In this document: positions 1 through 30,357 of the stretch, piece after piece
How positions within the stretch are numbered: the first letter of the stretch is position 1
Layout of the letters: every line of letters starts with the position of its first letter
NCBI GenBank assembly: GCA_030668465.1
Contig: DAOUTX010000001.1
Location: forward strand, 1 to 30,357
DNA from: Atribacterota bacterium
GTDB taxonomy: Bacteria; Atribacterota; Phoenicimicrobiia; Phoenicimicrobiales; Phoenicimicrobiaceae
DNA length: 30,357 nt
Reading direction: 5' to 3'
Notes under the pieces: generated by a model
Seen by the model: the letters and a program-made list of their open reading frames with translations, nothing else
Databases searched by the model: none
Told to the model about the DNA's origin: nothing
Position numbers and translations under genes: made by a program

Positions 1-387
1 ATCCAACGCAACTCCAAAACTTTTTAATCTCAACCAGGGAAGAAAATTAGAATGGTGCTCGAGAAGAGTCGTCACCACTTTATCTCCTGTTTTCCATTTC
101 AATCCACTGGCAACCGTGTTTATCGCTTCAGTCGTGTTCTTGGTGAATATGACCTCTTCTTCATCCGCGCCGATGAAATATGCAATTTTTCTGTGTGCAT
201 CCTTATATTTCTGCGATGCAACCTGAGATAATCGATGAACGCCTCGTCCCACGTTTGCATTATATTCTCTATAATATTTTGAAACTACATTTAGAACAGG
301 CTCTGGAGTTAAACTCGTAGAAGCACTATCCATATAGATTATGTCATTCAGAATTGGGAAATCTGTCTTTATCTCAGTAAAATTCAT
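1..387 (-). CDS. sufS: Cysteine desulfurase, SufS-like class V PLP aminotransferase; N-terminal 129 codons, continues off the left edge
   Basis: Not in the ORF track. Manual translation from ATG at 387 (GGAGG upstream): MNFTEIKTDFPILNDIIYMDSASTSLTPEPV...YNANVGRGVHRLS...EEVIFTKNTTEAIN...TTLLEHHSNFLPW. The YxDSA(S/A)T, N(V/I)xRGxH, FTxNTTE and EHHSN motifs are typical of the SufS/Csd group. Confidence 0.9.
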   Translation of the reverse strand, partial: MNFTEIKTDFPILNDIIYMDSASTSLTPEPVLNVVSKYYREYNANVGRGVHRLSQVASQKYKDAHRKIAYFIGADEEEVIFTKNTTEAINTVASGLKWKTGDKVVTTLLEHHSNFLPWLRLKSFGVALD

Positions 388-430
388 ATAGAGGTCCCTC
401 CAATCAGATATTTTTTGAATTCTTCTTTAG

Positions 431-1222
431 TCATAATGCCTCATCCATACTCCCAGACCTGTATCCTTCCAAATCCAATGTAATGTATTTGAAACCGACC
501 TTTTTTAATCTTCTTACTATTTCTTTTCTAAAATTAATAACCTTTTCTATTTCTTCTTTTTCTACTTCTATCCTTGCAACGTCTTTATGACACCTTGCTC
601 TTACCTGTCTTAATCCTAAAGATAGAATAAATGATTCTGCTTCCTCGATCCTTTTCAATTTTTCTGTGGTTATTTCTTCGCCATACAAAATTCTGGATGA
701 CAGGCAAGTCGTGGAAGGCATATCATAATTCGACAATCCTAAAAATTTTGCCATTGCTTTGATATCTGACTTTTTAACTCCTGCCTCTACTAAAGGATGG
801 ATGATATCTTCTTCATCAAATGCCTTTATGCCTGGCCTATGCTCATCAAAATCAGACAGATTAACGCCATCCGCGATATATTTTATTCTATTTTCATTTG
901 CTATTCTTTTCAAAACTATAGCTTCCTCTTTCTTGCAATAGTAACATCTATTCTCAGGGTTCTTAACGAACGCTTTATTGCCAAGTTCTGATGATTTTAT
1001 AATCATATGATGCACGCCAATCTCTTTTGCAATCTTTTTTGCGTTTTCCAATTCTCTCTTAGAAAAAGTATCTGAGGTTAAAGTAACTGTCAGTGCCCTT
1101 TCACCTAATACATCATATGCAACCTTTGCAATTAAAGAACTATCTACCCCTCCTGAAAATGCAATCATTAGACTTTCTTTCTCTTTTATAATCTCTTTTA
1201 AATGTTTAAGTTTTTCTTTCAT
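431..1222 (-). CDS. larE: ATP-dependent sulfur transferase LarE (PP-loop), three-cysteine type
   Basis: PP-loop AFSGGVDSS, NRCYYCK (C93/C96), HRPG, PSTTCLSSR (C173), VRAR, ARIEV and C-terminal TLDLEGYRSGSMDE. Confidence 0.92.
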   Translation of the reverse strand: MKEKLKHLKEIIKEKESLMIAFSGGVDSSLIAKVAYDVLGERALTVTLTSDTFSKRELENAKKIAKEIGVHHMIIKSSELGNKAFVKNPENRCYYCKKEEAIVLKRIANENRIKYIADGVNLSDFDEHRPGIKAFDEEDIIHPLVEAGVKKSDIKAMAKFLGLSNYDMPSTTCLSSRILYGEEITTEKLKRIEEAESFILSLGLRQVRARCHKDVARIEVEKEEIEKVINFRKEIVRRLKKVGFKYITLDLEGYRSGSMDEAL

Positions 1223-1275
1223 TTTTATATCCTTTTTCTATCACTCCACCACTCATTTCTACAATAACTTTATCT

Positions 1276-2175
1276 TTAAACATATTCCAGCATCGCCTCC
1301 AATGCCTTTTGAGCAGATTCATTGATTCCTTCTGGTAGTTCGATGGCGTAGCGTTCCTCCTTCAGCGAAAAGTATACATCGTTTAGAGCAGTTAGCTTCA
1401 TGTTTCGGCACATCTTAGCTGTGCCAGCAGCATAAAACTCCTTCCCCGGATTTTCCTTTTTTAATCGATAGATAAGCCCTTCTTCTGTTCCTATAAGAAA
1501 TATCTTTTTATCCGTTTTTTTCGCAAAGTTCAACATACCACTGGTCGATAACACCTCATCAGCAAGGTCAATAACTGATGGATTACACTCCGGATGAACA
1601 AGAAGAAGAGCATCAGGAAATCTTTCCTTGGCCAGACGAACCTCTTCCTTCCTTATTTTTTCATGAACATAGCAGTAACCGTTCCAGGGAATTATCTCTT
1701 TATCTACAAATCTCTGACAGTATGCGGCAAGGTTTTTATCCGGAGTAAAAATTATTTTCTTTTCCTTAATATTCCTTACCACATTTATTGCATTTGCCGA
1801 GGTACAGCAAATATCCGATTCAGCTTTTACATCCGCATTAGTATTTAAATAGGAAACCACTTTAGCATCAGTGTGTTTTTCTTTTAATTTCCTCAAGTCC
1901 TCAGCAGTTATCATATCTGCCATCGGACATCCCGCATCCTTCCTGGGTAGGAGAACCATCTTTTTGGGTGAAAGTATTTTTGCGGTCTCTGCCATAAAAC
2001 GGACTCCACAGAAGACTATTATTCCTGCATCTGTTTTTGCAGCTTCCCTTGCAAGTCCCAGGGAATCGCCAAGGGAATCTGCAATATCTTGAATCTCCGA
2101 CCTTTGGTAATTATGAACTAAAACAATAGCATTCTTTTCTTTTTTCAGTTTAGTAATTTCTTCTACTATATTCAT
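1276..2175 (-). CDS. nadA: Quinolinate synthase A ([4Fe-4S])
   Basis: VHNYQR, GDSLGLA, FCGVRFMAETAKIL, AGCPMA, GYCYVHE, HPEC, STSGM, GTEEG and MCRNMK, with the three cluster cysteines present. Confidence 0.97.
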   Translation of the reverse strand: MNIVEEITKLKKEKNAIVLVHNYQRSEIQDIADSLGDSLGLAREAAKTDAGIIVFCGVRFMAETAKILSPKKMVLLPRKDAGCPMADMITAEDLRKLKEKHTDAKVVSYLNTNADVKAESDICCTSANAINVVRNIKEKKIIFTPDKNLAAYCQRFVDKEIIPWNGYCYVHEKIRKEEVRLAKERFPDALLLVHPECNPSVIDLADEVLSTSGMLNFAKKTDKKIFLIGTEEGLIYRLKKENPGKEFYAAGTAKMCRNMKLTALNDVYFSLKEERYAIELPEGINESAQKALEAMLEYV

Positions 2176-2447
2176 TTATTTTTTTCTCCTTGAAGGATTA
2201 AATTATTACTTAGGAGAAGTATTATTTTATATATATAACTAGGAAATTTTCTCTGGTCTTACCTATTAATTTATTCTTTTGTCAGGCATCTTTTACCTCC
2301 TTCGCACAATAATTTATAAAATTCCTAGCATAAAAGAAACCCCGTACTAATTTTCCCAAGTAATAAAAACTACCTTAGCTCAAGTTCGGTAATTGTTTAA
2401 ACTACCAACACCGCTAAAGTTATTCTGAAATATAGATTTATGCAGCC

Positions 2448-2897
2448 CTATTTTGTAGTTGGTAATCCTTCTGATTTCCATTTAATAATCCCACCCAACA
2501 TATTATAGACTTCCCTAAAATCAAGCTCTTTCATTATATTTAAGGCATTTTCACTACGACGTCCGGATCTGCAATAAATAAGATATGTTTTGTTCTTATC
2601 CAATTTGTCAAGGTCATTCCTAAAAGTGTCAGAATAGTAATCTAAATTGACAGCATTTTCCATATACTCGCCTAAAAATTCTTCAGGAGTACGCACATCA
2701 AGAATTGTAAAATTTGGATTATCCTTGTTTTCTTTTATTAAGATATACGCTCCTTCCGGAGTGATATTTTTAATTATCTGGATTTGTGTTTCCGACTTTG
2801 TAGTGTTAGTTTCGGTTTGAATGCATGCACTCGTCAACAAAACCCCAATAATCAGAGCTCCCAAGAACAGCGATATCATTAAATTTTTTGGGTTCAT
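2448..2897 (-). CDS. Single-domain rhodanese-like protein, probable lipoprotein
   Basis: Hydrophobic N-terminus ending LTSAC (lipobox-like); ILDVRTPEEF; active-site loop YCRSGRRS; YNMLGGIIKW. Confidence 0.9.
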   Translation of the reverse strand: MNPKNLMISLFLGALIIGVLLTSACIQTETNTTKSETQIQIIKNITPEGAYILIKENKDNPNFTILDVRTPEEFLGEYMENAVNLDYYSDTFRNDLDKLDKNKTYLIYCRSGRRSENALNIMKELDFREVYNMLGGIIKWKSEGLPTTK

Positions 2898-2970
2898 TTT
2901 TACTCTAATTTATTATCTCCTTTCTCGATTTAACTTTGAATTAAATACACACAGACCTTTTCCTCTTAAT

Positions 2971-3498
2971 TTAATCCTGTAAATTGGGTGTTATATTAGG
3001 TATTTGGAACACTTCTGTTTCAACATATAAGTTAATTCTTGTATCTGGTACCTGAGGATCATTTGAATAAATATGGATATGTTTTTCATCTTTTCCCACA
3101 TAATCAGTAGTATCATAGGATACTTTAAGTTCAGCTGATTCTCCCGGTTTAATGCGAGTAGTAGAAATTGAAGCCTCTATACAAGGACAAGATTCTTTTA
3201 AGCTGTCAATAATTAAATCTCCTTCTCCCCCATTTTTTACAATAAAAATATGGGTGGGCTTTTCGCCTTGGATCACCTTTCCAAAATCCCATTCTTGTTC
3301 CGAAACCAGAATCCTTGGTTGAGGCCCAAAATTATTTTGGATAGCATTAGAAGAATTATTTTGGATAGCATTAGAAGAATTATTTTGGATAGTATTAGAA
3401 GAATTATTTTGGGTAGTACTAAATACCAAAACACCCCCCAATATAATTACCGCTATTATAAGAATGAATATTATTATATTTTTAGACATTGTTTTCAC
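2971..3498 (-). CDS. Membrane-anchored DUF1573-like Ig-fold protein with an Asn/Ser repeat linker
   Basis: N-terminal TM segment, (QNNSSNAI)n linker, then WDFGKV...FIVKNGGEGDLIIDSLKESCPC...IKPGESAELKVSYD...IYSNDP, the pattern of the DUF1573/ASH-type domain. Confidence 0.75.
   Translation of the reverse strand: MKTMSKNIIIFILIIAVIILGGVLVFSTTQNNSSNTIQNNSSNAIQNNSSNAIQNNFGPQPRILVSEQEWDFGKVIQGEKPTHIFIVKNGGEGDLIIDSLKESCPCIEASISTTRIKPGESAELKVSYDTTDYVGKDEKHIHIYSNDPQVPDTRINLYVETEVFQIPNITPNLQD
3330..3412. repeat. In-frame 24-bp tandem repeat, about 3.5 copies
   Basis: Unit AATTATTTTGGATAG(C/T)ATTAGAAG at 3330, 3354 and 3378, plus a partial copy at 3402; encodes QNNSSN(T/A)I. Confidence 0.95.
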
Positions 3499-3534
3499 CT
3501 CCTTTTATCTTTATTTTTTAAAAATAAATCTATG

Positions 3535-4230
3535 TCAATAATATAAATCAGATTTTTCTTTAGGGACAACCTTTCCATCCTGAAGATGGATTATCCTTTG
3601 AGTGGCCTGGGCTAATTCCAAATTATGAGTAGCAATAACTATAGCCAGGCCTTTTTCACTCAAATTCTTAAAAAGTTCTAAAATTTGCTCTCCAACTTTT
3701 ATCTCTAATTTACCGGTTGGTTCATCGGCAACAAGTATCTTGGGATCATTAACCAAAGCTCGTGCAATACCTGTGCGTTGTTTGTCTCCCCCGGATAAAT
3801 GTTTTACCTGAATTCCTTCTTTATCTTCAAGATTCACTTCTTTTAGCAAATCTAATATATTTTTCGCGTTAATGTTTTTCTTTGCAAAAATTAAAGGTAA
3901 TTCTACGTTTTCTCTAACAGTTAAGGTTGGAATTAAATAAAACCGTTGGAAGATAAAACCAATATTCTCCCTTCTGATCTTTATTAAATCAATCTCCTCA
4001 AGAGAAGCAACATCGTTATCGCCAATCTTCAAACTCCCTGCTGTAACCTTATCAAGGCAGCCAATCAGGTTCATTAAAGTGGTTTTTCCTGAGCCAGAAG
4101 GACCAACAATTGAAATAATTTCACTTCCTTTAATTTTTAAATCTACTCCATCAAGAGCTTTAACAATTTCTGAACCTCGATGATAATGTTTTTTTAAATT
4201 CTTTGCTTCTAAAACTATCTTATCCTGCAT
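3535..4230 (-). CDS. ABC ATPase, LolD/MacB (FtsE-like) family, second copy with an altered D-loop
   Basis: Walker A GPSGSGKT, signature LSGGDKQR, Walker B ILVADE followed by PTGKLE (usually PTGNLD), H-loop ATHN. Confidence 0.92.
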   Translation of the reverse strand: MQDKIVLEAKNLKKHYHRGSEIVKALDGVDLKIKGSEIISIVGPSGSGKTTLMNLIGCLDKVTAGSLKIGDNDVASLEEIDLIKIRRENIGFIFQRFYLIPTLTVRENVELPLIFAKKNINAKNILDLLKEVNLEDKEGIQVKHLSGGDKQRTGIARALVNDPKILVADEPTGKLEIKVGEQILELFKNLSEKGLAIVIATHNLELAQATQRIIHLQDGKVVPKEKSDLYY

Positions 4231-4231
4231 T

Positions 4232-4921
4232 TTATTTTACCAACCTTTCATCCTTTTCCATTTTCCCATCATTTAAATGAATCACTCTATCCGCTGAATA
4301 ACCTAATCTAATATTATGAGTAGCAACTATAATAGTTAAACCCTCTTCCCTATTGAGATTTCGAAAAAGACTAAAAAGTTCTTGTGCATTCTTGGTATCT
4401 AAGTTACCTGTTGGCTCATCCGCAAGAAGAATCTCAGGATTATTAGCTAAAGCTCTGGCCACCGCTACTCTCTGTAATTCTCCTCCGCTTAATTCATTAG
4501 GAAAATGAGTTAATCTATGATCTAAACCAACTCTTTTCAAGAGATCTCTTGGTCTATTATTATTTTTATAATTTCGGGCAAAAATCAGAGGTAGTTGAAC
4601 ATTTTCCAATGCATTTAAAAATGAAATTAAGAAAAAATCCTCAAATACAAACCCAATTTTTTCTATTCGGATACGGCTAAGTTTTTCTTCATTAAATTTT
4701 GTAGGGTTGCTTCCTAAAATATCTAACTTGCCTGAAGTAGGTCTATCTAAACATCCGATCAAATTTAAAAAGGTAGTTTTTCCTGCTCCTGATGCTCCCA
4801 TTATAGTGACGAATTCACCTTTTTTTATCTCAATATCTATTTCCTTTAAGGCTATTATTTTTTGGGATGCAGAGAAGTATACCTTCTTTAGCTTATTGGC
4901 TTTTACAATATACTCTCTCAC
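4232..4921 (-). CDS. ABC ATPase, LolD/MacB family, canonical
   Basis: GASGAGKT, LSGGELQR, LLADEPTGNLD and ATHN. The GTG start overlaps the permease TAG at 4921. Confidence 0.94.
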   Translation of the reverse strand: MREYIVKANKLKKVYFSASQKIIALKEIDIEIKKGEFVTIMGASGAGKTTFLNLIGCLDRPTSGKLDILGSNPTKFNEEKLSRIRIEKIGFVFEDFFLISFLNALENVQLPLIFARNYKNNNRPRDLLKRVGLDHRLTHFPNELSGGELQRVAVARALANNPEILLADEPTGNLDTKNAQELFSLFRNLNREEGLTIIVATHNIRLGYSADRVIHLNDGKMEKDERLVK

Positions 4922-6105
4922 TATTCTCCACTCCTTATTACTTCAATAGGTCTCATTGAAGCTGCCTTAAATGCCGGATACAGTCCTGAAATTATACCTA
5001 TAATTATTACTCCCAGGAAAGAATAAACTAAAAGATCGGGAGTAATTAAGAGTAATCTACCACCTGGGGCATAAGGCATTACTTTTCTTACTAAAAGTTC
5101 GGTCAAATTTCCACCAAAAATCGCAATAACTGAGCCAAAGATACCACCTAAAGTACAAATAATAAGTGTTTCCATCCAGATGAGTTTAAATATATCTGAC
5201 CTTGAGGCTCCTATTGCCTTCATAATACCTATTTCTTGTGTTCGCTCGAAGACGCTCATTAATATGGTATTAATAACCCCAATAATAGCTACAAATATTG
5301 CGATAAAGGCAACAGACATAATCAATATTTTAGCTGAATTTACCAGATTTAAGATTGTCCCTTTAACCTGGCTCATGCTTATTACTTGAATGCTGGCAAT
5401 TGGATATAGCCTCTCTTCAAATTCTGAAATCTTCTCAATTTGTTTTAGCTTGATACCGATACCTGTCAGTTTGCCTTCTATATCAAAGACTCTTTGAGTT
5501 GTTTTCAGAGGTAAAAATACTGCTCCATCTTCCTGAGTAGCTGTTCTTTCAAAGATGCCCACAATAATTAAAGTAATATCTTTATCCGGTATGGAAATTT
5601 TATCTCCAACTGATTTTTGTTCTGATTCTGCTGCTTCGTATCCTAAAATTGCTTCATTAGCATTTTCGGCTGAGAACCATCCTCCAGATTTAAACTTAAC
5701 ATTTGGCTTAAGTTCAATGTAGCTTTTTTCGATTCCTAAATAATTAATAAAACCACCTTTACCGCCTTGTTTTTCCGGATCATAAGCTAATTGAGCAAGG
5801 AGTGGTGTAATCTTATCAATATCAGGATCACTGGTTATTTGATTATAGATATCCTCATCCATAAATCTAAGGCCTGCTTCTCCACTAAGTATCATAGTTG
5901 CTGCCTCGTAAGGGCAACCTTTGGCTGTTACAATAACTTGATATCCCATTTTATCGACATCAGAGGTTAATGCTTCTTGATACCCGGCATTAAAACCTAA
6001 AAGAGCGACTAAAACTGCTACTGCTACTGCTACTCCACCAATGGTTAAAAAAGAGCGGGATTTTCTCCGTTTCAAATTCTTATAAGCTAAAATAAAAAAT
6101 TTCAT
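4921..6105 (-). CDS. MacB/FtsX-family ABC permease (4 TM with a large periplasmic domain)
   Basis: RRKSRSFLTIGGVAVAVA TM1, periplasmic domain, NTILMSVFERTQEIGIMKAIGA, C-terminal GLYPAFKAASMRPIEVIR. Confidence 0.93.
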   Translation of the reverse strand: MKFFILAYKNLKRRKSRSFLTIGGVAVAVAVLVALLGFNAGYQEALTSDVDKMGYQVIVTAKGCPYEAATMILSGEAGLRFMDEDIYNQITSDPDIDKITPLLAQLAYDPEKQGGKGGFINYLGIEKSYIELKPNVKFKSGGWFSAENANEAILGYEAAESEQKSVGDKISIPDKDITLIIVGIFERTATQEDGAVFLPLKTTQRVFDIEGKLTGIGIKLKQIEKISEFEERLYPIASIQVISMSQVKGTILNLVNSAKILIMSVAFIAIFVAIIGVINTILMSVFERTQEIGIMKAIGASRSDIFKLIWMETLIICTLGGIFGSVIAIFGGNLTELLVRKVMPYAPGGRLLLITPDLLVYSFLGVIIIGIISGLYPAFKAASMRPIEVIRSGE

Positions 6106-6497
6106 TAAAATTCAACTCCCTTTCCATTAATGGTCATTCTTCCATTTCTATTCTCCGGTACCCCTTCTACAACTACCTTTTTCCCCACTTTTGGAGGAAT
6201 ACTAAGACCTGAAGGATTAATATCTACATAAATTGTACCTGTCTTATCTTCCAAAAAGAACCAGCATCCTGAGGAGCATTCTCGGACAATCTCTCCCTCC
6301 AATCTGACTGTTTGGTTAAGATATTCATTCGGACTAGTATAAATATCTTTTACGCTGGTAACTTTTTTTTCGGTAATATCAACACCATACCTCTCACTCT
6401 TATTGCTACCATTGCCACTACAACCTGAAACGCTCAATATGACTAATAAAATAATTAGTAATGCAGCAATTAATCTAATCTTCTTTGTTTTTCTCAT
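6105..6497 (-). CDS. OB-fold (DUF4920/BOF-like) lipoprotein with a CxxGC motif
   Basis: Start moved to ATG 6497 (AGGAGA upstream; the track uses 6527). Lipobox VSGC; VRLEGEIVRECSSGCWFFLEDKTGTIYVD...GKKVVVEG. The TAA overlaps the permease ATG. Confidence 0.7.
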   Translation of the reverse strand: MRKTKKIRLIAALLIILLVILSVSGCSGNGSNKSERYGVDITEKKVTSVKDIYTSPNEYLNQTVRLEGEIVRECSSGCWFFLEDKTGTIYVDINPSGLSIPPKVGKKVVVEGVPENRNGRMTINGKGVEF

Positions 6498-6587
6498 CTT
6501 TTCTCCTTTTTTTACAAAAATAATCATAACACCTACCCTAATTCATATTTAGGCATTACAAATGGTTTCGGAAAAACTCTTTTATGT

Positions 6588-6619
6588 ATTACTACTTATT
6601 CTATCAAATAAGTAGTAAT
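6588..6619. promoter_or_regulatory. Palindromic operator, copy A (ATTACTACT-N14-AGTAGTAAT)
   Basis: Perfect 13-bp arms ATTACTACTTATT / AATAAGTAGTAAT around CTATCA; same outer arms and spacing as the site at 11787-11818. Confidence 0.75.
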
Positions 6620-6670
6620 TAAATTTAAAAAAATAAAGTACCTTGCCTATTTATTTTAACTATTAATAGA

Positions 6671-6687
6671 AGCAATTATTGTGCCAA
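6671..6687 (-). promoter_or_regulatory. Sigma54 -24/-12 promoter
   Basis: Minus strand reads TTGGCACAATAATTGCT, i.e. TGGCAC-N5-TTGCT, correctly oriented about 175 bp upstream of the lipoprotein start. Confidence 0.7.
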
Positions 6688-7026
6688 TTTATAAAGTTTA
6701 ATGTAAGAATATTTATTTTTAAAACGTATTCGGTGAAATAGTTGATAAATAAAGATCTTACTGATTCTCATTTAAAAAAATATTAAATAATATTTCTAAA
6801 CATTATTTAATCAATATTAATCGCCTTACCAGAAAGGGCAAACTTTTCTCATTTATCTACTAGAAACTGGGCAATTTTTTCCCATTAACTTCTTTTTCTG
6901 TGTTTTTAAAATAAATTACCTGGCCTATTTATAGAAGATTTATAATTATCCAAAAATTAAAAGCTCCTATGCTGGCAATTAATTTTATTTCCCAAAATCA
7001 AAAATGTATTTTTTCCTATTCTTAAA

Positions 7027-7218
7027 CTAACAACATCCGTGCAGTGGTGGTTGATGTTTCTCCGCCTTCTCAATGTATTTTTCGGGATTATCATCAAACT
7101 CTTTTTTACATCCTGGTGCACAAAAATAATAAGCTTTTTCTTTATATTCACTCTTGAACTTTGCTGTCTTTTCATCTACTTCCATTTTGCATATCGGATC
7201 AATAACCACATTGGTCAC
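7027..7218 (-). CDS. Small YHS-domain protein with a His/Cys tail
   Basis: DPICKMEV...YKEKAYYFCAPGCKKEFDDNPEKY, then HQPPLHGCC; AAGGAGG RBS; starts 7 bp after the copA stop. Confidence 0.9.
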   Translation of the reverse strand: MTNVVIDPICKMEVDEKTAKFKSEYKEKAYYFCAPGCKKEFDDNPEKYIEKAEKHQPPLHGCC

Positions 7219-7225
7219 CTCCTTT

Positions 7226-9955
7226 TTATGTTGAAATTTCCTTTACCGGTGGTACATACTTTTTTAACATCAGAGAAAGGCTTATCACAGTTACAGAGCT
7301 CATAGCCATAGCTAACCCTGCAAGTTCAGGCCTAAAAGTAATTCCGAAAAAAGGGTATAATATTCCTGCCGCTACCGGAATTAGAGCAGTATTATAAGCA
7401 AAAGCCCAAAATATATTTTGTTTAATTCTCGATATCACTTTTTTACTTAATTGTATAGCTGCCACTGCATCCAAAAGATCATCCTTTATAAGTACTATAT
7501 CTCCGGTTTCTATTGCTACATCTGTCCCGCTGCCTATAGCAATACCCACATCTGCCTGAGCAAGGGCTGGTGCATCATTAATTCCATCACCTACAAAGGC
7601 AACTACCTCCCCTTTCTCTTGAAGTTTTTGTACTTCCTTTGCTTTATCATGAGGTAAGACTTCTGCTAACACATTTACAATTCCAGCTTGTTTGGCGATT
7701 GCGTTTGCAGTTCTAATATTATCACCGGTAATCATAAAAATATTAAATCTCATATCTTTAAATTCCTTAATTGCACTTTTGGTTGTTCCTTTTAACGTAT
7801 CAGTAATAGCTATCATACCAGCCATCTTGTTATTAAAAGCAATCAGCATTACTGTCTTTCCTTCGTTTTCAAATTGAAAAATATTGTTCTCAATCCCTTC
7901 AGGTAGTAAAATATTTTTCTCTTTTAAAAGAATTCTGTTGCCTATTAGTATTTCTTTTTCTTCTACTTTTGCTATTACACCTTTCCCCCTAAAAGTGTTA
8001 AAATATTCGCTACTAAGAAGTTCAATCCCACTATCTATTGATTTTTTTACAATTGCTTCAGCAAGAGGATGTTTAGAATTCTTTTCCACACTTGCCGTAA
8101 ATTTTAGTAGTGTTCTATTTTCAACTTCAATACCGATTATATCTGTAACCTCCGGTTTCCCTTTAGTAAGAGTTCCGGTTTTATCAAATATTATAGTGGT
8201 CAATTTCTCAGATCTTTCCAGAGCTTCTCCATTTTTAATAAGAACACCAAGCTCAGCTCCCCGGCCTACTCCTACCGTCACAGCAGTAGGAGTAGCCAGA
8301 CCAAGTGCACACGGGCAAGCAATAACTAAAACTGAAATTAAATTAGTTAACGCGAAAAGAAAACTATTATCAAGAATTAAATACCAGACCACAAAAGAAA
8401 GAAGAGCAATTATTAATACTGTGGGAATAAAATAATTTACCGCTTTATCTGCAATTCTTTGAATGGGTGGCTTTGAGCTCTGAGCTTCTTCTACAAGTTT
8501 TATGATTTGAGATAGCATGGTATCTCTTCCTACTTTGGTTGCTACAAATCTTATTACACCATTTTTATTAATGGTTCCTCCAACAATCTTGTCACCTTTT
8601 TCTTTTAATGGTGAAATGGACTCTCCAGTAATCATTGATTCATCCACAAAACTCTCACCATCAATAACTTCACCATCCACAGGGATTTTTTCTCCTGGTT
8701 TGACTATTAATATATCATTTAATGCCACCTTTTCTATGGATATTTCCTGCTCTTCAAAAATTGAGAGCAGTTTACTAATCAACATATCTTTAGGTGGATA
8801 TACAAAGATTCTATTATTATAATTGTAAACTCTGCAGATAAATAATTTATTAACCTTTCCTTCTATATCTCTTTTATTCAATAAAATAGTTGGTGATCCG
8901 TAAAAGGAATAATCTTTAAAATTCTCTTTAGTTACTTCTATTAACTTGATAGGGGCAGAAATATTCAACTTCTTTAGAGCATCTTTTACTTGTTCTGCTG
9001 ACTTGTTATAGTTCGGGCAATCTCTAAAATATAAGATTTCTATATCTATATTTTTGGGCCTTAAAATGTCAGCGGTCTTTGGTTGTAAACCCATTAATTT
9101 TTTAATCGCTTCTGATGTCTTCCCTTTTGCCCTTGATTCCAAATACCGTCCCATGGTAAGAAAGGTAGCTAAAAAAATTGCTGTCTCATAAAATAAAAAT
9201 CTACTGGAAAGTATAAAATTAAAAGTAGCCAAAAGACTTGCTCCAAAAGCAACCCCTATCCCCATAGAATACATTACATCCATATTTAAACTCTTATTTT
9301 TTAAAGAACGATAAGCAGCAGTAAAAATAGGATGGCTTATATAAATAAAAGCAGGAGTTGAAATAAGCAACATTAAATAAGCCGTTGAAATAGGTAAATT
9401 AATAGGAATATACATAAGAATCATCAAAAGAGTACCGGTAGTAAACCCCACAATAATTCGGTTGCGTTTTTCTTTTAAATCCTTTTCTCTTGTAACTTTT
9501 TCAAAATCTTCTGTTTTTTCTCCTTCTATACCTAAGAATTGATATCCGGCTTCTTCAATATTTCTTCTCATGTCGGCTTGGGTTACAATATTTGGATTAT
9601 AAATAACAATTGCTTTTTCACCAGCAAGATTAATATTAACCTCTATGATTCCATCCAATCTCAGGAGAGAATTTTCTATTGTTTTTACGCAAGTAGCACA
9701 AGTCATCCCTCCAATTTTTAGAACGACTTTATCGTTTATTATTTGGTAACCTGCGTTCTTTATGGCTTTGTCTAAATCAGTAAACCTTAGCTTTAAAAAA
9801 TCATATTCTACTGCAACGCTCTCGTTCCCAAGATTCACTTGCGCATTGATGACACCATTCAGATTTATTAATGACTTCTCAATTGTTGTGGCACACATTG
9901 CGCAAGTCATTCCAGAAATCTTAAGTTCAATTTTTTTAGTCTTTTCCAAAAACAT
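7226..9955 (-). CDS. copA: Cu(I)-exporting P1B-1 ATPase with two N-terminal HMA domains and an extra ~100-aa insertion
   Basis: GMTCAMC and GMTCATC HMA motifs, TGES, CPCALGLATP, DKTGT, HP, GDGINDAPALA, YN and MAMSS Cu(I) ligands; insertion at about aa 300-400. Confidence 0.96.
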   Translation of the reverse strand: MFLEKTKKIELKISGMTCAMCATTIEKSLINLNGVINAQVNLGNESVAVEYDFLKLRFTDLDKAIKNAGYQIINDKVVLKIGGMTCATCVKTIENSLLRLDGIIEVNINLAGEKAIVIYNPNIVTQADMRRNIEEAGYQFLGIEGEKTEDFEKVTREKDLKEKRNRIIVGFTTGTLLMILMYIPINLPISTAYLMLLISTPAFIYISHPIFTAAYRSLKNKSLNMDVMYSMGIGVAFGASLLATFNFILSSRFLFYETAIFLATFLTMGRYLESRAKGKTSEAIKKLMGLQPKTADILRPKNIDIEILYFRDCPNYNKSAEQVKDALKKLNISAPIKLIEVTKENFKDYSFYGSPTILLNKRDIEGKVNKLFICRVYNYNNRIFVYPPKDMLISKLLSIFEEQEISIEKVALNDILIVKPGEKIPVDGEVIDGESFVDESMITGESISPLKEKGDKIVGGTINKNGVIRFVATKVGRDTMLSQIIKLVEEAQSSKPPIQRIADKAVNYFIPTVLIIALLSFVVWYLILDNSFLFALTNLISVLVIACPCALGLATPTAVTVGVGRGAELGVLIKNGEALERSEKLTTIIFDKTGTLTKGKPEVTDIIGIEVENRTLLKFTASVEKNSKHPLAEAIVKKSIDSGIELLSSEYFNTFRGKGVIAKVEEKEILIGNRILLKEKNILLPEGIENNIFQFENEGKTVMLIAFNNKMAGMIAITDTLKGTTKSAIKEFKDMRFNIFMITGDNIRTANAIAKQAGIVNVLAEVLPHDKAKEVQKLQEKGEVVAFVGDGINDAPALAQADVGIAIGSGTDVAIETGDIVLIKDDLLDAVAAIQLSKKVISRIKQNIFWAFAYNTALIPVAAGILYPFFGITFRPELAGLAMAMSSVTVISLSLMLKKYVPPVKEIST

Positions 9956-10009
9956 GTTCTTGCCTCATAGACAATTAAATTTTTACTTTTTATTCTTATG
10001 CACAACTCT

Positions 10010-10918
10010 TTAAGGCGGACATTTTCCACATATTGACCTGAATAAGTTAGTACTTAAGTAACGGTCTCCCCGATCAGGTAAAATTACTACGATTATTCCA
10101 GAATCCATTTTTTTGGCCATGCGCAAGGCTCCTACAATTGCAGCACCACTGGACATGCCTACAAAAATACCTTCTTTAGTGGCAAGTAATCTGGTTACCT
10201 CGTAAGCTGGGTCATCCTCAACGGTAATTTTCTCATCTAATTTTTCTGAATGATATATCTTGGGGACAATTGATTCTTGCATATTTTTAAGCCCCTGTAT
10301 TTTATGCGCCATTGTTGGTTCAACTCCTACAACTTTAATTTGCGGCTTCTTTTCCTTGAGATATTTACCCGTCCCCATTAGAGTTCCTCCGGTCCCCATA
10401 CCTGCTACAAATACATCAATTTCTCCCTTGGTTTGCGAAAATATTTCTGGCCCGGTGGTCTCATAGTGAGCAAGAACATTATTCTCGTTTTCAAATTGAT
10501 TGGGCATATAATATTTATCAGGCTCTTCGGTAATGAGCTGATGAGCTTTTCTAATAGCACCATCTGTAGTTTCCTTGGCAGGAGTGAGTACAACTTCAGC
10601 ATCAAATGCCTCGATAATACTACGCCTTTCTAAACTCACACATTCAGGCATACAAAGTTTTACTTTATATCCCCTGGCTGCTCCTATCATTGCCAGGGCA
10701 ATTCCAGTATTTCCTGAAGTAGGTTCAAGTATTGTTTTTCCTTTGATAAGTTCACCTGACTCTTCTGCTTTTTTGAGCATATAATAGGCAGGACGATCTT
10801 TTACTGAACCACCAGGATTACTTCCTTCAAGCTTGCCAAAAATTCTTACCTTTGAAATTCCATTTAGATTATTTAACTCAACAAGCGGCGTACTGCCGAT
10901 AGCGGACAACAGGTTCAT
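10010..10918 (-). CDS. cysM: Cysteine synthase (O-acetylserine sulfhydrylase, CysM/CysK family)
   Basis: KLEGSNPGGSVKDR (PLP lysine), EPTSGNTG, NQFEN, GMGTGGT, GMSSGA; C-terminus CGKCPP. CysM versus CysK is a judgement call. Confidence 0.9.
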   Translation of the reverse strand: MNLLSAIGSTPLVELNNLNGISKVRIFGKLEGSNPGGSVKDRPAYYMLKKAEESGELIKGKTILEPTSGNTGIALAMIGAARGYKVKLCMPECVSLERRSIIEAFDAEVVLTPAKETTDGAIRKAHQLITEEPDKYYMPNQFENENNVLAHYETTGPEIFSQTKGEIDVFVAGMGTGGTLMGTGKYLKEKKPQIKVVGVEPTMAHKIQGLKNMQESIVPKIYHSEKLDEKITVEDDPAYEVTRLLATKEGIFVGMSSGAAIVGALRMAKKMDSGIIVVILPDRGDRYLSTNLFRSICGKCPP

Positions 10919-10988
10919 AATTTTCTCCTAAACGTCTTTTTATTTCCTAATTTTTTATAACTATTTTATATCCCGTATAAGGAATTAA

Positions 10989-11303
10989 TTAACTTTTCAA
11001 AACTTTTTTCATTTTTTCAAATTCTTTTTCGGTAATTTCTCCCTTTGCAAATCGTTCTTTGATAATATCTAAGGAAGTTTCGCTAAATCCCCCAGTATAT
11101 CTATTTGATTTTGTATTGGTAATGATAAAATAAATTATCAATCCAATAACAATTGCAAATATGAACATCATAAACATTCCCCCTCCATAGCCAAAATTCA
11201 TCATTTGATTCCACCCCCATGTAAATCCACAGCCCTCTACATCAGCAAATGCAAGAACTGGAAAAATAAATAATATTACAAAAACCATAATCAATACCCT
11301 CAT
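10989..11303 (-). CDS. SHOCT-domain membrane protein with a Met/Gly-rich segment
   Basis: Start moved to ATG 11303 (GAGGTG RBS). Signal-like N-terminus, WGWNQMMNFGYGGGMFMM, a TM segment, C-terminal LDIIKERFAKGEITEKEFEKMKKVL. Confidence 0.85.
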   Translation of the reverse strand: MRVLIMVFVILFIFPVLAFADVEGCGFTWGWNQMMNFGYGGGMFMMFIFAIVIGLIIYFIITNTKSNRYTGGFSETSLDIIKERFAKGEITEKEFEKMKKVLKS

Positions 11304-11352
11304 AAATTTCACCTCTTTTTTATTTAAAATATGCGAAATAGGATAGTAATAA

Positions 11353-11769
11353 TTAGTCTATTTCTTTTTGCGAGTTCATTAAATCCTCCAAAGTAATAGA
11401 GCTAAGTTCATCGGAAATTTTTTCATCCAATTTTTCCCAGACACCTCGAGTTGCACATTTGGAAACCCTGGAACAAATAGAGGGATTTTTTACACATTCC
11501 ACACAACTTATGCCCCCTTCAAGGGTTTGCACAATCTCTTTGAGAGTTATTTGGGAAGGAGATTTAGCTAACTTATACCCTCCGTGGGCTCCTCGAGAAG
11601 AGCTTATCAACCCGCTTGCCCTAAGGGGGATAACCAGGTGACTTAAATATTTTTCGGAAATCTCTTCCTTTTCGGCAATATCCTTCAAAAAGATAGTTCC
11701 CTTATCAAAATTTAAGGCTAATTCTAACATTAACCTTGTACCATATCTTGCTCTGGTAGAGAGCCTCAT
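11353..11769 (-). CDS. Rrf2-family transcriptional regulator (IscR/CymR-like, Cys-rich)
   Basis: Start moved to ATG 11769 (GAGGTG RBS). MRLSTRARYG, EISEKYLSHL, SSRGAHGGYKLAK, EGGISCVECVKNPSICSRVSKCATRGVW. Confidence 0.95.
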   Translation of the reverse strand: MRLSTRARYGTRLMLELALNFDKGTIFLKDIAEKEEISEKYLSHLVIPLRASGLISSSRGAHGGYKLAKSPSQITLKEIVQTLEGGISCVECVKNPSICSRVSKCATRGVWEKLDEKISDELSSITLEDLMNSQKEID

Positions 11770-11786
11770 AAAATTCACCTCGCTTA

Positions 11787-11818
11787 ATTACTACTATTAC
11801 TATTACTTTAGTAGTGAT
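11787..11818. promoter_or_regulatory. Palindromic operator, copy B (ATTACTACT-N14-AGTAGTGAT), over the rrf2 -10/start region
   Basis: Inverted arms TAATTACTACTA (11785-11796) and TAGTAGTGATTA (11809-11820) with one mismatch; matches the site at 6588. Confidence 0.75.
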
Positions 11819-11845
11819 TATAATATAAAAAAATATTTTTGTCAA
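11817..11845 (-). promoter_or_regulatory. Consensus sigma70 promoter of the rrf2 operon
   Basis: TTGACA (11845-11840), 17-bp spacer, TATAAT (11822-11817): an exact consensus. Confidence 0.9.
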
Positions 11846-11866
11846 CTATTAATATTTTCGTACCTA

Positions 11867-12044
11867 GTATCTCGTGGATCGTATCTCGTATAAAATACAG
11901 TAACAAGTAATATGTAATGAGTAATAAGATTACAGTTATGATTTTACAAAAACAATTTATTTAATACATTTCACACATTACACAATTTAACTGGTAAACA
12001 GGAAAACTGGTTAATTGGGTAAATAAAAACTGTGAACCGGAAAC
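11867..12044. repeat. Mosaic of short periodic 7- and 8-mer tracts
   Basis: GTATCTC-based tract at 11867; AGTAACA AGTAATA TGTAATG AGTAATA (11899-11926); TTAACTGG TAAACAGG AAAACTGG TTAATTGG (11987-12018); TAAAAAC TGTGAAC CGGAAAC (12024-12044). Confidence 0.6.
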
Positions 12045-12049
12045 ATTTT

Positions 12050-13123
12050 TTAAATATTAAATCGAAAATTGATAATATCTCCGTCTTCGATTATAGCATC
12101 TTTCCCTTCAATCTTTAGTAACCCTTTTTCTTTTACTGTATGCATAGAACCAAGAGTAACCAAATCCTGATACCTGGCTATCTCTGCCCGGATAAAACCT
12201 CTTTCTATGTCTGAATGTACTTTTCCGGCGGCTTTCACTGCATGGGTATCTTTTTTAATAGCCCATGCTCGAACTTCATCCTTGACTACTGTAAAAAAGG
12301 TGATTAGCCCTAAATGTTCATAACTTACCCGGCACAATCTTTCAATTCCTGATTTTTTTAGCCCCAGGTCCTCTAAAAATACCTGTCTCTCTTCTGGTTC
12401 CAGTTGACTTATTTCCATCTCCATTTTTCCACAAATGTTTATGCTCACTATATTATTATCTTTTATAAGTTGGTTTAATTCCTCTTTCCGGGGAAATACA
12501 TTAGATCTAAATTGTTCCTCACTAAGATTTAGAGCAATAATTATTGGCTTTAGAGTATAAAAACTAAAACCGCTTATTCTCTTTATTTCATCTTCCGTAA
12601 ATTCAAAGCTGGAGAGAAATTTATCATCGTTAAGATATTGACCACATTTTTCTAAAACCTCTTCTTCTATTAATTCATCATGAGTTAATTCTTTCTTAGA
12701 TTTCTTTAAATTACCTAAGCGATTCTCTACTACCTCTAAATCTCTAAGTAAGAGTTCACATATTAAATTTTCAACTTGAACAACAGGATCTTTTTCTCCC
12801 GCAACCGTTGGGTCTTCAAATAATCTGATGGCAAATAATAGGACATCAACATCCTGGATTAAATTAAATATCTCTGCTTTATCCTTTTGGAGTAATTCAG
12901 GTGAAATTCCACCGATGTCCACAAATTCAATAGTGGCATAAGTGGTCTTTTTTGGTGTGAAAAGGGAACTCAAAAAATCGACTCTCTGATCGTAAACAAT
13001 AGCAATTCCAATATTCTTTGTGCCTTTTGAGGAAAATGTAGAAACTTCTTTATTCTGGCCGGTTAAAAGATTAAACAGAGTGGTCTTCCCCGTTAAAGGC
13101 ATCCCCACAATTCCAATTTTCAT
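12050..13123 (-). CDS. ychF: YchF/Obg-like NTPase, divergent member with a C-terminal TGS (DUF933) domain
   Basis: MKIGIVGMPLTGKTTLFNLLTG, EFVDIGG, LITFFTV, EVRAWAI, AAGKVHSDIERGFIRAE, IIEDGDIINFRFN. Confidence 0.85.
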   Translation of the reverse strand: MKIGIVGMPLTGKTTLFNLLTGQNKEVSTFSSKGTKNIGIAIVYDQRVDFLSSLFTPKKTTYATIEFVDIGGISPELLQKDKAEIFNLIQDVDVLLFAIRLFEDPTVAGEKDPVVQVENLICELLLRDLEVVENRLGNLKKSKKELTHDELIEEEVLEKCGQYLNDDKFLSSFEFTEDEIKRISGFSFYTLKPIIIALNLSEEQFRSNVFPRKEELNQLIKDNNIVSINICGKMEMEISQLEPEERQVFLEDLGLKKSGIERLCRVSYEHLGLITFFTVVKDEVRAWAIKKDTHAVKAAGKVHSDIERGFIRAEIARYQDLVTLGSMHTVKEKGLLKIEGKDAIIEDGDIINFRFNI

Positions 13124-13150
13124 TTCTTCTTCCCTCCCACTTTATATCTT

Positions 13151-13184
13151 GTATCTCGCGAATCGTATCTCGTAAAGAAACAGT
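13151..13184. repeat. Imperfect ~35-bp direct repeat; the other copy is at 11867-11901
   Basis: GTATCTCGCGAATCGTATCTCGTA-AAGAAACAGT versus GTATCTCGTGGATCGTATCTCGTATAAAATACAGT. Confidence 0.8.
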
Positions 13185-13192
13185 TTTATTTC

Positions 13193-13201
13193 ATTATAGC
13201 A
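13193..13201 (-). promoter_or_regulatory. Possible extended -10 promoter for the ychF-like gene
   Basis: Minus strand TGCTATAAT (TGnTATAAT) about 70 bp upstream of the ATG; no good -35. Confidence 0.45.
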
Positions 13202-13290
13202 AATGCATTTCAAAAATAAAAATAATGTAAATTTGAAAAAATAAGAGAAGATAAAAATATTAGAAAACCGAAGGAAGAAATTTATAAAAA

Positions 13291-13962
13291 TTACGTCTTA
13301 TTTATCTTTCCGTTATCCATCAGGTAAATACAATTAGTAGTCTCTTTTAAAAATTTTTTATCATGAGAAATAATTATGTAGGATAAATAGGGATGACTAT
13401 TTAATATTTGAACTATCTTTTCAATAGTTCCCTCATCAAGCCAGATTGTAGGTTCATCAAGTAATAAAATCTCCGGCTGCATTGCCCATACCGTAGCTAG
13501 AGAAACTAATCTTTTTTCTCCATAAGAAAGATTATAGGTAATTCTATCTTCAAAGCCAGCTAATCCGAGAGTCTCCAAAGTTTCTTTTAAGATTTTTTTA
13601 GTTTCCTGATGATTTTTTCTTAAGTTTAGAGGACCAAAGGCAATATCTTCAGCCACAGTAGGGCTGAATAATTGATCATCCGGATCCTGAAAAAGAAGGC
13701 CAATTCTTTCTCTGACTTCCACAAAATTATTCTCTACTTTTCGTTCTTTTCCAAAAATTTCTATTTTCCCTCCCGAAGGATTTAAAAGACCCATAATAAG
13801 ATGGAATAGAGTAGTCTTCCCACTTCCATTGAGCCCAACTAGGCCAATCCTCTCTCCTTTGAAAAAATTAAAACTAAACTTTTTAAATATATAATCCCGG
13901 GAGGGGTAGGCAAAGGAAAGGTCAACAAATTTGATTACGGATTCCTTTTCTTTTTCTTTCAT
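13291..13962 (-). CDS. cbiO: ECF transporter ATPase (CbiO/NikO)
   Basis: Start moved to ATG 13962 (ATGA overlap with the cbiQ stop). GLNGSGKT, LLFQDPDDQLFSPTVAEDIAFGP, LSYGEKR, LLDEPT, SHD. Confidence 0.93.
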   Translation of the reverse strand: MKEKEKESVIKFVDLSFAYPSRDYIFKKFSFNFFKGERIGLVGLNGSGKTTLFHLIMGLLNPSGGKIEIFGKERKVENNFVEVRERIGLLFQDPDDQLFSPTVAEDIAFGPLNLRKNHQETKKILKETLETLGLAGFEDRITYNLSYGEKRLVSLATVWAMQPEILLLDEPTIWLDEGTIEKIVQILNSHPYLSYIIISHDKKFLKETTNCIYLMDNGKINKT

Positions 13963-14711
13963 GACAGTAACACCAATCCCATAACACAACTTATCATCAC
14001 AATTCCCGCTGCAAAATCAGCTTTTTTGGAAACAAAATGATTTAAAGTCCAAAATTTGCCCTTAAACCCTCGGCACAGCATAGCATTATAAACTCTCTTG
14101 GAGCGGTCATAACTTCTAACTAACATCATCCCCACTAAATAGGCATAAGTCTTGTAAGTGTGGAGATTGGTCTGCGGTTTAAATCCCCTTATTTTCAAAG
14201 CATTATTTAATCTGATATATTCAGAATGAATGGTATGGATATAACGATAAGTAAAGAAAAATAACTGAACCAATTTATCAGGAAGATGCAAATGCCGCAG
14301 GGCATGGACCAGATTAAATATTGAAGAAGTAGAAAGGAGTGCAATCCCAACTAAAATAATAGAGTTAGATTTTATAGTAATTAAAAGGGCATATTTGATG
14401 CCTTCTTGAGAAATACCTAACGATCCTAAAGTATAAACTTTTTCACCCTGAAAGGTAAATGGGAGCATCAACCATAATAAAAAGATAAAACTATTCACCA
14501 CTAAAAGACGGGAAATCACTTCTTTGGTCCTTAAACGGGCAACAATCACTGCTGCTACAGCAAGGAATAAAGCACCCCATAATGAGGTATATTTATCGCT
14601 GACAGCAACAATTACTGAAAACAATAAAGTCACAACAATCTTTACCCGCGGATCGAGCTTATGAAAAAAAGAATCCCCTTTCGAAAATTTTTCTTTAATC
14701 AAATTAATCAC
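13959..14711 (-). CDS. cbiQ: ECF transporter T component (CbiQ/NikQ)
   Basis: HKLDPRVK, LFFFTYRYI, ALKIRGF, LVRSYDRSKRVYNAMLCRGF (two conserved xRx motifs). Confidence 0.95.
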   Translation of the reverse strand: MINLIKEKFSKGDSFFHKLDPRVKIVVTLLFSVIVAVSDKYTSLWGALFLAVAAVIVARLRTKEVISRLLVVNSFIFLLWLMLPFTFQGEKVYTLGSLGISQEGIKYALLITIKSNSIILVGIALLSTSSIFNLVHALRHLHLPDKLVQLFFFTYRYIHTIHSEYIRLNNALKIRGFKPQTNLHTYKTYAYLVGMMLVRSYDRSKRVYNAMLCRGFKGKFWTLNHFVSKKADFAAGIVMISCVMGLVLLS

Positions 14712-14730
14712 CTAAAAATAAAATTTTAAA

Positions 14731-15312
14731 TTACCTTTTACGGCTTAAAAAATAAGCAATAATTCCAAAAATGCCAATTATATAACCTATGCCCCCAATT
14801 ATCTCGGCGGGAGAAATCTTATCCTCCCGAGATTTCTTAATCTCTCTCATAATCGGCTTTAACTTTTCATCCAGAGTATCTTCAATTATTGATTGAATTT
14901 CTTTCAAGTCAACCAAAGAAGTTTCGGAAGAAACAATAGATACGGGTTCTTCAGGTTCTTCTTTAATCAACCCGACAGCACCCCTTAATTCATCTGCCGA
15001 AATACTATATTCTGCCCGATGCCCCATGCTGGCAGTAAGAACTATTTTTAAATCTCCATCTTCCGAAGGAACTTCTAAAGAAAATTTTCCTTCCTTATCA
15101 GTTAAACCTTCCAATAATTTATTCCCCTGGTTATCGAATACTTCAATCTTAGAATCTATACATTTCTTACCATCGTTAAAATAACTTTCAGTATATATTT
15201 TTTCCCCTTCTACATAAGCAAAGACATTTACTTTGTGGGCAAAGACCGAGACATCCATCATTATAATGGTTAGAAAAGTAAATATCAAAATTAAATACAG
15301 TTTATTTTTCAT
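14731..15312 (-). CDS. NikL/CbiL-like accessory component of the Ni/Co ECF importer
   Basis: Signal peptide then AHKVNVFAYVEG...SYFNDG, GHRAEY, C-terminal TM IIGGIGYIIGIFG; lies between cbiM and cbiQ. Confidence 0.7.
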   Translation of the reverse strand: MKNKLYLILIFTFLTIIMMDVSVFAHKVNVFAYVEGEKIYTESYFNDGKKCIDSKIEVFDNQGNKLLEGLTDKEGKFSLEVPSEDGDLKIVLTASMGHRAEYSISADELRGAVGLIKEEPEEPVSIVSSETSLVDLKEIQSIIEDTLDEKLKPIMREIKKSREDKISPAEIIGGIGYIIGIFGIIAYFLSRKR

Positions 15313-15347
15313 CTTATCTTCCCAATATGATTCTATTTTATTTGATC

Positions 15348-15380
15348 AATCTGTGTAATCTATATTAAATCCGTGTAATC
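15348..15380. repeat. 13-bp direct repeat pair, 20-bp period
   Basis: AATCTGTGTAATC (15348) and AATCCGTGTAATC (15368) at the cbiM stop. Confidence 0.6.
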
Positions 15381-15978
15381 ATATTTCTAATATTTCCGGT
15401 CTAACTTTCCTCAAGAATCCTATACAAAACACAGTTAATGCTCCTTCTAAAATCATCACCGGCAGATGGGCAATTAGCGCCAATTTAGCTACCTGTATAA
15501 AAGGTTCTCCGGTAAAGACCAGAGCAACTGCCACCATTGTTCCGCTTAATAATACCGCCAAAAATCCACAAACAAAGGCCAGGGTTAGGGCAATAAAATT
15601 ATTCTCACTTCTAACTCCCCGATTAAATAGATAGAAACAGATAATTGCCGGAAAAGCCATATTTAAAGTATTTACTCCCAAGGTGGTGATGCCTCCAATT
15701 TGAAATAGTACTCCTTGGAAGGCAAGGGCAACTAATATCGCCGGAAAGGCGGACCAACCTAATAATAGCCCTATAATCCCATTTAGAATTAAGTGTACAC
15801 TTGATGGACCTAAAGGAACATGAATTAAAGAAGCCACGAAAAAAACAGAAGATAAAATGGCTACTTTAGGCACTTCTTTATGTTCCATCTTTTTTAAGCT
15901 ATATCCTACTGCTGTAGCAGTTAATCCTGCACCCGTAACTAATACAGGCGCAGATAGTATCCCTTCTGAAATATGCAT
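15379..15978 (-). CDS. cbiM: ECF S component CbiM/NikM
   Basis: N-terminal MHISEG with the metal-binding His2, FFVASLIHVP, SVHLILNG, GGITTLGVN, AHLPVMILEG. Confidence 0.95.
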   Translation of the reverse strand: MHISEGILSAPVLVTGAGLTATAVGYSLKKMEHKEVPKVAILSSVFFVASLIHVPLGPSSVHLILNGIIGLLLGWSAFPAILVALAFQGVLFQIGGITTLGVNTLNMAFPAIICFYLFNRGVRSENNFIALTLAFVCGFLAVLLSGTMVAVALVFTGEPFIQVAKLALIAHLPVMILEGALTVFCIGFLRKVRPEILEI

Positions 15979-15999
15979 AAAGTATTTCCCTTCTACTAT

Positions 16000-16785
16000 T
16001 TATTCCATATTATGAGTTTTGACCCAGAGCACTGCCCCTATTTCTATCGATTTCTCTTCTCCATCATGCTTTATTTTTTCTTCATCTTCATTAAGAGCAG
16101 CAAATCCCCACCAACCTGCTTTGGGCATGGCATAGGTAAATACACCATTCTGGTCAGCTTTGATCACCTGGGTAATCATAGGGTCAGCAGGCCATTTAAC
16201 CTTACCATCTTGATTGTAATACTCTACTTCTACTTCTGCATAGGGCACTGCTTCCCCCTTAACTTTTACAATCCCTTGAAAAACATTTCCTGTCCAGATA
16301 CCATACGGCCGAGTCAAGGGAATAATCTCAGTCTTCAGTCCTACCTCTTCATCCCAGCCCACTTCCAACCCGAGGGTATTTACAACCACCTTAGTATAGT
16401 GAATGATAAAACAATCCTCTGCAGGTTCCCAATAGGGTTGAGGTTCGACATAAAAGATTTGGTCACCCGGACGTTTTATCTGATAATTAGCCTCCCAGGT
16501 AGTGCAATTGTTAATCTTTTTCACTTGAAGTATGTTCAGTAAATCAATTTTCTTACCCTGAATCAATACTCCAAATTGCACTGGTTTATCCATATCCATA
16601 TAATCCCCTTCCATGGGATGAATAAATTGTACTTTTAAAGTAATGCTTTTATTATCATCCTGGGTGATCATATCATCAGAGGGGATTATCATCCCGAAAT
16701 GAGCATTGGCTACAATCATGCTCCCAAATAAAAATACTGCCACTAAACTAAAAATTAAAAACGCTTTTAATTTTAAATCCTTCAC
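16000..16785 (-). CDS. DUF4198 periplasmic protein (NikK/CbiK-like)
   Basis: GTG start with AGGAGG. Signal peptide then [48 protein letters not shown]. Confidence 0.85.
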
Positions 16786-16823
16786 GCCTTTCCTCCTGGA
16801 TAATTTAATTCGCCAATTAATTT

Positions 16824-17072
16824 TAGTTAACTAGTTAGTTGGTTACATGGTTAATTAGTTAATTAGTAAGTTTTGCAATGGGTAATATGTTATAAGTAAC
16901 CAGTTTTAAACTCAAAACATAAACTTGTACTAATATTTCTATTCATTAAATTTAATACTATCCGCTTTTAAAATGTTTTTAGGTAAATCCCATTAATATG
17001 GTAAAAACAGGTTTTGCCCAAAGGTTTCAATTTTTAACCAGATAACCAAGTAACTAACTAACCGATTAACTA
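16824..17072. repeat. Two oppositely oriented 8-mer periodic tracts (imperfect inverted pair)
   Basis: T(A/G)GTTAAT-like x6 at 16824-16871 and its reverse complement (xxTAAC(C/T)x-like) x5 at 17033-17072. Confidence 0.6.
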
Positions 17073-17113
17073 TTCACTATATACTATTTTCATTTTCGTG
17101 CTACGCATAAGGT

Positions 17114-17138
17114 AAAAAAAATTGAGGCTTTCAACCTC
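17114..17138 (-). terminator. Weak intrinsic terminator candidate after nikR
   Basis: Minus strand GAGGTTGAAAGCCTC stem-loop followed by AATTTTTTTT. Confidence 0.4.
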
Positions 17139-17194
17139 TCTATTGTAATTTAGATCTGAAAACTGTTAACCGAAAACTGAAAACTATTCTCTTT

Positions 17195-17611
17195 TTATAC
17201 TAACTCTTTCCCGGTAGTAGCTATAGATAAAGATCCGTATTTTACCCCTTTAGTCGCTCTTAATTTATCAGCCAGTTCTCTCACCTCTGTCGGCTTCCCT
17301 CTTACCACTATTATCTCCAAACAATTATCGTGGTCTAAGTGAATGTGCTGACTGGAGATAATTAATGTGTGAAAATCATGCTGGATATCGGTTAAGATAT
17401 TTACTAATTCCCTTTTATGGTGGTCAAAGACCAAGGTAATTGCTCCCGCAACTTCCTTTCCTTCTATCCATTCTCTCTTAACTAAATTCTCCCTAATTAA
17501 ATCTCTAATTGCCTCCGAGCGGTTAGGATATTTTTTCTCTTTGATGAGTATATCAAATTTTTCTAAAAGCTCTTTTTCTAATGATACTCCAAAACGGACT
17601 ATTTCAGACAT
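17195..17611 (-). CDS. nikR: Nickel-responsive regulator NikR
   Basis: RHH domain VRFGVSL...NRSEAIRDLIR; Ni ligands IQHDF and QHIHLDHDNCLE. Confidence 0.97.
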   Translation of the reverse strand: MSEIVRFGVSLEKELLEKFDILIKEKKYPNRSEAIRDLIRENLVKREWIEGKEVAGAITLVFDHHKRELVNILTDIQHDFHTLIISSQHIHLDHDNCLEIIVVRGKPTEVRELADKLRATKGVKYGSLSIATTGKELV

Positions 17612-17634
17612 TAATCCTTACCTTTGTAAGTATA

Positions 17635-17661
17635 TTGTTACTATTTTAAAAATAATAACAC
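17635..17661. promoter_or_regulatory. NikR operator
   Basis: TTGTTAC-N13-ATAACAC, two mismatches from the GTGTTAC-N13-GTAACAC type NikR box (consensus recalled from comparative genomics); overlaps the -10. Confidence 0.7.
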
Positions 17662-17680
17662 GATAACTCTGCCCTGTCAA
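17652..17680 (-). promoter_or_regulatory. Sigma70 promoter of nikR
   Basis: TTGACA (17680-17675), 17-bp spacer, TATTAT (17657-17652). Confidence 0.75.
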
Positions 17681-17754
17681 AAATTTTATTTATAATTTTT
17701 TTCCAATCTTTCCTTTTATTTTTATCTCTTAAAAACCTAAAATCTTCCTATGGC

Positions 17755-18324
17755 TTAATCGAGAATAATCTCCTCAAGAGTTCTTTTAGGTACATGGTGG
17801 ACTCCCTGACTATCCCGCCAGTACTTGATATCTCCCTCAGGCCCAACAGTTTCAAGCACCACCTTCTCCCTGGGTTTACCAACAGCCAATACATATAGAA
17901 TCTCATATCTTTCCCCAATTTTTAAGGCAGCCCCCAGCTCTTCTTTTTTCACCGATCCAAATATACACCCACCCAATCCTATTTCGGTTGCTCCTAAAAG
18001 AATACTTTGGGCGGCAATACCCGGGTCACACCAATAGTTTTTACTGATTTCTGTATCAAATAGCATAATGATATAGGCAGAAGGTCTTTCTCCTTCACCA
18101 GGACCAGGCCAATCCTTTAAATAACCTGCCCAGGTTAAAACAGGAAAGATTAATTCATTTTTATCCTTCTCACAAGATAAGATATATTTTAAAGGTTGTT
18201 TGTTAGAAGTTGAAGCTGAAAGTCTGGCTAAATCTACTAACTCTTCTAAGGTCTTCCGCTCAATTATAAAATCTTCGTAAAACCTCCGGTAACTTCTGTT
18301 CTTTTTAATTAAGCCCTTAATCAT
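17755..18324 (-). CDS. Nitroreductase-family flavoprotein
   Basis: KNRSYRRF, LARLSASTSNKQPLKY, DPGIAAQSILLGATEIGLGGC, LAVGKP, HHVPKR. Confidence 0.93.
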   Translation of the reverse strand: MIKGLIKKNRSYRRFYEDFIIERKTLEELVDLARLSASTSNKQPLKYILSCEKDKNELIFPVLTWAGYLKDWPGPGEGERPSAYIIMLFDTEISKNYWCDPGIAAQSILLGATEIGLGGCIFGSVKKEELGAALKIGERYEILYVLAVGKPREKVVLETVGPEGDIKYWRDSQGVHHVPKRTLEEIILD

Positions 18325-18359
18325 AAATATTCTCCCTTCTTTATAAATACAATCATTAT

Positions 18360-18400
18360 CCTGGTGTAAAATTTACACTTCCCTGGTGGAAAAATTCCAC
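18360..18400. promoter_or_regulatory. Tandem palindromic operator candidates upstream of the nitroreductase
   Basis: CCTGGTGTAAAATTTACAC (18360) and CCTGGTGGAAAAATTCCAC (18382): 22-bp period, each containing a 15-bp palindrome GTG-N9-CAC. Confidence 0.55.
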
Positions 18401-18438
18401 ACTGACAATAACAATATTTGAGTGTAATTTTTATCAAG

Positions 18439-18629
18439 CTTGGGTTCAATTTGCAAATGCAACACTTTACTTTGGTATAATATACCAAAAGAAAGGAGTT
18501 GCATATGGCTCATTGTTCTCAGTTAAGTATTAATGAACGTAAAGAGATCAGACTTGGATTAGCCAAAGGGTTCAGTAAAAACTGTATTGCGCTATCTCTT
18601 GGCCGATCATCTCTAGTACAATCTGTCGC
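18439..18629 (+). mobile_element. IS30-family remnant: left inverted repeat plus a truncated, frameshifted transposase HTH
   Basis: IR-like CTTGGGTTCAATTTGCAAATGCAACA (18439-18464) resembling IS30 ends; AAAGGAG RBS; ATG 18505 gives MAHCSQLSINERKEIRLGLAKGFSKNCIALSLGRS; after an apparent 2-bp CT insertion the frame continues STICR; similarity stops at 18629. Confidence 0.8.
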
Positions 18630-18661
18630 ATGTGGGTATCTGCTTAAGCAGATACCCACAT
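18630..18661. other. Perfect 32-bp palindrome (stem-loop) just after the binding-protein stop
   Basis: ATGTGGGTATCTGCTT|AAGCAGATACCCACAT; no U-tract follows on the minus strand. Confidence 0.85.
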
Positions 18662-18668
18662 TAATTAA

Positions 18669-19706
18669 TTAGTATTTCTTTGATGGAGCCGGGAATAATG
18701 TTTCTGGTTTTTGTAAGAATTCAAGCACATTCGACTTATCGGTTACGACACTTGGAGTCTCAACAAATCCGCCCTTGAATTTGCCTGTTAAACCATCATA
18801 TGCTACCTGCATTGCAATTAGACCCATTACATATGGGGTGGTGTTGGCTGTAGCAGTAATGTTGCCATTGTAAATTTCTTCGAGGCATGCGGTATCACCG
18901 TCATTGCCGAGGAATATAATGTCAGTACGACCGAGTGATTCAGCTGCCTTTTGAGCTCCCATTATTTCATAGTCATTACCGGCAGCCATAAGGTTTATCT
19001 CAGGATGAGCCTGAAGCATATCCATGGCAGCTGTATTGCCGCCCTCTACATTCCATTTACCGTCCAATCTGGATACGACTTCAAAGTTGGCAGCGCCTTT
19101 GATTCCCTCAAGAAAGCCTTCTGACCTCTCAGTAGCATGCCAGCCCGGTTGGCCTAAAATCAATCCGACTTTTGTCTCAGCGCCATTCATCAACTTAACT
19201 GCATATTCACCAATTGGTTTTTGAGCCTTTCTCTGTACGTAACCAACAACACCGTGTATATTAGTTGGGAATAGCAGTATATCCGAATTAACAATTATTA
19301 CTTCGATACCCTTTTCTACAGCCTGTTTTACCAATGGTGCCGCCGCATGTTCATCGTGTGTAGAAAAGATAATGGCGTTTACGTCCTGAGTAATAACGTC
19401 CTGGAGCATATTCATTTGACCGTTGATGTCCGCGCCGCTTTGCGGTGCGAGCATAGAGAATTCAACATTGAGTTCCTTTGCGAGCGATTTAATACCTGCG
19501 CCGATAGCCATGTAGTAGTTAAACTCAGTTGCGGGTGGCATATAGATTAACTTCATTGTGCCGCCGGTTTTGATATTATCAAAAGTTGCCTGTGCTTCAA
19601 TCGGAACAGGCGCAACATATTCAACAGCTCCGGCTACAAGAAAAAATACTCCTATCATTGATATACTCATAATCAATACAAATGTCCATAACAATATTTT
19701 TTTCAT
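18669..19706 (-). CDS. Monosaccharide ABC substrate-binding protein (RbsB/peripla_BP_4 type)
   Basis: Preferred start ATG 19706 (AGGAGG); a TTG at 19766 is an alternative. Signal peptide without lipobox; EFNYY, IIVNSD, ERSEGF, DGKWN, NDYEIMGA, GNDG. Confidence 0.92.
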   Translation of the reverse strand: MKKILLWTFVLIMSISMIGVFFLVAGAVEYVAPVPIEAQATFDNIKTGGTMKLIYMPPATEFNYYMAIGAGIKSLAKELNVEFSMLAPQSGADINGQMNMLQDVITQDVNAIIFSTHDEHAAAPLVKQAVEKGIEVIIVNSDILLFPTNIHGVVGYVQRKAQKPIGEYAVKLMNGAETKVGLILGQPGWHATERSEGFLEGIKGAANFEVVSRLDGKWNVEGGNTAAMDMLQAHPEINLMAAGNDYEIMGAQKAAESLGRTDIIFLGNDGDTACLEEIYNGNITATANTTPYVMGLIAMQVAYDGLTGKFKGGFVETPSVVTDKSNVLEFLQKPETLFPAPSKKY

Positions 19707-19922
19707 TTCAAATTTCCTCCTTTTAAAATTCTTAATTACAAAAAATACATATGATTGTTTCTGCAAATCACCTCCTACTGTAATAATGTTGTTAATGCTT
19801 CACTTTTTCTTTTTATCTTCCCTCCTTCTTTTATTGTGAATGATTACTCGCAAATACGAATCGTTATCATATGGATGTCTGTTTTATATCTTAATATACG
19901 ACCAATTGATTTAGGCCTAATG

Positions 19923-20912
19923 TCAAGCTTCTTTTCCAAAATATTTTTTGAATAGTTCTGCTACCTCAGTTTTCCACATGTCTATTAGCACTGCAATCAG
20001 TATTATAATTCCAATTGTAATGCTTTGCATTGATGTCGGTACCGCGTTTAAGTTCAGTCCATTTTGTACTATTATTATTATCAGTGCTCCAAGTAGAGTA
20101 TTAATTATATTTCCGCGACCGCCCAATAGGCTTGCTCCACCAATAACTGCTGCCGCAATTGCAGATAATTCCATTCCTGAGCCATAGTTTGGAGAACCGG
20201 AGTTCAGGCGTGATGCCATTAGAATAGAGGCAACGCCCGCCATTGCACCTGCTATTACAAAAGTTGTGAATTTTACTTTCTTTACATTGATACCCGAAAG
20301 TTTTGCGGCGATTTCATTTCCGCCTACAGCATATATCTCCCTGCCTAACTTTGAGTAATTCATATACAGAGCAAAAAAGATATAAAATATAGCTATATAG
20401 ATTAAGGGTAGCGGAATTATACCGAACAGTTTGCCGTAGAAAAACACCTCAAAATTTCCAGCGATCGAGAATATTGGAGATCCATTGTTAAACAGGAAGG
20501 CTACGCCTTTGAATATGCTTAAGCCTGCCAGAGTTGCTACAAAGGGGGGTACTTTCAAATACGCGCTAAATAGACCGTTAAAAGCGCCAAGTATTGCGCC
20601 CAGTATCACGGCAAATAACAGACCGGCTATCACCGGCCACCCTTCAAATTTTATAAGAGTAGCCATTGCCATTGTGATAAGCGCAATCATAGAACCTATG
20701 GAAAGATCTATGCCACCTGTGAAAATAACAAGTGTTGAGCCGATTGCCATAAGAGCTGTTATGGAGACAGCGAGGCTCAGATTGTTGAGATTGCCTAAAT
20801 TCCAGAACCTATCAGTAGTAAATCCAACTATTACCGCTACTAAAATTGCCGCAATAAGCGGGCCGGCAAAACCTGAGACTCTAATACCTTTCTTTTTTAA
20901 TTTTGTACCCAT
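19923..20912 (-). CDS. Monosaccharide ABC permease (RbsC type)
   Basis: GGIDLSIGS, VPPFVATL, GREIYAVGGNEIAAKLSGI, ELSAIAAAVIGGASLLGGRG. Confidence 0.95.
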   Translation of the reverse strand: MGTKLKKKGIRVSGFAGPLIAAILVAVIVGFTTDRFWNLGNLNNLSLAVSITALMAIGSTLVIFTGGIDLSIGSMIALITMAMATLIKFEGWPVIAGLLFAVILGAILGAFNGLFSAYLKVPPFVATLAGLSIFKGVAFLFNNGSPIFSIAGNFEVFFYGKLFGIIPLPLIYIAIFYIFFALYMNYSKLGREIYAVGGNEIAAKLSGINVKKVKFTTFVIAGAMAGVASILMASRLNSGSPNYGSGMELSAIAAAVIGGASLLGGRGNIINTLLGALIIIIVQNGLNLNAVPTSMQSITIGIIILIAVLIDMWKTEVAELFKKYFGKEA

Positions 20913-20952
20913 AAGTATTACCTTACTGTGTGTTTTATGATTCTAAATAAAA

Positions 20953-22437
20953 CTAATTAGTATTATTTTTTTCGCCTGCATCCCTTGCATCTACAATACT
21001 CGTGATTTTACCGAATTTAAGGTTGCCAATAGTATCGCTCATTGACAACAGTTCAAGATGGTCAGAACTTATAAGCAATACGCCTTTTCCTGCAGCCGTA
21101 AATTTGTTGATAAGATTATAAATCTCTATTCGTGAGCCTACGTCAATACCCTGAGTAGGTTCATCCATAATAAAGAAATCCGCTTCTGCAAACAGCCAAC
21201 GCGATATTACAACTTTCTGCTGGTTGCCACCTGAAAGGAAGCTTACAAATTTGTATTCTAACGGAGGTTCGATTACAAGCTGCTTATTGCTTTCGTCGTA
21301 TGTCTTTAATTCTTTTTTTAAATCTAAAATGTGCAGTTTCTTGGATTTGAACAATTTTTTGATTCTGGCAGTGGTTGAGTTTTTGGGTCCATTAAAATTT
21401 AAGAACAATCCATCTGTTTTACGATTTTCGGTGATGTATGCTATCCTGGCCTCGATCGCCTGCTGCGGATTATTAAATTTTACTTCCTTCCCCTTGAAAT
21501 AAATCTTGCCACCGGTTACTTTGTCAACACCAAACAATGCGCGCGCAATTTCTGTACGGCCAGAACCAAGCAAACCCATAAGGCCGAACACTTCACCTTT
21601 CCTGACTTCAAAACTGACGCCGTTAACACCGATTTCGGTTGTAAGGTTTTCAACTTTTAAAATAACCTCGTCTTGAACGTTGCGTTGCTTTGGATAATGC
21701 TCAGTGATCTGCCGCCCAGACATCATCTTAACTATTTTGTCCATAGTAATTTCAGAAATATCTACAATCCCGACGAGCATACCGTTTTTTAGCACAGCAA
21801 TGCGGTCAACAAACTTCATAATTGTATCAATCCGGTGTGAAATATAAATTATTGTATGCCCAGTGGAAGCTAACTTTCGTAATAGTTTATGAAGTCGCTT
21901 GATCTCTGGCGTTGTTAGAGCAGTAGTAGGCTCGTCAAGTATCATTAGACTGCCATTTGCTGTATAACCCTTGGTAATTTCAACAAGTTGCTGCTCCGCA
22001 ACCGAAAGATTGCATATTATCGCGTTCTCGTCTATGTCGATTTGCATGGTATCGAGTATCGACCTTGTCTTTTCATGCATTGTACGCCAGTCCACGAATC
22101 CCTTTTTATCCTTTAAAAGTCTGCCAAGAAATATGTTCTCGGTAACAGTTAGTGTCGGAACAAGTGAAAACTCCTGATAGACGGTAGACACTCCAAGCTT
22201 TTGGGACACCGCCGAATTTATTATTTTAACAGATTTGCCCTGACAGTAAAATTCACCCTTTTGAGGTTGGTTGATTCCGGACAAACATTTGATAAGCGTG
22301 GATTTCCCGCTGCCATTTTCGCCAATCAGGCCAATAATTTCACCCTTATATATGTCAAGAGAAACATCGTTCAATGCAATAACCCCGGGGAAACGCATCG
22401 TAATATTTTTGAGTTGCCAGAATACTTCAACTTCCAT
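20953..22437 (-). CDS. Monosaccharide ABC ATPase with two NBDs (RbsA type)
   Basis: Start moved to ATG 22437 (AAGGAG). GENGSGKST, DEPTTAL, YISHR, ENRKTDG, LSGGNQQK, DEPTQGIDVG. Confidence 0.95.
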   Translation of the reverse strand: MEVEVFWQLKNITMRFPGVIALNDVSLDIYKGEIIGLIGENGSGKSTLIKCLSGINQPQKGEFYCQGKSVKIINSAVSQKLGVSTVYQEFSLVPTLTVTENIFLGRLLKDKKGFVDWRTMHEKTRSILDTMQIDIDENAIICNLSVAEQQLVEITKGYTANGSLMILDEPTTALTTPEIKRLHKLLRKLASTGHTIIYISHRIDTIMKFVDRIAVLKNGMLVGIVDISEITMDKIVKMMSGRQITEHYPKQRNVQDEVILKVENLTTEIGVNGVSFEVRKGEVFGLMGLLGSGRTEIARALFGVDKVTGGKIYFKGKEVKFNNPQQAIEARIAYITENRKTDGLFLNFNGPKNSTTARIKKLFKSKKLHILDLKKELKTYDESNKQLVIEPPLEYKFVSFLSGGNQQKVVISRWLFAEADFFIMDEPTQGIDVGSRIEIYNLINKFTAAGKGVLLISSDHLELLSMSDTIGNLKFGKITSIVDARDAGEKNNTN

Positions 22438-22552
22438 AGGAATGAACTCCTTCTTTAAATGCCTGTACATATATAAAATAGATATTTCTATATGCGATAA
22501 AAACACTTATTATATAGGAAATAATAAAATCAATATAATTTTTTTTAAAAAA

Positions 22553-23050
22553 TTATTCTGTATATGCACCGGAAGAATATGTAAGTTCATAACTATGGCT
22601 GTATACTTCGAAAATTATACCAAACGGGTCTTCCACGTAACACATTCTATAAGGTTTTTCCCCTTTGTAATAGTATCTGATAGGCATTCTTTGTTTGCCT
22701 CCGAGGTCTACGATTTTCTTTACAAGACCTTCAACATCGGGATCTTTTACACAAAAGTGAAATATCCCGGTTTTCCAATATTTGAATTCGCTTTCTACTG
22801 GTTCGTTATTCGGAAATTCAAAAATCTCAACACCAATAGCATCGCCAGTTGACATGTGGGCAATCCTGAATTTTGACCAGTTTTCGCCGAATACGTCGTT
22901 GCACATTATACCGATGTCTGAGTCGTCTTTTTCAATCTTGGTGGGTGGCATGATAATATACCAACCCATTACTTCGCTATAAAACTTTACAGCCTTGTCT
23001 AAGTCAGGGACTGATATTCCTAAATGTGAAAATACTCTTGGATATGTCAT
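22553..23050 (-). CDS. VOC/glyoxalase (lactoylglutathione lyase-like) family protein
   Basis: FSHLGISVPDLDKAVKFY, GVEIFEF, GIFHFCVKDPD, YVEDPFGIIFEVYSHSYE; metal ligands H/E/H/E. Confidence 0.93.
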   Translation of the reverse strand: MTYPRVFSHLGISVPDLDKAVKFYSEVMGWYIIMPPTKIEKDDSDIGIMCNDVFGENWSKFRIAHMSTGDAIGVEIFEFPNNEPVESEFKYWKTGIFHFCVKDPDVEGLVKKIVDLGGKQRMPIRYYYKGEKPYRMCYVEDPFGIIFEVYSHSYELTYSSGAYTE

Positions 23051-23125
23051 AGTGTTTTACCTCCACTTTATAACTCTTAATTTGTTAAATTAGAAAGATG
23101 AAAATCTTCTGTTTTTATATGATAC

Positions 23126-23573
23126 TTATGAAGATACCTCAACTTTTTGAAGATCTTTAATTTGAACATTTTCCAAAGTTTCATTATACTTTGGGTTATC
23201 TGGCAACAGGTGCTGTGCCTGAGTCTTTAATCTCGCAAACTCTTCTGCTAAATCTTTACCAAGCCATACAGTTGTGTATACAATACCCCGTCTTTCTTCC
23301 TGAACTGAAAGGTGAGATTTCTCATCGCCCTTTAAGAAGCCAGAGATTGGCTTTGTCTTCTTTCCATAACTTCAGCAGTCTGACTATTAATAATATCAAA
23401 ATTAACTCGTTTTTTTATATCATTTTTAACCAACTTTGTAAAGTCAAATTTGAGTCTAATACATTTACAACATTGAAAAACCTTTGTTATTTAATAACTT
23501 ACTACAATATTCAATCGGAGTCAAAAAGATTCGCTTGAACAAGTTGTTTGATATCAAATAAAGAACTTTCAAA
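23126..23573 (-). pseudogene. Unidentified degraded coding fragments
   Basis: Start-less open frame 23371-23126 (…GKKTKPISGFLKGDEKSHLSVQEERRGIVYTTVWLGKDLAEEFARLK…), a preceding frame (…RVNFDIINSQTAEV) and a short piece FESSLFDIKQLVQANLFDSD (23573-23514), separated by stops and frameshifts. Confidence 0.4.
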
Positions 23574-23750
23574 TCCCAAAAATGTCAATACAAAGTTCCC
23601 CGATACCAGTGTTATCAGCTTTAATTTCCTCTGGACCCATTATCAGTCTTAGCCCAAAGACTTTTCTGTAAAAATCAATTGCTTTTTCCAAGTTAGTCAC
23701 CAAGATTCCCGCGTGATTACGTGATTAAAAGGATACCTGTAATTTATCAT
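23569..23750 (-). pseudogene. Frameshifted, truncated VOC-family paralog
   Basis: AAGGAGG RBS and ATG 23750; 8-bp tandem duplication CGTGATTA (23712-23727). Removing one copy gives MINYRYPFNHAGILVTNLEKAIDFYRKVFGLRLIMGPEEIKADNTGIGELCIDIFG, which aligns with the N-terminus of 22553-23050. Confidence 0.85.
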
Positions 23751-23819
23751 TTGAATAACCTCCTTTGAATTTTTTACTTCTATTTTTTTTATTTCTCTTG
23801 CCGACGCTGGACTTTAACT

Positions 23820-24800
23820 TCAGAGAGCATATCGTGGCTTTTTACCGAGCAATACTGCTTTTACCTCTTCCGCTGCTGTTCTCCTGGCTTCCGTAATTGA
23901 TTCCTCAGAATAGTACGCGGAGTGTGGCGTGATAAGACAGTTTTTAAGTTTTAATAGCGGATTAGCTCGGTAATTCCAGTGTTTTTGTTTAGCTGGTTCA
24001 TCTTCAATATCGTCGAGACCAGCTGCAGTAATCTTACCTTCCGAAAGAGCCTTATAAAGAGCTTTGTTATCAACTATTGGTCCTCGAGCTGTATTAATTA
24101 AAATCGCATTCTTCTTCATTTTTTTGAGTTCTAACTCGCCTATTAGGTGACGTGTGTCAGATGAAAGTGGCACTTGTACGCAGAGAATATCAGAATTGTC
24201 TAAAATTGCACCAAAGTCTACTTTCTTTACACCTTCTTCCTTCATAAAGAAGTTGTCTACATTAGGATCGTATGCCATCACTGTAAATTTTAACGCCCTT
24301 GCCTTTCTTGCTATGTTCCGACCGATTTTTCCAAAACCTATGATGCCGAAGATCTGCATTTCAAATCTATGAATTGGTGCACCTGAATTTAACCAATGCC
24401 ATTTCCCGCATCTTGTAGAATCAACATACATAGGAATCCTTCTGGCCAATGTAAGAGCAAGCGCTATCGCATGATCAGCGACTTCATCGATACAATAATA
24501 TGGGACATTCGTAACAATTATCCCTCTTTTGCGGCACGTTTCAACGTCAAGAATATCCACACCTGTCCCATATCTCGCGATGATCTTGCACCTGCAAAGC
24601 TTTTTAATAACATCCTGCCTGATCTCTGCGTATTGCTGAAGAATAGCGTCAGCGTCTGTAATGTACTTTAACAATGCTTTCCCCCCACTTTTACACTGTG
24701 CATCAACAACCTCTGCGCCAATGGACTCCAATATACTCTCCTCAATACTCAAATCCGGATAATCACGATCGCTGATGACGACCTTGAATCTTCTCATCAT
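23820..24800 (-). CDS. D-isomer-specific 2-hydroxyacid dehydrogenase (CtBP-like subgroup)
   Basis: IARYGTGVD, NVPYYCIDEVADHA, GIIGFGKIG, NTARG (Arg), DDIEDEP (Glu), ITPHSAYYS (His). Confidence 0.95.
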   Translation of the reverse strand: MMRRFKVVISDRDYPDLSIEESILESIGAEVVDAQCKSGGKALLKYITDADAILQQYAEIRQDVIKKLCRCKIIARYGTGVDILDVETCRKRGIIVTNVPYYCIDEVADHAIALALTLARRIPMYVDSTRCGKWHWLNSGAPIHRFEMQIFGIIGFGKIGRNIARKARALKFTVMAYDPNVDNFFMKEEGVKKVDFGAILDNSDILCVQVPLSSDTRHLIGELELKKMKKNAILINTARGPIVDNKALYKALSEGKITAAGLDDIEDEPAKQKHWNYRANPLLKLKNCLITPHSAYYSEESITEARRTAAEEVKAVLLGKKPRYAL

Positions 24801-24837
24801 CTCTCACCTTCTTCATCTTATTCTCTAAATATTGAGC

Positions 24838-25476
24838 TTACACAATTTCTGCGAAGGCTCTTACTGGGAAACCATCAATGTCTTTTATTTTAAGAGGTAT
24901 AGCATAGAACGTGAATGTTTCGGTGCTAATCTTATCAAGATAAGCAAGTCCCTCTACTAATAGAATCCCGGCACTAAGGAGTATTTTGTGCGCATTAGGG
25001 TTATCTTCCCAGTTCAACGTTGGTGACTCAACTGCAAGCATCTTGATTTTCTTTTGAACAAGGTACTTTACCGCTTCAGTCGAGACATTCGGATTGTCAT
25101 AACCATACTCATGTGAAGGAAATTTTTTATACCAGTCTGTCCGCAAGATAATTATGTCATCACGAGATATTACGGAATCATAACTTTCTATTTCCTTACG
25201 TGTTATTAGTTCCTTTGCTTTTTTGTAAGAAAAGTCTAATAGTCGGGCATTACCGATTAGACGATCAAGAGGTACTCTGTCGAGAGTAACTCCTTCTTCG
25301 AGAAAATGATACGGAGCATCAATATGGGTGCCTACATGTGAACTGAGAATCACTTGAGACAGATTATATCCGTCCTGATAAATGCTTCTGTATTTATTAA
25401 CAAAGGTGATTGGATCCAGGTCAAGTGCATGGGTACCGTCTTCAAGCATTAATGTCAAATCCAAAAACTTTCTCAT
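24838..25476 (-). CDS. Cyclase-family (kynurenine formamidase-like) metal-dependent hydrolase
   Basis: Start moved to ATG 25476 (AAGGAGGT). SSHVGTHIDAPYHF (HxGTHxDxPxH), AHKILL, IPLKIKDIDGFPVRA. Confidence 0.92.
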   Translation of the reverse strand: MRKFLDLTLMLEDGTHALDLDPITFVNKYRSIYQDGYNLSQVILSSHVGTHIDAPYHFLEEGVTLDRVPLDRLIGNARLLDFSYKKAKELITRKEIESYDSVISRDDIIILRTDWYKKFPSHEYGYDNPNVSTEAVKYLVQKKIKMLAVESPTLNWEDNPNAHKILLSAGILLVEGLAYLDKISTETFTFYAIPLKIKDIDGFPVRAFAEIV

Positions 25477-25498
25477 TTTTATACCTCCTTTATTAATC

Positions 25499-26494
25499 TT
25501 ATTTTTTCTTAAATTTATCAAGCGCAATTGCACTAAGGAGAATTGCACCTGTAAACACTTGTTGCCAGTAGATGCCTATCCCGGCAATGTTCAGCGCGTT
25601 TATCAAAAGCTCAAGCAAGAAAGCACCCAGAACTGCGCCAAGAACAGTACCTTCACCCCCTCTAAACGATGCCCCACCTATTACACAGGCTGCAAGAACT
25701 GGAAGGGGTGTGCTTTCACCAATTGTTACTGACGCCATCCCCATCCGAGCCGTCATACAAATCCCGGCTATTCCAGCAAATAATGCCACTATGACATAAT
25801 TTAAAATTTTTATCCTTTCAACATTAATTCCACACATTGTAGCTGCTTCCTGATTGCTTCCCACATAATAACTTAATCTGAACAGATATGACTTCCTGAA
25901 TAAAAAATCGCCCACTATTGCTATTATAAAAAAGTAATAAACGGGATACTGAAAGCCTTGGAATGTACCTTGGCCGATTTGGTTGAATGAATCTGGTAAG
26001 TTAATTATCGCGTGCCCATTGGAAATTACGAGAAGCAGACCTCTGACTATTATCATCGTAGCAAGAGTTGTTATAAATGGATCGAACTTCAACTTAGAAA
26101 TAAATAGTCCATTTAGAAAACCCACTGCTCCAGCTGAAAGGAGAGCGAAAATCACAGAAAAAGTCACAGGAATTCCAGCTCTAAGGGAAATCCCGGCTAT
26201 AATTCCAGCTAATGCAAGCGTGGAACCGACAGAGAGATCAAGCCCGCCGGTCACCAGAACCCCTGTCATCCCGACACTGATAATTCCAATCATTGTCGTA
26301 CCAACAAGCAGCCCTCGTATATTAGTTAGTGTAAGAAAAAAGGGGGAAACGAACTTCATAACAATTATTATTATCAGAAGAGCTACAGCAAGAATAAATT
26401 CTCGGGACTGCAATAGACTCTTTAGAAGTTTAGCTTTTCCTTCCTTCTTTATTGATGGACCCACTAAAGGACGTTCTCTAACTTCAGATTCCAT
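25499..26494 (-). CDS. Monosaccharide ABC permease (RbsC type), second system
   Basis: GGLDLSVGS, PFITTLAT, YYVGSNQEAATMCGI, LAACVIGGASFRGGEG. Confidence 0.94.
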   Translation of the reverse strand: MESEVRERPLVGPSIKKEGKAKLLKSLLQSREFILAVALLIIIIVMKFVSPFFLTLTNIRGLLVGTTMIGIISVGMTGVLVTGGLDLSVGSTLALAGIIAGISLRAGIPVTFSVIFALLSAGAVGFLNGLFISKLKFDPFITTLATMIIVRGLLLVISNGHAIINLPDSFNQIGQGTFQGFQYPVYYFFIIAIVGDFLFRKSYLFRLSYYVGSNQEAATMCGINVERIKILNYVIVALFAGIAGICMTARMGMASVTIGESTPLPVLAACVIGGASFRGGEGTVLGAVLGAFLLELLINALNIAGIGIYWQQVFTGAILLSAIALDKFKKK

Positions 26495-28025
26495 GCTTTT
26501 GTCCTTCTCCTTTCTTTATAGACACAAGACCAGTTGCATAAGCCATAATCTTTTCCTCAGTCGCTTCTTTCTTTAAAAATTCTCCCGTTATCTCACCTTC
26601 GTGCATGATTATTATCCTATCACACAGTTGAATTATTTCGGGAAGATCAGAGGAAATAACCACTATGCCAATTCCTCCCTCGTTCAGCTCTCTTAGTTTA
26701 CGATATATCATTTGCTTGGTGCCTATATCTACACCTTTGGTAGGTTCGTCAACGATAAGGATATCTGGCTTTATGCCTACCCACATACTAAGAAGAACTT
26801 TCTGCTGATTTCCACCTGAAAGGTGTAGAAGGTTTTGTTTAAGTGTTGGAGTAATGATATTGAAAGATTTCTGCATTTGCTTGGCAAATCCACCGATTTT
26901 CGAGCTGGCCAAAAGACCTATTTTATTCGTAAAATTTTTAGCCTGAGGTGCAATTAAGTTTTCGTCAACACCCATTTTCAGAAATAGACCTTCCTTTTTT
27001 CTGTCTTCAGGAAGATAGCCGATGGAATTCATTATAGCATCCTTTGCTCCCTTTATTCTAAGCATTTTACCCTGATATAAAATCTTTCCACTATCCAAGG
27101 GATATAAGCCAAGAATTGCTTTGAACAATTCGGTTCTACCTGCCCCAATAAGACCAAAAAAACCAAGAATCTCACCGTGGCGTAGATAAAAACTCACATT
27201 TTTGAATAAGCCTTTTGAGGTTAGGTTCTTAACCTCAAAGTATTTTTCACCAATTTTAAAGGATAAATTCTTTGTTCCATAAAGATCCTTAATTCTCCGT
27301 CCAACCATCAATGTGGCAAGATTTTCTTCAGAAACATTCTCAATATTCCTGGTATCCACAATCATCCCATCCCTCAAAATGGTAACTTTATGAACAAATC
27401 CGAAAAGTTCAGATAGGCGATGAGTTATATATAATAATGAAACACCTTTTACGTTAAGGTTTTTTAAAAAATTAAAGAGAGAATCGGTTTCGTCAATATC
27501 CAATGAAGTAGTTGGTTCATCAAGAATCAAAATACTCGGGCCAAGTAAGATTACACGTACTATTTGAAGCATTTGTCTAAGGCCTATAGATAAATTTCTC
27601 ACTTGCGTTGCGGGATTAATTTCAATCCCAAAAACTCGCAATCTAAGTGAGGCTTGTTTTAGCAATTCTTTTTTATTTAAAAATCCAATTTTTCTTTCAT
27701 TTAGTTTATTAATAAAAATATTTTCCGCAATTGTAAGATGTGGAAAATCATTTATTTCTTGGGGGATAACGCCGATTCCACCTGCAATTGCTTCCGCAGA
27801 GTTATGAAAATTTACTTCTCTATCATTCAGAAGTATTTGGCCTGAATCGGCCCGAAAAACACCAGCAAGGATATTCACGAGAGTAGATTTACCCGCGCCA
27901 TTCTCACCAATAATTGCATGTATTTCTCCTTCTCTTAGCTCCAACGAAACTTTATCAAGTGCTTTTACTCCTGGAAAGGATTTTGTAATATTACTAACCT
28001 TTAATAGAATTTTTCCGTTAGCCAT
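26484..28025 (-). CDS. Monosaccharide ABC ATPase with two NBDs (RbsA type), second system
   Basis: GENGAGKST, DEPTTSL, YITHR, PEDRKKEG, LSGGNQQK, DEPTKGVDIG, ISSDLPE. Confidence 0.95.
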   Translation of the reverse strand: MANGKILLKVSNITKSFPGVKALDKVSLELREGEIHAIIGENGAGKSTLVNILAGVFRADSGQILLNDREVNFHNSAEAIAGGIGVIPQEINDFPHLTIAENIFINKLNERKIGFLNKKELLKQASLRLRVFGIEINPATQVRNLSIGLRQMLQIVRVILLGPSILILDEPTTSLDIDETDSLFNFLKNLNVKGVSLLYITHRLSELFGFVHKVTILRDGMIVDTRNIENVSEENLATLMVGRRIKDLYGTKNLSFKIGEKYFEVKNLTSKGLFKNVSFYLRHGEILGFFGLIGAGRTELFKAILGLYPLDSGKILYQGKMLRIKGAKDAIMNSIGYLPEDRKKEGLFLKMGVDENLIAPQAKNFTNKIGLLASSKIGGFAKQMQKSFNIITPTLKQNLLHLSGGNQQKVLLSMWVGIKPDILIVDEPTKGVDIGTKQMIYRKLRELNEGGIGIVVISSDLPEIIQLCDRIIIMHEGEITGEFLKKEATEEKIMAYATGLVSIKKGEGQKHGI

Positions 28026-28044
28026 CCAACATTCTCCTTATTAT

Positions 28045-28075
28045 GTGCAGGGTGAAACATATCCTCACCCTGCAC
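28045..28075. other. Strong stem-loop between the binding-protein and ATPase genes
   Basis: GTGCAGGGTGA, 9-nt loop, TCACCCTGCAC: perfect 11-bp stem with no U-tract. Confidence 0.8.
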
Positions 28076-28092
28076 GATGGTGTGACTATAAA

Positions 28093-29118
28093 TTACCACT
28101 GCCTAAGGAAATACTCCCAGTTGTCTTTCGTGACCATAGTAACGCCTGTATTAATCCATACAGGTGCTGCCATAATTCCCGCTGCTTCGTTGTCTGTCGT
28201 TACCGACATGGGATTGTGACGTAAATTGAAGAGGATCTGCATTCCGTAGAATGTACTCAGGTGACCCTTTTGTGCAACAGATGCATCTATTAAACCTTTC
28301 CCAATATATTGCACCGTGTCGCTGTTTCTGTCCATACCTAGGATCTTTACCTCGCCAGCCAGACCCGCCTCTTTGACTGCCGTAACAGCAGACATCGCAC
28401 CAACTGAATCAACACAAACAAATGCATTGAGATCCGGATGCGCAGTCAGTATCGATTTTGCCACAGATATTCCCGTGGGAAGATCCGCTTTAGTATCACC
28501 TTCTGCAGCTATCTTCATCTCTGGATACTTCGCAAACGTATCTCTATAACCCTGCGCTCTCTCTTGAAACATTGGAGCTGTCATACTCAGTATCCCTATC
28601 TTACCTTTTTCATTTAAGATTTTTGCAAGATACTCTCCACCGACCACACCTACTTCATATTGATTGATCCCCACGAAAGCTATGCGCTTAGATCCGGGAA
28701 CATCTCCACAAATAGTAACAACCGGTATACCGGCTTCTATGGCCTGATTTATTACTGGGCCAAGTTCTGGACCTGGTGGAAATATAAGTATCCCTGCCGG
28801 TTTCATAGCAATCGATGCATTCATTGATGAGATCTGAGCTGGTGTATCGTAGGCGGAAGGTCCCATCACCATAGTCTTAACTCCCAGCAGTTGTCCAGCA
28901 AGCTCAAAAGCCTCGATATGAACATCGAAAAACTCAATGTTTCGCATACAGAGATTGAATATATACAACTCACTCGCCGTATCTGGATTTTTGAGCACAT
29001 ACTGCTCTACTGGGTAGAATTCGGACGATTGTTCTTGTGCGGATGTTATGTTACCAAAAGCCAATACTAAAACCAATACGAGTAGCAAAAATACTTTTCC
29101 TGATTTACCAATACTCAT
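28093..29118 (-). CDS. Monosaccharide ABC substrate-binding protein, second system
   Basis: Start moved to ATG 29118 (AAAGGAG). Sec-type signal without lipobox; IEFF, VVTICGD, FQERAQGY, VDSVGA, GMD, VAQK. Confidence 0.9.
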   Translation of the reverse strand: MSIGKSGKVFLLLVLVLVLAFGNITSAQEQSSEFYPVEQYVLKNPDTASELYIFNLCMRNIEFFDVHIEAFELAGQLLGVKTMVMGPSAYDTPAQISSMNASIAMKPAGILIFPPGPELGPVINQAIEAGIPVVTICGDVPGSKRIAFVGINQYEVGVVGGEYLAKILNEKGKIGILSMTAPMFQERAQGYRDTFAKYPEMKIAAEGDTKADLPTGISVAKSILTAHPDLNAFVCVDSVGAMSAVTAVKEAGLAGEVKILGMDRNSDTVQYIGKGLIDASVAQKGHLSTFYGMQILFNLRHNPMSVTTDNEAAGIMAAPVWINTGVTMVTKDNWEYFLRQW

Positions 29119-29365
29119 AATAAAAGCTCCTTTCATTTAAAGATATTGTTCATTTTTTCTTTGAAAGCTCTAAAAGGGATTGCGTAAAGGAAATATTAAC
29201 TGTTTACTTTCCCCTACTTGAAGAGCTTTCTTTTCCAAAATTAAACTATATTACCTATCTCCTCACCTCCTCTTGGCCTTTTATACTGAGTTTTTGCTTT
29301 TCCCAAAAAAGCCAATTTTAATCACTGAGTATTAATTTTTTTACAAAAATCACATTTTCTATTAA

Positions 29366-29785
29366 TTAATGAAAAAACTTAAATTTTTTACCTTTGTTTT
29401 GTTCAAGGTATTTTTGTTTGTAATCCTCCCTTGGTGGAGAAAAGATATCAATGGCTTTGCAATCAATTTCGCGGATGAAGGCCCCGTGTTTTATGTTAGC
29501 CGGGAGATAGATAACATCTCCTTTTTGCACTCTATACATTTTATCTTCAATAATTTCATCACAATAACCTTCAATCACAATCATGATTTGCTCTTGGGGA
29601 TGAGAATGAAGCTCAAAAACGTTACCTGCTTTCATAGTAAGAAAACTAATCGTTGCATTTTCACCCCCGATTAAATGACTCAAGGATCCTGGTACCAGTT
29701 CAGTAAGAGGTACCCCCTCATACGGACGGACAATATGTTTTTGTCGATCTTCCTGGGTTGCTTTATTAAAATCAGATTCTTCCAT
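29366..29785 (-). CDS. Cupin-domain protein, KdgF-like
   Basis: ELHSHPQEQIMIVIEG and GDVIYLPANIKHG cupin motifs; the DIFSPPREDY tail resembles the KdgF-type D-x-F-x-P-x-R-E-D-F ending. Confidence 0.85.
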   Translation of the reverse strand: MEESDFNKATQEDRQKHIVRPYEGVPLTELVPGSLSHLIGGENATISFLTMKAGNVFELHSHPQEQIMIVIEGYCDEIIEDKMYRVQKGDVIYLPANIKHGAFIREIDCKAIDIFSPPREDYKQKYLEQNKGKKFKFFH

Positions 29786-29989
29786 ATACTATTTCTCCTT
29801 CCTTTGAATTTCTTTGCATCTTTCAAGAAATTCGAAAATTAACCCTATTATTAGATTTTTTAGTACTCTATTTTTCTGTATGTGCTCATATATCAAAATA
29901 TTATCAAATAAGAGTTTCAAGAATCATTTTTTCAATTATACTTAGAAATTACTCTATTTTCTTTCTAAGGGCGGAAACAATAATTTAAG

Positions 29990-30357
29990 CTAAGCTCTAT
30001 TAATGCTGTATCCCAATCGCATAGATATCTTTTTACTTGTCTCAATAAGAACTTCTTTTAGATTATTTTGTGCATTTTTATCTATCCTGAAAATGGGACT
30101 TGAAATACTAATGGCAGCTATTACTTCCCCTTGATAATTCCTAATGGGGGCAGCTACACAGCGAACATCCTTTTCGTTTTCTTCTCTATCTTAGGCAAAA
30201 CCCTGTTCTCTTACTTTACCAAGTTCTTTTTCTAATTCCCTTTTACCGGTGATGGTATTCTCGGTAAGCTGAGTAAGTACTTTTTTACCTAATATTTTCT
30301 TTCTTTCTCCTTCTGAAAGATAGGCTAATAGCACCTTCCCTAAACCAGTACAGTGAA
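29990..30357 (-). pseudogene. IclR-family regulator, C-terminal effector domain with an in-frame nonsense codon; 5' part is off the window
   Basis: HCTGLGKVLLAY...LTENTIT...LGKVREQGFA*DREENEKDVRCVAAPIRNYQGEVIAAISISSP...ISMRLGY; TAA at 30191-30193 where Leu (TTA) or similar is expected; natural stop at 29990. Confidence 0.88.

What the first reader, a model, noticed from the sequence alone, without database searches (positions are those of the whole stretch)
1..2175. nadA-larE-cysteine desulfurase grouping: a possible precursor-plus-sulfur module for the nickel-pincer cofactor
Seen: three co-oriented genes 43-53 bp apart; this LarE keeps CxxC (C93/C96) plus C173. Known: the nickel-pincer nucleotide (NPN) is made from nicotinic acid adenine dinucleotide by LarB, LarE and LarC; NadA feeds de novo NaAD synthesis; three-Cys LarEs are reported to hold [4Fe-4S] and to be recharged by a cysteine desulfurase rather than sacrificing their own Cys. 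Inference: the locus couples precursor supply, sulfur insertion and sulfur donor, and a NikR-controlled Ni importer lies 11-15 kb away. larA/B/C and nadB/C are absent from the window, so LarE might instead act on another substrate.
Basis: partly seen in the sequence, partly recalled or inferred. Interest (0 to 1): 0.68.

Follow-up and report, generated by a model that had tools for sequence, protein, structure and literature searches.

The report
Eroded sulfur-delivery operon with spare LarE
The three genes are real, but they are what is left of a seven-gene accessory operon in an uncultured Atribacterota bacterium that puts a cysteine desulfurase beside second copies of enzymes needing its sulfur or an iron-sulfur cluster, so it is a sulfur-delivery unit rather than a dedicated nickel-cofactor module.

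Summary
Observation confirmed. On the minus strand lie nadA (2175..1276), a three-Cys LarE (1222..431) and the first 129 codons of a SufS-type cysteine desulfurase (387..1, cut by the contig end), with 53- and 43-bp gaps.

Interpretation partly supported.
- The genome has larB, larC and three larA homologs, but these sit beside a different LarE (45% identical) on contig C11.
- nadB and nadC sit beside a different NadA (50% identical) on C198.
- So both window genes are second copies.

Near relatives carry nadA-mnmA-larE-thiI-like-sufS-fdhD-thiF as one tightly packed operon. The two short gaps in the window are the scars of clean deletions of mnmA and the thiI-like gene. A 99.5% identical metagenome contig shows the operon continuing as sufS-fdhD-(internally deleted thiF)-Rrf2-cysK.

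The operon was found in only about 6 of 19 genomes of the genus. Every member has a housekeeping counterpart elsewhere in the genome.

Across 86 LarE loci the commonest neighbours were NadA (17), ThiF (17), SufS (16) and FdhD (15). LarC (9) and LarB (5) came lower.

Best reading: LarE2 is an Fe-S-dependent, catalytic NPN sulfur insertase fed by the co-encoded SufS. Why NadA travels with it is unresolved. This is a new variant of known desulfurase-plus-client clustering, of moderate interest.

The parts
1276..2175 (-). nadA2: complete quinolinate synthase and the second NadA of the genome. The other copy (50% identical) lies beside nadB-nadC on contig C198.
   Evidence: NF006878 428 bits, cut-off 294. 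Best solved relative is Pyrococcus horikoshii NadA 1wzu, E 9e-87; C83, C168 and C256 align with its C83, C170 and C256. Paralog on C198.
1223..1275 (-). 53-bp spacer, the scar of a deleted mnmA. About 42 nt of the gene's 5' end and about 35 nt of its 3' end remain; the junction is near 1242-1252.
   Evidence: blastn of the window against L051, L139 and L049. The alignment jumps from L051 6954 to 7970, with an 11-nt overlap at the junction.
431..1222 (-). larE2: PP-loop sulfur insertase of the LarE family, CxxC...C (Fe-S) type, and the second LarE of the genome.
   Evidence: TIGR00268 318.7 bits, cut-off 150. PDB 5udq E 9e-46 and 8cnz E 7e-36. SGGVDS at 23-28; C93/C96/C173; S176/R208/R210. LarE1 on C11 is 45% identical.
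388..430 (-). 43-bp spacer, the scar of a deleted thiI-like PP-loop gene (332 aa in relatives); the junction is near 425-432.
   Evidence: The blastn alignment jumps from L051 8798 to 9739, with an 8-nt overlap. The gene is present in L049, L051, L059 and L139.
1..387 (-). 5' part (129 codons) of a SufS-type cysteine desulfurase, cut by the contig end.
   Evidence: PF00266 E 8e-37 and TIGR01979 partial. 87% identical to the full 395-aa protein of G012, which scores 479 bits against a cut-off of 475.1. The complete gene is on L141, which is 99.5% identical to the window.
2176..2447 (-). 272-bp intergenic region upstream of nadA2. It is conserved in near relatives and its function is unassigned.
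   Evidence: Alignment A2. No Rfam match even at E 1. No terminator-like site on the minus strand. No copy of the Rrf2 operator.
2448..2897 (-). Rhodanese-domain protein (149 aa), a variable upstream neighbour of the operon.
   Evidence: PF00581 E 1.5e-16. Present in L051, L053 and L142; absent in G012 and L139.

Best explanation
The three genes are the surviving front end of an accessory Atribacterota operon. Its full form is nadA-mnmA-larE-thiI-like-sufS-fdhD-thiF, with start and stop codons overlapping. It is a sulfur-delivery unit built around a cysteine desulfurase. One SufS-type enzyme is encoded together with enzymes that take its sulfur: three PP-loop thiolation enzymes carrying a CxxC motif, the sulfurtransferase FdhD and an E1-like ThiF/MoeB. 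NadA, which needs a [4Fe-4S] cluster, is encoded with them. The operon lies in a cysteine-synthesis and Rrf2 neighbourhood.

Every member is a second copy of a housekeeping gene found elsewhere in the genome. In the window's population mnmA and the thiI-like gene have been deleted and thiF has lost 498 bp internally, which leaves nadA2-larE2-sufS-fdhD.

Inferred mechanism:
1. LarE2 binds a [4Fe-4S] cluster through C93, C96 and C173.
2. It adenylates the carboxylates of P2CMN, which is made by LarB on contig C11.
3. It transfers a non-core sulfide that is replenished from cysteine by the adjacent SufS, either directly or through FdhD.
4. The product P2TMN goes to LarC and then to the three LarA homologs.

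NadA2 is a working quinolinate synthase. It travels with LarE either as another client of the desulfurase or to raise NaAD supply; this is not settled.

Shown here: gene identities, motifs, paralogy, deletions and recurrent neighbourhoods. Inferred: cluster binding, the sulfur route, the substrate and co-transcription.
For: Identities and motifs.

Full operon in near relatives (83-91% identical LarE2): G012, L051-L053, L059, and the Atribacteria genome contigs L139 and L140.

Deletion scars, and the continuation of the operon on L141 (99.5% identical).

Second-copy status of each member:
- larE1-larB-larC on C11.
- nadA1-nadB-nadC on C198.
- Rrf2-thiI-like-mnmA on C187, fdhD on C215 and thiF on C194.

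Accessory status: orthologs at 82% identity or more of at least one of NadA2, LarE2 or SufS were found in G000, G006, G012, G013, G014 and G015 only, out of 19 genomes of the genus.

LarE in such contexts is a true NPN enzyme. Five other genomes each have a single LarE, and it is the one linked to nadA, sufS, fdhD or thiF. LarC is present in 5 of 5 and LarB in 4 of 5, elsewhere in those genomes. One of the five, G045, carries a LarE of the LarE2 clade.

The P2CMN-phosphate ligands named in PMC9283937 (Ser180, Arg212, Arg214 of L. plantarum LarE) are kept as S176, R208 and R210.

The published mechanism, a [4Fe-4S] LarE recharged by a cysteine desulfurase, is in PMC9283937.

Neighbour counts in 86 LarE loci: NadA 17, ThiF 17, SufS 16, FdhD 15, LarC 9, MnmA 7, LarB 5.
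Against: - No expression or biochemical data. Co-transcription rests only on short gaps and the lack of a terminator-like site.
- A canonical larE1-larB-larC operon, whose LarE1 also has the three Cys, already covers NPN synthesis, so LarE2 may be redundant or have another substrate.
- No LarE of the LarE2 clade was seen next to larB or larC.
- SufS-type desulfurases usually need a dedicated acceptor such as SufE or SufU (established knowledge), and none is encoded in the operon.
- The 86 loci were chosen by likeness to LarE2 and by the RCYxC motif, and many are kin, so the neighbour counts are not an unbiased frequency.
- The operon is visibly decaying in this lineage, so some surviving genes may be on their way out too.
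Confidence: 0.6

Rival explanations
1. One reading: nadA-larE-sufS is a dedicated NPN module. NadA is there specifically to feed NaAD into LarB, and SufS specifically to recharge LarE.
For: nadA overlaps or directly precedes larE with no sulfur genes nearby in Brocadiaceae (L064, L068, L074, L076-L078) and in one deltaproteobacterial genome (L131). In Brocadia, nadD (the NaAD-forming enzyme) and larC lie in the same cluster. In Brocadia, Methanoregula and the deltaproteobacterium, that nadA is the only one in the genome. In the eroded window operon it is nadA2, larE2, sufS and fdhD that survive.
Against: In this lineage the ancestral operon also holds mnmA, a thiI-like gene, fdhD and thiF, none of which has an NPN role. 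larB and larC are elsewhere with another LarE, and nadB and nadC are elsewhere with another NadA. NPN is needed in cofactor amounts, so a dedicated quinolinate synthase is not an obvious need (inference).
Confidence: 0.2
2. LarE2 is an orphan LarE-like thiolation enzyme with a substrate other than P2CMN, for example a ThiF/ThiS-linked or RNA substrate. NPN synthesis is left to LarE1.
For: The LarE2 clade (14 rows, SH-aLRT 98) is found beside thiF, thiS-thiG-thiH, mnmA or thiI-like genes, and never beside larB or larC. The genome already has larE1-larB-larC. LarE also turns up in the Thi4 sulfur-relay clusters described in PMC13325395.
Against: G045 has a LarE2-clade protein as its only LarE and has LarB plus a partial LarC match (positions 1-227 of 375) elsewhere. 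LarE2 scores as high on the LarE equivalog model as LarE1 does (318.7 against 325.1 bits). It keeps the residues proposed to bind the P2CMN phosphate.
Confidence: 0.12
3. The adjacency has no functional meaning: three unrelated genes brought together by deletions in a decaying accessory island.
For: The direct adjacency arose by two deletions. thiF is also internally deleted. mnmA is a pseudogene in L053. NadA2 of G006 carries an in-frame TGA. The island was found in only some genomes of the genus.
Against: All three genes were already in one overlapping-gene operon before the deletions. LarE with SufS, FdhD and NadA recurs in distant archaea and bacteria. The three open reading frames are intact and 83-100% identical to many metagenome copies.
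Confidence: 0.08

Closest known systems
[4Fe-4S]-dependent LarE of Thermotoga maritima (PMC9283937) and of Methanococcus maripaludis (PDB 8cnz)
   Same: PP-loop SGGxDS motif, CxxC...C tri-Cys motif, and conserved residues for the P2CMN phosphate. The genome has LarB, LarC and LarA homologs. The published model has a cysteine desulfurase recharging the cluster with a non-core sulfide.
   Different: In T. maritima the desulfurase genes lie far from larE. Here a SufS-type desulfurase is encoded in the same operon. This LarE is a second paralog, separate from the larE-larB-larC operon. Its activity is untested.
Bacillus subtilis dedicated desulfurase-client gene pairs: NifS beside nadBCA, YrvO beside MnmA, NifZ beside ThiI (own knowledge; the E. 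coli iscS requirement for NAD, 4-thiouridine and thiamin is cited in the reference list of PMC9283937)
   Same: A cysteine desulfurase is encoded next to the enzymes it serves, including NadA, MnmA and ThiI.
   Different: B. subtilis uses one desulfurase per client, at separate loci. Here one SufS sits with all the clients plus LarE, FdhD and ThiF in a single operon, and the whole set duplicates housekeeping copies.
Sulfur-relay superclusters around prokaryotic Thi4 (PMC13325395)
   Same: Recurrent clustering of ThiF, ThiS, CysK, NifS, ThiI, MnmA, LarE, FdhD and HcyBio. Locus L055 shows NadA-DUF6775-Thi4 a few kb from thiF-larE-thiI-like.
   Different: That study is centred on Thi4, and NadA does not occur in the paper's main text. 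No Thi4 is present in the window operon.
Canonical lar operon (larA-larB-larC-larE of Lactiplantibacillus plantarum)
   Same: The same LarE family and presumably the same chemistry.
   Different: L. plantarum LarE is a single-Cys, sacrificial enzyme encoded with larB and larC. The window LarE is the Fe-S type and is encoded away from them.

Membership tests
[quoted passage not shown] | Score above the curated equivalog cut-off | tested here: met
   318.7 bits against a cut-off of 150
LarE (TIGR00268) | PP-loop SGGxDS ATP-binding motif | tested here: met
   SGGVDS at residues 23-28; invariant in alignment A1
LarE (TIGR00268) | Residues proposed to bind the P2CMN phosphate (L. plantarum Ser180, Arg212, Arg214; PMC9283937) | tested here: met
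   They align with S176, R208 and R210. R208 and R210 are invariant and S176 nearly invariant in A1.
LarE, [4Fe-4S] subtype | CxxC...C tri-Cys motif aligned with the cluster ligands of characterised enzymes | tested here: met
   C93, C96 and C173 align with the Cys of 8cnz and correspond to T. maritima C92, C95 and C172
LarE | LarB and LarC present in the same genome | tested here: met
   LarB 303.6 bits and LarC 487.7 bits on contig C11, but next to another LarE
LarE | ATP-dependent conversion of P2CMN to P2TMN; Fe-S cluster content | not testable with these tools
   Needs protein biochemistry
Quinolinate synthase NadA | Score above the equivalog cut-off, and three Cys cluster ligands | tested here: met
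   NF006878 428 bits against a cut-off of 294. C83, C168 and C256 align with C83, C170 and C256 of P. horikoshii NadA 1wzu. That these are the cluster ligands is from own knowledge.
SufS-type (group II) cysteine desulfurase | Full-length match to TIGR01979 with the PLP-binding Lys and catalytic Cys | tested here: inconclusive
   The window holds only residues 1-129 (128.8 bits against a cut-off of 475.1). The 87% identical G012 protein scores 479 bits. K213 and C354 are invariant in alignment A3, whose first row is the protein of L141, the contig 99.5% identical to the window.
Desulfurase-plus-client operon (B. subtilis NifS/NadA, YrvO/MnmA, NifZ/ThiI type) | Desulfurase gene adjacent to and co-oriented with client genes, conserved in relatives | tested here: met
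Desulfurase-plus-client operon | Direct sulfur transfer from this desulfurase to the clients | not testable with these tools
   Needs biochemistry

The most novel reading that the evidence does not exclude
The four genes that survive erosion here, nadA-larE-sufS-fdhD, are the same set found together in ANME-1 and, with an IscS/NifS-type desulfurase in place of SufS, in Methanoregulaceae. They could form a self-contained pathway independent of LarB and LarC. In it a NadA-made pyridine dicarboxylate (quinolinate or a derivative) would be adenylated and thiolated by the LarE paralog, with sulfur passed from SufS through FdhD. The product would be a thiocarboxylated pyridine, possibly a metal ligand. 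A milder version is that FdhD is the missing persulfide shuttle between a SufS-type desulfurase and Fe-S LarE.
Probability: 0.06. Interest if true: 0.85.

Novelty: new variant of a known kind. Interest (0 to 1): 0.5.

Why it matters
The catalytic, Fe-S-dependent mode of LarE was shown in vitro with a foreign desulfurase (E. coli IscS), and in T. maritima no desulfurase gene lies near larE. Loci like this one name natural candidate sulfur donors: a co-encoded SufS, and possibly FdhD. The work also shows that, among three-Cys LarEs, sulfur-relay genes and nadA are commoner neighbours than larB and larC. That gives directly testable protein pairs for NPN biosynthesis. It also raises a concrete question of why quinolinate synthase repeatedly travels with LarE. 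Finally, an accessory operon that duplicates a whole set of sulfur- and Fe-S-dependent enzymes, and is caught in the act of losing some of them, is a useful natural experiment on which members are non-redundant.

Tried and rejected
- Complex prediction, LarE2 (alignment A1) with SufS (alignment A3): no verdict, score 0.00. This is not evidence either way.
- Rfam search of the whole window at gathering thresholds, and of 1-3600 at E up to 1: nothing found. There is no NAD-type riboswitch before nadA2.
- Promoter scan: no more sites than in shuffled sequence.
- Idea that LarE2 stands in for NAD synthetase (same PP-loop superfamily): rejected. A true nadE (277 bits) lies on C77, and LarE2 scores only 30.9 bits on that model.
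- Idea that the Rrf2 operator found by an earlier agent also precedes nadA2: the ACTACT...AGTAGT palindrome occurs only at 6591-6616 and 11790-11815. It is not in 2176-2447 and not on L141. Read-through from the operator-controlled promoter at about 6600 cannot be excluded.
- NadA tree: the row L144 was a wrongly picked ORF (branch length 7.7) and should be ignored. The join of NadA2 with L055 has a long-branch warning.
- The remainder of sufS was not found on any other contig of this assembly.
- The last protein search (SufS) returned only sequences at least 88% identical, so it added no diversity to the alignment.
Full report
**What is in the window**

The window is the whole of contig C212 of a 1.30-Mb, 237-contig, 77%-complete genome bin. 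ORF listing and family scans show three co-oriented minus-strand genes.

- nadA, 2175..1276, 299 aa: NF006878 428 bits against a cut-off of 294.
- larE, 1222..431, 263 aa: TIGR00268 318.7 bits against a cut-off of 150.
- The first 129 codons of a SufS-type class-V aminotransferase, 387..1, cut by the contig end.

The gaps are 53 and 43 bp. Each has a ribosome-binding-site-like sequence before the next start, and neither holds a terminator-like site. A rhodanese gene (2897..2448) lies 272 bp upstream.

LarE carries SGGVDS at 23-28 and Cys93, Cys96, Cys173 and Cys211. In the alignments to solved structures, C93, C96 and C173 match the CxxC...C residues of the [4Fe-4S] LarE of M. maripaludis (8cnz). 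C173 sits one residue after the sacrificial Cys176 of L. plantarum LarE. PMC9283937 describes the same shift for T. maritima LarE. The residues that paper proposes to bind the P2CMN phosphate (Ser180, Arg212, Arg214) correspond to S176, R208 and R210, which are conserved.

NadA aligns end to end with P. horikoshii NadA (1wzu, E 9e-87), and the three Cys positions line up.

**The rest of the genome changes the picture**

- LarB and LarC exist, but on contig C11 in an overlapping operon larE1-larB-larC (2013-2840, 2840-3598, 3595-4785). LarE1 is only 45% identical to the window protein and also has the three Cys.
- Three LarA homologs are present.
- nadB and nadC are on C198, directly beside a second NadA that is 50% identical to the window protein.
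- A true nadE is on C77.
- tblastn finds housekeeping counterparts of the other operon members too: Rrf2-thiI-like-mnmA on C187, fdhD on C215 and thiF on C194.

So the window's NadA and LarE are both second copies.

**What the cluster looks like in relatives**

The closest genome (G012, LarE2 90% identical) has DUF1573-nadA-mnmA-larE-thiI-like-sufS-fdhD with overlapping stops and starts, then Rrf2-cysK. Metagenome contigs with 83-91% identical LarE2 show the same core, continuing into thiF, Rrf2, cysK, HcyBio, a NIL-ferredoxin and a hexapeptide transferase. Two Atribacteria genome contigs show the same seven-gene core ending at thiF, preceded by cysteine-synthesis genes and followed by an ArsP/YHS permease. 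One nearest species representative is labelled Aminicenantes in its record.

**The three-gene adjacency is a deletion product**

blastn of the window against L051, L139 and G012 shows the alignment jumping over about 1015 bp of mnmA (junction near window 1242-1252) and about 940 bp of the thiI-like gene (junction near 425-432). The junctions have 11- and 8-nt overlaps. The 53- and 43-bp 'spacers' are therefore deletion scars.

L141, a 10.5-kb metagenome contig 99.5% identical to the window over 2871 bp, continues past the window's left end. It reads sufS (395 aa)-fdhD-thiF-Rrf2-cysK-HcyBio-NIL/Fer4-hexapeptide-ArsP. Its thiF has an in-frame 498-bp internal deletion. L053 shows an intermediate state, with mnmA in fragments and the thiI-like gene gone.

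What survives in this population is nadA2-larE2-sufS-fdhD.

**Distribution**

Among 19 genomes of the genus, orthologs at 82% identity or more of at least one of NadA2, LarE2 or SufS were found only in G000, G006, G012, G013, G014 and G015. The housekeeping NadA1 was found in all 16 genomes of the genus that were searched, and LarE1-type proteins in most. Many of these bins are incomplete, so absence is not proven.

LarE2 and NadA2 both have the same nearest outgroup, the metagenome contig L055 (long-branch caveat for NadA). Neither nests within the housekeeping copy's clade. This points to acquisition rather than recent duplication (inference).

**Is a LarE in such a context a real NPN enzyme?**

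I took five other genomes whose LarE lies beside nadA, sufS, fdhD or thiF: Brocadia, Methanoregula, Methanoculleus, ANME-1 and an uncultured bacterium with a LarE2-clade protein. Each has exactly one LarE. LarC was found in five of five and LarB in four of five, elsewhere in the genome. So these context-linked LarEs are the organisms' only candidates for NPN synthesis. This argues that LarE2 keeps the LarE function.

**How general is the neighbourhood?**

A scan of species-representative genomes with a LarE2-based alignment gave 80 loci; with six metagenome loci this makes 86. Clustering all ORFs within 5 kb of LarE, without prior labels, gave these top real families (Pfam labels):

| Neighbour family | Loci |
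|---|---|
| NadA | 17 |
| ThiF/MoeB | 17 |
| SufS | 16 |
| FdhD | 15 |
| Small HTH protein | 13 |
| NcsA/TtuA-like PP-loop protein | 11 |
| Cys/Met PLP enzyme | 10 |
| LarC | 9 |
| MnmA | 7 |
| CysK | 7 |
| LarB | 5 |

On a LarE tree, NadA-linked rows fall in at least five separate clades: the window lineage, ANME-1, Methanomicrobiales, Brocadiaceae and a deltaproteobacterium. Parsimony needs 11 changes of state.

- In Brocadiaceae and the deltaproteobacterium, nadA directly precedes or overlaps larE with no sulfur genes nearby. In Brocadia, nadD and larC share the cluster.
- In Methanoregulaceae the layout is MoaE, ThiF and an IscS-like desulfurase divergent from HTH-larE-fdhD, followed by an NcsA-like gene and nadA.
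- The nadA next to larE is the only NadA in three of five genomes checked.

The sample is biased. The counts show recurrence, not frequency.

**Interpretation**

The best-supported reading is a desulfurase-centred sulfur-delivery operon whose LarE member is an Fe-S-dependent, catalytic LarE fed by the co-encoded SufS. This fits the published in vitro mechanism and supplies a genomic link that T. maritima lacks.

FdhD keeps its conserved SGCG-loop cysteine (Cys98) in the Atribacterota, ANME-1 and Syntrophoarchaeum copies, with the equivalent at Cys112 in Methanoregula. It always follows sufS or larE closely, so it may relay the persulfide; that is inference.

NadA's presence has two explanations that I cannot separate. 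It could be a [4Fe-4S] client of the desulfurase, as with NifS and NAD synthesis in B. subtilis (own knowledge) and the iscS requirement for NAD in E. coli (cited). Or it could be coupled to NaAD supply, as the Brocadia nadD-larC-nadA-larE cluster suggests.

The 'dedicated three-gene NPN module' is not.

**Regulation**

No Rfam family matches. The 272-bp region before nadA2 is conserved among near relatives but holds no copy of the Rrf2 operator, which occurs only at 6591-6616 and 11790-11815. All genes from 6527 down to position 1 run in the same direction, so read-through from the operator-controlled promoter is possible but untested.

**Novelty**

All the families are known. Desulfurase-client clustering and sulfur-relay superclusters that include LarE have been described (PMC13325395). 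A full-text search found no paper mentioning both LarE and quinolinate synthase.

New here:
- The single-operon arrangement with NadA and LarE.
- Its status as a complete second set of housekeeping functions.
- Its stepwise erosion down to nadA-larE-sufS-fdhD.
- The finding that, among the three-Cys LarEs sampled, these neighbours outnumber larB and larC.

Noticed in passing
window 13291-17611: NikR (17195-17611) followed by DUF4198, CbiM, a 193-aa ORF, CbiQ and an ABC ATPase, which looks like a nickel/cobalt ECF-type importer. In relatives L139 and L140, NikR is kept but a radical-SAM gene stands where the transporter genes are, so the closeness of the importer to larE2 is not conserved.
   Followed up: partly
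window 6591-6616 and 11790-11815: Two copies of an ACTACT-N14-AGTAGT palindrome (0.01 expected by chance), before the 140-aa/FtsX/ABC gene string and before Rrf2. This is the operator reported by an earlier agent. All genes from 6527 down to the sufS fragment are co-oriented with the first site.
   Followed up: partly
window 3330-3421 (inside the DUF1573 / OS_HP2-like gene 2971-3498): Three and a half tandem copies of a 24-nt unit, encoding a short peptide repeat near the N-terminus of the DUF1573 protein.
   Followed up: no
G000 contig C187 (about 3246-5745) and C81: Housekeeping sulfur loci. On C187: Rrf2-thiI-like-mnmA, with a class-V aminotransferase further along. On C81: a 410-aa class-V aminotransferase near a 326-aa PP-loop protein that is present in nearly all relatives.
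   Followed up: partly
L101:9995-11464 (Bipolaricaulota genome contig): A single 489-aa ORF covers both the LarE match and a LarB match, with larC downstream. This is an apparent LarE-LarB fusion.
   Followed up: no
L066, L070, L073, L079, L088, L107, L111, L121, L126, L137, L138, L062, L055: A conserved small protein of about 115 aa with a weak HTH_3 match lies immediately upstream of larE in ANME-1, Methanomicrobiales and Methanocellales loci. It is a candidate dedicated regulator.
   Followed up: partly
G006:C395:1423-2313: The NadA2 ortholog of this same-genus genome carries one in-frame TGA. This could be a pseudogene, a sequencing error or a recoded codon.
   Followed up: no
L055:929-3396: NadA-DUF6775-Thi4 lie together a few kb from thiF-larE-thiI-like. 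This matches the Thi4 sulfur-relay clusters of PMC13325395, and Thi4 uses NAD as a substrate.
   Followed up: no

Follow-up and report, generated by a model that had tools for sequence, protein, structure and literature searches.

The 30,357-nucleotide stretch analysed here (the window; Atribacterota bacterium, GCA_030668465.1, DAOUTX010000001.1:1-30357) carries two neighbouring gene blocks, with every gene of the region on the minus strand. The first block begins with rrf2 (11353..11769), which codes for a 138-aa Rrf2-family regulator (PF02082) and starts at ATG 11769 behind the ribosome-binding site (RBS) GAGGTG, and continues with a gene (10989..11312) whose product is a small membrane protein bearing a SHOCT domain at its C-terminus; this gene is found in some orthologous operons only. 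The cysteine synthase gene that follows (10010..10918) is of the CysK/CysM type (TIGR01136 cysKM, 383 bits vs a cut-off of 344), its product scoring below both the cysK and the cysM equivalog cut-offs. Downstream lie copA (7226..9955), encoding a copper-type P1B ATPase (Pfam match; TIGR01511, 591 bits vs a cut-off of 397) with two HMA domains and a thioredoxin-like insert, and, as the last gene of the rrf2 operon, a gene for a 60-aa YHS-domain protein (7027..7209; PF04945, 59.4 bits). A 530-bp spacer separates the YHS gene from the second block, an ABC module that opens with the gene for an OB-fold (YgiW-like) lipoprotein (6105..6497; profile match, and synteny with the site preceding it) and proceeds through a MacB/FtsX-type ABC permease (4921..6105) and two ABC ATPase genes (4232-4921 and 3535-4230), all three called from Pfam matches, to a DUF1573/Ig-like anchored protein (2971..3498) and, as the final gene, a rhodanese-domain protein (2448..2897), both called from profile matches. 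Past the rhodanese gene are nadA, a PP-loop enzyme and a cysteine desulfurase fragment, and the matrix scan described below found no operator site in the rhodanese-nadA gap. The phylum Atribacterota, which is plentiful in marine sediments, cold seeps and oil reservoirs, has hardly any cultured members, and next to nothing is known of how they regulate their genes. The sequencing runs that contain this sequence come from marine sediment and cold seeps.

Two 32-bp sites, verified letter for letter, stand out in the region: site A at 6588-6619, inside the 530-bp spacer, and site B at 11787-11818, upstream of rrf2. The earlier note had described shared inverted arms, a 14-bp spacing and a CTAT at the same spacer position, and both 32-mers match as it quoted them. 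On the minus (coding) strand their common form is ACTACT-N6-ATAG-N4-AGTAGT, flanked by AT(T/C) and AAT, the ATAG being the CTAT of the plus strand at an identical spacer position in the two copies. Site A is a perfect inverted repeat with 13+13-bp arms and a 6-nt centre; in site B the arms are complementary at 8/9 positions, with one mismatch, and the palindrome extends to 11784-11821. With up to two mismatches allowed, the common form is expected by chance 0.01 times per window (100 shuffles) vs the two sites seen, each of which was matched on both strands, and throughout the 1.30-Mb assembly sites A and B are the sole occurrences of ACTACT-N14-AGTAGT. The palindrome pair is thus real and not a product of chance.

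The genome-wide scan that the earlier note had proposed was carried out with a position matrix built from 31 related sites, applied to the genome assembly (1.30 Mb, 237 contigs, 34.4% G+C), and returned only three sites: site B (score 50.8, the top of the genome), site A (39.7, second) and a site at 454-491 of contig C150 (37.9). The next unrelated match scored 14.4, with only the reverse strands of sites A and B in between, and the list of targets is a minimum, the assembly being 77% complete. Across the 31 distinct sites the central ATAG is invariant and keeps a constant orientation relative to the downstream gene, which means that a simple symmetric dimer on a palindrome fails as a full account of the motif; the oriented ATAG could possibly be a third half-site or the mark of a second dimer. 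The arms are spaced 20 bp centre to centre, further apart than is usual for IscR, NsrR and other Rrf2 sites. In agreement with the earlier note, the motif appears unlike the boxes of IscR, CymR and NsrR: ACTACT arms 20 bp apart around a central ATAG seem to resemble neither the type 1 nor the type 2 IscR box. A literature search returned no description of such an Rrf2 operator, and none for Rrf2 combined with Atribacter or Rrf2 combined with YHS.

Site B lies on the promoter of rrf2 itself. This promoter (11817..11845, minus strand) consists of a -35 hexamer TTGACA (11845-11840), a 17-nt spacer and a -10 hexamer TATAAT (11822-11817), matches 12/12 consensus positions in the promoter scan, and has hexamers that are also kept at the orthologous loci. 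Read on the coding strand as ATCACTACT-N14-AGTAGTAAT, site B (11787..11818) starts at 11818 with the last 2 bases of the -10, spans about 30 bp downstream, and leaves 11 nt to the RBS-like GAGGTG and 17 nt to the ATG, so that it overlaps a sigma-70-type promoter (11845-11817) as expected of a repressor operator and covers the -10/start region, as had been suggested from the first reading. Such a position is classic for repressors that block open-complex formation or promoter escape. With the top matrix score of the genome and a counterpart upstream of every rrf2 orthologue, site B is a predicted autoregulatory operator.

The protein encoded by rrf2 belongs to the Rrf2 family by both general models (PF02082, 131.7 bits vs a cut-off of 30, residues 3-132; TIGR00738, 131.5 vs 73.3) and does not reach the cut-offs for NsrR (NF008240, 44.4 vs 182) or IscR (TIGR02010, 107.6 vs 207.55; NF008110, 95.7 vs 275). 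Its nearest solved relative is IscR of Thermincola potens (4CIC, E 2.5e-28), followed by CymR (2Y75, E 1.2e-24). Like IscR (E. coli; T. potens, PDB 4CIC/4CHU), it has the Rrf2 fold and three aligned cluster cysteines: Cys92, Cys99 and Cys105 align with the three Cys-to-Ser cluster-ligand positions of the T. potens structure 4CIC, and this triad is kept among the orthologues and recurs in many homologues at greater distance, and is absent in the CymR-like Bacillales proteins. Judging by this alignment, the three cysteines most likely carry an Fe-S cluster. Also as with IscR, there is an operator on the regulator's own promoter (predicted autoregulation), and relatives carry iscS-nifU in the operon. 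The window protein differs from IscR in its clade-specific recognition helix: Atribacterota have YLSHL and the two further motif-bearing phyla YLSL or YLWQ, vs YLEQ (YLEQL) in IscR, CymR and motif-less homologues; the window operon also differs in carrying copA-YHS and no isc genes. An altered recognition helix next to a distinct operator fits a change in DNA specificity, as read from the sequences, and the locus offers a case of a changed Rrf2 recognition helix paired with a changed operator.

The operons headed by the motif elsewhere point to sulfur metabolism. In other Atribacterota the operator-headed operon is rrf2-SHOCT-cysK-iscS-nifU or rrf2-iscS-nifU-YHS, with iscS-nifU inside the operon in L055 and L056, whereas in this genome iscS-nifU lies on contig C81, where the matrix scan found no site. 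The Deltaproteobacteria and Omnitrophota operons are rrf2-(nadA or DUF3034)-metY-cysK-metX-metW, and the cysteine synthase gene is a near-constant partner of rrf2 in the loci of all three phyla. From these contents (iscS-nifU, cysK, met genes) the ancestral role of the regulator would be cysteine, sulfur and Fe-S supply, like that of IscR, CymR and Cpe1786 of C. perfringens (PMC2940859), and since relatives carry iscS-nifU in the operon it is best termed IscR/CymR-like. The constancy of cysK raises the question of whether the Rrf2 follows the logic of CymR (B. subtilis, S. aureus), with which it shares the link to cysteine synthase and cysteine metabolism, and binds its operators only in complex with the co-encoded cysteine synthase, the signal being O-acetylserine or cysteine. 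In addition to cysK nearly always following rrf2 in three phyla, the CymR model is the best equivalog match (NF047409, 127.2 bits), and more distant homologues, Bacillales CymR orthologues among them, have a C-terminal Y-x-I tail similar to the Ile-ending peptides that insert into the active site of CysK. The dependence of B. subtilis CymR on CysK is summarised in PMC9338935. However, the score lies under the CymR cut-off of 195, the Atribacterota proteins are without the Y-x-I tail (the window Rrf2 ends in ...KEID) and have the three cluster cysteines that CymR lacks, and in L056 the operon behind the operator contains rrf2-iscS-nifU without an intact cysK, so that a CysK-dependent regulator is an unlikely explanation; cysK here differs from the CymR case in being a target within the same operon.

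The distribution of the motif argues for the adjacent Rrf2 as its binder. At least one site was found in 26/26 relatives with an rrf2 orthologue vs 3/15 without one, figures that are descriptive and overstate independence, the 41 relatives being kin; the 3 exceptions are incomplete metagenome-assembled genomes (MAGs), and the remaining 12 of the 15 have no site. Rrf2 orthologues of 64-95% identity in 25 relatives (from the genus, family and order) carry the motif after TTGACA-17-TAnnnT, and at every rrf2 orthologue promoter it stands 0-5 nt past the -10, the sequence upstream being unrelated. Phylogenetic footprinting, which had been proposed in the earlier note, thus shows the motif kept and the flanks diverged, the comparison covering 21 distinct autoregulatory sites, each ahead of an rrf2 orthologue (53-95% identity). 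Outside Atribacterota, one Deltaproteobacteria MAG (60% identity) and one Omnitrophota MAG (53%) have the same box in the same place, and in these genomes (3.5 Mb and 2.3 Mb, respectively) a search with the site profile found one strong site each, at rrf2. As the only gene invariably beside the motif, rrf2 is the natural candidate to encode its binder. A different transcription factor might be suggested by the asymmetric ATAG and the 20-bp arm spacing, both unusual for Rrf2 sites, but such a factor is a very unlikely binder, given that rrf2 is the sole invariable neighbour of the motif across three phyla, two of them with a single site per genome, and that site and orthologue co-occur so closely.

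Site A (6588..6619, minus strand), with the second-best matrix score, is a predicted second operator and lies 91-122 nt upstream of the OB-lipoprotein ATG (6497). The placing of an operator ahead of the ABC module, also taken from the first reading, held up in the relatives: a site precedes the OB-lipoprotein/MacB module in 8/8 genomes with that region assembled (the window, G011, G012, G014 with a degenerate copy, G018, G021, L052 and L055), a count that leaves aside G002 and several other relatives in which the contig stops no more than about 120 nt from the OB-lipoprotein gene. Among the 8 genomes the distance from the site to the OB-lipoprotein gene is about 50-120 nt, with a redoxin gene in between in G018, and the gene upstream varies (copA-YHS, cysK-YHS or nifU). 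There is no acceptable -35 at site A, and the in-register -10-like hexamer TTTAAT is without the key A at position 2; terminator calling found no terminator between the YHS gene and the ABC module. Two 9/12 promoter-like matches at 6687-6659 and 6814-6787 were not adopted because the spacer there is unconserved and replaced in a strain variant, nor was a TGn-TATGAT element near the RBS adopted as the promoter of site A, its conservation being only partial. Workable models for site A are a weak local promoter beneath it or a roadblock to read-through from the rrf2 promoter. Metatranscriptome contigs, in which uncovered stretches carry no meaning, cover parts of the rrf2 operon and the ABC module, and one RNA-library contig, from a strain with a shorter spacer, joins the YHS gene, site A and the OB-lipoprotein gene. 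These contigs were rejected as evidence of read-through: contigs reveal neither start points nor strand nor whether a single transcript was present, and carried-over DNA may have contributed.

The loss of the -35 at site A would also fit a non-functional relic of a copied promoter-operator cassette, and copying of this kind does occur: a promoter-operator unit some 65 bp long, near-identical to the one at rrf2, has been copied to C150 and, in six relatives, downstream of selB-selD. There is little likelihood that site A is such a relic, because in the alignment of the 8 spacers, which have otherwise diverged, the site is the sole well-conserved block besides the RBS region, and because the strain variant, an RNA-library contig in which 322 nt of the spacer are swapped for 39 other letters, keeps site A intact. 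That the sites act instead as RNA hairpins (terminator, attenuator or processing site) has next to no probability, since, although site A lies between the two gene blocks and its sense strand folds to -14.5 kcal/mol (z -6.7), neither site is followed by a U-tract or called as a terminator and the stems are A+U-rich, site B folds no better than shuffles (-6.5 kcal/mol, z -1.25) and its 5' arm is probably untranscribed owing to the overlap with the -10, what is kept in the arms is their sequence, not their pairing (L062 has changes at the outermost positions of both arms that do not preserve complementarity), and no Rfam match was found anywhere in the window.

We therefore return to sites A, B and C150 as operators of the adjacent IscR/CymR-like Fe-S Rrf2, a repressor whose cluster loss would derepress its targets, a reading to which we give a probability of roughly 0.7 on the comparative sequence evidence. 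It is from the observed motif, its rarity, its promoter position, its conservation, its co-occurrence with the regulator and its conserved target set that we infer Rrf2 as the binder, repression, the bound cluster and the signal. On site B, Rrf2 would cover the -10 end and the start region and shut off rrf2-SHOCT-cysK-copA-YHS; on site A, it would control whether the OB-lipoprotein/MacB ABC/DUF1573/rhodanese module is transcribed, by acting on a weak promoter located there or by stopping read-through that comes from the operon upstream. Cluster-bound Rrf2 would repress at sites B, A and C150, and loss of or damage to the cluster would release it, with a joint rise in the supply of cysteine, in Cu(I) export and in the thiol-rich envelope module. 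The binding form and its release are modelled on IscR, NsrR and RsrR as summarised in PMC11672702, where cluster-bound IscR is described as repressing. Possible triggers include Fe-S demand, shortage of cysteine, sulfide or iron, oxidants, and thiophilic metals such as Cu(I), and a target set made up of cysteine synthase, Fe-S scaffold, copper pump and thiol-rich envelope proteins would be apt for answering Fe-S damage from thiophilic metals or a lack of sulfur or iron.

The comparative evidence supports the proposal of the earlier note that this Rrf2 would control both the cysteine synthase-copA-YHS operon and the ABC/rhodanese module, but the further step of calling these one functional system goes too far. 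The OB-lipoprotein/MacB module is present in 11/41 relatives, all of one family, and copA is an accessory of the rrf2 operon that is replaced by iscS-nifU or missing in relatives, the constant part being rrf2 and, nearly always, cysK. Co-regulation does not make the rrf2 operon and the ABC module one machine. The arrangement suggests a single cluster-based signal for cysteine supply, Fe-S assembly, copper export and a cysteine-rich MacB-type envelope module, and it provides a functional handle on this uncharacterised cysteine-rich MacB-type ABC module.

An autoregulated Rrf2 repressor on a palindrome is a textbook type of circuit. What is new here is a probable Fe-S-type Rrf2 that has an operator of its own, comes from a phylum little studied so far and governs a small regulon in which the copper and envelope branch is unusual, and the analysis yields a 38-bp operator consensus, a named candidate regulator and a short target list. 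A close parallel is Cpe1786 of C. perfringens, an uncharacterised Rrf2 between CymR and IscR that heads the Fe-S/cysteine operon rrf2-iscS-iscU-trmU, which cysteine limitation induces (PMC2940859), a gene logic that is the same as in the Atribacterota L055 and L056. The Cpe1786 system differs from the present one in belonging to a different phylum, in having no defined operator, and in that no copA, YHS or ABC module is among the Fe-S cluster genes linked to Cpe1786 (PMC2940859).

The copper branch recurs in another lineage. In G028, which belongs to another family, a separate consensus promoter with its operator precedes a gene for a copper-type ATPase (TIGR01511, 628 bits), and copper export is thus tied to the regulator in two ways in two lineages, which speaks for a functional link rather than a chance gene arrangement. 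CsoR, CueR and CopY likewise control copA-type exporters from promoter operators, and differ from Rrf2 in belonging to other protein families and in sensing Cu(I) directly. A 2024 review of metal sensing lists no Rrf2 as controlling copper export (PMC11672702). Among the 41 relatives we found no CueR and no convincing CopY, and the sole CsoR-family gene of this genome precedes mcsA-mcsB-clpC and encodes a protein that, on reading its sequence, seems to be without the second Cys of the C-H-C set. We would tentatively raise the possibility, with the odds clearly against it, that the Fe-S Rrf2, in place of CsoR, CueR or CopY, is the working sensor of copper and thiophilic-metal stress in Atribacterota. 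Cu(I) would then damage the cluster of Rrf2 itself and so derepress, as one damage-repair regulon, the copper ATPase, cysteine synthase, the Fe-S assembly genes and the cysteine-rich envelope ABC machine, with the operator being read via three elements, the two arms and the oriented central ATAG.

The regulon appears to be small throughout the phylum, with one to five sites per Atribacterota genome. Its recurrent targets are the rrf2 operon, the OB-lipoprotein/MacB module and an Ig-domain lipoprotein downstream of selB-selD, which stands behind the near-identical rrf2 promoter-operator cassette, and in the present genome the C150 copy of the cassette precedes a gene whose product, a membrane protein of 418 aa, matched no family. 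Single-genome targets in the relatives are redoxin, PCYCGC-motif and OsmC-like genes.

A cassette of approximately 65 bp, consisting of a TTGACA box, a spacer, a TATAAT box and the operator, is duplicated at loci other than that of the Rrf2-family regulator gene (rrf2), and the rrf2 promoter has almost the same spacer. One copy is present elsewhere in this genome (locus L177, contig C150:430-700 of GCA_030668465.1), where it precedes a 418-aa membrane protein without a family match, and further copies are found at two other loci (L161:2800-2960; L152:2750-2900). Downstream of the cassette copies lies a conserved leader that contains a hairpin (TCAAGAA...TTCTTGA), and in six relatives the cassette is positioned 3' of selB-selD and 5' of an Ig-domain lipoprotein gene. 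Between ychF and the rrf2 promoter (window 11846-12049), the spacer contains short repeats of the GATAC/ATACG type, which vary among relatives. Contig depth over this interval is very high in one metatranscriptome (X19) and loose ends are numerous, a pattern resembling that of an element that is repeated or highly expressed. In an RNA-library contig from a related strain, 322 nt of the spacer between the YHS and OB-lipoprotein genes (window 6632-6953) are swapped for 39 other letters, and the second operator, site A (6588-6619, minus strand), is intact.

In an alignment of Rrf2 homologues, those outside Atribacterota, including CymR-like proteins of Bacillales, share a conserved C-terminal Y/H-x-I tail, whereas the Atribacterota proteins stop short of it (window 11353-11380 for this rrf2). 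C-terminal Ile peptides dock into CysK, and the tail of the non-Atribacterota homologues is reminiscent of these. The Fe-S enzyme NadA may be linked to this regulator family, since nadA is the first gene 3' of rrf2 in a Deltaproteobacteria locus (L060:8477-9379). Downstream of the rhodanese gene, and on the same strand, the start of the window (1-2175) encodes NadA, a LarE-like PP-loop enzyme and a cysteine desulfurase.

The assembly has a single CsoR-family gene, which lies 5' of mcsA-mcsB-clpC (contig C53:4480-9234), the position occupied by CtsR in Firmicutes; by our own reading of its sequence, Trp replaces the second Cys of copper CsoR. The copper-type P1B ATPase CopA carries a thioredoxin-like/DUF2703-like insert at approximately residues 304-392 (window 8756-9058), for which the Pfam matches are weak and under the cut-offs.

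Follow-up and report, generated by a model that had tools for sequence, protein, structure and literature searches.

We found that a complete P1B-1 Cu(I) ATPase (CopA) of an Atribacterota bacterium almost certainly carries an intact thioredoxin-fold domain of the DF family (DUF2703), nested in its actuator domain (A-domain), where it occupies the tip of the first beta-hairpin. The gene lies on contig DAOUTX010000001.1 (GCA_030668465.1), of which a stretch of 30,357 nt was analysed (henceforth the window). P-type ATPases are among the best-understood membrane machines, and the known accessory domains of P1B ATPases are N- or C-terminal. The nested domain may equip a Cu(I) pump with its own helper for redox or metal chemistry. 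The relevant features, with nucleotide positions in the window and amino-acid positions in CopA, are:

7226..9955, minus strand: copA, encoding a predicted 909-aa P1B-1 Cu(I)-exporting ATPase with nested domain (open reading frame; TIGR01511, TIGR01525; Pfam)
8756..9058, minus strand: nested DF-family / DUF2703 domain of predicted thioredoxin fold, aa 300-400 (NF049942, PF10865, AF2, VIA-align, AFDB)
9743..9925, minus strand: HMA domain 1 (PF00403, 62.9 bits; CAMC at aa 18-21, nt 9893-9904)
9539..9724, minus strand: HMA domain 2 (PF00403, 57.8 bits; CATC at aa 86-89, nt 9689-9700)
9059..9091, minus strand: first A-domain strand GLQPKTADILR, aa 289-299, entering the insert (alignment with insert-less CopAs)
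8396..8755, minus strand: rest of the A-domain, aa 401-520 (PF00122 match 401-568)
8621-8629, minus strand: TGE motif, aa 443 (motif check)
8309..8317, minus strand: transmembrane CPC metal site in TM4, aa 547-549 (motif check)
8171..8185, minus strand: DKTGT phosphorylation motif, aa 591-595 (motif check)
9017..9019, minus strand: Cys313 codon, in C-P-N-Y at the N-terminus of helix 1 (aligned with the first Cys of C-P-x-C in 1FO5 and 1NHO)
8888..8899, minus strand: G-S-P-T loop, aa 353-356 (aligned with the V-P-T / V-P-A cis-Pro loop of 1FO5 / 1NHO)
8834..8836, minus strand: Cys374 codon, in C-R-V-Y in the extension after strand 3 (Cys conserved in the DF family)
10010..11778, minus strand: rrf2, SHOCT membrane protein and cysK, upstream of copA on the same strand (Pfam)

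Judged by its domain set and motifs, the window CopA is a complete P1B-1 Cu(I) ATPase. It scored 591.4 bits against TIGR01511 (cut-off 397) and 604.2 bits against TIGR01525 (cut-off 346), matched the Pfam families E1-E2_ATPase, Hydrolase and HMA, and its translation contains FAYNTALIP (YN, TM5), MAMSS (MxxSS, TM6) and GDGINDAP. This domain set and the signature motifs are all shared with CopA of A. fulgidus, L. pneumophila and E. coli and with ATP7A/B; by contrast, the folded domain of ~98 residues nested in the first A-domain beta-hairpin sets the window CopA apart from these. The upstream genes rrf2, SHOCT and cysK are conserved positional neighbours of this copA; the same gene order was repeated at four loci of relatives (L004, L006, L007 and L010).

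The position of the insert was defined by alignment with the nearest insert-less relatives, i.e., ordinary CopAs of 808-820 aa that are 70-77% identical to the window CopA outside the insert. These read K-T-A-x-V-I-R-D-N-N-E-V-E-I-P-I-E-D-V at the site. In the window protein, R299 and E401 are instead separated by ~98 additional residues, which take the place of a hairpin turn of 2-3 residues. The alignment thus confirmed what the initial annotation had proposed, namely an in-frame insert in the first beta-hairpin of the A-domain at aa 300-400 (nt 8756-9058), and the CopA motifs that it had described as intact on either side were all found (CxxC at aa 18 and 86, TGE at 443, CPC at 547 and DKTGT at 591). 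The full-length predicted model of CopA also has a strand at aa 294-299. As both termini of the domain exit and re-enter the hairpin, it would form an independently folded cytoplasmic module on the A-domain, moving with the pump cycle. The full-length model (mean pLDDT 75, pTM 0.47) leaves the domain arrangement unfixed, and a predicted complex of the insert (aa 298-402) with HMA2 (aa 74-141) scored 0.02, a value that speaks neither for nor against contact.

We identified the insert by comparing it with profile databases. Searched alone, it exceeded both the cut-off of NF049942 (DF family (seleno)protein; 72.0 bits, a narrow margin over the cut-off of 70) and the gathering threshold of PF10865 (DUF2703; 28.8 bits vs 23.6). 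In a six-frame genome scan the NF049942 score of the insert was 71.3 bits, and within the whole CopA the PF10865 score was 23.3 bits, slightly below its threshold of 23.6. Apart from these two families, Pfam and NCBIfam matches were limited to a weak hit to Thioredoxin_3. On the strength of these profiles, the insert belongs fully to the DF family / DUF2703, with which it has the predicted fold in common as well as the pattern L-Y-F-x-x-C-P-x-[YWH] ... F-x-G-S-P-T ... C-R-x-Y ... P-P-K-[ED]; the insert motifs quoted earlier for this DNA, i.e., YFRDCPNY (C313), GSPT (353-356), CRVY (C374) and YPP, are indeed present. Usual DF-family members are small and either free-standing or terminal, whereas the window domain is nested within another domain. 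Free-standing DF / DUF2703 proteins are frequently auto-named ‘alkylmercury lyase’.

The AF2 model of the insert alone (pLDDT 95.6) has the order beta-alpha-beta...beta-beta-alpha. In VIA-align, the top 50 matches to this model were all thioredoxin-fold (Z up to 8.2, with 80-82 residues aligned), and AFDB clusters matched it at TM up to 0.85. Foldseek returned hits with a probability of 1.00, TM of 0.55-0.70 and E ~3e-3; against PDB no match was found at E <= 1e-3, and the fold assignment is therefore based on VIA-align, AFDB clusters and profile matches. By its predicted model the insert is a thioredoxin fold, as originally suggested, with support from Pfam, NCBIfam, AF2, Foldseek and VIA-align. 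The best solved-structure matches of the DF-family profile were small archaeal thioredoxin/glutaredoxin-like proteins, namely Mj0307 of M. jannaschii (1FO5; E 4e-8) and 1NHO and 1ILO of M. thermautotrophicus. In comparison with 1FO5 and 1NHO, Cys313 falls on the nucleophilic Cys and GSPT on the cis-Pro loop, while the second Cys of CPxC is a Tyr in the insert. Between strand 3 and the last strands, the insert additionally has a loop and hairpin of together ~20 residues, which hold the partner Cys (or Sec).

Such an insert could in principle be an artefact or a neutral passenger (i.e., an assembly chimera, a mobile or intein-like insertion, or decaying foreign DNA), and its low GC content at first hinted at foreign DNA; the data refute this explanation. 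Specifically, the same layout was recovered in 58 protein clusters at 90% identity (ENA, JGI, NCBI and Logan assemblies), and its occurrence in independent assemblies means that it is neither chance nor an assembly artefact. Sixteen runs from about a dozen studies each contained at least half of the sampled words from the stretch. Both junctions are covered by a single contig of 2294 nt, and further contigs, coming from several independent studies and including two RNA libraries, bridge each of them. The GC content, earlier estimated at ~28%, was computed as 27.1% (34.4% in the rest of copA). Given that GC3 is equal (25.7% in the insert vs 23.9% in the rest of the gene), and that a GC content of 26.7% is expected from the amino acids of the insert and the gene's own codon usage, the low GC is compositional and was rejected as a mark of foreign origin. 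An intein or mobile insertion was likewise rejected, with no splicing or endonuclease family among the matches of the insert and GC3 unchanged. Finally, dN/dS across near-complete Atribacterota copies was 0.11-0.31 in the insert and 0.13-0.20 in the rest of the gene, with values in the insert as low as those of the HMA domains: the insert is under purifying selection.

The nested layout was found in one Atribacterota family and in one distant singleton (P0064), with the domain at the same site. Within the family, all orthologs with the region assembled carry the insert, and a scan of GTDB representative genomes with insert-derived patterns gave matches only in Atribacterota or unclassified bacterial MAGs. 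The singleton comes from an unrelated organism: its CopA is only 42% identical and its insert 34% identical, and no relatives of it were found among 5.8 billion proteins. Among the best 150 of 518 DF-domain matches (1.8 billion representatives), one other protein had the nested arrangement; the cluster of the window CopA itself was missing from the matches in this 50%-identity representative library, probably because an insert-less CopA stands for it there, and fused pumps are thus under-counted. The distribution of the insert requires two changes on the backbone tree, and the domain tree slightly prefers one clade of all inserts (lnL +10.9, p-AU 0.60). The use of the same hairpin in a 42%-identical CopA suggests that the site was selected twice or that the module was passed between pumps. 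As to the claim of a new CopA architecture, our literature search found no paper describing an insertion into the A-domain of a P1B ATPase, or this thioredoxin-fold layout in CopA; the architecture is not unique, however, being frequent among publicly available proteins of Atribacterota MAGs, where carriers are annotated merely as ‘heavy metal translocating P-type ATPase’.

We then considered what the domain might do, starting from its conserved residues. The insert retains all signature residues of the DF family, including the two cysteines, which match the conserved pair of the family as had been noted from the sequence. Across 109 DF-family rows, the column counts were 108 for C313, 109 for P355, 105 for C374, 108 for R375 and 107 for Y377. 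All 11 further Atribacterota sequences that were aligned keep both cysteines, as does P0064. The exception is one lineage (P0060 and relatives; at least three full contigs), which has lost both together (C313Y and C374R) while keeping GSPT, R-x-Y, P-P and the reading frame of the insert, as well as intact HMA, CPC, TGE and DKTGT in the pump.

The reading we prefer, at a probability of roughly 45%, is that the insert is a tethered, thioredoxin-like thiol/disulfide module of CopA. We infer this from family context, and likewise infer that Cys313 and Cys374 lie close together, that they are redox-active and which thiols they would act on. Cys313, at the N-terminus of helix 1, would take the position of the nucleophilic Cys of the thioredoxin CxxC, and Cys374 would be supplied by a family-specific extension lying against the G-S-P-T (cis-Pro) loop. 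The two could then alternate between dithiol and disulfide, with a thioredoxin-reductase-like flavoprotein re-reducing the module. Such a module may keep the Cu(I) sites of the pump (the two HMA CxxC motifs and the membrane CPC) reduced and loadable; alternatively, it may reduce Cu(II) or thiol adducts to give the transported Cu(I) form.

Several observations argue for this thiol-redox reading. A free-standing relative (L015) has an in-frame TGA (selenocysteine) exactly at the position of Cys374, with a hairpin after it (z -2.7); beyond the TGA the frame continues into an ArsC of the thioredoxin type. Another DF gene has an overlap with the gene of a thioredoxin-disulfide reductase (TIGR01292, 365 bits), a DF domain is fused to a low-molecular-weight phosphatase domain in an AFDB cluster, and the window's genome contains a thioredoxin-reductase-like gene, which at 311 bits falls short of the cut-off. 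In the insert model, the DSSP string has isolated beta-bridges at Ser354 and Cys374, and the joint loss of the cysteines in the P0060 lineage is a further point in favour. On the other hand, the insert has no CxxC motif (it reads C-P-N-Y there, with 61 residues from Cys313 to the partner Cys); across the DF family the fourth motif position is Y, W or H in 84 of 109 rows, and Cys is outside the six commonest residues. The hosts moreover inhabit sediments that are anoxic and sulfidic, so that their cysteines should seldom become oxidised, and the P0060 lineage retains the domain without either cysteine, so some role must be cysteine-independent.

A different possibility, which we consider less likely though worth weighing, is that Cys313 and Cys374 form a two-coordinate thiolate site for Cu(I) (or Ag(I)/Hg(II)); the site would pick up the metal in the cytosol or at the HMA domains and, with the movement of the A-domain, pass it on to the entry site in the membrane. 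The domain would then be a tethered chaperone, much as ArsD serves ArsA and NmerA serves MerA, and would replace free CopZ. Gene context bears on both readings. Free DF proteins adjoin or are fused with MerT, MerC, MerA, ArsC, thioredoxin reductase and an HMA-less Cu-ATPase, which bears out the initial annotation's link to mercury resistance genes and extends it to arsenic and copper resistance genes. Specifically, DF domains are fused to MerT-HMA, MerC and YHS, and DF genes lie between genes for an HMA protein and MerA, before MerT, and next to an HMA-less Cu-ATPase. These fusions and the mer, ars and Cu-ATPase neighbourhoods suit metal binding as well as they suit redox chemistry, and a selenolate in the place of Cys374 would likewise coordinate soft metals extremely well. 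By contrast, the partnership with thioredoxin reductase and the fusion to an ArsC that depends on thioredoxin favour electron over metal transfer, and the cysteine-less lineage that retains the domain counts against a metal site as well.

Thioredoxin-fold metallochaperones do exist (Sco and CopG, PMC7558416; ArsD, PMC3091736), and DUF2703 occurs fused to ArsD (PMC3091736; also in AFDB clusters). ArsD, Sco1 and CopG are likewise thioredoxin-fold proteins, whose cysteines serve a transporter or an enzyme by handling thiophilic metals, and the insert may work like them; however, the three Cys of ArsD, the CxxxC and His of Sco and the CxCC of CopG are all missing from it, and Pfam and NCBIfam scans found no match to the ArsD, Sco or CopG families on the insert. 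A metal relay would also fit the finding that no free-standing gene of HMA/CopZ size turned up in the window's genome or in four pump-carrying relatives (91-97% complete); yet CopZ is missing from same-family genomes without the nested pump too, and its absence is thus not specific to pump carriers.

Least probable of the three functions, in our view, is a cysteine-independent appendage of the A-domain that acts sterically or as a docking site (e.g., in autoinhibition, dimerisation or partner recruitment) and in which the Cys pair is an inherited DF-family trait with no role in the pump. The C313Y/C374R lineage, with the rest of the signature, the frame and the pump motifs kept, speaks for such a role, and a peripheral hairpin can tolerate a domain whose termini both exit and re-enter that same hairpin. 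It sits poorly, however, with the conservation of both cysteines in the 11 further aligned Atribacterota sequences and in the 34%-identical insert of P0064, with the retention of all active-site-like residues of the DF family, and with a dN/dS as low as that of the HMA domains.

Beyond these readings, we tentatively propose, as a possibility well short of even odds, a self-servicing pump, in which a thiol redox or metal centre (selenol in relatives) sits on the actuator and is carried back and forth by the E1/E2 cycle, from the HMA domains to the entry site in the membrane. If true, this would couple copper export to thiol-redox state, or replace free CopZ, which these genomes seem to lack. 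For P-type ATPases, a conserved and selected Cys-bearing domain on the rotating actuator is a natural experiment, one that bears on how regulatory and chaperone functions are wired into the pump cycle. For DUF2703/DF, a family without an assigned function that is widespread in mercury, arsenic and copper resistance loci, it offers a fixed physical partner with which to test its chemistry. In ecological terms, the finding relates to uncultured bacteria, the Atribacterota (JS1-type lineages) of cold-seep and marine-sediment metagenomes; these are the sources named in the run and record labels.

The copper pump of the window is encoded by a single open reading frame:

7226-9955, minus strand: copA, ORF for P0001, a P1B ATPase of 909 aa

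P0001 is a P1B-1 CopA: it matched the TIGR01511 model of copper-translocating P1B ATPases with 591 bits (curated cut-off 397) and TIGR01525 with 604 bits (cut-off 346), it has two N-terminal metal-binding (HMA) domains, each with CxxC (Pfam and motif check), and it carries TGE at residue 443, CPC at 547 and DKTGT at 591, with YN, MxxSS and GDGINDAP also readable in the translation. The Pfam E1-E2_ATPase match begins only at residue 401, and in its place residues 300-400 gave a DUF2703 match and a weak Thioredoxin_3 match. By aligning P0001 to its nearest insert-less CopAs (808-820 aa), we mapped an insertion of ~98 residues bounded by R299 and E401, which replaces the 2-3-residue turn of a hairpin that reads K-T-A-x-V-I-R-D-N-N-E-V-E-I-P-I-E-D-V in these relatives. 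This hairpin is the first to follow the long cytoplasmic extension of the transmembrane helix leading into the actuator domain (A-domain); the full-length model places the flanking strands at 294-299 and 401-406. This alignment reproduced exactly the boundaries that the initial annotation had given the insert (8756-9058), and the CopA motifs on both sides, which it had called intact, are so (i.e., both HMA CxxC, TGE, CPC and DKTGT).

We found the same layout repeatedly. A homologue search limited to P0001 residues 285-420, clustered at 90% identity, returned 58 clusters with this layout (mostly 909 aa, 67-92% identical over the region) from ENA, JGI, NCBI and Logan assemblies, the named ones being Atribacterota metagenome-assembled genomes (MAGs); the internal fusion thus recurs. 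In 16 public runs, which come from about a dozen studies and are cold-seep and marine-sediment metagenomes, we found at least half of the words sampled from an 801-nt stretch over both junctions. A single 2294-nt contig covers 8400-9400 with two differences, and each junction is bridged by further separate contigs, some from two RNA libraries (where DNA carry-over is possible), so a chimeric assembly is not borne out. Pairwise dN/dS of the insert among near-complete Atribacterota copies was 0.11-0.31, compared with 0.13-0.20 for the rest of the gene and 0.13-0.37 for the HMA domains. The insert has a lower GC content than the rest of the gene (27.1% vs. 34.4%) at similar GC3 (25.7% vs. 23.9%); its Lys/Asn/Ile/Tyr-rich composition explains the low GC in full (expected 26.7%). 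The insert is a genuine part of the gene and no passenger; an artefactual origin is excluded by the clusters, the junction contigs, dN/dS and GC3.

Searched alone, the insert matched the NCBIfam model NF049942, 'DF family (seleno)protein', by a narrow margin (72.0 bits, cut-off 70) and Pfam DUF2703 with 28.8 bits (cut-off 23.6). Run exhaustively against 1.8 billion representatives, phmmer found 518 matches; of the best 150, nearly all were free-standing, 100-130 aa long and 30-47% identical to the insert. The window's own cluster was absent from the insert-query matches in the 50%-identity representative library, where it is presumably represented by an insert-less CopA, meaning that nested-domain architectures can go unseen there. 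From a 109-member alignment we derived the family signature L-Y-F-x-x-C-P-x-[YWH] ... F-x-G-S-P-[TS] ... C-R-x-Y ... P-P-[KR]-[ED], all elements of which are kept by the insert (C313, P314, Y316, F351, G353-S-P-T356, C374, R375, Y377 and P387-P388); it is a member of the DF/DUF2703 family. At codon 373 (8838-8839), directly before Cys374, both bases differ from the window in all four runs aligned to it, changing Ile to Gly, the commonest residue there across the family.

An AlphaFold2 model of the insert built from the same alignment (pLDDT 95.6) has, in the model's own numbering, a strand at 6-10, a helix at 17-30, strands at 37-41 and 57-60, a loop with short strands at 78-80 and 83-85, and a helix at 90-100. 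Its best 50 VIA-align matches were all thioredoxin-fold (Z up to 8.2, 80-82 residues at ~3 Å), Foldseek against the PDB gave a probability of 1.00 (though E only ~3e-3), and AFDB clusters gave TM up to 0.85. Together with the Pfam and NCBIfam matches, these predictions agree with the thioredoxin fold proposed in the initial annotation. The family profile also matched the archaeal thioredoxins 1FO5 (4e-8), 1NHO and 1ILO, in which the first Cys of C-P-x-C corresponds to Cys313 and the cis-Pro loop to G-S-P-T; by contrast, their second Cys is a Tyr in the insert, and the partner Cys374 lies in a DF-specific extension. The insert is thus not a classical thioredoxin, as it has no CxxC. DSSP assigned isolated beta-bridges at Ser354 and Cys374 of the model, which would fit a position of Cys374 against the cis-Pro loop, beside Cys313. 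What hangs on the A-domain of this pump is, then, a folded DF domain under selection, with its cysteine pair.

The AFDB cluster matches comprised small 'alkylmercury lyase'-named proteins and proteins in which DF is fused to MerT, MerC, a low-molecular-weight phosphatase domain or ArsD. This automatic name is carried by many members of DF/DUF2703 with 90-180 aa and looks like a propagated misnomer, given their thioredoxin fold and a length too short for MerB. Fusion partners among the family matches were MerT-HMA, MerC, YHS (fused directly to DF in P0116) and PRC-barrel domains. DUF2703 was previously assigned to the thioredoxin clan and noted to occur fused with ArsD and with MOSC (Pawlowski et al. 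2010, PMC3091736), and a DUF2703 gene lies within an arsenate-induced ars cluster, where a thioredoxin role was proposed (Firrincieli et al. 2019, PMC6514093). For nine free-standing members, we looked at the genes nearby. The one closest to the insert divergently adjoins a Cu-type P1B ATPase of 695 aa that lacks HMA domains (TIGR01511, 610 bits); another shares an overlap with the gene of a thioredoxin-disulfide reductase (TIGR01292, 365 bits, above cut-off); a third stands in a row ArsR - HMA - DF - MerA (MerA 475 bits, above cut-off); and single cases lie ahead of MerT, after an SBF-family (Acr3-like) permease and ahead of a SAM methyltransferase, with two uninformative. The MerA row, the MerT neighbourhood and the MerT-HMA and MerC fusions bear out the tie to mercury resistance noted earlier. 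In the ninth, at L015:158-865 (Logan SRR15359042), the DF gene is called as 74 aa, stopping at a TGA exactly where Cys374 aligns (T-U-R-I-Y); the frame runs on into the following gene call, which is an arsenate reductase of the thioredoxin type, and a stable hairpin starts 5 nt past the TGA (z -2.7; 0/200 shuffles fold as well). This locus probably encodes a single DF~ArsC selenoprotein, mis-called as two genes. Several of these contexts imply electron transfer, and the sampled fusions and neighbourhoods mark DF as a thioredoxin-fold module with a thiol or selenol that serves Hg, As and Cu systems.

Our preferred reading, with a probability of about 0.45, is that the domain acts as a tethered thioredoxin-like dithiol/disulfide unit, which would service the pump's cysteine sites or its substrate. 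The initial annotation set the module close to the docking site of the HMA domains, a position that is conjectural. We favour it because of the probable selenocysteine at the second Cys position in a free relative, the ArsC fusion and thioredoxin reductase partner, the alignment of Cys313 with the thioredoxin nucleophile, the joint loss of both cysteines in one lineage, and the presence in the genome of a thioredoxin reductase-like gene (311 bits, slightly below cut-off). The MerT, MerC, YHS and HMA contexts would also suit a two-thiolate Cu(I) relay substituting for CopZ. In its favour, no CopZ-sized free HMA gene was found in the window's genome or four relatives (G043, G050, G055 and G056; all 91-97% complete), where HMA domains lie nearly all inside P1B-ATPase-size frames (the exception is a 323-aa frame in G050); but free-standing HMA is also absent in relatives without the pump. 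We consider such a relay unlikely. The cysteine-loss lineage can alternatively be taken to indicate a regulatory or structural role independent of the cysteines. Both are replaced (C313Y, C374R) in P0060, P0291 and P0293, P0292 shows the second site only, and the lineage, represented by at least three full contigs, retains the DF domain, its remaining signature residues and all pump motifs. We regard this role as improbable.

The nested layout is taxonomically narrow. The DF model matched in 9 of 86 Atribacterota species genomes, all in one family, and inside 912-918-aa frames wherever the contig was long enough. Every ortholog of this CopA (≥ 74% identity) with the region assembled has the insert, and other Atribacterota genomes have only ~40%-identical CopA paralogs. 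When all GTDB representatives were scanned with patterns, seven loci emerged, each belonging to Atribacterota (Candidatus Sediminicultor, Candidatus Phoenicimicrobium) or to an unclassified bacterial MAG. A tree built without the insert columns unites the 13 Atribacterota pumps in a clade with full support, adjoined by a compact group of CopAs that lack the insert and are labelled Halobacteriota, Methanosarcinales, Methanophagales (ANME-1) and Planctomycetes. Outside the insert, the window CopA is ~70-74% identical to this group (P0214-P0275) over the whole alignment and 75-77% over the local segment that aligns best, which makes up the C-terminal 55% of the protein; this suggests that copper pumps have recently been exchanged across domains in seep or sediment communities. 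One further protein with the layout, P0064 (901 aa), is a singleton from a Logan contig of 29.6 kb; it shares just 42% overall identity with P0001 and has a DF domain with both cysteines at the same A-domain hairpin. Its host is an organism unrelated to Atribacterota, since the NFACT protein on the contig is only ~28% identical to Atribacterota homologues. A 62-aa YHS-domain gene lies directly 3' of the P0064 copA (L002:7925-10838). The backbone tree requires two changes of state for the insert and the domain tree is unresolved, with a slight preference for a single clade that holds every insert (lnL +10.9, p-AU 0.60), so that gain twice, gain once with losses, and module transfer between pumps all fit.

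The novelty lies in the architecture, which puts an accessory domain inside the A-domain and not at a terminus. Our literature search found no description of an A-domain-nested DF layout in P-type ATPases, in line with the initial claim of a new CopA architecture; many copies, however, already sit in public databases, annotated only 'heavy metal translocating P-type ATPase', with PF10865 listed on some. To a specialist on P-type ATPases, this architecture would come as a real surprise, and it offers a handle on a DUF (DUF2703); the mechanism proposed for it is putative.

The minus-strand gene order at 6105-11778 (rrf2 - SHOCT membrane protein - cysK - copA - orf140 - FtsX/ABC) is kept in relatives' loci L004-L010. 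The cysK-copA gap is 54 nt, and this arrangement may possibly link cysteine synthesis to copper export under an Rrf2 (CymR-like) regulator.
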